In this document: positions 1 through 57,474 of the stretch, in pieces | Layout: each line of letters begins with the position of its first letter | Numbering within the stretch: the stretch's first letter is position 1 | Assembly: GCA_950072105.1 (NCBI GenBank) | Contig: CATMOE010000017.1 | Coordinates: 1 to 57,474, forward strand | DNA from: an uncultured Dehalococcoidia bacterium | GTDB lineage: Bacteria > Chloroflexota > Dehalococcoidia > Lucifugimonadales > UBA3495 | DNA: 57,474 nucleotides | Reading direction: 5' to 3' | Position numbers and translations under genes: made by a program | The notes under the pieces: model-generated | Seen by the model: the letters and a program-made list of their open reading frames with translations, nothing else | What the model was told of the DNA's origin: nothing | Database searches by the model: none

Positions 1-9
1 GAGGGACGA

Positions 10-50
10 CCCCTCTACTCTAGCTCTCCCCCTTCGTAAGGGGGAGAGGA
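10..50. repeat. GC-rich palindromic repeat (family A variant)
   Basis: Hairpin CTCTCCCCCTT-cgt-AAGGGGGAGAG preceded by a C-rich leader; resembles copies at 21.3, 21.4, 36.4 and 45.0 kb. Confidence 0.65.
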
Positions 51-74
51 CAGTCCGCTAAGGGCGAGTTGTCC

Positions 75-1289
75 TTAATCAGCAACGCTAACCTTCCCGT
101 ACAAGCCGTCATAGCCTGGTTCGATACTCACCTCGCCAACCCGGGCCTTCAGGATGTTTCGGGCCAGGGGTTCTCCTGCGGCGGCTACGAGGTCGGCCTC
201 CTCGGCCCACGCCAGGATGTTCAGCTCATTGCCCAACTCCCCAATGATGCGGCTGTATTCTTTTTGGACCCGCTTGCTGGACGGACCAAGGGCCAAAGTT
301 TCCGAGATGATTTCTTGCAACGGGACCAACCGGATGAAGGGTGGAAAGCCTTCTTGGTTCTGCACAAAGCCGGTGCCGTCTCTGTGACATGCTTCTTCGC
401 CATCGGAAAGCGCATTGATTCGATGCAGTACGCCCAGAGTGAGCGGTCTGTCGCAAGCGGGGCAACGTTGGCCGATACGCTGGGTATCTTCCGGAGAGTG
501 TCTTATCCCGCATTTCCGGTGCCCAGTGTGGTGATACTTACCCTCCTCAGGGTAAAACTCCACGGAGTAGGCAATTTGGCGATGTTTCAGGGCTTGAGCC
601 AATTCGCCGTACCCCAAATCTCCTTCAAATACCGTAAGCTCCCGCCCCAGTTTTGGCGCGGAGTGGGCGTCGGAGAAGGAAACTATGGCCCTTCCGGCCA
701 CCTCTCGGATGTTCCAGTTCATCGCCGGGTCGCTGGACAGCCCGGTCTCGATGGCGTGGATGTGTGGCGACATGTCCAGGAAACACTCTTCCAGGGAATC
801 AAACCCGGATTTGGACCCGAACAATCCGAACCAAGGTGTCCAAACGTGGGCCGGAATGACCATGCATTGGTGGTTTATGTCCAATGCCAAAGCGGTCAGG
901 TCCCTGGCGGACATGGGCAAAGTCGGCCGGCCGGCCGACTCCAGTTTGGCCCCTACCTTGGAGAAGGCCGTGTAAAGTTCGGCTACCGTCGCGAAATCCG
1001 GAGCGAACAGCAACATATGAACTCTCCGGCTTCTTCCTCCCTGTTTATAGACGCAGCTGACTTCGGTGCCTAAGACGAAGCTAACGCCGCCGAACCGGTA
1101 TAACCCCGGCGACACCGGATCCAACTTCTCCTCCAACTCCCGGCGCCAAGCCGGGTGAGTGAAATCCGCGCTGGAAAGCAAATCGATACCTTTAATCCGA
1201 GCCCACGCAGCCAAACTCTCCAGGGTTAGGTTCTTACTGGTGGCGTAGGCGTAGCGAGAGTGTAGGTGAAGGTCTGCGGCGTAGGTCAT
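75..1289 (-). CDS. Endonuclease Q family PHP-domain nuclease
   Basis: DLHLHSRY, DFTHP, PAHVWTPWF, IETGLSSD, SDAHS, GKYH and a zinc finger (C..CPAC), all typical of EndoQ. Confidence 0.85.
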   Translation of the reverse strand: MTYAADLHLHSRYAYATSKNLTLESLAAWARIKGIDLLSSADFTHPAWRRELEEKLDPVSPGLYRFGGVSFVLGTEVSCVYKQGGRSRRVHMLLFAPDFATVAELYTAFSKVGAKLESAGRPTLPMSARDLTALALDINHQCMVIPAHVWTPWFGLFGSKSGFDSLEECFLDMSPHIHAIETGLSSDPAMNWNIREVAGRAIVSFSDAHSAPKLGRELTVFEGDLGYGELAQALKHRQIAYSVEFYPEEGKYHHTGHRKCGIRHSPEDTQRIGQRCPACDRPLTLGVLHRINALSDGEEACHRDGTGFVQNQEGFPPFIRLVPLQEIISETLALGPSSKRVQKEYSRIIGELGNELNILAWAEEADLVAAAGEPLARNILKARVGEVSIEPGYDGLYGKVSVAD

Positions 1290-1552
1290 GGGCCCAGTCT
1301 AGCACGGGCGTGGGAGGGGCGTTATGTAAACCGGTCAGATCGCGATATCGCCGGGCTGGAACCACAATAAGACTGGTTCCGCTTTCACCCGTTGGTCAGG
1401 CCGTATCTTGACCGGTGGGACCGCCTGACTTATGATTCTGGCTGGTGAAAGTGATAACATAGCATTGTGAAATAGTCGGCCGCCCTTCGATATATACCAC
1501 CAGGAAATAGGGGCCGGCCAACGTCCGCCAAACCGTAGGAGGTTTTAACAGA

Positions 1553-3184
1553 ATGCCCGCGAAACATATAATCCGCGACGAAGAGGCCCAGAAGGCTTTA
1601 TTGAATGGGATCAAGGCGATAGCCAACGCTGTCAGCCTGACCCTGGGACCCAGGGGACAGAACGTGATCCTGGAGAAGAAGTGGGGAGCGCCGGTCATCA
1701 CCAACGACGGGGTGGCCATCGCCAAAGAGATCGACCTGCCGGAATCCTTCGAAAATATGGGCGCTCAACTGATTAAAGAAGCCGCCACCAAAACCAATGA
1801 ATCGGCCGGCGACGGCACAACCACCGCCACAATCTTGGCCCATTTAATCGTCCGGGAAGGGATGAGGCTGGTAGCCGCCGGCACCGACCCCATGGCATTG
1901 AAAAGAGGCATCGACAAGGGTGTGAAAGCCATCGTAGCCGAGCTGGATAACCTGTCCACTCCGGTGGACACTAGGGAACAGACCGCTCAAGTCGCCACCA
2001 TCTCCGCCAACGATGACAAGATCGGCGAGATGATAGCCGATGTTATGGATCACGTGGGCCGTGACGGCGTCATCACCGTTGAAGAAAGCAAAGGGATCGA
2101 ATCCGAGACCGAGTACGTCGATGGCATGACCTTTGATCGCGGCTACATCAGCCCTTATTTCGTGACCAACCCTGAGCGGATGGAAACCGTGATAGAAGAC
2201 CCCTACATCCTGATTACCGATAAGAAAATATCGTCGGTGGCCGACCTGGTACCGATCTTGGAGAAGCACCTCCAGGTTTCCAAGAACCTGGTGATCATCG
2301 GCGAAGACGTTGATAGCGAAGCTCTGGCCGTGTTGGTGGTGAACAAGATGCGTGGCACCATCAACTGTTTGGCATTGAAAGCGCCCGGATTCGGAGACCG
2401 CCGCAAGGCGATGCTGGAGGATATCGCGATCCTCACCGGTGGCACGGTCATTTCCGAAGAACAGGGGCGCAAACTGGACCTTACCAATATCGAAGATCTT
2501 GGACAAGCCCGGAGGGTGATTTCCACCAAAGACAAGACCACCATCATCGACGGCAAGGGCGACAAAGCCATTATTACCGCCCGGGTGGACCAGATCCAGG
2601 TCCAGATGGAAGATACAACTTCGGAGTACGACAAAGAGAAGCTACAAGAGCGCATGGCCAAGCTTGCCGGCGGCGTTGCAGTCATTAAAGTAGGCGGCGC
2701 CACCGAGCCCGAACTAAAGGAGCGCAAGCAAAGGGTTGAGGATGCTCTTTCCGCCACCAGGGCGGCCGTGGACGAGGGCATCGTGCCCGGTGGGGGAGTG
2801 GCCTACATCCGGGCGATGCACGTTCTAGACAACTTGGGCCTGGAGAGGGACGAGGCGAATGCAGTGACGGTTCTTAAAAAGGCTTTGGAGGAACCCATCC
2901 GGATAATCGCCTCAAACTCCGGCCAAGAGGGCGCCGTCGTTCTGGAGAATATCCGCCAAAATCAGTCCCAAAACTACGGCTTCGACGCCTCGAATATCGA
3001 ATACGGAGACCTGGTGGACAAGGGCATCATCGACCCGGCCAAGGTGGCCCGCATCGCGCTGGAAAACGCGGCCAGTGTAGCCAGCATGATATTGACCACC
3101 CAATCCCTTATCACCGAAGAGGAAGCGGAAGACGCGCATGCCGGCCACGACCATGGCCACGACCACGGCGGCGGTATGTTCTAA
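1553..3184 (+). CDS. groEL: Chaperonin GroEL (Cpn60) with His-rich C-terminal tail
   Basis: [28 protein letters not shown] motifs; RBS AGGAGG; ends [16 protein letters not shown]. Confidence 0.98.
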
Positions 3185-3215
3185 CCGGCCTTCCTAACTA
3201 GGCCAACAAAAACAT

Positions 3216-3249
3216 CAGGCCCCGGCGGTTTCCTGCCGGGGCCTGTTTT
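3216..3249 (+). terminator. Intrinsic terminator after groEL, probably bidirectional
   Basis: CAGGCCCCGGCGG..CCTGCCGGGGCCTG followed by TTTT and preceded by an A-rich tract. Confidence 0.85.
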
Positions 3250-3300
3250 AGTTTCAGTCCTTCGTTGAATACCTGGGGCTCCGAATTGCTGGGGCTCCGC

Positions 3301-4059
3301 TCAGGCGTACTCCAACAATATTTCCGCCAACTCTCGAGGTTGCTGCAGCATTACCTGATGGCAGGAATCTAGCTCAACTACGTCGACTCCGGGCACCCGC
3401 TGCGCCATTCGGTGTTGTGACTCCGGCGGTAGTATCTTGTCCTGATTCAGTACCACGTAGGTCACCGGACTCGTAGGCTCCGGCCGGTCTAACGCTACCT
3501 TGGTGGTCAGTACCCGCCTAGCCACCGGCCCAAAGCGGCCTACTGAGTGGACCACTTCCATGGGATCCATGCCGTTGCATAGGAAATTGTAGATCACCGA
3601 GCGGGGCAGCCTCAAACCTTTGCCTGAAAAAGCGCTCAAGACTGACAAAATCCGAAAGGTGACCCTGGTTTTCTGGGGGAGCACGCTAAGCATGCTACGC
3701 TGGTAAAGAGGGACCATGCCGGCCACCAAAACGATGCGCTTGGGAGGCTTGTCCAACTGCCCAGCCGCTTGAAGCACCATGCTGCCCGCGAAGCCGTGTC
3801 CTACCAGCACCAGATCCTTCAACTCATGGCGTTCCACTGCCCGGGTTATAGCATGAACGCACTCTTCCAACCTGACGTCGGTGGTGTCTCCGTAGGCGTC
3901 CGCGCCGTGCCCCGGCAGGTCCAATGTGAACACCCGGTTTGCGACGCGCGGGGAGTAGAGCCGGGGCGGATGCTCCACCGGCGCAGTCAGGTAACCCCAC
4001 ACCTGGCCCCAAGTCCAGGCTCCTTGTCCGGCGCCGTGGACCAAAAGAAAGTCTGTCAT
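3301..4059 (-). CDS. Alpha/beta-fold hydrolase-like protein (methylesterase-like), nucleophile Ser replaced by Gly
   Basis: LLVHGAGQGAW, DLPGHG, GHGFAG in place of GHSxGG, QDK and SCH acid/His positions. Confidence 0.85.
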   Translation of the reverse strand: MTDFLLVHGAGQGAWTWGQVWGYLTAPVEHPPRLYSPRVANRVFTLDLPGHGADAYGDTTDVRLEECVHAITRAVERHELKDLVLVGHGFAGSMVLQAAGQLDKPPKRIVLVAGMVPLYQRSMLSVLPQKTRVTFRILSVLSAFSGKGLRLPRSVIYNFLCNGMDPMEVVHSVGRFGPVARRVLTTKVALDRPEPTSPVTYVVLNQDKILPPESQHRMAQRVPGVDVVELDSCHQVMLQQPRELAEILLEYA

Positions 4060-4144
4060 ACGTCCATCTTACCGTTAGTTTCCCCAGTCAGCCAACTCAT
4101 TTTTCGTTACCTGCCCGATTTCCAAGTCGCCCGTTGGATATGGA

Positions 4145-4210
4145 GTTCCACGAACTCACCAAGAACGGTGTGTGGCCTCCTCTCCGTTCGTCCTGAGCTT
4201 GTGTCGAAAG
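4145..4210. repeat. Inverted pair of REP-like repeats (family C, CCGTTCGTCCTGAGCTTGTCGAAG type)
   Basis: GTTCCACGAACTCACCAAGAACGG and CCGTTCGTCCTGAGCTTGTGTCGAAAG are imperfect inverted copies; related half at 55894-55909. Confidence 0.65.
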
Positions 4211-4219
4211 ATCCCGAAC

Positions 4220-5584
4220 CTAGCCCGAAAACGCTTCCCGTAGCGCCGTCAGGAGGGCTTCCTCGTCGTCGGGCGTCACGGTGCGGGGGTCCAAGATCAC
4301 CCGGTCGTCTTCGATACGGGCTATCACCGGCGGAACCGCTTCCCGCAGTCTTCGCATCACCCGCTCCGGACTTCCGGCATCGCCCTCGCAGGAAAGGGCC
4401 AGCACCCAAGTCGGCAGGGTCTCTCCGGGAAGGCTGCCGCCACCGATGGCCGATCTACCGGAAATCACCTCTCCGGGAATGGAAAGCTGGGTCTTCCACC
4501 TGGTCGCCCGGTCTTTGATGCCCTGCTCGCCGGCGGAAATCATCTTCCATATGGGAACTTCCGCTTCGGCCTCTTGCTTCAGATAGTGCAACACCGTCGC
4601 CGTCAACCCGGCCAGGCTCATTTTATCTATCCTGACGGCACGGGCCAGGGGATGCCTTTCCAAACGCCGGACCAATTCAGTCTGGCCGACGACGATGCCC
4701 GATTGGGGCCCGCCCAGGAGCTTATCTCCGGAGAAAAAGACCAGTCCCACACCAGCGGCGATGCTTTGCTGGGGAGTTGGCTCGTGGGCCAGTCCGTAGG
4801 CTTCGGTAGGTAACAGAGCGCCGCTGCCCACGTCGTGCAGCACCGGGATTCCCCTCTCCTTGGACAGCTCCACCAGTTCGCTGGGTTCAACCTCAGCGGT
4901 AAACCCTTCCACCCGGAAATTGCTAGAGTGAACTTTCAACATGGCCGAGGTATTATCCGTGATCGCGTCTTGGTAATCCCGGATATAGGTCCGGTTGGTG
5001 GTGCCCACGTCCACCAGGGTAGCGCCGCTTTGCTTGAGAACGTCCGGGATTCGGAAGCCCCCTCCGATCTCCACAGCTTCGCCCCGGGAGACGATGACCT
5101 CCTTGCCCACCGACAGAGCCGACAAACCCAAAAGCAGGGCGGATGCATTGTTGTTCACCGCCAGGGCCGCTTCGGCTCCGGTTACTTGCTGCAACAACGA
5201 TTGGAGGTGAGCCTGCCGGGAGCCACGGCGGCCGGTGCTCAAGTCCATCTCAAGATCGGTGTAGCCTCGGGCAGCCTGGGTCATGGCATCGATGGCCGAC
5301 TGACTCAAAGGGGCCCGCCCCAGGTTAGTGTGGACGATTACCCCAGTGGCGTTGATCACCTGGCGAGGTGCCACTTCATTGATGGACCGAAGTTCCCCGC
5401 CAACCCCATCCGCCACATCCCCGGCAGAGGGCGCTTTGCCACCGTCCCGTATCTGCTGCCGGGCACGGTCCAACTCCCGCCGCACCAGGTCTACCACCCA
5501 GTCGCGGGGATAGGTTTCGGTCAGCGCGGCCATACCGTCACTGGCCATCACCCGGTCCACGCTGGGTAGATCGCGAAACTGCAT
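4220..5584 (-). CDS. selA: L-seryl-tRNA(Sec) selenium transferase
   Basis: INATGVIVHTNLGRAPL, VNNNA, EIGGGFRIP, VGTTNRT, FSGDKLLGGPQ (PLP Lys); start moved to ATG 5584 behind AAGGAG. Confidence 0.95.
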   Translation of the reverse strand: MQFRDLPSVDRVMASDGMAALTETYPRDWVVDLVRRELDRARQQIRDGGKAPSAGDVADGVGGELRSINEVAPRQVINATGVIVHTNLGRAPLSQSAIDAMTQAARGYTDLEMDLSTGRRGSRQAHLQSLLQQVTGAEAALAVNNNASALLLGLSALSVGKEVIVSRGEAVEIGGGFRIPDVLKQSGATLVDVGTTNRTYIRDYQDAITDNTSAMLKVHSSNFRVEGFTAEVEPSELVELSKERGIPVLHDVGSGALLPTEAYGLAHEPTPQQSIAAGVGLVFFSGDKLLGGPQSGIVVGQTELVRRLERHPLARAVRIDKMSLAGLTATVLHYLKQEAEAEVPIWKMISAGEQGIKDRATRWKTQLSIPGEVISGRSAIGGGSLPGETLPTWVLALSCEGDAGSPERVMRRLREAVPPVIARIEDDRVILDPRTVTPDDEEALLTALREAFSG

Positions 5585-5847
5585 CTGTTCAAACTCCTTG
5601 CGGCGGCCACTCGGCAACCGGGCTTTATTTTAACATGAGGCCCGCCGGGTCCGGCCCACCTACAATAATGTTATGTTAAGCTCTTCGTGAGATGAGCCGG
5701 TAGTTTTGAATTTTCCAGAATCATGAAACAGTCCAGGCTCAAGGTTTATAGTAGGAACATACTTGCATCGCAGGCCAGGCACCAAACACGCCCAGCGCCT
5801 CGAAGCTAGTCGCACGCCAATTCCAATCAAATTCAGGAGCAACCGCT

Positions 5848-7077
5848 ATGCAAACAGGGCTTCCGCCGGAGCTAGACGCGCTGAAGAACACCATTCGTCA
5901 GGTAGTCAAGGACGAGTGCGTGCCGCTGGAAGCACACTACCTGGCTAACCCGCCCATGGAAGGCCAGGACGACGGCGGGCCCAGGGGCATCGCTCAGGCC
6001 GTGATGGGAATCGTGGGCACCCTGGATAAAGAGAAGTGGGACCGGCTCAATAATATCTCCAAGCAGACCGGCATCTATACGTCATTCGTGCCGGAAGAGT
6101 ACGGAGGCGGCGGTATGGGGGCTTTGGGCCACGTAGTCTTGGACGAGGAAGTCCACAAGAGCATCGTCCAACTCCCGACCTCACCCGTGCCGATGATGAT
6201 GATTGGGGCCTGCACCCCGGAGCAAGAGCAGCGTTACCTGCACCCAGCGATCCAAGGGGACTTGCAATACGCTTTTGCTCAAACCGAACCCGAGGCGGGG
6301 TCCGACCCCGGCGGGATGATGCAAACCCGGGCGGTAAAGGATGGGGACGACTGGGTGATAAACGGCACCAAGATGTTTATATCCGGGGCGGCGACCGCCG
6401 ACTTTATCCTGCTGCAAGCAATCACCGACCCGGAACGGCGTCAACGGGGCGGCATAACCATGTTCATCATCGACAATCCCACTCCGGGGATGACCTTTGA
6501 TCCCATCCGCATCTGGACTAGTCCGACGCGGTCCCAGCAGCATTTCATCCACCTGGACAACGTTCGGGTGCCCCAGACCCAGGTCTTGGGCGAGGTGGGC
6601 CAGGGATTCACCTTGGGGCAAAAATGGCTGGTCCACCACGACCGGTTGCTTCGGGGGTCCATGGCCACCGGGATACTCAGCCGAGCGTTGGATATGGCTA
6701 TCGAATGGTCCAAACAACGGGTGACTTACGGCCGTCCCATCGCCGACCGGCAGGCCATCCAATGGATGCTCACCGACGTCTACACCGATATCATGACCCT
6801 GAGGTCCTTCACCCGGGAAACAGCGGCCCGGGCGGACAACGGCGAGGACGTTCGCGTCGAGTCGTCCATGATTAAGTACTGCGCCGGGGAGTGGGGGTGG
6901 CGGAGCATCGACAAGATAATGCAGATATTCGGCGGTATGGGCGAAACCCTGGACATGCCGATCGCCCACTGGTATCTCCTGTTACGTCACGCCCGCATCG
7001 GTGGGGGCACATCGGAGATTCATAAGTTCGTCATGGCCCGGGCCCTGCTTAACGGAAGTGTTTCATATCAAGGGTAG
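5848..7077 (+). CDS. Acyl-CoA dehydrogenase family protein
   Basis: FAQTEPEAGSD, INGTKMFIS, QIFGGMG, RIGGGTSEI; RBS AGGAG. Confidence 0.93.
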   Translation: MQTGLPPELDALKNTIRQVVKDECVPLEAHYLANPPMEGQDDGGPRGIAQAVMGIVGTLDKEKWDRLNNISKQTGIYTSFVPEEYGGGGMGALGHVVLDEEVHKSIVQLPTSPVPMMMIGACTPEQEQRYLHPAIQGDLQYAFAQTEPEAGSDPGGMMQTRAVKDGDDWVINGTKMFISGAATADFILLQAITDPERRQRGGITMFIIDNPTPGMTFDPIRIWTSPTRSQQHFIHLDNVRVPQTQVLGEVGQGFTLGQKWLVHHDRLLRGSMATGILSRALDMAIEWSKQRVTYGRPIADRQAIQWMLTDVYTDIMTLRSFTRETAARADNGEDVRVESSMIKYCAGEWGWRSIDKIMQIFGGMGETLDMPIAHWYLLLRHARIGGGTSEIHKFVMARALLNGSVSYQG

Positions 7078-7191
7078 ACGCTCTAGACCCTGCAGAACAC
7101 CAAAAGGCAGCCGAGTAGCCTTTTCCGGAGACCGGAACATCGCCAGTGGATCCGGTTTGCCATCCATGAATTCGGCGGCAGGTTAACCCTA

Positions 7192-7827
7192 ATGGTAAGC
7201 ACTGCCGAAGTCCTAAACTGCACCACTCACGAGCCACTACCGGTACAGGATCGTTCCGGCGCCACTCACTGCTACAACTGCATCATCGAGTCGATGCAGA
7301 TTCAGGCTTATAACCTGGCCCGGCGGATGCTGGAAGATTGGTCCCTGGCCGAGGACGCGGCGCAAGAGAGTTTCGTTTCCGGTTACCGGGCTTTCCACCA
7401 ATTCCGGGGCAACAACCTCAAGGCCTGGGTGATGCGTATCGTCGCGAACACTTGCAAAGACATGCTTCGGTCACGCCGGGCCCGTCCCACCGTTCCCTTA
7501 GATCCCATATCATCAGACCCGGACGACCCCACTGCGCCCCCTTCAGCGGTTGACTTACCGTCTTCTGAAGAGTCCCCGGAAGCCTACGCCGAACGGGAGG
7601 AGTTGGCCCGGATCATCCAATCAGGCCTGGCTTCACTGCCGGAAGAACAGCGGCTGGCAGTCCTGCTGGTGGATGTGCAGGGTATGGACTACGAGGAAGC
7701 CGCCGCAACGATGCATTGCTCTCTGGGCACGGTAAAATCCCGCCTCAGCCGGGGCCGGGGGCGAATGAAGGACTACCTACGAAACACCGGGGAACTATTG
7801 CCCGACCTTTTCCGTCAAGAGGTATAG
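7192..7827 (+). CDS. ECF-type RNA polymerase sigma factor
   Basis: Sigma2 region AEDAAQESF..AWVMRIVANTCKD and sigma4 region YEEAA..GTVKSRLSRGR. Confidence 0.93.
   Translation: MVSTAEVLNCTTHEPLPVQDRSGATHCYNCIIESMQIQAYNLARRMLEDWSLAEDAAQESFVSGYRAFHQFRGNNLKAWVMRIVANTCKDMLRSRRARPTVPLDPISSDPDDPTAPPSAVDLPSSEESPEAYAEREELARIIQSGLASLPEEQRLAVLLVDVQGMDYEEAAATMHCSLGTVKSRLSRGRGRMKDYLRNTGELLPDLFRQEV
7791..7818 (+). promoter_or_regulatory. Putative ECF promoter inside the sigma gene 3' end, upstream of the anti-sigma gene
   Basis: GGAACT-N16-CGTCAA, ending 17 nt before the anti-sigma ATG; same motif occurs twice upstream of the SIMPL gene. Confidence 0.6.
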
Positions 7828-7835
7828 GGCCTATT

Positions 7836-8924
7836 ATGCTGATCTTTAAACGAGGCCACACTCACATAAACCAGGACGATCTGTCCGAGTACCTGGATGG
7901 CCGGCTTTCCGGTACCGCCGCCGCCAGGATAGACCTGCGGCTGACCGAGTGCGCCAGCTGCCGTCGAGATCTGGACGCCCTGCGTTCCACCGTCTCGCTG
8001 CTCCAGCAGATGCCCGAGTTGACACTGCCCCGTAGTTTCATCATGCCGGGACCACCGCCGGCCCCGGTGGCCTTGCGGCCACCGGCTCCTCTGCGCATGC
8101 CCCAGTGGGTATACTCCGGCGCGGCAGCCACAGCCGCATTGGTTTTCGCCATTCTGGTTTCCGCCGACGCCACCGGATTGCTGGCCCCAAAGCTCACCGC
8201 TCAGCCGGAAGTAACGGCGCAGGCGCTTCGGGCGGCGCCCGAAAGCTTCCAACAAGAAGACAGGGATGGCGCGGCTCGCGCCATCGAGATGGCCGCGCCC
8301 CAAGCCCCGGTTGTAAACGAGGCAATATCAGCGGAAAAGGGCCTCAATATCGCTGTGACTCGAGAGACTGAGGTAGCCGAGGCCGAGGCGGTAGCCCCGA
8401 CCTTACGGCAAGCGGCGGTCCCACCTCAAACCGCCGCCAAGGTGGAAGCCCCAGCGGATACTTCGGCTTCCGCTCCAGTGGCCGCCATGGCCGCCCCCGA
8501 GATGGAAAAGGCCGTGGAATCCAAATTGGCACTGCCTCCCCCGGTAGCTGCCATGGCCACCACCGAGGTTGAGGAAGTCGCGACCTCCGAGGTAGCTCGA
8601 CCTCAACCAGAAGCCGCCATGTCCGCGCTTGCGGTTGAAGAAGGAGTTAAAGCCAAATCAGTCCCGCTTACGCCGGAAGTTGCCATGGCCGCCGCTAAAG
8701 CCGATGAATCAGCAAAAATGAAGGCAGATTCAACGCCTTCGATAATCGCCCTTACTACCCCGCAGCGACCTCCGGAGCCTACGACGGTGGCCCAAGATTC
8801 GCCTACAGGTATCCCTCCACCCTATAACCCGATTAATATTTGGCGGGTTCTGGAAGGATTGGCGGCGGTGACGGCAGTGGGCTTTTTAGTAGTTTGGATA
8901 CTGAGACGGCGTGCCGGACGCTAG
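7836..8924 (+). CDS. Membrane-anchored anti-sigma factor (zf-HC2/ZAS-like N-terminus, Ala/Pro/Glu-rich repeat region)
   Basis: LSEYLDGRL..ECASC, a TM segment, a low-complexity region, then a C-terminal TM with RRR tail; directly downstream of the ECF gene. Confidence 0.85.
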   Translation: MLIFKRGHTHINQDDLSEYLDGRLSGTAAARIDLRLTECASCRRDLDALRSTVSLLQQMPELTLPRSFIMPGPPPAPVALRPPAPLRMPQWVYSGAAATAALVFAILVSADATGLLAPKLTAQPEVTAQALRAAPESFQQEDRDGAARAIEMAAPQAPVVNEAISAEKGLNIAVTRETEVAEAEAVAPTLRQAAVPPQTAAKVEAPADTSASAPVAAMAAPEMEKAVESKLALPPPVAAMATTEVEEVATSEVARPQPEAAMSALAVEEGVKAKSVPLTPEVAMAAAKADESAKMKADSTPSIIALTTPQRPPEPTTVAQDSPTGIPPPYNPINIWRVLEGLAAVTAVGFLVVWILRRRAGR

Positions 8925-9132
8925 AACGGCCGCATGGTTGGACCGCCTCGCCCGGAATCTTCGTCGTTAGGACCACTGTCTTTCCGGCCACCGCGCATCA
9001 GTTCCTATGCCTGCCAATCTTTATCCCAATCGTCACCACTTTGGTCAGCCGTATTACCTACTGTAAATCGGCCGTTTTATCGATTACTCGAGAAGCCCAC
9101 CGGTCTATTCTGAATTCATCGTCTATCCGCCG

Positions 9133-9237
9133 GGAATTTTTTTGGCCGGCGGCCCGTCATAGATACTGTAGGCCATAAACAGATCCCAAACGGGGGGAAA
9201 CCGGCCAGGAATTATCAGGGGGATATCCCCCGTCAAA
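9133..9237 (+). promoter_or_regulatory. Two tandem putative ECF promoters
   Basis: GGAATT-N16-CGTCAT (9133-9160) and GGAATT-N17-CGTCAA (9208-9236). Confidence 0.6.
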
Positions 9238-9255
9238 CAAATACAGGAGGAAACC

Positions 9256-10287
9256 ATGGAACGACAAGCAGGAACCAAGAAAGGAATCTTGATTTTATTT
9301 GGGCTGGGACTAATGTTGATGCTGGTGCTGGCATGTACATCGAGGGAGGGCCAGGTGACCGGAGCCGTCCAGCAAAACAACGGCCAGCCGGTCCAAGCCA
9401 GTGCAGCATCTGACGTATCACCCGCCAACAACGCCATGATGGAGTTGGCCGAGCGCCGGGCAATGGCTCTCGGAGCCTCAGCAACTTTTGATGGACCGAT
9501 GGCCGCGCGCCAGGGAATCATGGTAAGCGGCCGGGGCGGGGCTTCTGCCGAGGCAGACCTGGCGATCTTGAACTTGGGAGTGCAAACCCTGGCCGACACC
9601 GTGGCCGAAGCCCGCGAGCAGGCCGCGGCCGCCATGGGACGGGTATTTGAGGTACTGAAGGCTAAGAACATCGAGAACCGGGACATCCAGACCAGCAATT
9701 TCAATATCAATCCCAGGTACACCAGCCGGGAAGTGACCAGATGCCCTGCCGCCTTGGACACTGGTGTACGCCAAGTCGCGCCCGCCGTTGAACCCAAAGT
9801 AGAGGCAAGCCGGGAAATTACCTTGGCGCCAAGCCTGGAGATTGCCCGGAGTCAGGGAAAGCCCGAATGCTTCAAAGAGCGGGAACGGGTCATCATAGGC
9901 TACGAAGTTACCAACCAGCTAACGGTCAAGTTGCGGGACTTGGACGACGCCGGCAGTGTCATCGACGAGGTGACGGCCGCCGGAGGAAACCTCATCCGAT
10001 TCAATGGAATCAGGTTCACGATCGACGACACCGATCCCCTGCAGGATGAGGCCCGGGCAGCGGCCATCGGCGATATGATGGACAAAGCCAATCAAGTCGC
10101 CAGCCTGACCGGAGTCGAACTAGGCAAGCTCATCAACATCAGCGAATCCGGGGGCCAGCCTCGCGTCTCCTTCGATACTTTTGAGCGGGTGTCTTTCGCC
10201 ACCTCTGCCAAGAGTGCTCCCACGCCAATCATAGGCGGAGAGCTGGAGGTAACGGTCACGGTACAAGCACTGTACGCCATCAAGTAG
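9256..10287 (+). CDS. SIMPL/DUF541 (YggE/BP26-like) exported protein, probable lipoprotein
   Basis: Signal peptide with VLAC lipobox, GIMVSGRG, DIQTSNFNINPRY, GYEVTNQLTV, GVELGKLINISE; RBS AGGAGG. Confidence 0.88.
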   Translation: MERQAGTKKGILILFGLGLMLMLVLACTSREGQVTGAVQQNNGQPVQASAASDVSPANNAMMELAERRAMALGASATFDGPMAARQGIMVSGRGGASAEADLAILNLGVQTLADTVAEAREQAAAAMGRVFEVLKAKNIENRDIQTSNFNINPRYTSREVTRCPAALDTGVRQVAPAVEPKVEASREITLAPSLEIARSQGKPECFKERERVIIGYEVTNQLTVKLRDLDDAGSVIDEVTAAGGNLIRFNGIRFTIDDTDPLQDEARAAAIGDMMDKANQVASLTGVELGKLINISESGGQPRVSFDTFERVSFATSAKSAPTPIIGGELEVTVTVQALYAIK

Positions 10288-10325
10288 CGATCTTACGCCG
10301 TTCTCTGAGTGAATCACTCGACGCA

Positions 10326-10357
10326 AACCCCTACCCTATGACACGTGGGTGGGGGTT
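10326..10357. terminator. Hairpin after the SIMPL gene (possible terminator)
   Basis: AACCCCTACCC..GGGTGGGGGTT imperfect stem, weak U-tract. Confidence 0.4.
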
Positions 10358-10425
10358 GGGCTTTGCGCCATGAATGGCTATCGACCATCAATTAAGACAG
10401 ATGGACTTCAATATAACTGGCCAAC

Positions 10426-10495
10426 TTGCTAACGTAGCTTCGGGTTGCTAGAATCTAGTTGTATCAATTCTCACGATACTGTTACTTATGTAACA
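10426..10495 (+). promoter_or_regulatory. Sigma70-type promoter of the rib operon with a downstream palindrome
   Basis: TTGCTA-N17-TAGAAT with extended TG; TGTTAC-N4-GTAACA at 10480-10495. Confidence 0.55.
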
Positions 10496-10570
10496 TAGGC
10501 CTAGGCGATATGGCGAACGCTGTCTCAACCCTTCCAGGACTAAACGCATAGACTTTCTGGTAGATTTTCA

Positions 10571-11695
10571 ATGACTCCCATGAAACGCGCCGTCAGCCTG
10601 GCCCGCCAGGCCCTAGGCACCACCAGCCCCAATCCCGCCGTTGGAGCGGTGGTGGTTAAGGACGGCGTGGTGCTGGGCACCGGCCATACTCAACCTGCGG
10701 GAAGCCACCACGCCGAGATTGAAGCCCTACGGTCGGCCGGAGACTCGTCCCGGGGAGCGACTCTCTACACTACCCTGGAACCATGTTGCCATTTCGGCCG
10801 CACTCCGCCTTGCACTCAGGCCATAATCTCCGCCGGGGTAGCGGAGGTTCTAGTGGCCGCGATCGACCCCAACCCTCGCGTCTCCGGTAAGGGAAAGACA
10901 GAATTGGAAGCCTCCGGCTTGCGGGTCGAGGTTGGAGAGGAAGCCGAGGCCGCCGGGGAACTGTACGAAGCCTTCGCCAAATACATCATCACCGGGCTTC
11001 CATTCGTCATCGCCAAGTTCGCTATGAGCCTGGATGGCAAGATCGCCACCAACTCAGGAGATTCCCGGTGGGTCACCGGTCCCCAGGCCCGGGAGGTCGT
11101 TCAGCGGCTCCGCCGGGAAAGTGACGCGGTGATGGTCGGCATCGGCACCGTACTGGCCGACGATCCCCAACTAACAAATCGGAATGACCAAGGAGACCCA
11201 TTAACCAGGCAACCATTGCGGGTGATCCTTGACAGCCGATGCCGCACTCCACCAGATGCCCGTATGCTTCAAGAACCTGGAGCCACGCTGATCGTGACCG
11301 CCGGCGATCCTACCGTTCAGCAAGCTGAACGCCTGAAAAACGCGGGCGCAGAGGTGTTGCCGGTGGCCTCCACCCATGATGGACGGATCGACTTGAATCA
11401 GGTCATGGCTGAACTGGGTAAGCGCGATATCGTCAGTCTTTTGGTGGAGGCGGGCGGCACTCTGCAAGGTTCCCTCTTTGACACCGGATTGGTCGACAAA
11501 GTGATGGCGTTCATCGCCCCGGTGATTATCGGGGGAATACAGGCCGCCTCCCCCGTCGAGGGGATCGGCGCATCCCGCATGGCCGGCAGTTGGCGGCTTA
11601 CCCGAACTAATCTGCAAGAAGTGGGGCCCGACTGGCTGGTGACCGGCTACCCGGATCCATCTCCAAAGGCCCCATCACGGCAGACGGAGGCATAG
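10571..11695 (+). CDS. ribD: Riboflavin biosynthesis deaminase/reductase
   Basis: PNPAVG, HAE, TLEPCCH..PPC, SLDGKIA, EAGG. Confidence 0.96.
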   Translation: MTPMKRAVSLARQALGTTSPNPAVGAVVVKDGVVLGTGHTQPAGSHHAEIEALRSAGDSSRGATLYTTLEPCCHFGRTPPCTQAIISAGVAEVLVAAIDPNPRVSGKGKTELEASGLRVEVGEEAEAAGELYEAFAKYIITGLPFVIAKFAMSLDGKIATNSGDSRWVTGPQAREVVQRLRRESDAVMVGIGTVLADDPQLTNRNDQGDPLTRQPLRVILDSRCRTPPDARMLQEPGATLIVTAGDPTVQQAERLKNAGAEVLPVASTHDGRIDLNQVMAELGKRDIVSLLVEAGGTLQGSLFDTGLVDKVMAFIAPVIIGGIQAASPVEGIGASRMAGSWRLTRTNLQEVGPDWLVTGYPDPSPKAPSRQTEA

Positions 11696-11696
11696 A

Positions 11697-12272
11697 TTGT
11701 TCACCGGCATAATAGAAGAGGTAGGTACGGTAGCTAAGTTGGGTGACTTTAAGCTCACCATCAACGCGAGCAAAGTTTTGGAAGACCAAAAGATGGGCGA
11801 CAGCATCGCGGTGAACGGAACCTGCCTGACCGTAGTTGACCATGACCGATCGACCTTCTCCGTCGATCTATCGCCCGAAACGCTGAGCCGCACCTCACTG
11901 GGAAGTTTGGCCCAGGGTCATAAGGTCAATCTGGAGCGGCCCCTGGCGGTGAGCGATCGGCTGGGCGGACACATCGTTCAGGGCCATGTCGATGCGACGG
12001 GCCGGATAACATCGTCCAGAACCGAGGGTAATTCCCAGATCCTACGGATCCGCTATCCCAACAGATTGAGAGTTTATATCGTGGAAAAAGGGTTCATCAC
12101 GGTTGACGGTATCAGTCTCACCGTGGTACAAAAGGGTACGTCGTCCTTCACCCTGTCGGTGATACCCTATACACTGGAAAACACGAACTTGCAGGACAAG
12201 GGACCCGGCGACCGCGTCAACTTGGAAGCAGACATCGTAGCGAAATATGTGGAGAGCATGCTAGCAAGATGA
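11697..12272 (+). CDS. ribE: Riboflavin synthase (alpha chain)
   Basis: MFTGIIEE, GDSIAVNGTCLTV, GGHIVQGHVD. Confidence 0.96.
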   Translation: MFTGIIEEVGTVAKLGDFKLTINASKVLEDQKMGDSIAVNGTCLTVVDHDRSTFSVDLSPETLSRTSLGSLAQGHKVNLERPLAVSDRLGGHIVQGHVDATGRITSSRTEGNSQILRIRYPNRLRVYIVEKGFITVDGISLTVVQKGTSSFTLSVIPYTLENTNLQDKGPGDRVNLEADIVAKYVESMLAR

Positions 12273-12326
12273 CCCAAGAGTGTTTGACAGACTCAATCAA
12301 TTCTGCCCCACAAGAAGGAAGGTTAT

Positions 12327-13532
12327 ATGCCTCTCTGTAGCTTGGAAGAGGCCCTAGAAGACCTCAAAGCCGGAAAGTTCGTAATCGTCGTAGACGACGA
12401 GCAGCGAGAAAATGAAGGCGATCTAGTGATGTTCGCCGAGACAGTGACCCCGGAAGCCGTTAACTTCGCGGTCACCGAAGCCCGTGGACTGCTATGCATG
12501 CCCATCATCGGGGAGCGTCTGGACGAACTGGATATCCCTCTGATGATCTCACAAAACACGTCCACCAAGAATCACACCGCTTTCACCGTTTCGATTGACT
12601 ACAATCAGGGCACCACTACCGGTATATCAGCGCAAGATAGGTCCGCTACCATCCAGGCGTTGATCGACCCGGAAGTCAGAGGCGATAAGTTGTCCCGGCC
12701 GGGCCATCTGTTTCCCTTGCGGTACCATCCCGGCGGCGTCTTGGCACGGGCTGGACACACGGAAGCCATCGTCGATCTGTGCGTGATCGCGGGTGTGTAT
12801 CCCGCCGGGATCGTCTGCGAAATAATGAACGAAGACGGCACCATGTCGCGTATGGAGACGCTGGAGAAGTTCGCGGATAAACACCAACTGAATGTCCTGA
12901 GCATCGCCCAGATCATCGCCTACCGCCGCCGCCACGAGAAGCTCATCGAGCGAGTGGCCGAGGCCCGTCTGCCCACCAAATACGGCGAATTTAAAGCCAT
13001 CGCCTACCGTAGTCAGGTGGACCCCGGAGAGCACATCGCCATGACCATCGGCACGTGGAATGCGGACCAACCCGTGCTGGTGCGGATCCACAGCGAGTGT
13101 CTGACCGGCGACGTCTTTGGCAGTCTCCGTTGCGATTGCGGCGAGCAGATAGAGATGGCGCTGACCATTCTGGGCAAGGAAGGGGCCGGCGTGTTTCTGT
13201 ACATGCGGCAAGAAGGTCGAGGCATAGGCCTGCACAACAAGATAAAGGCCTATTCGCTGCAGGACGGGGGCTTGGACACCATTGAAGCCAACAAAAAATT
13301 AGGCTTCGAGGCCGACCTTCGCCATTACGGCATCGGCGCGCAGATTCTCCAAGACCTGGGAGTGAAAAAGCTCCGTCTCTTGACCAACAATCCTCGGAAG
13401 GTGGCAGGTATCTCGGGTTTCGATCTGGAGATCGTTGAACGGGTGCCGGTGGAGGCTGCGGTTACCGATGAGAATCGGGACTACATGATGACTAAAAAGA
13501 TTCGCATGGGCCACATTCTGGGCAACTGCTAA
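12327..13532 (+). CDS. ribBA: Bifunctional DHBP synthase / GTP cyclohydrolase II
   Basis: RENEGDL, GHTEA, RIHSECLTGD..CDC, QEGRGIGL. Confidence 0.96.
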   Translation: MPLCSLEEALEDLKAGKFVIVVDDEQRENEGDLVMFAETVTPEAVNFAVTEARGLLCMPIIGERLDELDIPLMISQNTSTKNHTAFTVSIDYNQGTTTGISAQDRSATIQALIDPEVRGDKLSRPGHLFPLRYHPGGVLARAGHTEAIVDLCVIAGVYPAGIVCEIMNEDGTMSRMETLEKFADKHQLNVLSIAQIIAYRRRHEKLIERVAEARLPTKYGEFKAIAYRSQVDPGEHIAMTIGTWNADQPVLVRIHSECLTGDVFGSLRCDCGEQIEMALTILGKEGAGVFLYMRQEGRGIGLHNKIKAYSLQDGGLDTIEANKKLGFEADLRHYGIGAQILQDLGVKKLRLLTNNPRKVAGISGFDLEIVERVPVEAAVTDENRDYMMTKKIRMGHILGNC

Positions 13533-13556
13533 ACTCGGCTGATCCACTAGTAATCA

Positions 13557-13591
13557 AAGAGGCGGGTCTTTCGGACCCGCCTCTTGCTTTT
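13557..13591. terminator. Bidirectional intrinsic terminator between ribBA and prfB
   Basis: AAGAGGCGGGTC-tttcg-GACCCGCCTCTT between convergent genes. Confidence 0.85.
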
Positions 13592-13633
13592 GATTGGTCT
13601 AGGTGGTTTGCCAGACGAGGCACAACCCGAACG

Positions 13634-14741
13634 CTAGGTTTCCTGCTTTCCAACTTGCGACATCAAGTAGGCTTCGATAAATCCCCCCAGGTCTCCGTTC
13701 AACACCGCGTCGGGATTGGTGCTCTGGTAATTAGTCCGGTGGTCCTTCACCGACTTGTAGGGGTGTAGAACATAGCTCCTGATCTGGTTTCCCCACTCCG
13801 GAATCGCGCGTTCACCACGTAGTTTAGCCAGCTCTTGAGCCTTTTCTTCGTTCATCTTGGCCAGCAGCTTGGCCTTGAGGATGCGCATGGCAAACTCCCG
13901 GTTCTGGTGCTGGGAGCGTTCGTTTTGGCAAGTAACGACCATCCCGGTGGGGAGGTGGGTGAGTCTTACCGCTGAAGCGACCTTCTGCACGTTTTGGCCG
14001 CCCGGTCCGCTCGACCGGAATACGTCCAGTTTTATATCGTCGGAGCGGACTTCAATCTCCGGGTCTTCCTCGGCCGAAGGCAGTATCTCCACCTCGGCAA
14101 AGGAGGTGTGGCGCAGGTGGTTGGGATCGTACGGCGATAACCGGACCAGCCGGTGCACGCCCCTTTCGGCGCTGAGATATCCGTATGCGTAGGGTCCGGC
14201 GACCTCGATGATTCCGCTGCGCAGACCGGCTTCCTCTCCGTAAGACATGTCCATGATTTGAACGGAGCGGGTGTCGGTTTCCGCCCATTTGACGTACATG
14301 CGAAACAGCATTTCCGCCCAGTCTTGGGAATCGGTCCCACCGACTCCGGCGTGTATCGACAAGATGGCCGAGCGTTCGTCGTAGGGTCCGGAAAGGGTCA
14401 GAATGATTTCTTGCTTGGCCAGGGCATCCGAAATCTCTTTACCCTCTTCTTCCAGTTCGCTTTGTAGGGAGTCGTCCCCTTCCTCCATCGCCAATTCCGT
14501 CAGTTCGAACAGGTTGCCGGCCCTGGACTGAAGCCCGCGCCAAGTGGAAACTGTATCTTTGATCCGGCCCAATTCTTGCATCTTCCGCTGGGCCTCCCGG
14601 GGATCATCCCAATATCCGGGGCTTGAAGCAGCCAGTTCCATCTCACCTATGGCCTTTTCTTTGCCTACGAGGTCAAAGACGCTCCACGACAGAATCGATC
14701 TTCTGGCGCATGCTGGATAGGTCTTGCTTTAGCTGTTCCAT
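13634..14741 (-). CDS. prfB: Peptide chain release factor 2 with programmed +1 frameshift
   Basis: GGQ motif, SPY anticodon-mimic tripeptide; upstream frame MEQLKQDLSSMRQKIDSVVERL ends in CTT TGA C (14678-14672) with GGAG 3 nt upstream. Confidence 0.96.
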
Positions 14742-14915
14742 CGCAGTGTCAATCCTCGTAAGCCGTTACCGGCGAATTCGTGATACCCAGATCCGGTAGA
14801 ATCGCTCAGGCGTGCGGAATCGTTGGTATCCAAGAGTGTTGTGAAAAGTTAAACCGTCCAACCCGTCCCCGCACTTACACTTATCCAGTATATCAGACAT
14901 CCAAAATTGTCCGGA

Positions 14916-15806
14916 TCAGCCCACCCCTAGCTGCTCTCGGAGCCAGGCTTCCCGGATGACGCTATGGGGATGGCCGCCGCCTTCGCTGGCCCCGTCGTAG
15001 ACTCTCAGGTCGCAATGAGGCAATCGAGCCGCCAACAGTTCTCCTATGCGCAGAGGGCACAATCCTCGGTCCCGGCGTCCCAGGCTAAGCAGTACTGGGG
15101 CTTCTACCTTGGGAGCGGCCGCAACCGGGTCCAAAGGAGCCGTGCTGCCCAGGATCGCCTCTTTTCGGTGGGGGTAAACTCTTAAATAATCGGTGAGTTC
15201 GGCCAAGGGATAGGCTAGATCGTGTTCCAGAAGCTCTGGATGCCCCAAGGCCAGCGGAGTATCGGCCGCCACGGCGGTGATCCTCGGACGGCGGGCGGCG
15301 GCCAGCAAGGACAAAGCCCCGCCGAGACCGCTGCCGGTCAACGCGATAGGCCCGACTTCAGCCAATGTTTGCCCCAAGAGAGCGTCAACCGCCCGCAAAG
15401 CGTCGGCGAACACCCGCATCATCGCGAAGGTATCCTGCCGCTCGATACCCTGGGTAAGCAGACCAGGATAATTGGCTTGGAACACCGACTCACTTTGCCT
15501 CTGGCCTCGGTGGGTAGCGTTCATCACCAGAGCAACCGATCGAAGTGGCGTGTATACGATGTCGTGAACGCTGCCGTAATCAGGCATGCGCAGCAATGCC
15601 GGGACCGGTCCATCGGCCGAGACCGGCGCCGACAGCCAGCAGAACAGCCGGTACCCGTCCAATCCGGTGTAATGCAAGCGGTAGACATCCCAATCGGGTT
15701 GGGAGTAAAAAGCGTCCCGTTCCTGCTCAAGATCCAACGGGATCTGCTCCAATTGGCGGTCCAGGGAGTTCCAGATCGCGTCCGGATCGGTCCGGTGCTC
15801 AGTCAT
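14916..15806 (-). CDS. Acetyl xylan esterase/cephalosporin-C deacetylase (CE7) paralog lacking the catalytic Ser
   Basis: Colinear with the upstream paralog (YPGLLT, DALRAVD, YPLAEL) but has GSGLGG in place of GSSQGG. Confidence 0.85.
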   Translation of the reverse strand: MTEHRTDPDAIWNSLDRQLEQIPLDLEQERDAFYSQPDWDVYRLHYTGLDGYRLFCWLSAPVSADGPVPALLRMPDYGSVHDIVYTPLRSVALVMNATHRGQRQSESVFQANYPGLLTQGIERQDTFAMMRVFADALRAVDALLGQTLAEVGPIALTGSGLGGALSLLAAARRPRITAVAADTPLALGHPELLEHDLAYPLAELTDYLRVYPHRKEAILGSTAPLDPVAAAPKVEAPVLLSLGRRDRGLCPLRIGELLAARLPHCDLRVYDGASEGGGHPHSVIREAWLREQLGVG

Positions 15807-16746
15807 TTGCGCCCCCGGGGTTGGTCAGATCTATCTGCCGTTCCAGCCATTCCGTTTCCTTGGCCGGGTAGTCGTGGGCGTTGCCGTGGCCCGAATCGGG
15901 AAATAGCCATAGCTCTTTGGGACCGGTCAGCCGCTGATAAGCGGCGTAACTGGTTTCCGGCGGGCAGACCTCGTCCTCCAAAGCGATTCCCACGACCATT
16001 GGATACTTGATCCCCGGAGCGAAGTTAACCGCGTCGTAATAGCGCAGGGTCTCCAGCATTTCCTGGACCAGGTCCGGATAGGCCCTGGCGTAACAGTTCA
16101 GCTCGTCGTAGGGGTAGCTACGCAGCATCCTCATCGACTCGGGAAAACAGCAAAGAAAGGGATAGCCGGCCACGCCACCCCTTATCTCAGGACGGAGCGC
16201 CGAAGTTATTAAAGTCAGTCCTCCTCCCTGGCTGCTGCCGCAAGCGAAGATACGTTGGGGGTCGACTTCCGGACGGGACAGCAAGAAGTCGACCCCGCGC
16301 GAGCAATCGGAAATAACGCCCTTGTAACCGTAAGTATCCCGGCCTTGGATACCGTGGGTCAGCAATCCCGGATATCCCGGATTGAAATCGGCGTGGCTGC
16401 CCAGCTTTCCCCGCACCGCTACGGTCAGGATGACAACTTCCTTACGGCCCCAATCCCGCCGCAGGCCGGGTTCGCCTTTGTAGCCGGGAAACCGGATGAC
16501 GGCCGGAAAGGGTCCGTCTCCCTCGGTTGGCACACAATACCACCCGGATATCTCCAGGCCGTCAAGGCTCCGGTAGTGGACCCGGGAAACATCCACATCG
16601 GCGTTGGACCGCATGGGGTCCGGAGACAGGCTCGGTTCCAAGGGAATCTCCGCCAATCCGGCCAGCACCCGCTCCCAGAAATCGTCGAAGTCTTCCGGGC
16701 GGGTAACTTGAGTGACGAATGCGTCCAGGTCCTTTTGGTCAGCCAA
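15799..16746 (-). CDS. Acetyl xylan esterase/cephalosporin-C deacetylase (CE7)
   Basis: RPEDFDDFW, GSSQGG, DEVCPPET, GH; likely TTG start at 16746 behind AGGAGG rather than the 16926 ORF start. Confidence 0.9.
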   Translation of the reverse strand: MADQKDLDAFVTQVTRPEDFDDFWERVLAGLAEIPLEPSLSPDPMRSNADVDVSRVHYRSLDGLEISGWYCVPTEGDGPFPAVIRFPGYKGEPGLRRDWGRKEVVILTVAVRGKLGSHADFNPGYPGLLTHGIQGRDTYGYKGVISDCSRGVDFLLSRPEVDPQRIFACGSSQGGGLTLITSALRPEIRGGVAGYPFLCCFPESMRMLRSYPYDELNCYARAYPDLVQEMLETLRYYDAVNFAPGIKYPMVVGIALEDEVCPPETSYAAYQRLTGPKELWLFPDSGHGNAHDYPAKETEWLERQIDLTNPGGAND

Positions 16747-17001
16747 ACATGTGCCTCCTGCCCGCCGTGGCCGCCCAGAGGAATCGCGGCGGTGCGGCCC
16801 ATTATATTCCCCGGTTCCCCGCCCGGCAAAGCATCCCTCGATGGGCGACCTGTGATACACCGTCCCCCTAACCACAGTAATAAGACCTGATGACCCTGGG
16901 AGAATCCGGTCCAGACTAGAAGTCATCCAAGCTAGGGGATAACATGGCGTGGCGGGCAGGCCGCCGGGCCGCTCATTTAACTGATCCTAGAGGGGCACAA
17001 G

Positions 17002-17619
17002 TTGATCTTACTTATTGCCTTTGCCTTTGGTCTGGGCGCCTACCTTTTGGGATCGGTGCCGACGGCTTACATCATGGTTCGCCTAGTCACGGGACATGAC
17101 ATCCGGCAGCTAGGTTCCAGAAATGTGGGCGCGCTCAATACCTACCAACAGGTGGGGACGTGGCGCGCCGTGCCGGTCTTGATAGTCGACGCCGGAAAAG
17201 GCGTGCTGGCCGTGTTGGTACCCATCTGGCTAGGCGCCCCCCATTGGACGGTCTTGGTAACCACCACTTTAGTAGTGGCCGGACACAACTGGCCGGTGTT
17301 CCTTGGGTTTCGCGGCGGCAAAGGGGCGTCGGCCATATTCGGCGTCTCTTTGGCTTTGGTGCCGGTGCTAACTCTGATAACCCTTGTGCCGGTGGCCTTG
17401 ATCGTCCTAGCCGTTCGCAACGTGGTCCTTGGCGTGGCCTTCGGCTTCCTCATGTTGAATATACTTCTGCTGGTCTCCGACCGGAACCCGGAGCAAGTAG
17501 CCCTGTGTATATTCTTGACGCTGATAGTATCCGTCACATATTTAGTCAGCATTTGGAGCCATGTTGTGCAGTCCATCAAAGACCACCGATGGAAGGAGTT
17601 GTTCACCGGCCTGGCTTAA
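17002..17619 (+). CDS. plsY: Glycerol-3-phosphate acyltransferase PlsY
   Basis: YLLGSVP, DIRQLGSRNVGA, DAGKG, GHNWPVFLGFRGGKG. Confidence 0.92.
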   Translation: MILLIAFAFGLGAYLLGSVPTAYIMVRLVTGHDIRQLGSRNVGALNTYQQVGTWRAVPVLIVDAGKGVLAVLVPIWLGAPHWTVLVTTTLVVAGHNWPVFLGFRGGKGASAIFGVSLALVPVLTLITLVPVALIVLAVRNVVLGVAFGFLMLNILLLVSDRNPEQVALCIFLTLIVSVTYLVSIWSHVVQSIKDHRWKELFTGLA

Positions 17620-17732
17620 CACCCGGAGACGAATTCCAGGCATGGGCTAACCGATATTCGCATATTTGCCGAGCCGCATGAGCTATAATGTACCAAGCCT
17701 TTTTCTTAGGCGTTCAGACGTCCGGGCCTGGA

Positions 17733-17763
17733 TCTGACCGCTGAAAGCCGTCGGCTGATAGCC
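17733..17763. repeat. Heptamer tandem repeat (family B, GCTGANA units)
   Basis: CTGACCGCTGAAAGCCGTCGGCTGATAGCC. Confidence 0.65.
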
Positions 17764-17794
17764 TCTCTTCCAAATTCCAGCTAGGTTAGGTTAC

Positions 17795-19570
17795 ATGCTA
17801 GACCACGGAACCGTCGACACCGGACACGTCAGTCCCGAAATAGCCCTAAGGCATCGCCTGCGCCATTCGGCAGCTCACGTGATGGCCGACGCGGTGCTTA
17901 GCCTCTTTCCCGAGGCGAAAATGGCCATCGGGCCGCCAACCCAAGACGGGTTTTATTACGACTTTGACGTTTCCCGCCCCTTCACGCCGGAAGACCTGGA
18001 ACAGATCGAAGCGTTGATGGTCAAGACCATCGCCGCGGGCCACTCCTTCCGCCGCGAAGAGATGACACGAGAGGAGATCACGTCTCTTTTTTCAGATCAG
18101 CCCTACAAGCTGGAGATAATCGAGGGACTGGCGGAGGAGGAAACCCTCACCGTCTACCGCCACGACGAATTTGTGGACCTTTGCCAAGGCCCTCACGTTG
18201 AAAACACCGGAGAGATCGTCGCGGTCAAGCTGCTAACCGTCGCCGGCGCGTACTGGCGGGGCGACGAGCATCGGCCCATGCTGCAACGGATCTACGGGAC
18301 CGCCTTCGAGAGCCAAGAGGCGTTGGACGCCCACTTGGCGCGTCTGGAGGAAGCGGAGCGGCGGGACCACCGCACTTTGGGCCGACAATTGGGACTCTAC
18401 AGCATCCATGATGAGATTGGGCCGGGGTTGATCGTTTGGCATCCCAAAGGCGGCCTGGTGCGGACCCTCATCGAAGATTACTGGAGAGACCTTCACCGCC
18501 GCTGGGGCTATGACATCGTCTACTCCCCCCACATAGGGCGGGGCAGTCTGTGGCAGACCAGCGGTCATTTGGATTTTTACCGGGAGAATATGTACGGCTC
18601 GCTGGAAGTGGACGAGCAGGAATACTTCCTTAAGCCCATGAACTGCCCATTTCATATCATGATCTACAAGTCGTCGCTGCGTAGTTACCGGGAGTTGCCG
18701 CTAAGATACGGAGAGCTGGGCACGGTGTACCGCTACGAGCGCAGTGGCGTGTTGCACGGCCTGATGCGGGTCAGGGGCTTCACCCAGGACGATGCCCACA
18801 TCTTTTGCCGCCCCGATCAGGTAGTAGACGAAATCGGCCGGGTCTTGGATCTGACATTCGAGCTTCTTCAGGCCTTCGGCTTCAGCGAATATACCATCAA
18901 TGTATCAACCATGCCTGAGAAGGCCGTTGGGGACCCGGAGATGTGGGAGCATGCCACGGATTCTTTGCGCGAGTCGTTGGAGCAACGGGTGTTGTCCTTC
19001 GGGATCGACGAAGGCGGAGGCGCATTCTACGGTCCCAAGATCGACATCCATATCACCGACGCTCTGGGCCGGGCCTGGCAATGCACCACCATCCAGTTCG
19101 ACTTCAACCTGCCGGAGCGGTTTGACCTGACCTATCAGGACGACGAAGGCAACCGGGTCCAACCCTACATGGTCCACCGGGCCATATTGGGGTCGGTGGA
19201 GCGATTCTTCGGGGTTTTGTTAGAGCACTACGCCGGCGCTTTCCCTCTGTGGTTGGCCCCGGTGCAGGCGGTGATCATCCCCATCGCCGACCGCCACCTG
19301 GAGTACGCCAGCCAGGTACAAGACACCTTGGCGAAAGCCGGTTTCCGGGTAGAAGTAGACTCCCGCAGCGACCGCATGAATCAGAAGATTCGCAACGCCC
19401 AGATGCAAAAGGTGCCCTACATGCTGGTGGTGGGCGACAAAGAGGCGGAAGCCGAGTCAGTGTCCGTGCGCCACCGCGACGAAGGCGACCTGGGGCCGAT
19501 GCCGGTTGCTTCGTTTAGGGAGCGGTTGGGTGAGGAGGCGGTGATTCCCTCGGCCAAGGCAACTACTTAA
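17795..19570 (+). CDS. thrS: Threonine--tRNA ligase (no N-terminal TGS domain)
   Basis: HSAAH, DLCQGPH, QRIYG, KPMNCP, RVRGFTQDDAH, FYGPKID. Confidence 0.97.
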   Translation: MLDHGTVDTGHVSPEIALRHRLRHSAAHVMADAVLSLFPEAKMAIGPPTQDGFYYDFDVSRPFTPEDLEQIEALMVKTIAAGHSFRREEMTREEITSLFSDQPYKLEIIEGLAEEETLTVYRHDEFVDLCQGPHVENTGEIVAVKLLTVAGAYWRGDEHRPMLQRIYGTAFESQEALDAHLARLEEAERRDHRTLGRQLGLYSIHDEIGPGLIVWHPKGGLVRTLIEDYWRDLHRRWGYDIVYSPHIGRGSLWQTSGHLDFYRENMYGSLEVDEQEYFLKPMNCPFHIMIYKSSLRSYRELPLRYGELGTVYRYERSGVLHGLMRVRGFTQDDAHIFCRPDQVVDEIGRVLDLTFELLQAFGFSEYTINVSTMPEKAVGDPEMWEHATDSLRESLEQRVLSFGIDEGGGAFYGPKIDIHITDALGRAWQCTTIQFDFNLPERFDLTYQDDEGNRVQPYMVHRAILGSVERFFGVLLEHYAGAFPLWLAPVQAVIIPIADRHLEYASQVQDTLAKAGFRVEVDSRSDRMNQKIRNAQMQKVPYMLVVGDKEAEAESVSVRHRDEGDLGPMPVASFRERLGEEAVIPSAKATT

Positions 19571-19604
19571 GTACTTGCCGAATCAGACCTGCCGATATTT
19601 CACG

Positions 19605-19880
19605 CTAGCCAATCTTCTCAACCAGGCGCCCACTGGCATATTTATGCAACACACTGGACATCAAAGTCTGGTATGGGATACCTTCCTCCAATGCCCGTTT
19701 CTTGAGGCCATCCAGGTCCTTGCTAGACATACGGATGTTGACTCGCATGTCTTTCTTGAAAGTGGCGCGAGCGTATTCACGATACCGCTCAATCTCCGGT
19801 CCACGCCCTGGTATCGAACGCCATTCGTCGTTCTCGTAGGACTCCTGCAACTCCTGCTCTTCCTGATCCAGATCAGGCAT
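19605..19880 (-). CDS. Antitoxin with C-terminal CopG/RHH-like DNA-binding domain (BrnA-like)
   Basis: Acidic N-terminus, RVNIRMS..GIPYQTL; overlaps the toxin stop codon. Confidence 0.85.
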   Translation of the reverse strand: MPDLDQEEQELQESYENDEWRSIPGRGPEIERYREYARATFKKDMRVNIRMSSKDLDGLKKRALEEGIPYQTLMSSVLHKYASGRLVEKIG

Positions 19881-20160
19881 CTCGTTGCCCCCGTCTCAAG
19901 TAGGAATTTGTAGCCTTCCGGCTGGGAATGACCGTTTTAAGAAATACTTCGGTGGCGGACTCAACGAAGGGGATTAGGTAGGCATAACCACCGATGTTTA
20001 CGATGAAGATTCGTTGCCCAGAATATCGCTCTTGGTTTGGATGCTCAACTATGTCAAGCAAGTTTCCCTGCTCGATATGGAATACGGCCTCTTCAAACGA
20101 TATCTGTCGTTGGGTCTTTAGAATCTCGTTCTTCTCGTTGTCCCAAGAGAAGTACTTCAC
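19873..20160 (-). CDS. BrnT-family ribonuclease toxin
   Basis: FSWDNEKNE..RQISFEE..FLKTVIPSRKAT, 95 aa, toxin-first order. Confidence 0.85.
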   Translation of the reverse strand: MKYFSWDNEKNEILKTQRQISFEEAVFHIEQGNLLDIVEHPNQERYSGQRIFIVNIGGYAYLIPFVESATEVFLKTVIPSRKATNSYLRRGQRDA

Positions 20161-20166
20161 AACCCA

Positions 20167-20201
20167 ATAATATCACATTGTGTGCTTATTTGGCACACAA
20201 T
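20167..20201 (-). promoter_or_regulatory. TA operon promoter/operator
   Basis: ATTGTGTGC-N7-GCACACAAT inverted repeat (20177-20201) next to TGa-TATTAT, 6 nt before the GTG start. Confidence 0.65.
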
Positions 20202-20212
20202 AGTACGCCCTC

Positions 20213-21196
20213 CTAAAGATTCTCGTACTCCGCGGTCCACATGGCCGGCTGGCCGTCCCAGACGCGCTGGATGTTCTCGAAGGCGTTGACCGCCCGCTTG
20301 GGTATGGACTCCAAAGTCGGGCCTGCCGTGTGGGGAGTGATTATCAGGTTCTCTATCTGAAGCAGAGGGTCGTTGGGGTCCGGGGGCTCGTGCTCCATCA
20401 CATCTAGCCCAGCGGCGGCGATGGTTTTGGATATCAACGCTTCCGCCAGAGCTGTTTCGTCGATGACCCCGCCCCGGCTAGTGTTGATGATTACGCTGGT
20501 CGGCTTCATCGTCTCCAACTCTCTTTTCCCAATCATCCCATAGGTCTCCCGGGTCAAGGGCACGTGGGTCGTCACGATGTCCGAAGTCTGCAGCAGCGTG
20601 TCCATCGAGACCGCCTGGATCCCCAGGGTTTCTTCCTCCACAGGGGTCAAGGGGTGGTATTTGTCGTAGTATTGCAGTTCCAAGTCGAAGGCTGCCGCGC
20701 GCCGGGCTACTTGCCGCCCGATGTTGCCCATGCCGATGATGCCCAGAGTCTTGCCCTCAATCTCGAACACGTCGATCTTGCGGTCCTGCTCCGGCTTCCA
20801 CCGCCCGGCCTTGACGTTGTTGGCGTAGAACATCATGCGCCGGTGGCAGGCCAGCATGAGCATCATCGTGTGCTCAGCGACGGCAACCCGATTCGCCCCA
20901 CCGTTATTGGCCACCGCGATGCCCAGATCCTCGGCCAGAGGCAGGTTCATCTGGTCGTAGCCGGCGCTGAGGAGTTGCACCAGTTTGCATTTAGTTGCTG
21001 CCTGCAACACTCGGTCGGAGATGAAGCTTGGAAACACGATGATGAAGTCGGCGTCCCGGACCAACTCAACCTTTTCGTCGTCATCCATGTCAGCCGGAGC
21101 GGTCACGACGTCCATTCCGGGCAACGCCTTATCCGCAACCACCTGGCGCAAGTCGGGGTCCAGGTTGGTGAAAAACACGATCTTCATATCGGCCAT
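20213..21196 (-). CDS. D-isomer-specific 2-hydroxyacid dehydrogenase
   Basis: VAEH, GIIGMGNIG, INTSRG, LDVMEHEP, TPHTAG. Confidence 0.93.
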   Translation of the reverse strand: MADMKIVFFTNLDPDLRQVVADKALPGMDVVTAPADMDDDEKVELVRDADFIIVFPSFISDRVLQAATKCKLVQLLSAGYDQMNLPLAEDLGIAVANNGGANRVAVAEHTMMLMLACHRRMMFYANNVKAGRWKPEQDRKIDVFEIEGKTLGIIGMGNIGRQVARRAAAFDLELQYYDKYHPLTPVEEETLGIQAVSMDTLLQTSDIVTTHVPLTRETYGMIGKRELETMKPTSVIINTSRGGVIDETALAEALISKTIAAAGLDVMEHEPPDPNDPLLQIENLIITPHTAGPTLESIPKRAVNAFENIQRVWDGQPAMWTAEYENL

Positions 21197-21284
21197 CTGA
21201 TATTTTCTCCAAATTTGATTGTCAAGGGAGACTATTTAGCCAGGAGTTTATCATAGGCATAGGACAGCGTTTTAGCCGACGGGG

Positions 21285-21434
21285 AAATCCCCTATGTCCC
21301 CCTTTACGAAAGGGGGATTTGGTCCGCATCAGCTACAACAGCGATATTTCGGTCGGCCTGACGTTCTCAGTCATCCATCCGAACGCCGTTTGCTAGCCCC
21401 ACTTTGGTAAAGGGGGGTTGGGGGGATTTGGTCC
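21285..21434. repeat. Two inverted family A palindromic repeats flanking a short spacer
   Basis: AAATCCCCTATGTCCCCCTTTACGAAAGGGGGATTT and GCCCCACTTTGGTAAAGGGGGGTTGGGGGGATTT; both followed by GGTCC. Confidence 0.8.
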
Positions 21435-21512
21435 TAGCATTCCAAACCAAATTAGTTGAAAATAGGTTGCAGAAAACGACGCCGCCGCCCGCGGCTGGAA
21501 ATAGGTGAGTTC

Positions 21513-23573
21513 ATGCCCAACCGTTTGATCAACGAGACCAGCCCCTACCTGTTGCAGCACGCCAACAATCCCGTGGATTGGTATCCCTGGGGTGAGGAGG
21601 CTTTGGAGCGCGCGCGCAGCGAGGACAAGCCTATTCTACTGAGCATCGGTTATTCCGCCTGCCATTGGTGCCACGTCATGGAGCGGGAGTCCTTCGAAAA
21701 CGAGACCATCGCCGGTCTGATGAACGACAACTTCGTCAGCATCAAGGTGGACCGGGAAGAGCGCCCCGACCTGGACCAGGTATACATGCAGGCGGTGCAG
21801 ATGCTCACCGGCAGCGGTGGGTGGCCGATGACGGTTTTCCTCACCCCGGAAGGCAAGCCATTCTATGGCGGCACCTACTTCCCTCCAGAAGACCGCCAAG
21901 GCATGCCCGGCTTCCCCCGCTTACTGACATCCATCGCCGAGGCCTACAGCACCAACCGTGGCGAGATTGACCGGGTTACAAAGCAATTAACCACTCAGAT
22001 GAGTCAGTCCAATCAAGTTTCCCAGGGTACCAGCATCCTGACGGTAGATATCCTGCACAAGGCTTACTCCAGCCTGGCCACCAACTTCGATTACCAAAAC
22101 GGCGGGTTCGGCAACGCTCCCAAATTTCCCCAGCCAATGACCCCCGAGTTCCTGTTGCGTTACTACCATCACGGCTACAACCCCCGGGCATTGGAGTTGG
22201 TGGAGTTAACGCTGGAAAAGATGGCCTATGGCGGTATTTACGACCAGATCGGCGGCGGCTTCCATCGTTATTCCACCGACGCCTATTGGCTGGTGCCCCA
22301 CTTCGAGAAGATGCTCTACGACAACGCCCTGTTGGCCCGGCTTTACCTCCACACCTACCTGATAACCGGACGCGCCTTGTATCGCCGCGTCGTAGAGGAG
22401 ACCCTGGACTACGTTTTAAGGGAGATGACCGACTCCTCTGGAGGTTTCTACTCGGCCCAAGACGCAGACAGCGAGGGCGTGGAAGGGAAATTCTTCGTGT
22501 GGTCGCCGGACGAGATTAACTCCGTCATGGGTGACGCCGATGGCGAAGTTTTCGCAGGCTATTACGGGGTGACCGGCGCCGGCAACTTCGAAGGCAAGAA
22601 CATCCTAAACATCCGTCAAGACCCGGAGGAATTCGCCGAGACCAAAGGTCTAACGGCGGACCAGCTTGGGGACATCATCAACCGGGGCAGCAAAGCGCTT
22701 TTGGAGGTGCGGGAACAGCGCATCCATCCGATGCGGGACGACAAGGTACTGGCCTCCTGGAACGGCCTCATGTTGCGTAGCTTCGCCGAAGCGGCAGCGG
22801 CTCTGGGACGGCCGGATTATCTAGCCGTCGCGATAAAAAACGCCGAATTCCTAGCCAGATCCATGAAATCCGACGGCCGCCTGTTGCGCACCTACCGCGA
22901 CGGTCAGGCCAAGCTGCTGGGATACCTGGAAGACTACTCCTTCGTCATCGACGGTTTGTTGGCCCTTTACGAAGCGACCTTCGACCTGCGCTGGCTCGAC
23001 GAAGCGGTTACTCTAGCCGATTCGATGATCGAGCTTTTCTGGGACGAGGGCATCGGCGGCTTCTATGACACCGGGTCCGACCACGAAACTCTGGTGGTTC
23101 GGCCCAGGGACGTTTTCGACAACGCTCAGCCCTGCGGCGGTTCGGTGGCCAGCGACGTTTTGCTCAGGCTGGCGGTATTCACCGGGAACAACGACTACTC
23201 CGCCAAAGCCACCGTCCCTCTGCGAAGCCTGCACCAGGCCATGTCCCAATCGCCCGGCGGCACCGGCCATTGGCTGAGCGCATTGGACTTCTACGTTTCC
23301 CCGCCCAAGGAGATCGCCGTTATAGGACCCCGAGACGACCCGACCACCCAAGCTCTGTTGGACACCGTGTTCCACCGATTCCTACCCAACAAAGTAGTCA
23401 TGGGCGTCGAAACCCCCTTGATTCCCGCCGATGACAACTCGGAGGCAGATATCCCCCTCCTCGCCGGCCGCGGCATGGTTGGGGGTCTACCTTCGGCCTA
23501 TGTTTGCCAGAATTACGCTTGCCAATTGCCGGTGACCGACCCGGCCGGTCTGGCGGAGCAGCTATCCGAGTAA
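21513..23573 (+). CDS. Thioredoxin-domain protein, YyaL/DUF255 (SPATA20-like) family
   Basis: [41 protein letters not shown]; start placed at ATG 21513. Confidence 0.93.
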
Positions 23574-23979
23574 GGGGCCGTCGATACGCCTGAACCGTTG
23601 ACCAGCAGATTGCACTGGGAGAAGATGTTCTACGCCGCAAAAAACCTGTTTGGCACCGTTCGGCTCCTCCTTTTCTGTGGTATTGTTGGCCCTGGTGTTG
23701 CTGTTGGCGGAGACGATTGTTGACCCTCTTGGTATAGCGATGGTGGTCCCGAACGCCGGGGGCCTCGCCTTTTTCGGTTCCCGGTTATTCGCCGGCAGCA
23801 GGTTGCCCAGTACTATGATTGTGATGGAGGCCGGATCGGCAATACCCGGCCCGGTCCCGAACGATTCGGGAAGCAGCCATTCCCCCACCTGGGCGGGGAT
23901 TCAAGCCGGTTAAGAACATCTCCCAAATCTCAGATCGGGCAGCAAGACGCCCTTTGCCGGTTCAACCTAAATTTCGCCT

Positions 23980-25260
23980 ATGATTCCTAATCTTTCGCCA
24001 CCTGACTGGATAAGCCGGGACGCTATCCTGATGATCAGCGCCCGGGGAATACGGACTTTTGCCCAGGGCTACATGGCTGTTCTCTTGGCGTTTTACTTTC
24101 TTGAGTTGGGGTACAACGTTGTAGAGTTGGGCTTATTTATCAGTGTCGGCATCGCAGGCGTGGCATTCTTCGCGTTTTTTGTAGGACTGATCTCTGGAAG
24201 GGTGGGGCGGCGCAGGCTTCTCGTGTTTTTCTCTCTGGTATCCGGCGCGGCTGGGCTAGCCCTGATCCTCAGCGAGGAATACCTGGCCCTGTTGATCGTC
24301 TCATTTGTTGGGAGTTTGGCGGCGGGCGGCGGCGGAGGAGGAGAGAGCCCCGCTCAACCTTTGGAGATAGCCAGCCTACCCGATACTACGTCGAATGAAA
24401 GGCGTACTGACGTCTTCTCCATATATACGATCGTGGCTCGGTCCGGCACTGCCCTTGGAGCCCTGGCCGCTTTGCTCCCCACCGTTTTCCAAGAACAACT
24501 CGGGTTTAGCCCCGGTTCCTCTTACCAGGTGATGTTCGTAGTGTTCGCCGCTCTTCAACTCAGCGGCGCGCTGCTGTACAGTCTCCTATCTTCCGCAGTG
24601 GAAGGCCCCCCTGCTCAGCGGCAATGGAGCAACCCTCTCAAGCTCCCCTCTCGGCGGCGGATATTTACCCTTACCGGGCTATTCACGGTGGACACTTTTA
24701 GCACATCGATGGTGCACCAAAGCTTGATCGCCGCCTGGTTCATCGCCAAATTCGATCTAAAACCGTGGGAACTGGGCCCCGTATTTTTCCTGTCCCATGT
24801 TCTGACCGCAATCTCCATCGGAGTGGCCGCCAAGTTAGCCAACAGGATAGGGTTGTTGAACACCATGGTTTTCACGCATATTCCGTCGAGCATATTTTTC
24901 GTCTTCGCGGTGTTCTCACCTACCGCTTGGCTGGCGATACTATTCTGGCAAGTCAGGGCTTTTTTAAGCCAGATGGACGTGGCCACGAAAGATTCGTATA
25001 CCATGGCCGTGGTCGGGCCTGAGGAAAGAGTCGCCATGGCCAGCATCCATATGGTGAGCCGCAGCGGCGCCGGGGCCTGCGGACCTTGGGTGTCATCGAC
25101 CCTGTGGAACGCCCTGTCCGCCACCGTCCCATTCGTCGGTTCAGCGATTCTAAAGATCAGCTACGACCTTTCACTGTACGCCATATTCCGCAACGTAAAA
25201 CCCCCGGAAGAAGTCCGCAGGGAACAGCTCCGATCTGAGGCTAAAAGGACGGCATCCTAG
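23980..25260 (+). CDS. MFS transporter
   Basis: About 12 hydrophobic segments; motif A GLISGRVGRRR. Confidence 0.88.
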   Translation: MIPNLSPPDWISRDAILMISARGIRTFAQGYMAVLLAFYFLELGYNVVELGLFISVGIAGVAFFAFFVGLISGRVGRRRLLVFFSLVSGAAGLALILSEEYLALLIVSFVGSLAAGGGGGGESPAQPLEIASLPDTTSNERRTDVFSIYTIVARSGTALGALAALLPTVFQEQLGFSPGSSYQVMFVVFAALQLSGALLYSLLSSAVEGPPAQRQWSNPLKLPSRRRIFTLTGLFTVDTFSTSMVHQSLIAAWFIAKFDLKPWELGPVFFLSHVLTAISIGVAAKLANRIGLLNTMVFTHIPSSIFFVFAVFSPTAWLAILFWQVRAFLSQMDVATKDSYTMAVVGPEERVAMASIHMVSRSGAGACGPWVSSTLWNALSATVPFVGSAILKISYDLSLYAIFRNVKPPEEVRREQLRSEAKRTAS

Positions 25261-25407
25261 AAAGCCTTTAGGTTGGTCCAGGTCTTTGCCTCGGCGTCAC
25301 TTACCGCAGGGGATTTAGGCGTGGAGACTACCCTCCGGCGAGTCGCGGATGTATAATAAATTCGCTTCCCGGGGACTAGCAGCGAATGAGTCGCCGCCCT
25401 GGCGAAA

Positions 25408-25507
25408 AGCGATCAGCAGTCAGCCCTCAGCTGTCAGCTTTTGGCCCTCTAGGTAGGTTTCGGTTCTCGGCTTCAGGAACCCCTGACTGCTGACCGCTGA
25501 AAGCTGG
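25408..25507. repeat. Heptamer repeat arrays in inverted orientation (family B)
   Basis: AGCGATCAGCAGTCAGCCCTCAGCTGTCAGCT ... CTGACTGCTGACCGCTGAAAGCTG in the mdh leader. Confidence 0.75.
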
Positions 25508-25542
25508 AGGTTGTCAGACTAATTTGGAGGATTTAATCACCG

Positions 25543-26490
25543 ATGCGAAGTAAAGTGACCGTGGTCGGCGCCGGCAATGTTGGCGCCACCACCGCCCTGA
25601 GGATTCAACAGCTTGGCTACACCGACGTTGTTCTGGTCGACGTGGTCGAAGACCTGCCTCAGGGGAAAGCACTGGACATGCTGGAAGCCGGGCCGGTTAT
25701 CGGAACCGACGCCAGAGTAACCGGTAGCAACAGTTACGACGAGAGCGCGGACTCCGACGTGGTGGTCATTACCGCCGGCATCGCTCGCAGGCCGGGCATG
25801 AGCCGGGACGACCTACTTCTGACCAACATGAGAATCACCTCGTCAGTCACGGAACAGGTGGTCAAGTATTCGCCTGAATGCATCATCATCGCGGTAACCA
25901 ACCCACTGGACGCCATGGTGCAGAACGTCTACGAGACCAGCGGATTCCCCAGAAACCGAGTGTTCGGAATGGCGGGAATCCTGGACACAGCCAGGTTCCG
26001 CACCTTCATCGCCGAAGAACTGAACGTTTCCGTGGAAGATGTCCAAGCCTTGGTCTTGGGCGGACACGGCGACGACATGGTCCCCTTGGTCCGTTACACC
26101 TGGGTGGGGGGTATCCCCATCGCGGAACTCATGGCCGAGGAAAAGATCGACCAATTAGTAGCCAGAACCCGCGCTGGCGGCGGCGAGATTGTCGCACTCC
26201 TTAAGGAAGGCAGCGCTTATTACGCCCCCTCCGCCGCCATAACCCAGATGGTGGAGGCCGTGCTCCTGGACAAGAAACGCGTCCTACCCGCCTGCGCCTA
26301 CCTAGAGGGCGAATACGGCATCAACGGACTGTGCGTGGGCGTGCCGGTGAAGCTTGGCGCCGGGGGAGTGGAGCAGATCATGCAGATCGGCCTTACCGAA
26401 GAAGAACGGACCGCATTGAGACACTCGGCAGCCAGCGTCCAAGAACTAGTCGACGTGATGCGGAAAGCCAAGGATGAAGCTGCCGGATAG
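25543..26490 (+). CDS. mdh: Malate dehydrogenase (LDH-like)
   Basis: [30 protein letters not shown]. Confidence 0.96.
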
Positions 26491-26568
26491 CCAGTCCCCA
26501 CCCAAGGGCTGGGTTCACCGGAGGTCACTCGCCGAACCGTAACCCACGATAAAGAAAGGAGGCCTCTT

Positions 26569-27861
26569 GTGCCGGAACGTTCGCCATTGGAACAGGAACT
26601 GCTGCATAAGGCGGCGAAATATTTGCCGGGCGGCTATACCGGCAACTTGACGGTGCGAGACGACCTCAACTTTCTGGCCCAAAGAGGCAAAGGCTCCCAC
26701 ATATTCGACGTCAGCGGCAACGAGTACGTCGACTGGTTGATGGGGTCGGGTCCTATGTTGTTGGGGCATGCCCATCCAGCGGTGGTGGAGGCAGTGATCA
26801 AGGCGGTGGAGCAGGGCAGCACCTTCTTCGCCACCAACGAGAAAGCGGTTTTGCTGGCCGAGACTTTGGTTGAGGCCGTAGCCTGTGCCGAACAAGTCAG
26901 GTTCACCACTAGTGGAACCGACGCCACGTTTCAAGCGATGCGGGCGGCTCGCTCTTATACTAAAAAAGAGAAAATCTTGAAGTTTGAGGGCGGCTTCCAC
27001 GGCACCAGCGACTATGCCTTGATGAGCTTCACCCCGTCGGCGGCCGAAGAGTTCCCCCAGGCCGAAGCCAACACCGGCGGGATTCCCAAGGCGATACAAG
27101 ACCTGATGCTGATCGCCCCGTTCAACGACTTGGATACTACCACGGCCATCATCGACGCTCATCACGAAGAGCTGGCCGCGGTCATCGTCGAGCCTTTACA
27201 ACGCGTGATTACCCCCCAACCGGGCTTCCTCCAGGGCTTGCGCAAAATCGCCACCAAATACGAGATCCCGTTGATCTTCGACGAGGTTGTCACCGGGTTC
27301 AGGTTGGCCTATGGCGGGGCTCAAGAATATTACGGGGTCGTACCGGACCTCTGTTGCATGGGCAAAATCATGGGCGGCGGCTATCCGTTAGCTGTAGTGC
27401 TGGGCCGCCGGGACATCCTCTCGGTTTACAACCCGGCCGAGTCCGATGCCGATAGCTTCGTCAACCAGATCGGCACGCTGAACGGCAATCCGATCGCCTG
27501 CGCCGCTGGGCTGGCTACCCTGGCAGAACTGCGCAAGCCTGGTATATACGAGGGACTTCATGAAACCGGCAGCCGGTTGCGGCAGGCGTTAGTCGACTCG
27601 TGCGCCGAGAATGACATCCCCGTCCGTATGTGCGGCGAAGACGCAATCTTCGACGTCTATTTCACCGACCGCCCGGTGCTAAACTACCGGGACACATTGA
27701 CCGCCGACGGGCAGATGATGGGGCGTTTCAATGCCGGACTGCTGGAACGGGGAATCTTGAAAGGCACCCAGAAATTTTACCCATCAACCGTCCACACCCA
27801 AGAGGACGTGGACAAGACCATCCAAGCGTTCCAGGAAGTCGTTCCTACTCTGAGGGGTTAG
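26569..27861 (+). CDS. Class III aminotransferase (glutamate-1-semialdehyde aminomutase-like)
   Basis: SGT, FEGGFHG, FDEVVTGFR, GKIMGGG, GTLNGNP; substrate not assignable. Confidence 0.88.
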   Translation: MPERSPLEQELLHKAAKYLPGGYTGNLTVRDDLNFLAQRGKGSHIFDVSGNEYVDWLMGSGPMLLGHAHPAVVEAVIKAVEQGSTFFATNEKAVLLAETLVEAVACAEQVRFTTSGTDATFQAMRAARSYTKKEKILKFEGGFHGTSDYALMSFTPSAAEEFPQAEANTGGIPKAIQDLMLIAPFNDLDTTTAIIDAHHEELAAVIVEPLQRVITPQPGFLQGLRKIATKYEIPLIFDEVVTGFRLAYGGAQEYYGVVPDLCCMGKIMGGGYPLAVVLGRRDILSVYNPAESDADSFVNQIGTLNGNPIACAAGLATLAELRKPGIYEGLHETGSRLRQALVDSCAENDIPVRMCGEDAIFDVYFTDRPVLNYRDTLTADGQMMGRFNAGLLERGILKGTQKFYPSTVHTQEDVDKTIQAFQEVVPTLRG

Positions 27862-27906
27862 GCCGGCGGAATAAAATCTTACGAAGTTTTTAGGCTGGGA
27901 TACATA

Positions 27907-27950
27907 TGAAACGAAAAAGCTGGCGTGTCGACGCCAGCTTTTTCGTTTCA
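27907..27950. terminator. Bidirectional terminator (perfect 20-bp stem including A/T tracts)
   Basis: TGAAACGAAAAAGCTGGCGT-gtcg-ACGCCAGCTTTTTCGTTTCA between convergent genes. Confidence 0.88.
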
Positions 27951-27975
27951 CGTCACAATTTCCGGCCCAGTCTTT

Positions 27976-28863
27976 CTACCCTGCCGCGACTCCCAACTTG
28001 GTGATGAGCGCTTTAGTGCTTACTATGTGACGCTGCAGCCCCAGGTCTTTGGGCGAGATCCCCATAGCCAAGCCGATGGCCTGGGGCATGTGGATGATGG
28101 GAAGGTCGATGGACCGCTGGGCTTGAGCTGAGGCTTTCGGCTGGAAAGCGTCCAGGTTCAAGTGGCACAGCGGGCAAGGAGTCACCATGGCGTCGGCGCC
28201 CAGGTCCTTTGCTTCCGCAGTGTGTTTGCCCACCATGGCCATGGAGTTTTTCTCGTTAATCGTTAGGATGGGAAAACCGCAACACCTGGTCTTACCGGCA
28301 AAATCCACCACCGTGGCCCCCAGAGTCTCGATGAGCCGCTCCAGAGAGCTTTGGCGATCCGGGTTATCCTGGAAATCCAGTGCATCGGTAGGGCGGAGGA
28401 TATAGCAGCCGTAAAAGGGCGCCAACCGGATGCCGGCCAACGGTTTGGTGATCAGACTCTCCAACTTATCCAGACCATAGTCCTCGATCAGTATCCACAG
28501 CAGATGCTTGGGCTCGGCGTTGCCTTTATACTCCAGGCCTTCTTCGGCCAATTCAACGTTGACCTTGGCCAGGTACTCGGGGTTGGACTTCATCCGGTGG
28601 TTGGCCTGGCTCATGACTCCCTGACAGGTACTGCAAATGGTCATGATCGGCAGACCTAAGTCCTCGGCCATCGCAAAGGTCCTGGCGTTAAGAGTGTCTC
28701 CCAGAAACTCGTTCTTTTCCTGGAGAACTCCCGCCCCCGTGCAGGACGCGCCGGGCATCTCTTGCAATTCAATATCCAGCCGTTGGCAAATCAGTTTGGC
28801 TGCCGGATACAACTCCGGGCACCCTCCGCGGGACACGCAGCCGGGGAAAAAAGCGTACTTCAA
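27976..28863 (-). CDS. HdrB-like CCG-domain subunit (anchor of type E succinate dehydrogenase)
   Basis: FFPGC, SCTGAG, CSTC, FYGC, RCCG, CPLC; third gene of the sdh operon. Confidence 0.9.
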   Translation of the reverse strand: MKYAFFPGCVSRGGCPELYPAAKLICQRLDIELQEMPGASCTGAGVLQEKNEFLGDTLNARTFAMAEDLGLPIMTICSTCQGVMSQANHRMKSNPEYLAKVNVELAEEGLEYKGNAEPKHLLWILIEDYGLDKLESLITKPLAGIRLAPFYGCYILRPTDALDFQDNPDRQSSLERLIETLGATVVDFAGKTRCCGFPILTINEKNSMAMVGKHTAEAKDLGADAMVTPCPLCHLNLDAFQPKASAQAQRSIDLPIIHMPQAIGLAMGISPKDLGLQRHIVSTKALITKLGVAAG

Positions 28864-28902
28864 CCTGGTCCTCCGGGATAAGCAGAATAGGGCATGAAAC
28901 GG

Positions 28903-29874
28903 TTAACTTCGGTCTGGGTCTTCGACTCTGCGGAAGAGTTTCCGAACCCGGTCGGCGTTCTCTATCTTCTTGTGGATGATGGGAGGCAGCTTGCCGTGGG
29001 TCAACGCCCGCAGCGCCTCTGGGGCCATGTTCAGTAATACCGGCAGGTTGAACACGCCCACCGTGTTGGGAACAAGCCGTAGCTCGTCAAGTTGGCCGCT
29101 GTGCTCCAGCGAGTTGCTGAAGGCTTCGGCGTGGCGGGCCCCATAAGTATTGTCGAACCCGGCGTTGATGGCCTGTTCGCGTAGGGCCATGATCCGGTCC
29201 ATAGGGGCCACTCCCTTGGGGCAGACCTCAACGCACTCGGCGCAACGAGTGCAGTCCCACATTCCGGTAGGCTCGTTCAGAGCTTCCAACCGGTCTCGGG
29301 ACACGCCTTGGGCATCGCCGTCCCTGGGGTCGGCCGTAAACCGATAAGCTTTGGCCAGGGCCGCCGGACCCAGGAACGTTGGGTCCACCTCCATCACGGT
29401 GCAATCGGAGACACATGCGCCACACATGATGCAAGCGGTAACCCCGGATAGGTGGAGCATCGCTTCATTAGAGGCGATGTACTCGGCATCGGGCTCGGTA
29501 CCTTCGGGTCGCAGATAGGGATCCACTTCCATGATTTTGGACCAGAACATATCGAAGTCCACAACCAGGTCTTTCACAACAGGCATCACTCCGGCCGGCT
29601 CGATGATGATTACGTTATCGTCATCGAGCGCCAGGCGGACTTGCATCTTGCAGGCCAATCCGGCGTGGCCGTTGATCCGCATCGCGCAGGAGCCGCATAT
29701 GGCGCTACGGCAAGAACAACGCAGGCTCAAGGTGCCGTCCATATCTTCCCGGATCTTTATCAAGCCGTCCAGCACGGTGGCGCTGTCATCCAGTGTGAGC
29801 GAGAAATCCTGCCAATAGGACTCGGGGGCCTCTACTTCCGGGTCGTACCTCTTAATCTTGAATGTGACATCCAT
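28903..29874 (-). CDS. sdhB: Succinate dehydrogenase/fumarate reductase iron-sulfur subunit
   Basis: SCRSAICGSC [2Fe-2S]; CIMCGACVSDC and CTRCAECVEVCP; extended C-terminus. Confidence 0.93.
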   Translation of the reverse strand: MDVTFKIKRYDPEVEAPESYWQDFSLTLDDSATVLDGLIKIREDMDGTLSLRCSCRSAICGSCAMRINGHAGLACKMQVRLALDDDNVIIIEPAGVMPVVKDLVVDFDMFWSKIMEVDPYLRPEGTEPDAEYIASNEAMLHLSGVTACIMCGACVSDCTVMEVDPTFLGPAALAKAYRFTADPRDGDAQGVSRDRLEALNEPTGMWDCTRCAECVEVCPKGVAPMDRIMALREQAINAGFDNTYGARHAEAFSNSLEHSGQLDELRLVPNTVGVFNLPVLLNMAPEALRALTHGKLPPIIHKKIENADRVRKLFRRVEDPDRS

Positions 29875-29877
29875 GGA

Positions 29878-31557
29878 TCAGTATTTCCTCTCTTCGGGAG
29901 TCCATCTAGTGATTGAAACCGGCGAATAAGAGATTTCGGGTCCCTCTTCGCCTTTAACCGCGACGATATGTTTCATCCAGTTCTCGTCATCCCGGTTGGG
30001 ATAGTCGGTGCGGGCTTGAGCGCCGCGGCTGTCCTTCCTCTCCAAGGCGCTTACGGCGATGGTCTCGGCGCAGTCCAACATGAAGCCAAGTTCCAGAGCG
30101 AACACCAGGTCGGTGTTGAACACCCGGTTCTTGTTGTCCACCGGCACCCTGGTGTACTTCTCTTTCAAACCTCGCAGATCGTGCATCGTCTCCAGCATGC
30201 CCGCTTCGTCGCGGTACACCGCCAGGTTCCTGTTCATGGATTCGCCCATTGCCAAGCGGACCGACCCTACTCTATCGCCGTTCTGAGGGCGATCGATGAC
30301 CTCTTGGATGCGCCTCTCCTCTCTTCGAACGGCCTGCTCCACATCGAACTCGATATATTCCTGATCCCGGCAGGCTTGAGCCGCGTGGACGCCCGACCGT
30401 TGCCCGAATACGATGGTATCTAGCAGGGAGTTAGCGCCCAAACGATTGCCGCCGTGAACGCTCACGCAAGCGCATTCTCCCGCGGCGTAAACCCCCGGCA
30501 GATTGGTTTGCCCATCCACGTCGGTCTTGATACCGCCCATCATGTAGTGCATTCCGGGACGTATCGGTATCGTGTCAGTAATCATGTCGACGCCGGCCAG
30601 GTCGATCCCTATCTCCCGGATCTGGCTGAGCTTCTCCATGATCAGAGCTTTCCCCAAGTGGCGGCAGTCCAGGTAGACGCATCCGTTGACGCCGTTTCCG
30701 GCGTTGAGCTCGGTCTGCTCAGCGCGGGACACCACGTCCCTCGAGGCCAGTTCCATCATGTTGGGGGCATAGCGCTCCATGAACCGTTCGCCGTTCTTGT
30801 CCAGCAGGTAGGCGCCCTCGCCACGGGCGGCTTCGGATATCAACACGCCGCTGCCCGCCAGAGTCGTTGGGTGGTACTGGACCATCTCCATGTCCATCAA
30901 TTGGGCCCCAGCGTTGTAAGCCAGGGCCATGCCGTCCCCAGTGACGATCAAGGCGTTGGTGCTGGGCTCGAACAAGCGGCCCAGACCGCCGGTGCAAAAG
31001 ATCACCGTCTTGGACCGGATGACGAAGACCTGCCCGGTGCGTATCTCGAGGGCGGTTACTCCGCAAACCCGGCCGTCTTCTTCGATAAGTCCGGTCACGA
31101 ACCACTCTTCGTAGCGCCGGACTCCCGACTTGATCAACTGCTCGAACATGACGTGCAGCATGGCTTGGCCGGTGAAGTCGCCTACAAAAAATGTTCGGGC
31201 GCGGCGCTGGCCGCCGAACGCCCGGGTGCCCAGCTTGCCTTCGTCATCACGGTTGAAGGTGACACCGAAGTGCTCCATGTCGATAAGGGCTTGCCCCGCT
31301 GACTGGCACATGACCTCAATGGCGTCTTGGTCTCCAAGGTAATCGCTGCCTTTAACAGTGTCGTAGGCGTGGTCTTCCCAGCCGTCGCCCCGGTCGGTAA
31401 GGGCGGCGTTGATCCCGCCTTGAGCCGCATTGGAGTGGCTGCGCACCGGGTGGACTTTGCTGATGATGGCGACGCTGGCCCCTTCGGCCCGCGCCGCGAT
31501 GGCCGCGCGCATTCCCGCCAGCCCGGCTCCGATTACAAGGACATCATGCTCCAACAT
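29878..31557 (-). CDS. sdhA: Succinate dehydrogenase/fumarate reductase flavoprotein subunit
   Basis: GAGLAG, RSHSNAAQGG, QYHPT, HYMMGG, HGGNRLGANSL. Confidence 0.95.
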   Translation of the reverse strand: MLEHDVLVIGAGLAGMRAAIAARAEGASVAIISKVHPVRSHSNAAQGGINAALTDRGDGWEDHAYDTVKGSDYLGDQDAIEVMCQSAGQALIDMEHFGVTFNRDDEGKLGTRAFGGQRRARTFFVGDFTGQAMLHVMFEQLIKSGVRRYEEWFVTGLIEEDGRVCGVTALEIRTGQVFVIRSKTVIFCTGGLGRLFEPSTNALIVTGDGMALAYNAGAQLMDMEMVQYHPTTLAGSGVLISEAARGEGAYLLDKNGERFMERYAPNMMELASRDVVSRAEQTELNAGNGVNGCVYLDCRHLGKALIMEKLSQIREIGIDLAGVDMITDTIPIRPGMHYMMGGIKTDVDGQTNLPGVYAAGECACVSVHGGNRLGANSLLDTIVFGQRSGVHAAQACRDQEYIEFDVEQAVRREERRIQEVIDRPQNGDRVGSVRLAMGESMNRNLAVYRDEAGMLETMHDLRGLKEKYTRVPVDNKNRVFNTDLVFALELGFMLDCAETIAVSALERKDSRGAQARTDYPNRDDENWMKHIVAVKGEEGPEISYSPVSITRWTPEERKY

Positions 31558-31715
31558 GGTCGACTTTTCCTCCGATCAATCCTGTTCTATCGATTATCTT
31601 CGAAACGGCCATCATGTAATCACGTGGGCCGTTGTTACCCGCAACAAAAGGACGGTCCAATAAGACCGCCACTTAATATATCAGAAACCCCATCGCCGTT
31701 CTAGAACCGGCCGGC

Positions 31716-32279
31716 TCAGACGGGTTGATCCCCGCCCAAAAGCCGGAGGGCCAACAGTAATGACGCGATGCTCTTGCTGTCCTGGATCACGCCGCTCTCT
31801 ATCAGACCGGGGATGCTTTCCAAGGGCACCCGCTCCACCGTTATGTATTCGTCATCGTCGGCGGGCAAACTGGCAGATGTCAATTCCATCGCCAGGTAGG
31901 CGTGCATGAACTCGGTGGCCCAACCGGGAGAAACCCAGAATCCGGCCAACTTCCGCAGGGAACCGGAGGTAACGCCTACTTCTTCCTGCAGTTCCCTGAG
32001 CACCGTTTCCTCCGGAGTTTCGCCGGCTTCCACCCCGCCGGCCGGCACTTCAAGCAGGTTGAGTTGAGCCGCCTTGCGATACTGACGGACCATCAAGACG
32101 TTATTGTCTTCGTCGATCGGCACCACACACACGGCGTCTTCATGTTCGACGATCTCCCTTGTGGTGGTCCGGCCGCTGGGAAGTTGTACCGTGTCGACTC
32201 GAAGTTTAACTATCCGACCCTCGAATACAACCTTGCTGTCCGTCGTGGGTTCGGGATCAGATTGTTCCGTCACGTTCAA
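31716..32279 (-). CDS. NUDIX hydrolase (ADP-ribose pyrophosphatase-like)
   Basis: Nudix box GGVEAGETPEETVLRELQEEVG, RQYR, SPG. Confidence 0.9.
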   Translation of the reverse strand: MNVTEQSDPEPTTDSKVVFEGRIVKLRVDTVQLPSGRTTTREIVEHEDAVCVVPIDEDNNVLMVRQYRKAAQLNLLEVPAGGVEAGETPEETVLRELQEEVGVTSGSLRKLAGFWVSPGWATEFMHAYLAMELTSASLPADDDEYITVERVPLESIPGLIESGVIQDSKSIASLLLALRLLGGDQPV

Positions 32280-32284
32280 ATAAC

Positions 32285-33133
32285 CTACTGTCCGCGGATG
32301 CTGAAGCCCAGGCGGCGAGTCAGCGTGGCGTAAAAATGACTGGGCGGGTTGGCCCGCAAGAACTTAGCCTTGTAGGGGCTCTGCTTCACCACCACCCGGT
32401 CTCCGGGGGTTAAGGTGTAATCCACGTAACCATCTACGCTGAGAGTGGCCTTCTCGTATCCCTCCAAAGTGAGGACAACCTCGGTGCCGCCATTGAGCAC
32501 CAGACCCGCGGTTAAACCCATGTGAGCCGCCACCGTTTTTAGCACCAGGTCGTCGGACGACGGGTCCAATATCGGCCCGCCCACGGCCAGGTTATACCCG
32601 GTGCTGCCCGTGGCGGTGGAAAGGATAACCGCGTCGGCGCGGAAAGTCGTCATCTGCGCGCCGTCGATGGTCCCGCTTATTATCACTACGCGGGAAACGG
32701 CTCCCCGGGCGAGAACAACGTCATTGAGGGCGTGGAAAGGTCCGTCATCATGCTCCCCGTTGGGCTCGCCCCAGATGACCTCCGCCTGCAGCATGTACCG
32801 CTCTTCCATGCGGCACTCTCCTTCTAGGTAGAGCGGGAGTTTTTCCAGGGCCTCGTGAACCTGAAGCTCGGTCATGAAACCGAGCCGTCCCATGTTGATT
32901 CCAACCATGGGGATGCCACTGGGAGCGGTAACCTGGGCGGCCCGCAAGATGGTTCCGTCACCGCCCACGGTGATGACCAACTCGGTTTCCTTCGCTCTCT
33001 CCCTAAGCACCTGAAGGTTCTCCGCCGGCGAAACCCATGTGTCTTCCGGCAAGGCCAGATCGTGCAGAATCGTAGTGCTCAGGTCCAGAGCCTCAGGTAT
33101 TCGGCCATTGTATATTATCCCGACGTTTTTCAT
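32285..33133 (-). CDS. nadK: NAD(+) kinase
   Basis: GGDGT, GRLGF, LND, TATGSTGY. Confidence 0.94.
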   Translation of the reverse strand: MKNVGIIYNGRIPEALDLSTTILHDLALPEDTWVSPAENLQVLRERAKETELVITVGGDGTILRAAQVTAPSGIPMVGINMGRLGFMTELQVHEALEKLPLYLEGECRMEERYMLQAEVIWGEPNGEHDDGPFHALNDVVLARGAVSRVVIISGTIDGAQMTTFRADAVILSTATGSTGYNLAVGGPILDPSSDDLVLKTVAAHMGLTAGLVLNGGTEVVLTLEGYEKATLSVDGYVDYTLTPGDRVVVKQSPYKAKFLRANPPSHFYATLTRRLGFSIRGQ

Positions 33134-33295
33134 CTTTTTCGTATGGTATTACTATAGATGTTCAGACTAATGACAGGAGCAGTCCGCACCTGGCTACGAG
33201 GCAGGGCGAGTCTAGCACCGGCTCTTGATCAGTGTCAATGGCGGCTAGCGCCGGCGGTCATTCATCGGCCTGAGATCCTAATCGCCAAGTTGGGC

Positions 33296-34819
33296 TTACA
33301 GCATCAGGGCGCCTACCGCGATCTCGGCGGCCCGCAGAACGAAACCGGGGGCGATGCCGATGCCGATCATGGCAACACCCGACACGGTCAAAGCAAACCA
33401 GGCTACGGGTGAAATACCGGAGGCTCCCTGTTCCCGGGGCGGCTCCAAGAACATTACCCGGACGATTCTCACGTAGTAGTAAGCCGAGACAACGCTGTTT
33501 ATCACGCCCAGGATCGCCAGCCACACCAGGCCGCTTTTAATCGCCGCCGAGAAGATGACCAGTTTGCCGATGAAGATGCTGGTGGGAGGCACTCCGATCA
33601 GAGCCACCAGTGCCAGGGTCAGGACCACCGCTAGAAATGGCGCACGCCTGACGAGCCCCGCATAATCTTCGATCAGATCGCTGCCGGTTCGTTGGCTAAC
33701 GGCGATGATTGCGAAAAAGGCGGTCAAGTTAGCCGCGGCGTAAGCGGCAAGGTAGAACAGCACGCTGTTGAGGCCCAACGATACGAACTCGGGACCTCCC
33801 GTGACAGATCCGGAAGCTTTCACGCCTGCCGCGATCCCCACCAGGATGTACCCGGCATGAGCGATGGTGCTGTACCCAAAGAGTCTTCGTATATTGGTTT
33901 GTCCCATGGCCGCCAGGTTGCCAAGGGTCATTGAGGCGGCAGCCAGAACCGCGATCAAACTTGCCCAATCCAAGGCTATGGGGAAGAATCCGGTGAACAA
34001 CACCCGGATAAGGACGGCGACGGCGGCGGCTTTGCTAGCCACGGACAGAAAAGCGACCACCGGGGCCGGCGCCCCTTCGTAGATGTCGGGGACCCACATC
34101 TGAAAGGGGACGGATGAGATTTTGAAGCCGAATCCCACCAGCATCAGCACCACGCCGACCAGCAGAGCATACCCGCCGAAGGGTAGCTCCAGCGCCGCCG
34201 CTGACGTGACGGCAACCGAGATCTCATCCAGCTGGGTGCTTCCGGTGAATCCATAGATCAAGGCCATTCCGTAAAGCATCACGGCCGAGCTGATGGCTCC
34301 GATAATCAGGAATTTCATCCCAGCTTCGCTGGACTTGGATGTCATCAAGAATGCGGACAATGCCGCCAGTGGGAGAGTAGTCAGCTCCAAGGAGATGTAG
34401 ATGGTTATCAACTCGGTCGCCGATGCCAGTAGCATCATCCCGGTGGCCGAGAAGAGCAGCAAGCCGAAGTACTCACCCCGGAAACGCTCTATCCGCATCA
34501 CATAGTCCACCGACGACAATGTCACCAATCCTAACGCGGCCAGCACCAGGTAGTTGAAGAACAATGAGAAACGGTCCACCGCCAGGCTACCCGCCAAAAC
34601 ACCCGCAGCCCCAGATTCGGTCTCGTCCACCAGATTAACGGCACCGGACAGGTCGACGGACTGAATCACCAGGAGCGCCAAAGAAACCAGTAACCCGGCA
34701 AAGGCCGCATAGGGTAGGAAACCTTTGCGCTGGAAAACCAAGTCCAAAAGGATGACCAGGATACCCGTACTAGCCACGGCCAACTGGGGGGAGATTAAGT
34801 AAAGGTCGTATAAGTTCAT
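33296..34819 (-). CDS. nuoN: NADH-quinone oxidoreductase subunit N
   Basis: SSEAGMKF, FKISSVPFQMWVPDIYEGAP, YSTIAHAGY. Confidence 0.95.
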   Translation of the reverse strand: MNLYDLYLISPQLAVASTGILVILLDLVFQRKGFLPYAAFAGLLVSLALLVIQSVDLSGAVNLVDETESGAAGVLAGSLAVDRFSLFFNYLVLAALGLVTLSSVDYVMRIERFRGEYFGLLLFSATGMMLLASATELITIYISLELTTLPLAALSAFLMTSKSSEAGMKFLIIGAISSAVMLYGMALIYGFTGSTQLDEISVAVTSAAALELPFGGYALLVGVVLMLVGFGFKISSVPFQMWVPDIYEGAPAPVVAFLSVASKAAAVAVLIRVLFTGFFPIALDWASLIAVLAAASMTLGNLAAMGQTNIRRLFGYSTIAHAGYILVGIAAGVKASGSVTGGPEFVSLGLNSVLFYLAAYAAANLTAFFAIIAVSQRTGSDLIEDYAGLVRRAPFLAVVLTLALVALIGVPPTSIFIGKLVIFSAAIKSGLVWLAILGVINSVVSAYYYVRIVRVMFLEPPREQGASGISPVAWFALTVSGVAMIGIGIAPGFVLRAAEIAVGALML

Positions 34820-34823
34820 GGCA

Positions 34824-36350
34824 TCACGGAACAGCCGCCGGGATCAAGGCCACGATGGGACGTAATCCGAATTCGAACACGTCGGTCAAGATGGACGGAT
34901 AGATCCCGACTCCCACGATCGTTATCACCAGTATGGCCATGGGCAGCGCCTCGATGAGAGAGGCGTCTCTTACATCGGCGAACCGCTCCCGCCGGACCCC
35001 AAAGAACGCCCGTTCCATCATCCAGAGGATATAGCCGGCGGCCAGGACTATCCCAAACACCGCGAGAGCGGTGGGCCAAGGATAAGCCCGGAAGGCCCCC
35101 AGGAACACCAGCACCTCGGAAACAAAGCCGCTGAGTCCGGGTAAACCCAATGAGGCGAACCCGGCTATCAGAAGTCCGGCAGCTACCAAGGGCATTCTAC
35201 CGGCCAGCCCGCCCAGATCGGGAATATAGCGAGTGTGAGTCTTGTCGTAAACCAAGCCCGCTCCCAAGAACAGCAGGCCGGTAATAGTCCCGTGGGTGAA
35301 AAGCTGCATGGCTGCGCCGTTCAACCCGGCGGATGTCAGCGTCCCGTGGGTCACCCCGATGGAGCCTATGCCCACCAACACCAGCCCCATATGGCTGACG
35401 CTGGAGTATGCGATAAGCCGCTTCAAGTCGGTCTGGCGAAGGGTGACAATTGCTCCATAAATAACGCTGACAACCCCCAAAGTCACCAGCGCCCAGGCGA
35501 AGTGTTGCGCCTGGCCGGGGAACATTCCAACGTTGATACGGAGTATCCCGTAGCCCCCCATCTTCAACAAAACTCCGGCCAGCATCACGCTGGCAGCGGT
35601 GGGCGCGTTGGTATGGGCGTCGGGCAGCCAGGTGTGCAACGGCCATACGGGCAGCTTGATAGCGAAGCCGATGAAAAACAGCCAGAACAGGGCGCCTAGA
35701 GGCAACAATACCCCGGCCCCCAACATGGTCCCTTGGGTGGAAAGGGCCCTCATGTCGAAGGTGCCCACATCGGGGGTCAGGAACACCGCCACGATCGCCA
35801 CCAGCATGAAAGCGCTGCCCAGGATGGTGAACATCAAGAACTTCATCGCCGAGTATTCCTTGCGGCCAGTGCCCCAAATGGAGATGAGCATGTACATCGG
35901 AACTAGTTCCAGTTCCCAGAAGAAGAAGAACAGAAGCAGGTCCAGAGAGCTGAACACCCCCATCACGGCGGTTTGCAGCACCAAAAGCCATACGAAATGC
36001 TCTCGAACCCGGGTGTCGATGCGCCACGAAGCCAGCACGGCGCACAATCCGAGAATACCGGTGAGGGCCACCAAGGGAGCGCTAAGGCCGTCGACCCCCA
36101 GCAAATAATTGGCCCTTAAAGTTTCGCCCGGTATCCAAGTGAACTGGTCGATAAACTGGAACCGCGCTGCGTCTTCGCCGTGGCTAAACAGTCCAAAGAC
36201 CAGCAATGTTAATACCAGATCGGCCACGGCCACCATGACGGCAACCACACGGATGTTGCGGTCGCCTCGTACCAATAGCAAGATGAACACCGCACCCACG
36301 GCTGGCAAAAACACCGTCGCCGTCAACAACCCTGAAAAACCAGTATCCAC
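34824..36350 (-). CDS. nuoM: NADH-quinone oxidoreductase subunit M
   Basis: GVDGLS, FFWE, PLHTWLPDAH, LLKMGGYG, AYSSVSHMG. Confidence 0.95.
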   Translation of the reverse strand: MDTGFSGLLTATVFLPAVGAVFILLLVRGDRNIRVVAVMVAVADLVLTLLVFGLFSHGEDAARFQFIDQFTWIPGETLRANYLLGVDGLSAPLVALTGILGLCAVLASWRIDTRVREHFVWLLVLQTAVMGVFSSLDLLLFFFFWELELVPMYMLISIWGTGRKEYSAMKFLMFTILGSAFMLVAIVAVFLTPDVGTFDMRALSTQGTMLGAGVLLPLGALFWLFFIGFAIKLPVWPLHTWLPDAHTNAPTAASVMLAGVLLKMGGYGILRINVGMFPGQAQHFAWALVTLGVVSVIYGAIVTLRQTDLKRLIAYSSVSHMGLVLVGIGSIGVTHGTLTSAGLNGAAMQLFTHGTITGLLFLGAGLVYDKTHTRYIPDLGGLAGRMPLVAAGLLIAGFASLGLPGLSGFVSEVLVFLGAFRAYPWPTALAVFGIVLAAGYILWMMERAFFGVRRERFADVRDASLIEALPMAILVITIVGVGIYPSILTDVFEFGLRPIVALIPAAVP

Positions 36351-36400
36351 TAAATCACATACTCGCTAATCGGCCAGAGTCTCAAGGCAGTTCCCCGGTT

Positions 36401-36434
36401 GCCCGCCTTTAGTAAAGGGGGGTTGGGGGGATTC
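36401..36434. repeat. Family A palindromic repeat between nuoL and nuoM
   Basis: GCCCGCCTTTAGTAAAGGGGGGTTGGGGGGATT, near-identical to 21396-21429. Confidence 0.8.
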
Positions 36435-36474
36435 CCGCCACAACCGGAATCACTCAGAGGCCATTTAGCTCCGC

Positions 36475-38529
36475 TTAAAATACCAAAAATCCCAACAGAA
36501 TGAGCAAACTACCGAGGGTCAAAGCAATGCCGTAGGCTTGGACCTCCCCGGTCTGGAACCTGGAAATAAAGTTGGGCCCCAGATTGCGCGAGATTAATCC
36601 GATGGCATCCACAACCCCGTCCACCACCACCCGGTCGACCCAGTCAACCACTCTGGCGATCCCGTTGTGGAAAGACCGCCGCACAATTACATCTTCGTAC
36701 AACTCGTCCAAGAAATACTTTCGGGACAGCAGCGTATGCACCGGCTTTATCGATTCCAGCGGGTCTTTATTCGCCGCTGAACGCCTGAGGTAGAGAACCG
36801 AGGCCAAGCCGATACCGGCCAGAGCGATTACGGTAGAGGCCGCCACCATCCAACGGTTAAACGCGGGGACTTCCAAATGAACGACTCCGCCCAACGGAGT
36901 TGACTTCAACCCTTCGATCAGAAACTCGGTTATCCAATGTTTGGGTATCCCGAACACTTCCACCCATTGAGGATTGAGTAAATATCCGGAGAAAACGGCG
37001 GCAACACCCAAAAGCACCATGGGGAACCACATGAAGATAGGGGACTCGGCCAGGTGCACCTCGCCCAGATGGCCGGTGTCAGGTTGTCCCTCCGCGGCTA
37101 GGTCCGCCCGCTCCTGTTCCGCTCCGCCACGGAACTCGCCATGAAAGGTCATGTAGATCATACGAAACGTGTAAAAGGCGGTGAGTAAAACCCCGGTCAG
37201 CAAGAATACCAAAGTCAACTTGCCGGCCCAAAGCGCGGCCGGACCTCCGCCATGCCATCCATCGCTCCAGGCTGCGGACAGAATCTCGTCTTTACTCCAA
37301 AAGCCGGCCAACGGAATGATGCCCACCAAGCTGAGGCCGCCAATCAGGACCAACGCATAGGTCAGAGGCATGCGGCGCCATAGTCCTCCCATGTAGCGCA
37401 TGTTGAATGTCCCGGTGGCGTGATTCACATTACCGGCCACCATGAACAACAGGGCTTTGAACGACGCATGAGTCACCAGATGGAAAATCGCCGCTGGGAA
37501 GGCCCCCAAGCCCAGAGCCGCCATCATGTAACCCAGTTGGCTCACCGTGGAATAGGCCATGACCCGCTTGATATCGTTCATCACCAGGCCCATGGTAGCC
37601 GCAAAGAGGGCGGTGAAGCCGCCGACCAACGCCACCACAGTCAAGACGTGTTGGGCCGCCTGAAACACCGGGTAGAACCGGGCCACCAGGAACACTCCGG
37701 CCGCCACCATAGTCGCGGCATGAATCAAGGAACTGACCGGAGTGGGACCTTCCATAGCGTCGGGCAACCACGTATGCAGAGGAAACTGGCCGGACTTTCC
37801 CATCGCGCCGGAGAAGATCCCCAGGGTCAGCCAGGTCAACCCCACACCCCCTAGAACGGCACCCCCGGCAGCAAGCGGCTGGGCTGCCTGCCAGATATCC
37901 GGGATGTGGAAGGGATTGAGGCCGGCGGCGGCAAATCTGTCCCCCTGGAGGAAAAGGTACATTATCGCGATCAGGAAACCCACGTCTCCGATACGGGTGA
38001 TCAAGAACGCTTTCTTGGCCGCCGCGGCGGCGGCGGGCCGCTCGTGCCAGAAGCCTATGAGCAGGTAGGACGATACGCCCACCAGTTCCCAGAAGGCGTA
38101 GAGCAATATTATGTTGGCCGACAACACCAACCCCAACATCGACGCGGTGAACAGCGCCATGTAGGCAAAGTACCGCGCATAGCTAGGATCGCCACGCATG
38201 TAACCCAGGGAATATATCTGCACCATCAGACTGACGCCGGTGACTACCACCAGCATGATGGCTGTCAGCGGGTCGATCAACAGAGCAAATTCTATTACGG
38301 CTCCGCCCACGTCCAGCCATCGGTGTCCTTCAAAGTGCGGCTCGCCGCTCCGGATAACCGCATCCAGTGTCAAGACCGACAGAGCCAATGCCGCGGCCAG
38401 CGCGATGATCAGCAAGATCCCGCTGACCCAGGCGTAGCGGTTCAGGAAGGGCCGAACGACTAGGCCGATCACCACGAAGGCGGCCAACGGCAGCAGCAAG
38501 ATCGCCCATATGGAGGCTTCGCTAACCAT
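36475..38529 (-). CDS. nuoL: NADH-quinone oxidoreductase subunit L
   Basis: WELVGVSSYLLIGFW, GKSGQFPLHTWLPDAMEGPTPVS, GFWSKDEI. Confidence 0.95.
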   Translation of the reverse strand: MVSEASIWAILLLPLAAFVVIGLVVRPFLNRYAWVSGILLIIALAAALALSVLTLDAVIRSGEPHFEGHRWLDVGGAVIEFALLIDPLTAIMLVVVTGVSLMVQIYSLGYMRGDPSYARYFAYMALFTASMLGLVLSANIILLYAFWELVGVSSYLLIGFWHERPAAAAAAKKAFLITRIGDVGFLIAIMYLFLQGDRFAAAGLNPFHIPDIWQAAQPLAAGGAVLGGVGLTWLTLGIFSGAMGKSGQFPLHTWLPDAMEGPTPVSSLIHAATMVAAGVFLVARFYPVFQAAQHVLTVVALVGGFTALFAATMGLVMNDIKRVMAYSTVSQLGYMMAALGLGAFPAAIFHLVTHASFKALLFMVAGNVNHATGTFNMRYMGGLWRRMPLTYALVLIGGLSLVGIIPLAGFWSKDEILSAAWSDGWHGGGPAALWAGKLTLVFLLTGVLLTAFYTFRMIYMTFHGEFRGGAEQERADLAAEGQPDTGHLGEVHLAESPIFMWFPMVLLGVAAVFSGYLLNPQWVEVFGIPKHWITEFLIEGLKSTPLGGVVHLEVPAFNRWMVAASTVIALAGIGLASVLYLRRSAANKDPLESIKPVHTLLSRKYFLDELYEDVIVRRSFHNGIARVVDWVDRVVVDGVVDAIGLISRNLGPNFISRFQTGEVQAYGIALTLGSLLILLGFLVF

Positions 38530-38724
38530 TCATAGCTTCCTCAGAATCTCTTCGGCCACGTGCTCCCGCCCTTTGGGCACGTAGATGCGGAAGGGGACCC
38601 GTTCGCCCCAATCCAATATGTCTCCCTCGGGTAAGATGCGCGTAGGCAAGCCTTCTCCCTCCAAGACTTCCTTCCACATCTCGGCCATCATCAGATTAGG
38701 CGCTCGTTTAAATTCAATCCACAT
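38530..38724 (-). CDS. Small DUF2007-like (putative signal-transducing) protein inside the nuo operon
   Basis: 64 aa, AEMWKEVLEGEGLP..IYVP..AEEIL pattern; its stop codon abuts the nuoL ATG. Confidence 0.75.
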   Translation of the reverse strand: MWIEFKRAPNLMMAEMWKEVLEGEGLPTRILPEGDILDWGERVPFRIYVPKGREHVAEEILRKL

Positions 38725-38727
38725 TGC

Positions 38728-38759
38728 GGCTATCAGCTATCAGCGGTCAGCAATCAGCT
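38728..38759. repeat. Heptamer tandem repeat (family B)
   Basis: GGCTATCAGCTATCAGCGGTCAGCAATCAGCT. Confidence 0.8.
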
Positions 38760-39088
38760 TAGTTTCGTAGTTCGGTTGCATTGGCTAGGTCCACGGATTC
38801 GGTGTTGCGGTACATGGCAAAGACGATGCCGAGACCCAGCGCGACTTCGGCGGCGGCCACGGTGATTATGAAAACCGCGAATACTTGGCCGGTTAGCACG
38901 GCGGCGATGTTGTCTTCTATCCCAACGGGGACAACGTACTTCGCCAGGGCCACCAAGGTCAGGTTGACGCCGTTGAACATCAATTCTAGGGACATCAACA
39001 CCACCAAGACGTTGCTCCGAGCCAGCGTACCGTACAACCCGATGCAAAACATGATCGCGGCAACAATCATCATGGATTCAAGGGTCAT
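38759..39088 (-). CDS. nuoK: NADH-quinone oxidoreductase subunit K
   Basis: MSLELMFNG, GQVF, VAAAEVALGL. Confidence 0.95.
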   Translation of the reverse strand: MTLESMMIVAAIMFCIGLYGTLARSNVLVVLMSLELMFNGVNLTLVALAKYVVPVGIEDNIAAVLTGQVFAVFIITVAAAEVALGLGIVFAMYRNTESVDLANATELRN

Positions 39089-39094
39089 TAGACG

Positions 39095-39685
39095 CTACCT
39101 CGGCCTTACCAGCGCCAATGCGCCTATTACGGCGGCCAGCAACAGCAAGGAAACCGCTTCGAAGGGCAGTACGAAGTCGCCTATCAGCAGGTCGGCCAGG
39201 CCCGCTTCCTGAGCCGCCGTCCTTTCGCCTTCGGTAGCGAATCCTGCCCGTTCTAAACCGGCCAGGTCTCCTGGCGATTCCAGGGTACGGACCGCGCTGG
39301 TCTGTACCGCTTGGGCCCTACTCTGCGCCTGGCCAGCCAGCAGGTCCCACTTGGTGTCGACGGCCACCGCCACCATAACGGCCAAGAGCACTGCCGCAAG
39401 GGTCGCCGCCGGGATCTGAAACCGGTTGGGCAAGTTTCCGTGCTGTACGTCCCGGGTGAGCATGATGGCAAAGATGATCAGGATGGCGATGGCCCCGGCA
39501 TAGATGAGTACCTGCACCACGGCCAGAAACTCGGCGCTCAGCAGCACAAAGAAGCCAGCCACCGCGATAAACACCACCACCAACAGCAAAGCGGCCCGGA
39601 ACAGGTCTTTGACTAGGACCACACCCAAGGACGCGCCAATGGCCAGCACGGATAGGACCCAGAATACGATGTCCTGAAACAACAT
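39095..39685 (-). CDS. nuoJ: NADH-quinone oxidoreductase subunit J
   Basis: AEFLAVVQVLIYAGAI, LPFEAVSLLLL. Confidence 0.94.
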   Translation of the reverse strand: MLFQDIVFWVLSVLAIGASLGVVLVKDLFRAALLLVVVFIAVAGFFVLLSAEFLAVVQVLIYAGAIAILIIFAIMLTRDVQHGNLPNRFQIPAATLAAVLLAVMVAVAVDTKWDLLAGQAQSRAQAVQTSAVRTLESPGDLAGLERAGFATEGERTAAQEAGLADLLIGDFVLPFEAVSLLLLAAVIGALALVRPR

Positions 39686-40342
39686 CTACTGGGTTTGCTC
39701 TGGGGCGCCGGCGTCGTCGGCGGTTCCATCAAGGTCAGGCGAGTTGAGGTCGTCCACGGCCTCGATCGAATCTCCGTTTCCGGAGCCCGGCGCCGGCTCC
39801 AGGCGCATACCGGCTTTTTCCTGTAGGTGCCAACGCCAGGACTCCCGACCTACGTCCTTCCAGTGCAACGGCTGGCCTTGATGGGGATCATATCCGGCGG
39901 ATTCCAACTGGGGCCTGAAAAAAGTGCTGGGATGTTTGTCGGCTTGGCGCAGCTGATCTATGCCGATCACCATCTCTTTTCGAGAATACTGGCTCTGCTC
40001 GAAACCGCTGCCCATGAACAGCGCGTCGTAGGGGCATGCCTCCACGCACAGACCGCAGAACATGCACCTGGCGATCTCGATGTCGAAGACTTCCAGCCGG
40101 TATTTGTCTCCCTGCGCCGGGGCAGTCTCGCTGGGACTGGTCACGATCTTTATTATTCCCAGGGGGCAAAACTTGGCACAGGACGCGCAACCGGTGCAGC
40201 GCTCTTCATACCAGACAAACTCTTCGCCCCGGAAGCGGGGGTGCTGCTTCAGGCGCTCTTCCGGGTACTGGACGGTGAAGGGGCGCTTGGTCAAGTTTTT
40301 CAACGTGACCAGCAGACCTTTGGCCATGCCCATGCCGTACAT
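39686..40342 (-). CDS. nuoI: NADH-quinone oxidoreductase subunit I
   Basis: TVQYPEE, CTGCASCAKFCP, CMFCGLCVEACP; acidic C-terminal extension. Confidence 0.94.
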   Translation of the reverse strand: MYGMGMAKGLLVTLKNLTKRPFTVQYPEERLKQHPRFRGEEFVWYEERCTGCASCAKFCPLGIIKIVTSPSETAPAQGDKYRLEVFDIEIARCMFCGLCVEACPYDALFMGSGFEQSQYSRKEMVIGIDQLRQADKHPSTFFRPQLESAGYDPHQGQPLHWKDVGRESWRWHLQEKAGMRLEPAPGSGNGDSIEAVDDLNSPDLDGTADDAGAPEQTQ

Positions 40343-41562
40343 TATGTAACCTCACCCACAGTTAGACTCGCTGTTCCGGCGGCCGGTTGCCACGTTACCG
40401 GCTTTATCTTTTCTCGGATCATGCTGCCAAACAGGGCGATGCATCCGGCACCCAGCGCCAGGTTGATACCGGTCATGATCCACAGGTCGTTGATCGCTAG
40501 CACTCCCTGGGAGTCCCGCAGGAAGAAGACCTCCAAGGCGGTGGCGAAAAGGTTGATTATGCTCAAGGGAAGTAAGAACTTCCAGGCGAAAGCCATCAAC
40601 TGGTCGATGCGCAACCTGGGATAAGTAGCCCGCACCCAGATGAAGATAAATGCCACCGCGCCAACTTTTAACAGGAACCAGAACCACCCCAGATAGTCGG
40701 CCAATGGTCCCGCCCAGCCACCCAAAAACAGTGTAACCACAACCATCGACGCGGTCACAACCCCACCGAACTCGGCCGCTTGGATCAACGCGAACTTAAC
40801 GCCGCTGTACTCGGTATGGTAGCCGGCGACGAGTTCGGATTCCGCTTCGGCAACGTCGAAGGGCGTGCGGTTAAGCTCAGCGGAGACCCCGGCCAGAAAA
40901 ACGAACAGGGCCAACGGCTGCACCAGCAGGAAGGGTATCGCCTGGGCTTCAACGACATCCGCTAAAGACATTGAACCCGCCACCATCACCACCCCCAGCA
41001 GGCACAATACAACCGGCACTTCATAGCTTATCAGCACCGCCACTCCCCGGGCCGCTCCGAACATGGCGTAGCGGTTGTTGGAGGACCAACCGGCCATCAG
41101 GATGGCCACGGAACTCAGCGAGGTAACCGCCAGAATATAAAGGATTCCCACGTTCAAGTCGGCCAAGGCCGTGTTCTTGGCGAAGGGCACCACCGCCAGC
41201 ATCAAGATTGCCGGGGCCAGCATCGCGATTGGCGCCGCCAGAAACACGATCTTGTCGGCCGCTGCGGGGGTAATATCCTCCTTGAAGATGAGTTTCAATA
41301 CGTCGGCAAAGGGTTGGAAAGTCCCAAAGGGTCCCCACCGGTTGGGGCCTATCCTGTTGTGGAAACGGCCGATGAGACGCCTTTCCGCGAAGACGAACAC
41401 CGCCGCGCCCATCAGCACCGCGTTCACCAGGATAAACATTATGACCAACCCGGCAGCGACGTAGGAGATCCAACAGGGGAGGACCGTACCTACAAGTTCG
41501 TACACGAACCGGTATACGGGGGTTCCGTATAGGACGTTGTCCGGCGACATCACGCAACTCAA
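40342..41562 (-). CDS. nuoH: NADH-quinone oxidoreductase subunit H
   Basis: RIGPNR, QPFADVLKL, NRTPFDVAEAESELVAGYHTEYSG. Confidence 0.95.
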   Translation of the reverse strand: MSCVMSPDNVLYGTPVYRFVYELVGTVLPCWISYVAAGLVIMFILVNAVLMGAAVFVFAERRLIGRFHNRIGPNRWGPFGTFQPFADVLKLIFKEDITPAAADKIVFLAAPIAMLAPAILMLAVVPFAKNTALADLNVGILYILAVTSLSSVAILMAGWSSNNRYAMFGAARGVAVLISYEVPVVLCLLGVVMVAGSMSLADVVEAQAIPFLLVQPLALFVFLAGVSAELNRTPFDVAEAESELVAGYHTEYSGVKFALIQAAEFGGVVTASMVVVTLFLGGWAGPLADYLGWFWFLLKVGAVAFIFIWVRATYPRLRIDQLMAFAWKFLLPLSIINLFATALEVFFLRDSQGVLAINDLWIMTGINLALGAGCIALFGSMIREKIKPVTWQPAAGTASLTVGEVT

Positions 41563-42665
41563 CGGTCTACTTCCCCCATGTTGATGTCCAGACTACCCAA
41601 GGTCACAATCATATCCGCCAGCTTCCAGCCCACCAGCAGATGCTCGGTGACCGTAAGATTGATCAAAGAGGGGGACCGAATCTTGCAGCGATACGGACTC
41701 ACGCCCCCATCGCTCAGCATATAGAAGGCCAGCTCCCCTTTTGATGCCTCCACCCGGCCGTAAGCCTCGGCCCCCGGCTCGGGCCGGAATACCAAGGGCA
41801 GGTCCAGCCGCACCGGGCCCGGTTCTATGTGCTCCATACACTGGTGGATAATACGCGCGCTCTGGTGGATCTCCTGCATCCTAACCCAGAATCGGTCGTA
41901 ATTGTCACCGTTGGCGCCCACCGGCACGTCGAAGTCTACCCACTCGTAGGCATCGTACGGCTCCATCTTACGCCAGTCCCAAGCGATGCCGCTGGCTCTC
42001 AGCACCGGCCCGCTTACCGAACAGTTGATGGCCATGTCCGGCGAAAGCGGGCTCACGCCCTTGGTGCGCACTAGAACGATCTCGTTCTCCATCACCAATT
42101 GTTCAATCTCGCCTATTTCCGAGGGCAATTCCTGCATGAAATTTTCCAGGGCCGGCCAGAAATCCGGGGGAGTGTCGGAGAACACCCCACCGGGTCTCAT
42201 ATAGGTCAGAGTGATCCTGGCGCCACACAGCATCTCGAACAGATCTAGAATCTTCTCCCTGGTGCGAAACCCGTACATCAACGGCGTTCCCAAAGTTCCC
42301 AGGTCCTGCAAATAGAAACCTATTCCCATCAAGTGGCTGGCGATTCGCTGCAGCTCGGCCACCATCGTGCGCAGCCACTTGGCCCTTAGCGGCGGCTCTA
42401 CCCCCAACAGTTTTTCAACCGCCAGACAGTAGGCCTGGTTGTTAATCATGGAGGAGACGTAGTCCAGCCGGTCAGTTAGCGTGACTATTTGAACATAGGT
42501 CCGCTCTTCGGCCAGTTTCTCCGTCCCCCGGTGCAGGTAGCCGAAAACCGGCTCCACCTCAAGTATCTCTTCCCCGTCGAAGGTCACACGTAGTCGAAAC
42601 ACCCCATGGGTACTGGGGTGCTGGGGACCCACGTTGATCGTCATCGGTTCGGTGTGAATGGGCAT
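41559..42665 (-). CDS. nuoD: NADH-quinone oxidoreductase subunit D
   Basis: GPQHPSTHGV, GYLHRGTEK, RLDY, GEVDR. Confidence 0.96.
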   Translation of the reverse strand: MPIHTEPMTINVGPQHPSTHGVFRLRVTFDGEEILEVEPVFGYLHRGTEKLAEERTYVQIVTLTDRLDYVSSMINNQAYCLAVEKLLGVEPPLRAKWLRTMVAELQRIASHLMGIGFYLQDLGTLGTPLMYGFRTREKILDLFEMLCGARITLTYMRPGGVFSDTPPDFWPALENFMQELPSEIGEIEQLVMENEIVLVRTKGVSPLSPDMAINCSVSGPVLRASGIAWDWRKMEPYDAYEWVDFDVPVGANGDNYDRFWVRMQEIHQSARIIHQCMEHIEPGPVRLDLPLVFRPEPGAEAYGRVEASKGELAFYMLSDGGVSPYRCKIRSPSLINLTVTEHLLVGWKLADMIVTLGSLDINMGEVDR

Positions 42666-42679
42666 TCTTCGCCTTCGGC

Positions 42680-42752
42680 GGCTGTCAGCTTTCAGCGCTC
42701 AGCTTTCAGCACAGTGTTCTTGCTGATAGCTGTCGGCTGAACGCTGATAGCT
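42680..42752. repeat. Heptamer arrays in inverted orientation forming a hairpin (family B)
   Basis: GCTGTCAGCTTTCAGCGCTCAGCTTTCAGC ... GCTGATAGCTGTCGGCTGAACGCTGATAGC. Confidence 0.8.
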
Positions 42753-43194
42753 ATAAAAAATCCTTACGCAAGGGATGGCCTTCAAATCCTTCCCATAGCA
42801 TGATCCGCTTCATATTAGGGTGTCCTTGGAAATCGACGCCCATCAAGTCCCAGACCTCCCGTTCCTGGAAATCGGCCCCCCGCCACACGTGATAAACCGA
42901 TGGCACAGACAAGGACTCACGCCCGTGTAACCTGGTCTTGATCACGGCGGTGTGCTGGAGACGGAAAGAGGTCAGGTGATATACGACGTCGAAATACTCG
43001 ATGAAATCTATGGCGCTGATCGCGTTGAGAAACTGGAAGTCTAGGGAAGAGTCATCCCGCAGAAACCGGGCAACGTCCTCGACTTTCGAGGAATCCACCC
43101 ACACAACCTCTTCTTCCCACCGCTCCACCGAAGCCGGGACACCTGCGCTAAGACGCTCCGCCAACTCCGCCCCGGTCAATGCCTGAACCGGCAT
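42751..43194 (-). CDS. nuoC: NADH-quinone oxidoreductase subunit C
   Basis: EREVWDLMG..GHP..GHPLRKDF. Confidence 0.95.
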   Translation of the reverse strand: MPVQALTGAELAERLSAGVPASVERWEEEVVWVDSSKVEDVARFLRDDSSLDFQFLNAISAIDFIEYFDVVYHLTSFRLQHTAVIKTRLHGRESLSVPSVYHVWRGADFQEREVWDLMGVDFQGHPNMKRIMLWEGFEGHPLRKDFL

Positions 43195-43895
43195 CAGGGA
43201 TTGCCTTGTGAACCGGGGACGCCGTCTTCCGGCAAAGTTTCCACGGGAGGCCTTTCAGCGGTAACCTGTCCGGAGATGGGTGGACGGGCGGACTTGCCCA
43301 TGTTGCGGTATTTTTTGATCTTCTCGTGCAATTCCATGATGCCGAATAGCAGGGCGTCGGGGCGGGGCGGGCATCCTGGCACGTAAACATCGACGGGGAT
43401 TATGTGGTCCACGCCGGGCACCACGCTGTAGGAACCGTAATAAGGGCCGCCGCTGGTGGCGCAAACCCCCATGGATATCACCCACTTGGGGTCGCCCATC
43501 TGATCGTAGATCCGCTGGATCGCCGGGGCCATCTTCCAGGTCACGGTGCCCGCGACAATCATCAAGTCCGCCTGGCGTGGCGAAGCCCGGAAAGCCTCCA
43601 TGCCGAAGCGGGCGATGTCGAACCGGCCCATGGCGGTGGCAATCATCTCGAAGGCGCAACAAGCCAAGCCGAACGTGACGGGCCACAGAGCGGACTTCCT
43701 GCTCCAGTTGATCAAGGCGTCCACCGACGTAACCACCAGGTTGCCCTTCAGGTCGTCGGGAACTTGAATAAAAGGCTCAGCCAAGGGTTCGGTCGATGAG
43801 TCCTTCAGCCCTTGGACCGTCCTCCCTTCTTCCCGGTCGATGTCCCAGGTTCGGCTGTTGAGAGGTCCGTCTTCGTTGGATATCTCCGAGCTCAA
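43194..43895 (-). CDS. nuoB: NADH-quinone oxidoreductase subunit B
   Basis: [22 protein letters not shown]. Confidence 0.96.
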
Positions 43896-43901
43896 TTCAG
43901 C

Positions 43902-44285
43902 CTACCCCCACTCCAGATCTCTTTTGCGCCAAGCGTAGGCCCAGCCCACCAACAGAATGAGCACGAAGACCAGCATTTCAATGAGAGCGAAAAGCTCCAG
44001 TTGGAGGAACTTGGCCGCCCAGGGATAGAGAAACACCACTTCAACGTCAAAGATGACGAAGAGGATGGCATACATATAGTAGCGGAAATTAAAGAGGTTC
44101 CAACGGCCCCCGATGGCTTCCATCCCGCACTCGTAGGTCTCCAGTTTCACGGGGGTGGGATTGGTGGGACGTAGGCCCAGCCGGGACATCATCCAAGAGG
44201 CAGTCACCATACTGATAGGAACGAAAAGAGCGACGCCGAAGAAGATGGCGATCAAGCCATATTGGCGGAAATAATCGTCTAGCAT
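43902..44285 (-). CDS. nuoA: NADH-quinone oxidoreductase subunit A
   Basis: [19 protein letters not shown]. Confidence 0.96.
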
Positions 44286-44320
44286 AAGCCTCTGCTCAGG
44301 CTGGGTCCGCTTCGGCTGGA

Positions 44321-44365
44321 ATTATATCATAGGGCTTTGAGGGGCGATAGTGAAATTCTGCACAA
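44321..44365 (-). promoter_or_regulatory. nuo promoter (extended -10) with a probable Rex operator
   Basis: Minus strand TGa-TATAAT at 44329-44321; TTGTGCA-gaat-TTCACTA (44365-44348) has 2 mismatches to the Rex consensus TTGTGAA-N4-TTCACAA. Confidence 0.65.
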
Positions 44366-44430
44366 TGCGGATCTGGCCAATACATTGAGATTTTTACACG
44401 TTTACCTGAGCCTGTTAAGATGGGTGTGGC

Positions 44431-44466
44431 TCTCACCCCAGGCCCCTCTCCCTGAGTGAGAGGGGT
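44431..44466. repeat. GC-rich palindromic repeat (family A-related)
   Basis: CTCACCCCAGGCCCCTCTCCCTGAGTGAGAGGGGTG. Confidence 0.6.
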
Positions 44467-44523
44467 GCCCATATGAAATCAGTTCGGGGTTAGTGCAAAC
44501 TCGATTGGAGAAAGCCAAGAGAC

Positions 44524-45288
44524 ATGCCTCAACCCAAGCTGCTGATCGCCACGGGCAACCCGGGCAAGATGCGGGAGTATCGCGATCTTCTACGGGCCGT
44601 TCCGTTCCAACTCGTTTCCCTTTCCGACATGGGCATCACTGATGAGGTAGAAGAAACCGGGGTCACGTTTCACGAGAACGCAGCCCTGAAGACCAGCGGT
44701 TACGCCGCCCTCAATGGGCTGCTAACTTTGGCCGACGACTCAGGTCTTGAAGTTGATGCCCTGGACGGTGCTCCCGGAGTCTATTCCGCCCGCTACGGGG
44801 AACTTCCGTCAACGCCGACTGATCAATTCCTCCCAGGAACCGGGCAAGAGGGCAAAATGACTGACGAAGACCGGGTCGCGCTGCTTCTCCGCAACCTGGA
44901 GGGCGTTCCTTGGGAGCGGCGAACCGCCCGATTCCGCTGTGTTATAGCCATCGGGAGGCCTAATCAAGAAGGGGGCGAGCGGACCGGGAGCGATTCTCAA
45001 GCCGGCGAGGAAATCCCCCCAACCCCCCTTTACGAAAGGGGGGCTTTTAGTGGGTTAACTTTCATGGTGGGGTCGGTTGCGGGAATGATACAATATGAGC
45101 CGGTGGGTGACGAAGGATTCGGCTACGATCCGGTGTTCTACCTGCCCTCATTCGGCCAAACCCTGGCCCAGATTTCTTTGGCTGATAAGAACCTTATTAG
45201 CCATCGTTCAGACGCGGCCCGCAAAGCGGTGGCATTCTTGACCGATAAGCTTTCGGCGATCAACGATAGGCCGAATGCTGACATCTGA
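44524..45288 (+). CDS. rdgB: Non-canonical purine NTP pyrophosphatase (RdgB/HAM1) with repeat-derived insertions
   Basis: ATGNPGK, ADDSGLEVDAL..PGVYSAR, GFGYDPVF, KNLISHR. Confidence 0.93.
   Translation: MPQPKLLIATGNPGKMREYRDLLRAVPFQLVSLSDMGITDEVEETGVTFHENAALKTSGYAALNGLLTLADDSGLEVDALDGAPGVYSARYGELPSTPTDQFLPGTGQEGKMTDEDRVALLLRNLEGVPWERRTARFRCVIAIGRPNQEGGERTGSDSQAGEEIPPTPLYERGAFSGLTFMVGSVAGMIQYEPVGDEGFGYDPVFYLPSFGQTLAQISLADKNLISHRSDAARKAVAFLTDKLSAINDRPNADI
45011..45045 (+). repeat. Family A palindromic repeat inserted in frame in rdgB
   Basis: AAATCCCCCCAACCCCCCTTTACGAAAGGGGGGCT, translated as EIPPTPLYERGA. Confidence 0.85.
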
Positions 45289-45306
45289 AAAGGACAAAAC
45301 CTTCGA

Positions 45307-46320
45307 GTGATAACCGATACCATGGGCAGGCCTCTCAAGGACCTGCGAATCTCCGTAACCGACCGATGCAATTTCCGCTGCACCTACTGCATGCCGGCGG
45401 AGATCTTCGGCGAAAGCTATAAATTCCTTCCTAAGAACGAGATCCTCAGCTTTGAGGAGATTGCGCGCCTCGCCCGCATTTTCGTTGAGTTCGGCGTCAA
45501 CAAACTGCGAATCACCGGTGGCGAACCTCTCTTACGGACCGACCTGCACAAACTGATCGCCATGCTGACCGGCATGCCAGGCTTGGAAGACTTGACGCTC
45601 ACCACCAACGCCTTTCTCTTGCCCCAGCAAGCCCAGCAGCTCAAGGACGCCGGGCTACAGCGGGTTACGATCAGTTTGGACACTTTGGACGATGAAGTCT
45701 TCAAAGAGATGAACGGCCGGGGAATCAGCATCGACCGGGTGCTGAAGGGCATCGATGCCGCCGCCGCAGTCGGGCTGGCTCCCATCAAGATCAACGCCGT
45801 AGTCCAGAAAGGAGTCAACGACCACACAGTGGTGGACCTAGCCCGCCACTTCAAAGGGTCCGGCCACATCGTCAGATTCATTGAATACATGGACGTAGGC
45901 AACCGAAACGGTTGGAAGTGGGACCAGGTGGTGCCGGCGGCGGAGATCGTCCAGCAGATCGACGCCGAGATGCCCCTGGAGCCGGTGGACAGCAACTATC
46001 CCGGAGAGGTCGCCAATCGCTATCGCTACCGGGACGGCCAGGGAGAGATCGGCGTCATCTCGTCGGTGTCCCAGCCCTTCTGCGCCAACTGCACCCGATC
46101 CCGGTTGTCCACCGACGGCAAGCTCTACACCTGCCTGTTCGCCAGCACGGGAGTGAGCCTGCGAGACGAGATGAGGGCCGGAGCCAGCGACGATGACCTC
46201 CGGAACTTGATAACCCGAATCTGGACCCGCCGCACCGACCGCTACTCGGAAGAGCGGACCGAACTGGCCTCTCTTCAAAACGTCCCAGCCAAAGTCGAGA
46301 TGTACCAGATCGGCGGCTGA
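45307..46320 (+). CDS. moaA: GTP 3',8-cyclase (radical SAM)
   Basis: LRISVTDRCNFRCTYC, TGGEP, RFIEYM, FCANC..C, C-terminal IGG. Confidence 0.96.
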   Translation: MITDTMGRPLKDLRISVTDRCNFRCTYCMPAEIFGESYKFLPKNEILSFEEIARLARIFVEFGVNKLRITGGEPLLRTDLHKLIAMLTGMPGLEDLTLTTNAFLLPQQAQQLKDAGLQRVTISLDTLDDEVFKEMNGRGISIDRVLKGIDAAAAVGLAPIKINAVVQKGVNDHTVVDLARHFKGSGHIVRFIEYMDVGNRNGWKWDQVVPAAEIVQQIDAEMPLEPVDSNYPGEVANRYRYRDGQGEIGVISSVSQPFCANCTRSRLSTDGKLYTCLFASTGVSLRDEMRAGASDDDLRNLITRIWTRRTDRYSEERTELASLQNVPAKVEMYQIGG

Positions 46321-46347
46321 CCGCCGATAACTGAAAGCTGATGGCTT
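46316..46347. repeat. Heptamer repeat (family B) overlapping the moaA stop codon
   Basis: GCTGACCGCCGATAACTGAAAGCTGATGGCT. Confidence 0.7.
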
Positions 46348-46353
46348 ATAGGA

Positions 46354-47277
46354 TTGACTACTACTAACGCCATAACCATATACACCGACGGCTCATGCCT
46401 AGGTAATCCCGGCCCCGGAGGCTGGGGCGCCTTAGTATTTGGCGAGTCTGAAGTGCCGCGGCGTCTCTCGGGGCATGAGGCTCAGACCACCAACAACCGC
46501 ATGGAATTGATGGCGGCGATCCAGGGATTGGAGGCCGTTCCAGCTGGGTCGAAGGTTGTACTCCACAGCGACAGCAGTTATTTGGTCAACACCATGACCA
46601 AAAATTGGAAGAGGCGGGTGAATCATGACCTGTGGGAACGCCTTGATGCCCTTTCCGGGTCCCACAACGTGGAATGGCGCTGGGTGCGTGGGCACAATGG
46701 GGACCGATGGAACGAAGCGGCCGACCGTCTGGCGGTGGCTGCCATGAACATCGCCGCCGGCCGTGATTCCGGAGCCGCTTCCGAGCCTGAGAAACCCGCC
46801 AAGTCATTGACCCATATCGACGATGAGGGCCGGGCCCGCATGGTGGACGTGGGAGACAAGCCCGTCACCGACCGGGAAGCCACGGCCAAGGGACACGTCA
46901 CGGTCCAGCCCGAAACCCTCAGGTTGATCAAAGAGGGGCTGATGAAGAAGGGAGACGTTCTCACCATCGCCCAACTGGCCGGAATAATGGGAGCCAAGCG
47001 CACCTCCGAGTTGATACCCCTCTGCCACCCCTTGCCCCTGAATCAGGTGAGCGTCGACTTCGAACTGGACGAATCCAACAGCCGGATAGAGATCACCGCC
47101 AGCGCGCGCACCTCGTCGAAAACCGGCGTGGAGATGGAAGCCCTTACCGCCGTGTCCATTGCCGCGCTCACCGTCTACGACATGTGCAAGGCCGTGGACC
47201 GGGGCATCCGCATCGAGAACATCCGCTTGGTGCGCAAGCGAGGAGGCCAGAGCGGGGACATCACCCTGGAGGAATAG
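46354..47277 (+). CDS. rnhA-moaC: Fusion of ribonuclease HI (N-terminal) and cyclic pyranopterin monophosphate synthase MoaC (C-terminal)
   Basis: [36 protein letters not shown]; linker; [33 protein letters not shown]. Confidence 0.93.
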
Positions 47278-47305
47278 TCTCCCGTGGTGATTCGTTGATC
47301 GTCAG

Positions 47306-48043
47306 ATGGAGATTCGCCCCGGCATTCACCAGGTCCCCGGACTAAAGTGGAGCAACGCCTATCTGCTGGTGGAAGACGAGGGCCTGACCCTTATCGACGG
47401 CGGCATCCCCGGTGACGGATCGAAGATCCTCCGTTATATCAGCTACCTGGGGCACACTCCGCAGGATCTGACTCGCATCGTCCTTACCCACAGCCATCCG
47501 GACCATTCCGGTCCCATGAAAGAGCTGTCCCGGATAAGCGGCGCCACCATCGCCGTGCACGAAAAGGATACCCGGTACCAGCCGAAGACCGGCGGACGGA
47601 GGCTACATTATCCCGGCCAACCGCCAGCGTTCGATTGGAACGTCCCTTTCCTCCGCCGCATCCCTGCCCATGAAACCATCGAGGATGGACAGATATTGCC
47701 CGTTATGGGCGGACTGCAGGTGCTTCACACGCCGGGACATACACCGGGCAGCGTGTGTCTCCACCTGCCTGAACACGGGGTACTATTCACCGGAGACATA
47801 CTGCTGTCCAACGGGCGCCGCTTCCGCCGCCCCGTCTATTTTCCCGGAACCGATCTGAAGGACTACCGGGCATCGGTGGAGCGGCTGGCGGGGTTGACCT
47901 TCGAGACAGCTTGCGGGGGCCACGGAGACCCGATACTTGAGGAGGGGACCGCCCGTCTCCACGAGATGCTGGACAGCTATTCGTGGATCAGCCCCCGCTG
48001 GACCGAGCTCAAACGCTGGGCCCGGTTACTATTCCCCCACTAA
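47306..48043 (+). CDS. Metallo-beta-lactamase-fold hydrolase
   Basis: THSHPDH, TPGHTPG, FTGD, GHG. Confidence 0.9.
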   Translation: MEIRPGIHQVPGLKWSNAYLLVEDEGLTLIDGGIPGDGSKILRYISYLGHTPQDLTRIVLTHSHPDHSGPMKELSRISGATIAVHEKDTRYQPKTGGRRLHYPGQPPAFDWNVPFLRRIPAHETIEDGQILPVMGGLQVLHTPGHTPGSVCLHLPEHGVLFTGDILLSNGRRFRRPVYFPGTDLKDYRASVERLAGLTFETACGGHGDPILEEGTARLHEMLDSYSWISPRWTELKRWARLLFPH

Positions 48044-48231
48044 CCCCAGGACACTCCCCGACCCCACACGCTTCCAAGGGACCAGACGCGATTTCCCCCC
48101 TTGGTTTTTTCTGCCTAACCGCGAAGCAAGTCAGGATACCCATCCAATAATGGTAATCGGTATCCGTTGAGAGAACGGGGTAAATCCGGAGGTTCTAGGG
48201 CATCTGGCGGCCCAAAAAAAATCCGCCCCCA

Positions 48232-48618
48232 CTACCCACCCCGGTGCCGAAGCTCCTGACGCAGCAGCCGTATCGCCGTGGCCGCGTACACGATGTACTC
48301 CTCGTCCGGCAATTCCAACTCAGTGAATCGCTCAACTTGGTCGATGTCCATGATCCCTTGGATCCCTGGCATCACCGACAGGTCCATCTCGCAGATCTCG
48401 CCCTCGGGCAACACCACCACGCAGCCATGGTCCGCGGTGGGCGCGAAGGGGGGCTCCAACTCCACGGCCTGCAACGAATCCATGTTAAGAAAGGCCGGAA
48501 AAGGCCGCAGACTCTGGGCCAACTCGGCCAACAGTTCTCTAAGCCGCGCCGCCGCGTCCCGGAGGACGGATTCGGCGGCCACTAGGATGTCTTCTTTTTC
48601 GTCTTGTTTTGGGTTCAT
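48232..48618 (-). CDS. Hypothetical protein
   Basis: 128-aa ORF with protein-like acidic composition and a TATCAT -10-like box upstream. Confidence 0.65.
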   Translation of the reverse strand: MNPKQDEKEDILVAAESVLRDAAARLRELLAELAQSLRPFPAFLNMDSLQAVELEPPFAPTADHGCVVVLPEGEICEMDLSVMPGIQGIMDIDQVERFTELELPDEEYIVYAATAIRLLRQELRHRGG

Positions 48619-48683
48619 TGCCGAAACATGATAAGCGAATTAGGCCCAATGGGGAAATCCGTTAAGACCACGATAACTCACAC

Positions 48684-48720
48684 CTGAAAGCTGACGGCAG
48701 ATAGCTGAAAGCCGTCAAGC
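48684..48720. repeat. Heptamer repeat (family B)
   Basis: CTGAAAGCTGACGGCAGATAGCTGAAAGCCG. Confidence 0.7.
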
Positions 48721-48726
48721 TTCTGA

Positions 48727-48756
48727 TTGACAGCGTTCGGAGGCTAGGCTTAACAT
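48727..48756 (+). promoter_or_regulatory. Sigma70 promoter for the tRNA
   Basis: TTGACA-N18-TAACAT. Confidence 0.7.
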
Positions 48757-48804
48757 TGATTACGCTGGAGGAACACCTGGCGGCTGGCCGGTGTACTCCG
48801 TAGT

Positions 48805-48879
48805 GGCGACGTAGCTCAGCGGCAGAGCGGGCGCTTCATAAGCGCTAGGTCACTGGTTCGAACCCAGTCGTCGCCACCA
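48805..48879 (+). tRNA. tRNA-Met (CAT), elongator type
   Basis: GGCGACG/CGTCGCC acceptor stem with paired G1-C72, TAGCTCAG D arm, anticodon loop TTCATAA, GGTTCGAA T loop, encoded CCA; tRNA-Ile2 not formally excluded. Confidence 0.93.
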
Positions 48880-48996
48880 TTTGACAATTAGTAGCACTTT
48901 TGCGAAGCTAAATGTAGTCCAATCAGGAGGGCTGTCATGGCTTCCAAATCATCTAGTTCGGATGTTAGTGCGCCTAATTATTCCTCTGAACCACTC

Positions 48997-49041
48997 TGTT
49001 GGCAACCAGCAAAAGTGTCCCACTTTTGCTGGTTGCCAACA
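48997..49041. repeat. Perfect 21-bp inverted repeat
   Basis: TGTTGGCAACCAGCAAAAGTG-tcc-CACTTTTGCTGGTTGCCAACA. Confidence 0.9.
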
Positions 49042-49263
49042 TATGCACTAAAATATAATCCTATCTCCCCGCAAGAATGACTATGTGACGCTTTGCGGAC
49101 TGGAATCACCTCCTCACCTCAGGGTTTCTCAGGATTGCTAAAAAATTGGCTGGGATTTCGGGATTTGGTCCCAGCAATCGCAGAGGGCTGGATTCTGTGG
49201 TTACAGGCCGACAGCCCTAAAAGTACCCCATCCCAATGCGGTCCCAAGGGAAGGGTCGCTAAA

Positions 49264-49350
49264 TAAGAAAAGCCCCCTCATCGACGGGGCTTTGTTCTTC
49301 GTTGGCGCTGGGCAAAAAAAGAGCGCCCTCACCAGTTTGTGAAAGCGCTC
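49264..49350 (-). terminator. Two consecutive terminator-like hairpins
   Basis: Minus strand GAGCGCTTTCAC..GTGAGGGCGCTC-T7, then AAAGCCCC..GGGGCTTTTCTT. Confidence 0.7.
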
Positions 49351-49480
49351 CGCTATCATAGCATGTTGGGATCGGTTTTGTCAATGTTTTGTGCCTAGGA
49401 TTCAAAAAACCCTTGCCGGTGGGGTTCACTCCCGACCAGTACCGTCTAGGCGGCGATTAACCCAACTTCGGTGCAGGACA

Positions 49481-49509
49481 TTGACTTAACGTGGTGACTG
49501 GCATAGATT
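49481..49509 (+). promoter_or_regulatory. Sigma70 promoter
   Basis: TTGACT-N17-TAGATT upstream of 49592. Confidence 0.55.
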
Positions 49510-49591
49510 CTCATCATCCCTGTCCCACGACGCTCGAAGCAACCAGCAGTGTAACCTTTGTATCATAAGGGCCGAGAGGATAAGCCATCCT

Positions 49592-49960
49592 ATGGCGGAA
49601 GACCTCCAAGCAGATAACGAGAAGAAGGACCAAGAGAAGCTGGAGTTCACTCCCGAAGGGGAGGTACTGGGCTACATCTCCATGGACCAGGCCAGGGTCC
49701 TGGCCCTTCGTACCGCCAGGGAGAACACTGACTTCTACGGTCCTACCTATTCCGACCAGGGATTCGTCCAGGAAGAACCGAGCGCGGAAGAAGGGGAGGA
49801 CTATTACCGGGTCCGGCTCAGCTACCGCCCGGCAACGGAGTTTAACGGGACTCCCGGTGTAGAGCTCTTCATCATCGACAAGGTCGGCGAGATAGAGTCG
49901 CGCCAACTCCTTTCCTCTCCCAGACCGAAAAGCGTTATGCTGCCGGCCCTGGCGGCGTGA
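49592..49960 (+). CDS. Hypothetical protein
   Basis: 122 aa, RBS GAGAGGA, ISMDQARVLAL motif loosely PepSY-like. Confidence 0.7.
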   Translation: MAEDLQADNEKKDQEKLEFTPEGEVLGYISMDQARVLALRTARENTDFYGPTYSDQGFVQEEPSAEEGEDYYRVRLSYRPATEFNGTPGVELFIIDKVGEIESRQLLSSPRPKSVMLPALAA

Positions 49961-49996
49961 GGAATTCGGACTAAAACGAAGAAGGACGTGCGTGAA

Positions 49997-50896
49997 ATGA
50001 AATTTGGCGTTTGCATTCCCCACTACGGCAGGCCCATAGACATAGACGCGCTGACGAACATGGCGGTCCAGGCCGAGCAGATGGGTTTCGATTCAGTTTG
50101 GGTTACCGACCACATCATCGTGCCCCACCAAATCCCCGGCCGTCAGGACATCGTCTACCGTCACGATATGTTGGAACCCATTAGCCTTTTGACTCACCTT
50201 GGCGCCGTGACCACCAAAGTGAACATAGGCACCAGCGTGGTCATTTTGCCCTATCGGAATCCGATCATCCTGGCCAAGGCCATCGCCACCGCCGATGTGC
50301 TATCCAAAGGCCGGGTAATCTTCGGCGCCGCCGTGGGGTGGATGGAAGGGGAGTTCCAGGCCCTGAACGCGCCTTTCGCCGACCGTGGACGGGTTAGCAA
50401 CGAGTATCTCGCGTTGCTGAAGGAGCTCTGGGCTAACCCAACGCCGGCCTTTCAAGGTGAGTATTTTCAATTCTCCGACGTTACCTTTTCGCCCATGCCC
50501 GTCCAGAAGCCGCATCCGCCGATTTGGGTCGGCGGCAGAAGCCGGCGGGGGGTACGCCGGGCGGTGGAATTTGGCGACTACTGGCACCCTTCCCAGATGG
50601 GGCCGCAAGAAGTGGCGAAGAACGCCGCTTACATGCGCCGGTACTCGGCCTCTGTGGGCCGGGCGGAGCCGCCCCAATTGTCCTGCCGGTTAACTCTGAA
50701 CATTTCCGGAACGCCCGGCGGCGATGACCGGCTCCCATTGCATGGTACCGTGGAGGACATAATCGGCGACATACAGGCTTACGGCGAATCTGGCGTCAGT
50801 CACATCGCCATGGAGATTGCCGGCGAAAGCTTCGCCGAAAAATTCCGGGTCATGGAGCGGTTCATCAACGAGGTCATGCCTCACGCACCTGTCTAG
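49997..50896 (+). CDS. LLM-class (luciferase-like) flavin/F420-dependent oxidoreductase
   Basis: MKFGV, GFDSVWVTDH, PYRNP, GWMEGEF, PVQKPHPPIWVGG. Confidence 0.92.
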   Translation: MKFGVCIPHYGRPIDIDALTNMAVQAEQMGFDSVWVTDHIIVPHQIPGRQDIVYRHDMLEPISLLTHLGAVTTKVNIGTSVVILPYRNPIILAKAIATADVLSKGRVIFGAAVGWMEGEFQALNAPFADRGRVSNEYLALLKELWANPTPAFQGEYFQFSDVTFSPMPVQKPHPPIWVGGRSRRGVRRAVEFGDYWHPSQMGPQEVAKNAAYMRRYSASVGRAEPPQLSCRLTLNISGTPGGDDRLPLHGTVEDIIGDIQAYGESGVSHIAMEIAGESFAEKFRVMERFINEVMPHAPV

Positions 50897-50943
50897 TACT
50901 ATTTCTAAGTGGGTTTGACCAGCCGCTTCGCAGTCACGATGTA

Positions 50944-51355
50944 CTAGGCTGCCCCACCGCTTTCGGCCAGCAACCGGGCCGCTTCAGCCAGCGCACCTAC
51001 CTCATCCTCGGTGTTGAAAAAGTGCAAGGAGGCCCGCACGCAGGAGGGAAGGCTGACCCTTCGGACAGCGATGCGGTTCCGCTCCCAAAGATGGGCGACG
51101 GCCTGCTCGGGCTCCACTCCCTTGATCGCGAAAGTGACCAACCCCGAGGAAACCCGCCGGTCGGTCGTGGCAATGGGAGCCCCGGAACTTCACTCACAGC
51201 TTCTAACACCGCCCGGTAGGTTATACCCCGACTTTTGACATTCTCAATGAGCGTAATATCGCCCTGTTCTACCTGGTGACCCTGAGGTGGGCGGACTTCC
51301 AACCCGAGAAGTTCGATGATTCTCGGGTTGGTGTAGTAGCCGTTGTAAGTCAAGC
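50944..51355 (-). pseudogene. Chimeric relic: gluconate-2-dehydrogenase subunit-3-like C-terminus joined to a class V aminotransferase C-terminus
   Basis: TYNGYYTNPRIIELLG..RPPQ, then after a frameshift SGLVTFAI..VRASLHFFNTEDEV; no PLP-binding domain. Confidence 0.65.
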
Positions 51356-51543
51356 CGCTAACCTGTAAGGCAGCCACTTGTAACTATCCACAACCATTGA
51401 TCCTCCAGCTCTCGGCCATACTCTACTTAGTGGTATCAATTGTTCGCGAACTAGCCGCACTTGTACCGCAACCGCTTTCGGTTGAACCGAAGGGCTGAAC
51501 TGGCTTCGGTTCTCTGAGGTGATTTCGTCCAATCGACACCACC

Positions 51544-53289
51544 TTAAAGGGGCACGATGGGCAGCGTTATGTGGGATGGGTGCTGGGAAGTGTGCAGCAC
51601 CGTCTGCATCGCGGGCTTGAACTCCGTGTCCTCAGCAATTGTGTTGCCAGTGTTGGTGTTACGGTCGAAACGTGGGAAATTACTGCTGGAGACTTCCACG
51701 CGAATCCGATGTCCCGCTTTGAACACATTGCTGGTAGCCCAAAGGTCGATGGTGTATTCGTAGACCTCGCCGGGCTCCAGTAAAGTTGGTGATGACATGG
51801 AATCCCGGTAACGGGCGCGAATAATGCCGTCGGTCAGGTTCCGGGCGCAACCGTCCTCGCAAACGTCCACCAGTTTCGCCGTGAAATCGGTGTCTTTGGC
51901 CGAGGTGACGGCAAACAACGTGACCGTTACGGGACCGGTAACCTCCACCTCCCGTTGCAGCGGCGGCGTGGAGTACACCAGAACATCTTCCCTGGCTTCG
52001 ATGGCACTCTGCTCGTAGGCACCGTTGGCGGCAAAGTAGGGATTGCAGCAGAGAGCACCGCCCCTGGTGGGCACCGGGTCCTCTGGATTGTAGAGGAACA
52101 CGTCCGGTGGCTCATTGGCGGGAGTTTCCGTGCTTAAACCGCCGTTTCCTTTTAGAGAGTTAGCCTTGCCCTGGCTGTGAAAATAATAGTTGGTGGCCTG
52201 AGCACGGGCCAAGGGCCACTCTTGCTCGTCCCGCCACACATTATCGCCCATCACGAAGATGCGCACCGGCGGTTCGTCCAAGATTCCGTTGTTCTCGCCC
52301 TTCAGCCAGTGGTCGTACCACCTAAAGTGGATTCCGTCCAAGTCCAAGGCCGCGGCGTCGGCCGCCAGACCGAAGTAATGGGTACCCACCAGACTGGTGC
52401 CCCTGGCGCCGTGTTGCCACGGGCCAATAATCAGCTTTTGGCCATTCCGGGCTTCCTCGGACCCTCCGTTTTTCCCCATACCGATGTAGTTGCGCAAGGT
52501 GCCACCCAAAAAGATGTCGTACCATCCCCCGATATTTAGGGCTGGGGCAGTAACACGCGAGTGGTGATCCTCAATGCACAGCTCCTTCCAGTAATCGTCG
52601 TAATCCGGGTGGGCGGCCCAGTCATAAAAATATTCTGCCAGTCCGCCCTTCAAGAAAGGAAACTCGCTAACCGGAGATGCCCGGAAGGATTCTTGCATAG
52701 AGTCGATGGCGCGAACAAGTTTGTCCCGGCTTTCCCGGGGCACGCTTTTCCCCGAGGCGATGTTCTTGAAGTTGGCCAGGGTTAGTTGCAGCATGGTCCA
52801 AGAAACGTTGAATCCCAGCTCAAAGGCGCCGCCCTGATAGGTCCAGCCCTCGTGGTAGTTGGAAGCAGTGACGTTCGGTGCGATGGCCGCCAAGTGAGGC
52901 GGTTGAGATATGGCGCTAAGCCATTGGGTGGCACCCACATAAGACGTGCCGCACATCCCAACCTTGCCTGTGGACCAAGACTGGGAGGCCGCCCACTCCA
53001 CGGTGTCGTAGCCGTCGTTGATGTCGTCCCGGAAGCAGTAAAACTCGCCCTCTGAGGTATAACGGCCCCTTGTGTCCTGGATGACCATGGCGTAGCCCCG
53101 TTTCGCGGCCTTTATCGGGTCCAGCATTATCATGGTCCCGGGAGTGCTTTTGTCATAAGGTGTGCGCTCCAGGATAACGGGAAAGGGTCCTGGGCCGTCA
53201 GGACGATAGACGTCGGCATGAAGGGTGACGCCATCCCTCATGATGACGGCCACATCGATTTCAATCTTGATGGTCTCGGGTTCAGGCAT
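51544..53289 (-). CDS. CocE/NonD family hydrolase
   Basis: MRDGVTL, RTPY, QDTRGRYTSEG, GTSY, GWYD, GPWQH, SSSNFPRFDRN. Confidence 0.94.
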   Translation of the reverse strand: MPEPETIKIEIDVAVIMRDGVTLHADVYRPDGPGPFPVILERTPYDKSTPGTMIMLDPIKAAKRGYAMVIQDTRGRYTSEGEFYCFRDDINDGYDTVEWAASQSWSTGKVGMCGTSYVGATQWLSAISQPPHLAAIAPNVTASNYHEGWTYQGGAFELGFNVSWTMLQLTLANFKNIASGKSVPRESRDKLVRAIDSMQESFRASPVSEFPFLKGGLAEYFYDWAAHPDYDDYWKELCIEDHHSRVTAPALNIGGWYDIFLGGTLRNYIGMGKNGGSEEARNGQKLIIGPWQHGARGTSLVGTHYFGLAADAAALDLDGIHFRWYDHWLKGENNGILDEPPVRIFVMGDNVWRDEQEWPLARAQATNYYFHSQGKANSLKGNGGLSTETPANEPPDVFLYNPEDPVPTRGGALCCNPYFAANGAYEQSAIEAREDVLVYSTPPLQREVEVTGPVTVTLFAVTSAKDTDFTAKLVDVCEDGCARNLTDGIIRARYRDSMSSPTLLEPGEVYEYTIDLWATSNVFKAGHRIRVEVSSSNFPRFDRNTNTGNTIAEDTEFKPAMQTVLHTSQHPSHITLPIVPL

Positions 53290-53319
53290 ATCTCACCCCC
53301 GTAGGAATTCGTCTTCGAT

Positions 53320-54078
53320 CTATCCTCGCCCGATGTAGGGCATCTTGGTGGCCATGACGGTCATGACCTGAACGTTTGTGTCCAAAGGCAGACTGGCCAT
53401 GTACACCACTGCTTGGGCCACATGTTCCGGGTCGAAGGTGGGCTCAGGTGCTATGGTCCCATTGGCCTGGGGAACGCCCGTTTTGAAGACCTCAGCCATC
53501 CCGGTTTCAGCGTTGCCGATGTCGATTTGGCCGCAAGCGATGTCGTATTTGCGACCGTCGAGAGACGTGGATTTGGTAAGCCCGGCGATGGCGTGCTTGG
53601 TGGCCGAATATGGAGCGGAGTTGGGCCTTGGCACATAGGCCGATATAGAACCGTTATTGATGATCCGTCCACCCATGGGGTCCTGGCTCTTCATGATTCG
53701 GAAAGCCTCCTGAGTGCACAAGAACGCTCCGGTCAGGTTCACGTCCACCACCGATTTCCATTGCTCGTAGGTTAGGTCTTCCAGAGGCACCGGAGGTGCG
53801 GTGGTCCCGGCGTTGTTAAACAGAAGGTCGAGGCGGCCGAACCGCTGCTTGGTCCTGGCAAACAGAGCTTGCACGGCGCCGGGGTCGCCCACGTCGGTCG
53901 GCACCACCAGCACCCGCGAGGCTTCCGTGCCAGCTTCTGCTGCGGTCGCCTCCAGGGGCCCCACCCGCCGACCGGCTAGGGTTACGGAGTATCCTTCCTC
54001 CAATAGAGCCAGCGCGGTCCTGTTACCAATCCCGGTCCCCGCCCCAGTTATGATGGCGACCTTCCCCTGTTCGCTCAT
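53320..54078 (-). CDS. Short-chain dehydrogenase/reductase
   Basis: [17 protein letters not shown]. Confidence 0.93.
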
Positions 54079-54158
54079 CGCTCTTTTGCTCCTAAATTTT
54101 GGCTGAATAGCCCATTACTCTTGAAGTCATAAACCGGCCTGGCTCGCCGAGGGGGACC

Positions 54159-55052
54159 CTAGGCCTGCGCCGGGACCGGCACTCCAGGAATGTTGGTCCG
54201 AACCCGACCCAGCGTGTTGCGCGTTGTGAAAAACAGCGTTTTCCAATCCTCACCACCAAAGGCGAGATTGGTCGTGGCCGGGGCGCCGTGGACGATGGTC
54301 CCCAGGTGGTTGCCTGAGGAGTCCAATACCCACAATCCACCCGAACCTCCGCAATACACGTTGCCTTCCACGTCCACCTTCATACCGTCGGGAACTCCTG
54401 CCCTTTCCCCGGTCATGTCGCAGAAGACGCGGTCGGTGGCTAAGGCCAAGGTGCCATTGGGCTGCATATCGAAAGCGCGGATGTGACCACGGCGAGAGTC
54501 GTTGATGTACAGAATGCTCTCATCCGGAGAAAAAGCCAAACCGTTGGGAAGAACGAAATCCCGGACCAAGAGAGTGAGGGTGCCCAAGTCCGCAGAGACT
54601 CGGTAAACTCCCGCGAAGTCCAGCGCCATACCCGGAGCTGGGGCGCCGGGGTCGGTGAAATAGATGCTGCCGCCGGATTTTACCACTACGTCGTTGGGGC
54701 GATTTAATCTTTTGCCCTGATAATTGTTGGCTACGACCGTAAGACTGCCGTCGGGTTCCGTCCGGACAACCCGGGGAGTCCGGTCACAAGCTATTAACCG
54801 CCCTTGAACGTCTCGGGTGAGGCCGTTGGCGAAGTTGGTCGGCTCCTGAAAAACCGTTGCTCCGCTGTCAAGCTCCCACTTCATCCTCCGGTTGTTGCCG
54901 ATGTCACTAAAAAGAAGGTACCCTCCCTCCTTCCACCAAAGGGGACCTTCTGCAGGGCCGTTGTCGTTGCCGAAGCCGGCGGCCAGTTCTTCAATGGGTT
55001 GGTCCTGGGAAACGATGGACGCTAATGCTGGTGAGATTTGTTCAAAGGGCAT
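54159..55052 (-). CDS. SMP-30/gluconolactonase family protein
   Basis: AEGPLW, LNRPND, PNGLAFSPD, PDGMKVD. Confidence 0.93.
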   Translation of the reverse strand: MPFEQISPALASIVSQDQPIEELAAGFGNDNGPAEGPLWWKEGGYLLFSDIGNNRRMKWELDSGATVFQEPTNFANGLTRDVQGRLIACDRTPRVVRTEPDGSLTVVANNYQGKRLNRPNDVVVKSGGSIYFTDPGAPAPGMALDFAGVYRVSADLGTLTLLVRDFVLPNGLAFSPDESILYINDSRRGHIRAFDMQPNGTLALATDRVFCDMTGERAGVPDGMKVDVEGNVYCGGSGGLWVLDSSGNHLGTIVHGAPATTNLAFGGEDWKTLFFTTRNTLGRVRTNIPGVPVPAQA

Positions 55053-55164
55053 AACGGCCTCCTCAAGTTTCTTGATACTACGCCCGCAGGATATTTCCCG
55101 CAGGGAGTTGATTAAACCCTACCCACCATACTCCGCAGAGACTACATTTTGCGGCCCCCCATGC

Positions 55165-55332
55165 ATTCGGTTTGCGAGACACCGGAAGAATGATGCCACG
55201 AAGTCGGTGGCTCCGGCGCTGGCGAAATCGCGCAACTCGTGCTCCACCTGAGACTCGCTTCCGATGACTGTCATCCCGAAGGCCCCTCGATACCCTCAAC
55301 TTCCAACAGTCTCCGGTAGTTCGCGAATGGCT
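55165..55332 (-). pseudogene. Frameshifted C-terminal fragment of an LLM/F420-dependent oxidoreductase
   Basis: NYRRLLEVEGIEGPS then, in another frame, VIGSESQVEHELRDFASAGATDFVAS. Confidence 0.6.
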
Positions 55333-55379
55333 TGAGGGCACAGAGTCAAGCCCTGGAGCGACTACGGGGCTTCCGGAAC

Positions 55380-55847
55380 TTAGTTGTCCAAAGGGGCCGT
55401 CGCCAGACGGCTGGCCGCTGCCCGGACCGCGTCTCCGTCAAGTACAACGATCAGTTCGCCGTTCTCGTTGGTTTGGAAGGATGAATCCTGGTGGAAGTCT
55501 TTTACCAGTCGAGCGATCGCAGCTTGCTGGCCTTCAGCGAGTGGTGTGGCGGTATCGGGTGAGACGTCTAGGTGGACACGGATCTCCGCGGTGAGCAGTT
55601 CGATCTCCACGGCGACTCGTTGTATCTGGGAGATGCTTTCCAAGTGACGGCCCAGGTAGCAGCCGCCGAACTGCATGAACTCGCACTGTCGTTCTTCAAA
55701 CTCGCCCTGACTCAGGTACCTAGGCTCCAGTTCATGCTCCGTCAGGTAGTCGCGGACGTCCTGATCCTCGGAGTCTGGGTATTCCAGGTCAAAAGTCATG
55801 ATGACCCGGAACATGAAGAAGTCAGCGGGTTCGACTTTTATAAACAC
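55380..55847 (-). CDS. Hypothetical protein
   Basis: 155 aa, GTG start behind GAGGTG, protein-like sequence (FGGCYLGRHL). Confidence 0.7.
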   Translation of the reverse strand: MFIKVEPADFFMFRVIMTFDLEYPDSEDQDVRDYLTEHELEPRYLSQGEFEERQCEFMQFGGCYLGRHLESISQIQRVAVEIELLTAEIRVHLDVSPDTATPLAEGQQAAIARLVKDFHQDSSFQTNENGELIVVLDGDAVRAAASRLATAPLDN

Positions 55848-55907
55848 GCTGGTGTCACCTCTCTAGCGAATTCTTGATGCTGTCTGGATAGGTGCTTCGA
55901 CCGGTTC

Positions 55908-56235
55908 AGCAATTGTATTAAAGGTCAAGAGTTCTAGCCAATAGGCTTCCAATGACGAGGCTACTCGACCATCACATTGAGCACAGTCAGCATGTTCCGC
56001 ATTCGAGTGGTGAGCGCTACTTTCTTGGGCTTGCCAGCCCCCATAAACGTGGTAGAAGTCCCGGATCACCGTATTGTATCGGGTGGCGATCAATACCGCC
56101 ATGTAAAGGGCAGCTTTCGCACCTGGCCAGTCCCTCCTCACACCTTGCGTCTTTCCCCTAGGATTCCGCTGCCCCGGTCGAAGAGCGCCACACCCACAAA
56201 AGGGGCAATCTCCCCACTGTTCAAGACGATTGTTC
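55908..56235 (-). mobile_element. IS110-family element relic (transposase 3' end plus right end)
   Basis: Frameshifted pieces IAPFVGVA..DRGSG, ALYMAVLIATRYNTVIRDFY and AGKPKKVAL..MRNMLTVLN; terminus CTTGACCTTTAATACAATTGCT. Confidence 0.8.
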
Positions 56236-56326
56236 TTGGACGAATGTACAGACCTGCCACCAGCGCCAAAGTTCCCACCGGCTAACATCCAGGTGATCAT
56301 CGCTGGACGTCGACTACAATTGGGAG

Positions 56327-56746
56327 TTGGCTAAAGAGATAATGGCGATAATCGTCTATTCTATTGAAGACCGGCGTTATGGCCTCAGATACTTTACTCA
56401 GACCCGCGTCCGATATTCGAAGCCAATGGTACCTACAGGCTCTCGAAGGCCGTTCTCCAAGCTACCTAAGGCTCGTAACGAGATTCCCGGGTTCGCCGAG
56501 AATAAGCAGCGAACAATAAAGGAGATCGAACGTTGTCGAATAGACTCGACATTTTCCTTCGTTAGCGAGAATAAACGGTGGGCGACATCAACCCAGAACT
56601 TTATCTCTTGGAACCAAATGGCCTAGACGATCAAGAAAAGATCGCGGGTCTGCTGTTCGCTGAGGAGGAATTGGAGCCGTTGCCCTGATTCCTCCCCGAT
56701 CAATACACGATCTATGTTAATGAATACGCCACCGGGAGAGGTCTAG
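56327..56746 (+). pseudogene. Degraded hypothetical gene
   Basis: Protein-like text continues across frames and stops (MAIIVYSIED.. / DPRPIFEANG.. / VGDINPELYLLEPNGLDDQEKIAGLLF..). Confidence 0.4.
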
Positions 56747-56776
56747 GGGACCGGGCGATGGCTTCTGTTCGGATAC

Positions 56777-57105
56777 CTAATCGTTGCTACCCGTCTCCGG
56801 TAAGGAGGCTGATGCCGGTGCATCAGTTGCATCGGCGGCTTCATCAAGACTCATCCTAACCGGCCGTCGCACGAGGGGCGTTAGGATGATTACCATCAAG
56901 ATCAACACAAGCCCGGCTCCAGCGTTTATCCCGATGGCCAGGCCAATGCCCATGGCGCTGGCGATAGCCCCAATCTCAGACCCGCCGATCAAGTGTCCCA
57001 GGCCGTTAACCGTTCCTTGCGCTCCCATTACCCTTCCCCGTATTTCCGGCTGGGATTCCAATAACAAAATCGTGCTCTGCATGGTGCTGAACCCTCCCGC
57101 ATCTC
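56777..57105 (-). pseudogene. C-terminal fragment of an MFS transporter
   Basis: MQSTILLL..EIRGRVMG..GAIAS..; only the last TM helices are present and the upstream DNA is unrelated. Confidence 0.65.
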
Positions 57106-57474
57106 CCCGTCCACTAGGCCACATCGGTGAACATGACATGATGCCCCAAAATCAATGATGCTCTATATGTTAATGTTTCTTGCCTGTAAGAATGGATATG
57201 TGCCGCCTTGCGGATCGGGCAGCCCTCTTAACTTTTCTATTCATGCCCGGTGACCGGGTCCGCCGCGTGCGGCGGATGGTTCACCGCAGACATAATAAAC
57301 TCGCCGTACAAAATAATGCAGTGAGTGTCCCGCGATTCATCGGAACTGTGATCCACGCCACTAATGTCCAGCATCATCTCCTACTTGGCATCCGTCAATA
57401 CAACGTACCTTGTCTACAAAGCGTATATACCTTTTGGCCTTGAAAGTAGCATCGGGATATAAGCCGATTTCGCA

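Follow-up and report, generated by a model that had tools for sequence, protein, structure and literature searches.

The basic protrusion of RNase HI is regarded as important for gripping the substrate. MoaC, which takes the product of MoaA as its own substrate, is usually hexameric (a trimer of dimers) and tolerates a large N-terminal domain, as in the eukaryotic MoaA-MoaC fusion MOCS1A-MOCS1B; MoaC is not known to bind nucleic acids. The MoaC fusions listed in NCBIfam (MoaB, MobA, MOSC) are C-terminal. RNases H without the protrusion, or handle, are reported to be weak or dependent on a partner domain (PMC1950709, PMC7466739). In the handle-less B. halodurans-type RNase H, an N-terminal hybrid-binding domain is said to compensate (PMC1950709). 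In the actinomycete RNase HI/CobC-type acid phosphatases, namely M. tuberculosis Rv2228c, M. smegmatis MSMEG_4305 and S. coelicolor SCO2299, the partner domain is suspected of supplying the protrusion function by authors quoted in PMC7466739, which also describes the linker length as variable among homologues.

The window, i.e. the whole stretch of 57,474 nucleotides that was analysed, belongs to a member of the Dehalococcoidia (Chloroflexota) and contains, at positions 46354..47277 of the plus strand, one uninterrupted open reading frame of 307 aa plus stop, with a TTG start and no in-frame stop. Residues 1-134 (46354..46755) form an RNase HI domain, with the Pfam model RNase_H (PF00075) matching residues 5-131 at 125.3 bits (cut-off 25.8), and residues 152-307 together with the stop codon (46807..47277) make up a MoaC domain, with PF01967 matching residues 163-298 at 203.5 bits (cut-off 27). 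The linker between them, residues 135-151 (46756..46806), is predicted to be disordered. D12, E51, D73, H114 and D124 of the fusion align with D10, E48, D70, H124 and D134 of E. coli RNase HI. Residues 3-158 of the 161 in E. coli MoaC are covered by the alignment, and its active-site residues K51, K67, H77, E112, E114, D128 and K131 are all matched, by K199, K215, H225, E260, E262, D276 and K279. These seven are invariant across 29 aligned fused proteins, down to 40% identity, and in the same alignment T45, T46, N47, N48 and N90 of the RNase H half, presumably hybrid- and phosphate-contact positions, are conserved. The MoaC half lies above the NCBIfam equivalog and subfamily cut-offs (TIGR00581, 208.4 vs 141.5; NF006870, 235.6 vs 162), and the N-terminal half lies under that of the RNase HI equivalog NF001236 (143.8 bits vs 160). 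Its basic protrusion (46597..46635, plus strand) is truncated to 13 residues, compared with 27 in unlinked RNase HI of the same order; aligned to the E. coli enzyme, 3 + 10 residues are absent from this region. The first-pass annotation, made from the letters of the DNA, had claimed one frame joining RNase HI and MoaC without a stop, all five catalytic positions, a complete MoaC and a shortened protrusion, and each of these is borne out; the linker that it described does join the two domains, at a length of 17 aa and not the ~20 it had estimated.

The TTG start at 46354 follows immediately upon an AGGA, with zero spacer, and several fused relatives in the alignment also begin with L, which suggests non-ATG starts there too. 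Judging from these letters, initiation of the fusion gene may be weak or coupled. Within the window sequence no Shine-Dalgarno-like sequence was seen by eye before the TTG of residue L152. A GAGGG located 10 nt before the ATG of residue M163 encodes conserved residues, and a start at M163 would drop the conserved LTH strand.

The fusion gene is the third of four genes on the plus strand, separated by gaps of 18, 33 and 28 nt. The first, at 44524..45288, encodes an rdgB/Ham1-family non-canonical purine NTP pyrophosphatase of 254 aa (Ham1p_like, 172.3 bits; TIGR00042, 147.3 with a cut-off of 145.35), and the second, at 45307..46320, is moaA, encoding the radical SAM GTP 3',8-cyclase (Radical_SAM and Mob_synth_C; TIGR02666, 403.6 bits with a cut-off of 284). 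The last gene on the strand, at 47306..48043, encodes an MBL-fold hydrolase (Lactamase_B, 116.6 bits). An rdgB-moaA-fusion-MBL operon had been proposed in the first-pass annotation; this arrangement is present here, with the fusion following moaA, but its conservation is partial: among 17 fused loci, 8 have rdgB-moaA immediately upstream and 2 have the MBL gene downstream, so that the association of the latter with the fusion is not conserved. A contig from an RNA library covers 45300-47757 and is compatible with a moaA-fusion-MBL transcript, though it is not proof of transcription. No Moco riboswitch or other RNA element was found in the operon with Rfam at the gathering threshold, the only match being a tRNA gene at 48805..48876 (plus strand, 69.5 bits). 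The profile matches of the RdgB/Ham1 protein fall into two segments (about 6-149 and 180-242), and the protein is longer than the models, which have ~185-200 positions; it therefore carries insertions relative to them. Convergent to the operon, the minus strand holds a 128-aa ORF at 48232..48618 without any Pfam match, which is kept downstream of moaC in four related loci (L016, L017, L019 and L022) at 45-60% identity, and three minus-strand ORFs at 42751..44285 look by eye like nuoC, nuoB and nuoA.

The fusion is widespread in its order. Among the matches listed for 101 genomes sampled from the order of the window, 70 carry the fusion (63 as a single match, 6 as one frame with a longer linker, and G079, in which a single ORF was confirmed), 20 have a separate RNase H gene directly upstream of moaC, and in 7 the two genes are unlinked. 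One further genome (G075) has no MoaC at all, and 3 genomes, which are 71-81% complete, gave no match. In the other orders of the class, 15 of 115 genomes have the fusion and 2 of 115 the adjacent arrangement. In a sample of 401 genomes from the phylum nothing was found outside the order at E ≤ 1e-66; as this threshold misses long-linker fusions, which show up as two separate matches at E ~1e-62 to 1e-65, the phylum-wide result is a lower bound only.

The genome of the window (G000, 4.1 Mb) contains one RNase_H match and one MoaC match, both of them in the fusion gene, and it also encodes RNase HII and MoaE. Its 22 MoCoBD_1 paralogs, the Moco-binding subunit of xanthine/CO-dehydrogenase type, are found on many contigs and imply a high demand for Moco; together with MoaE and the moaA located 33 nt upstream, they place the MoaC half in a Moco-pathway context. 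With the fusion as query, no second RNase HI was detected in 58 of the 70 fused genomes, nor in any of the 11 genomes with a short-handle gene adjacent to moaC, and all 7 unlinked genomes possess an RNase HI with a long handle. A large and abundant group of marine bacteria appears to depend, for its RNase HI, on a form with a truncated protrusion that is either fused to a metabolic hexamer or coupled to it in translation.

Of the 70 fused loci, 42 were compared with all 20 adjacent pairs and with 20 unlinked RNase HI genes, of which 8 come from the 7 unlinked genomes and 12 are second copies in fused genomes. The protrusion segment measures 13 residues in all 42 fused and in 11 adjacent genes, and 27 residues in all 20 unlinked and in 9 adjacent genes. 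In the maximum likelihood tree, this 14-residue deletion separates the short from the long forms on a single branch, with 100/99 support and presence in 100% of the bootstrap trees. The class sample shows the same division, in that 10-15 extra residues are present in all 40 listed unlinked RNase H matches and in none of the 5 MoaC-linked ones listed separately. Short-handle copies are fused to moaC or lie directly upstream of it in 53 of the 55 cases examined, the exceptions being two standalone copies in G075. The catalytic set of the fused domains reads DEDH-D in 33 and DEDH-N in 9 of the 42, and in 3 adjacent RNase H genes DEDH-H. Both N and H are tolerated substitutions at the position of E. 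coli D134, and PDB holds structures of the D134N and D134H mutants of the E. coli enzyme. The median net charge of RNase H is -1.5 in the short-handle forms, +2 in the free genes and +5 in the adjacent genes with a long handle. For MoaC it is -1 when fused, and -1 and -2 when unfused, i.e. MoaC is not more basic when fused.

The two copies in G075 are located on contig 2 in near-identical repeats (L173:845-2437 and L174:687-2393) about 10 kb apart. The repeat is at least 3.5 kb long. Both copies carry a gene for a rolling-circle Rep-like protein of 358 aa (PF23343 REP_ORF2-G2P, 33.4 bits) and one for a standalone RNase H of 149 aa with a short handle, which falls within the fused forms in the tree. 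The repeat has the appearance of a mobile element whose nuclease was acquired from the MoaC-fused clade. Other architectures also occur. L116:477-1838 in G038 and the protein P0121 are three-part ORFs of 454-464 aa, in which an intact short-handle RNase H is followed by a degenerate RNase H-like domain (with G-E-G-V-A at the catalytic positions) and by MoaC. In the divergent fusions P0126, P0140 and P0218 MoaC is intact and the RNase H half is without D10-, H124- or D134-equivalents. P0129 and P0145 are RNase HI-MoaC fusions with a full-length basic protrusion, and probably represent independent fusion events. P0133, with 509 aa, consists of three tandem RNase_H domains and has no MoaC.

The position of the RNase H gene suggests how the fusion arose. 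In 41 of the 62 linked loci it is flanked by moaA and moaC, a position that none of the 20 free genes occupies. The 3' end of moaA immediately precedes RNase H in 26 of the 42 fused loci, in 8 of the 11 adjacent loci with a short handle and in 7 of the 9 with a long one. Stop/start overlaps (ATGA, TTGA or TAATG) occur in about half of the 20 separate pairs. In the MoaC tree the fused, adjacent and unlinked states interleave, with 14 changes of the state 'fused', at least 4 of them forced, and the MoaC of the window is sister, at a support of 96, to the MoaC of two members of its own family, G024 with split genes and G078 with unlinked genes. The ancestral arrangement would have been a moaA-rnhA-moaC operon in which the stop of rnhA overlapped the start of moaC (ATGA); a small change of frame would merge the two genes into a single ORF, and its reversal would separate them again. 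As rnhA and moaC are separate genes in 20 relatives, often with an ATGA overlap, the change between fused and split forms is easy in both directions, and the history of the locus may be read as one deletion in the handle along with easy, repeated fusion and fission. In two close relatives (L016 and L022) moaA is directly followed by moaC, and the C-terminal half of the linker resembles the N-terminal tail of their unfused MoaC, as seen when the DNA of the junction was translated by eye. I also considered a remnant of the RNase H gene in the 480-nt gap between moaA and moaC of G078 (L017), but no credible match was found there; what lies in the gap is a small unrelated ORF whose C-terminus is rich in Cys (L017:3503-3982), and the idea was rejected.

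An AlphaFold2 model, based on the alignment of 29 fused proteins, has a mean pLDDT of 86.8 and two confident domains, with a pTM of 0.48. The RNase H domain is mostly above a pLDDT of 90, and residues 138-153 of the linker, with a pLDDT < 50, are the sole internal segment of low confidence. As the linker is disordered and the pTM is only 0.48, no fixed packing between the domains is expected. In the region of the protrusion the model has a helix (75-83), a loop (84-90) and another helix (91-103), and the protrusion helix is absent. Foldseek recovers the RNase H fold, with a TM (target) of 0.74-0.78 to E. coli RNase HI, and gives a TM of 0.88-0.93 to MoaC structures. In the 42 fused genes the linker ranges from -2 to 62 aa, with a median of 14, and is rich in A, P, G and S and not conserved.

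I consider it fairly probable that the fusion consists of two independent enzymes on a flexible linker, both predicted to be active, whose fusion arose from a moaA-rnhA-moaC operon. Both domains keep complete catalytic sets and are under purifying selection. The task of the MoaC half would be cPMP synthesis from the MoaA product, in a genome that is rich in Moco enzymes, and the RNase H half would act as the housekeeping RNase HI despite the deletion of 14 residues from its protrusion. If the MoaC half forms the usual hexamer, each particle would carry several nuclease domains. It is not certain, however, that the RNase H half is fully independent, because it scores under the equivalog cut-off, its protrusion is truncated and handle-less RNases H are reported as weak or partner-dependent; the lower basicity of the short-handle domain, relative to free and long-handle forms, is another point against full independence. 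Should the halves be independent, the order would offer a clean natural case of operon-to-fusion interconversion, with 70 fused, 20 split and 7 unlinked arrangements among 101 genomes.

Alternatively, the two halves may be functionally coupled, with the short-handle RNase H dependent on MoaC, whose hexamer would offer a multivalent scaffold or whose surface would stand in for the reduced substrate-binding region, an explanation that I regard as possible but on the unlikely side. Compensation by the MoaC hexamer had been raised as a possibility in the first-pass annotation. The explanation draws on the deletion as the mark of one well-supported clade, nearly all members of which are linked to MoaC and which includes none of the 20 unlinked genes, on the matching division in the class sample, on the translational coupling of many separate rnhA-moaC pairs through their stop/start overlaps, and on the precedents of CobC in Rv2228c and of the B. 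halodurans hybrid-binding domain (PMC7466739, PMC1950709). However, the short handle became associated with moaC in one phylogenetic event, and as the locus is stable, synteny alone is sufficient to explain the association. Furthermore, 11 of the short-handle genes are not covalently joined to moaC, a standalone copy persists on the Rep-bearing repeat of a genome without MoaC, and fusions with a full-length protrusion exist. The variable linker and the lack of interdomain packing in the model do not point to coupling either, nor does the charge of the fused MoaC. If the halves were coupled after all, this would be a second, independent case after Rv2228c of a cofactor enzyme replacing the handle of an RNase H.

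In a stronger form of this dependence, the MoaC hexamer would be an obligate platform, on which six weak, handle-less nuclease domains act by avidity on long RNA:DNA hybrids and serve as the sole RNase HI of most members of the order. I hold this to be doubtful. If true, the loss of the protrusion would have been solved in a new way, cofactor metabolism and genome maintenance would be physically connected, and the dosage of the nuclease, and possibly its activity, would be tied to Moco synthesis from GTP.

Very improbable, in my opinion, is that the RNase H half has given up the role of a housekeeping nuclease and has become a structural or regulatory appendage of MoaC, or acts on a different substrate. 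The truncated protrusion and the near-neutral charge of the domain would fit such a role, as would the degenerate halves of P0126, P0140 and P0218, which have lost catalytic residues and therefore show that the nuclease is not maintained everywhere, and the degenerate second domain in G038 and P0121. However, all 42 fused loci keep D-E-D-H plus D or N, the presumed contact positions are conserved, and the domain is the only type-1 RNase H detected in the genome of the window and in 58 of the 70 fused genomes. Substitution rates are also against it: for pairs of fused or short-handle genes with unsaturated dS, the dN/dS of the RNase H domain was 0.085, 0.085, 0.096, 0.110, 0.145 and 0.253, comparable to that of free RNase HI (0.04-0.10), with 0.05-0.21 for MoaC. 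One near-identical pair gave 0.58 for RNase H, on very few changes.

That an assembly or sequencing error in the linker merged two genes can be dismissed, since, for all the separate genes in 20 of 101 relatives and a possible frameshift in L136, four independent runs bridge the linker without an indel, the 99%-identity cluster of the fusion protein has 94 member sequences, the best 120 clusters all carry both domains, and the 70 fused genomes of the order include single-contig ones. The fusion is real. No insertion or deletion occurs anywhere in the ORF in the contigs from the DNA runs X10 and X11 or in those from the RNA-library runs X14 and X15, and the 10 variants listed inside it are all synonymous, by codon arithmetic on the window sequence; the stretch itself was found in runs of 15 studies. 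In a collection of 5.8 billion proteins, the best 120 clusters at 90% identity carry PF00075 together with PF01967 in 120 of 120 cases, down to 66% identity and from many sources, some on contigs of 2.4-5.4 Mb, and a search of the whole library at 50% identity lists a few dozen fused representatives. Sequence support across the linker and a domain-architecture search with its taxonomic spread had been suggested as checks in the first-pass annotation, and both come out in favour of the fusion. Relatives with separate genes, which the same annotation had held to count against it, do exist, but the fusion stands beside them, with a frame that is confirmed by the contigs.

In a full-text search of the published literature, with subscription journals outside its scope, I found no paper on an RNase H-MoaC protein, in agreement with the first-pass annotation, whose reader knew of no characterised example. 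The sole source name seen for a full-length protein of this type (P0003, NCBI) is 'cyclic pyranopterin monophosphate synthase MoaC', and three other listed matches carry the JGI name for this enzyme. As the fusion is named only after its MoaC half, genomes may be wrongly scored as being without RNase HI. What is new is the clade of short-handle RNases H, the history of its locus and its copy-number context.

Each half of the protein by itself is close to a known enzyme. The RNase H half shares the five catalytic residues, the fold and about 45% identity with E. coli RNase HI (PDB 2RN2, 1RNH and mutants), from which it differs in the absence of 13-14 protrusion residues, in being fused or translationally coupled to MoaC, and in falling under the NCBIfam equivalog cut-off. 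The MoaC half resembles the cPMP synthases of E. coli and T. thermophilus (PDB 1EKR, 4PYD, 2IDE) over the full length, at about 52% identity and with a conserved active site, but in contrast to these the fusion carries an N-terminal RNase H plus linker of 151 residues. In MOCS1A-MOCS1B, the partner of MoaC is the preceding enzyme of the pathway, whereas here it is a nuclease. In the B. halodurans type (PMC1950709), as in the fusion, an RNase H without a handle has an accessory domain beside it; there, however, the accessory domain is a nucleic-acid binder, and MoaC is a metabolic enzyme. A parallel in architecture is the Rv2228c type, which according to PMC7466739 also has an N-terminal type-1 RNase H without the full basic protrusion, fused to an enzyme of cofactor biosynthesis. 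However, the partner there is CobC of the B12 pathway and here MoaC of the Moco pathway, the model for the bifunctional RNase H/acid phosphatase (NF005567) gives the fusion only 47.2 bits against a cut-off of 326, and the RNase H half is of the E. coli type with a 14-residue deletion, its best matches in PDB being E. coli RNase HI, at E ~1e-32.
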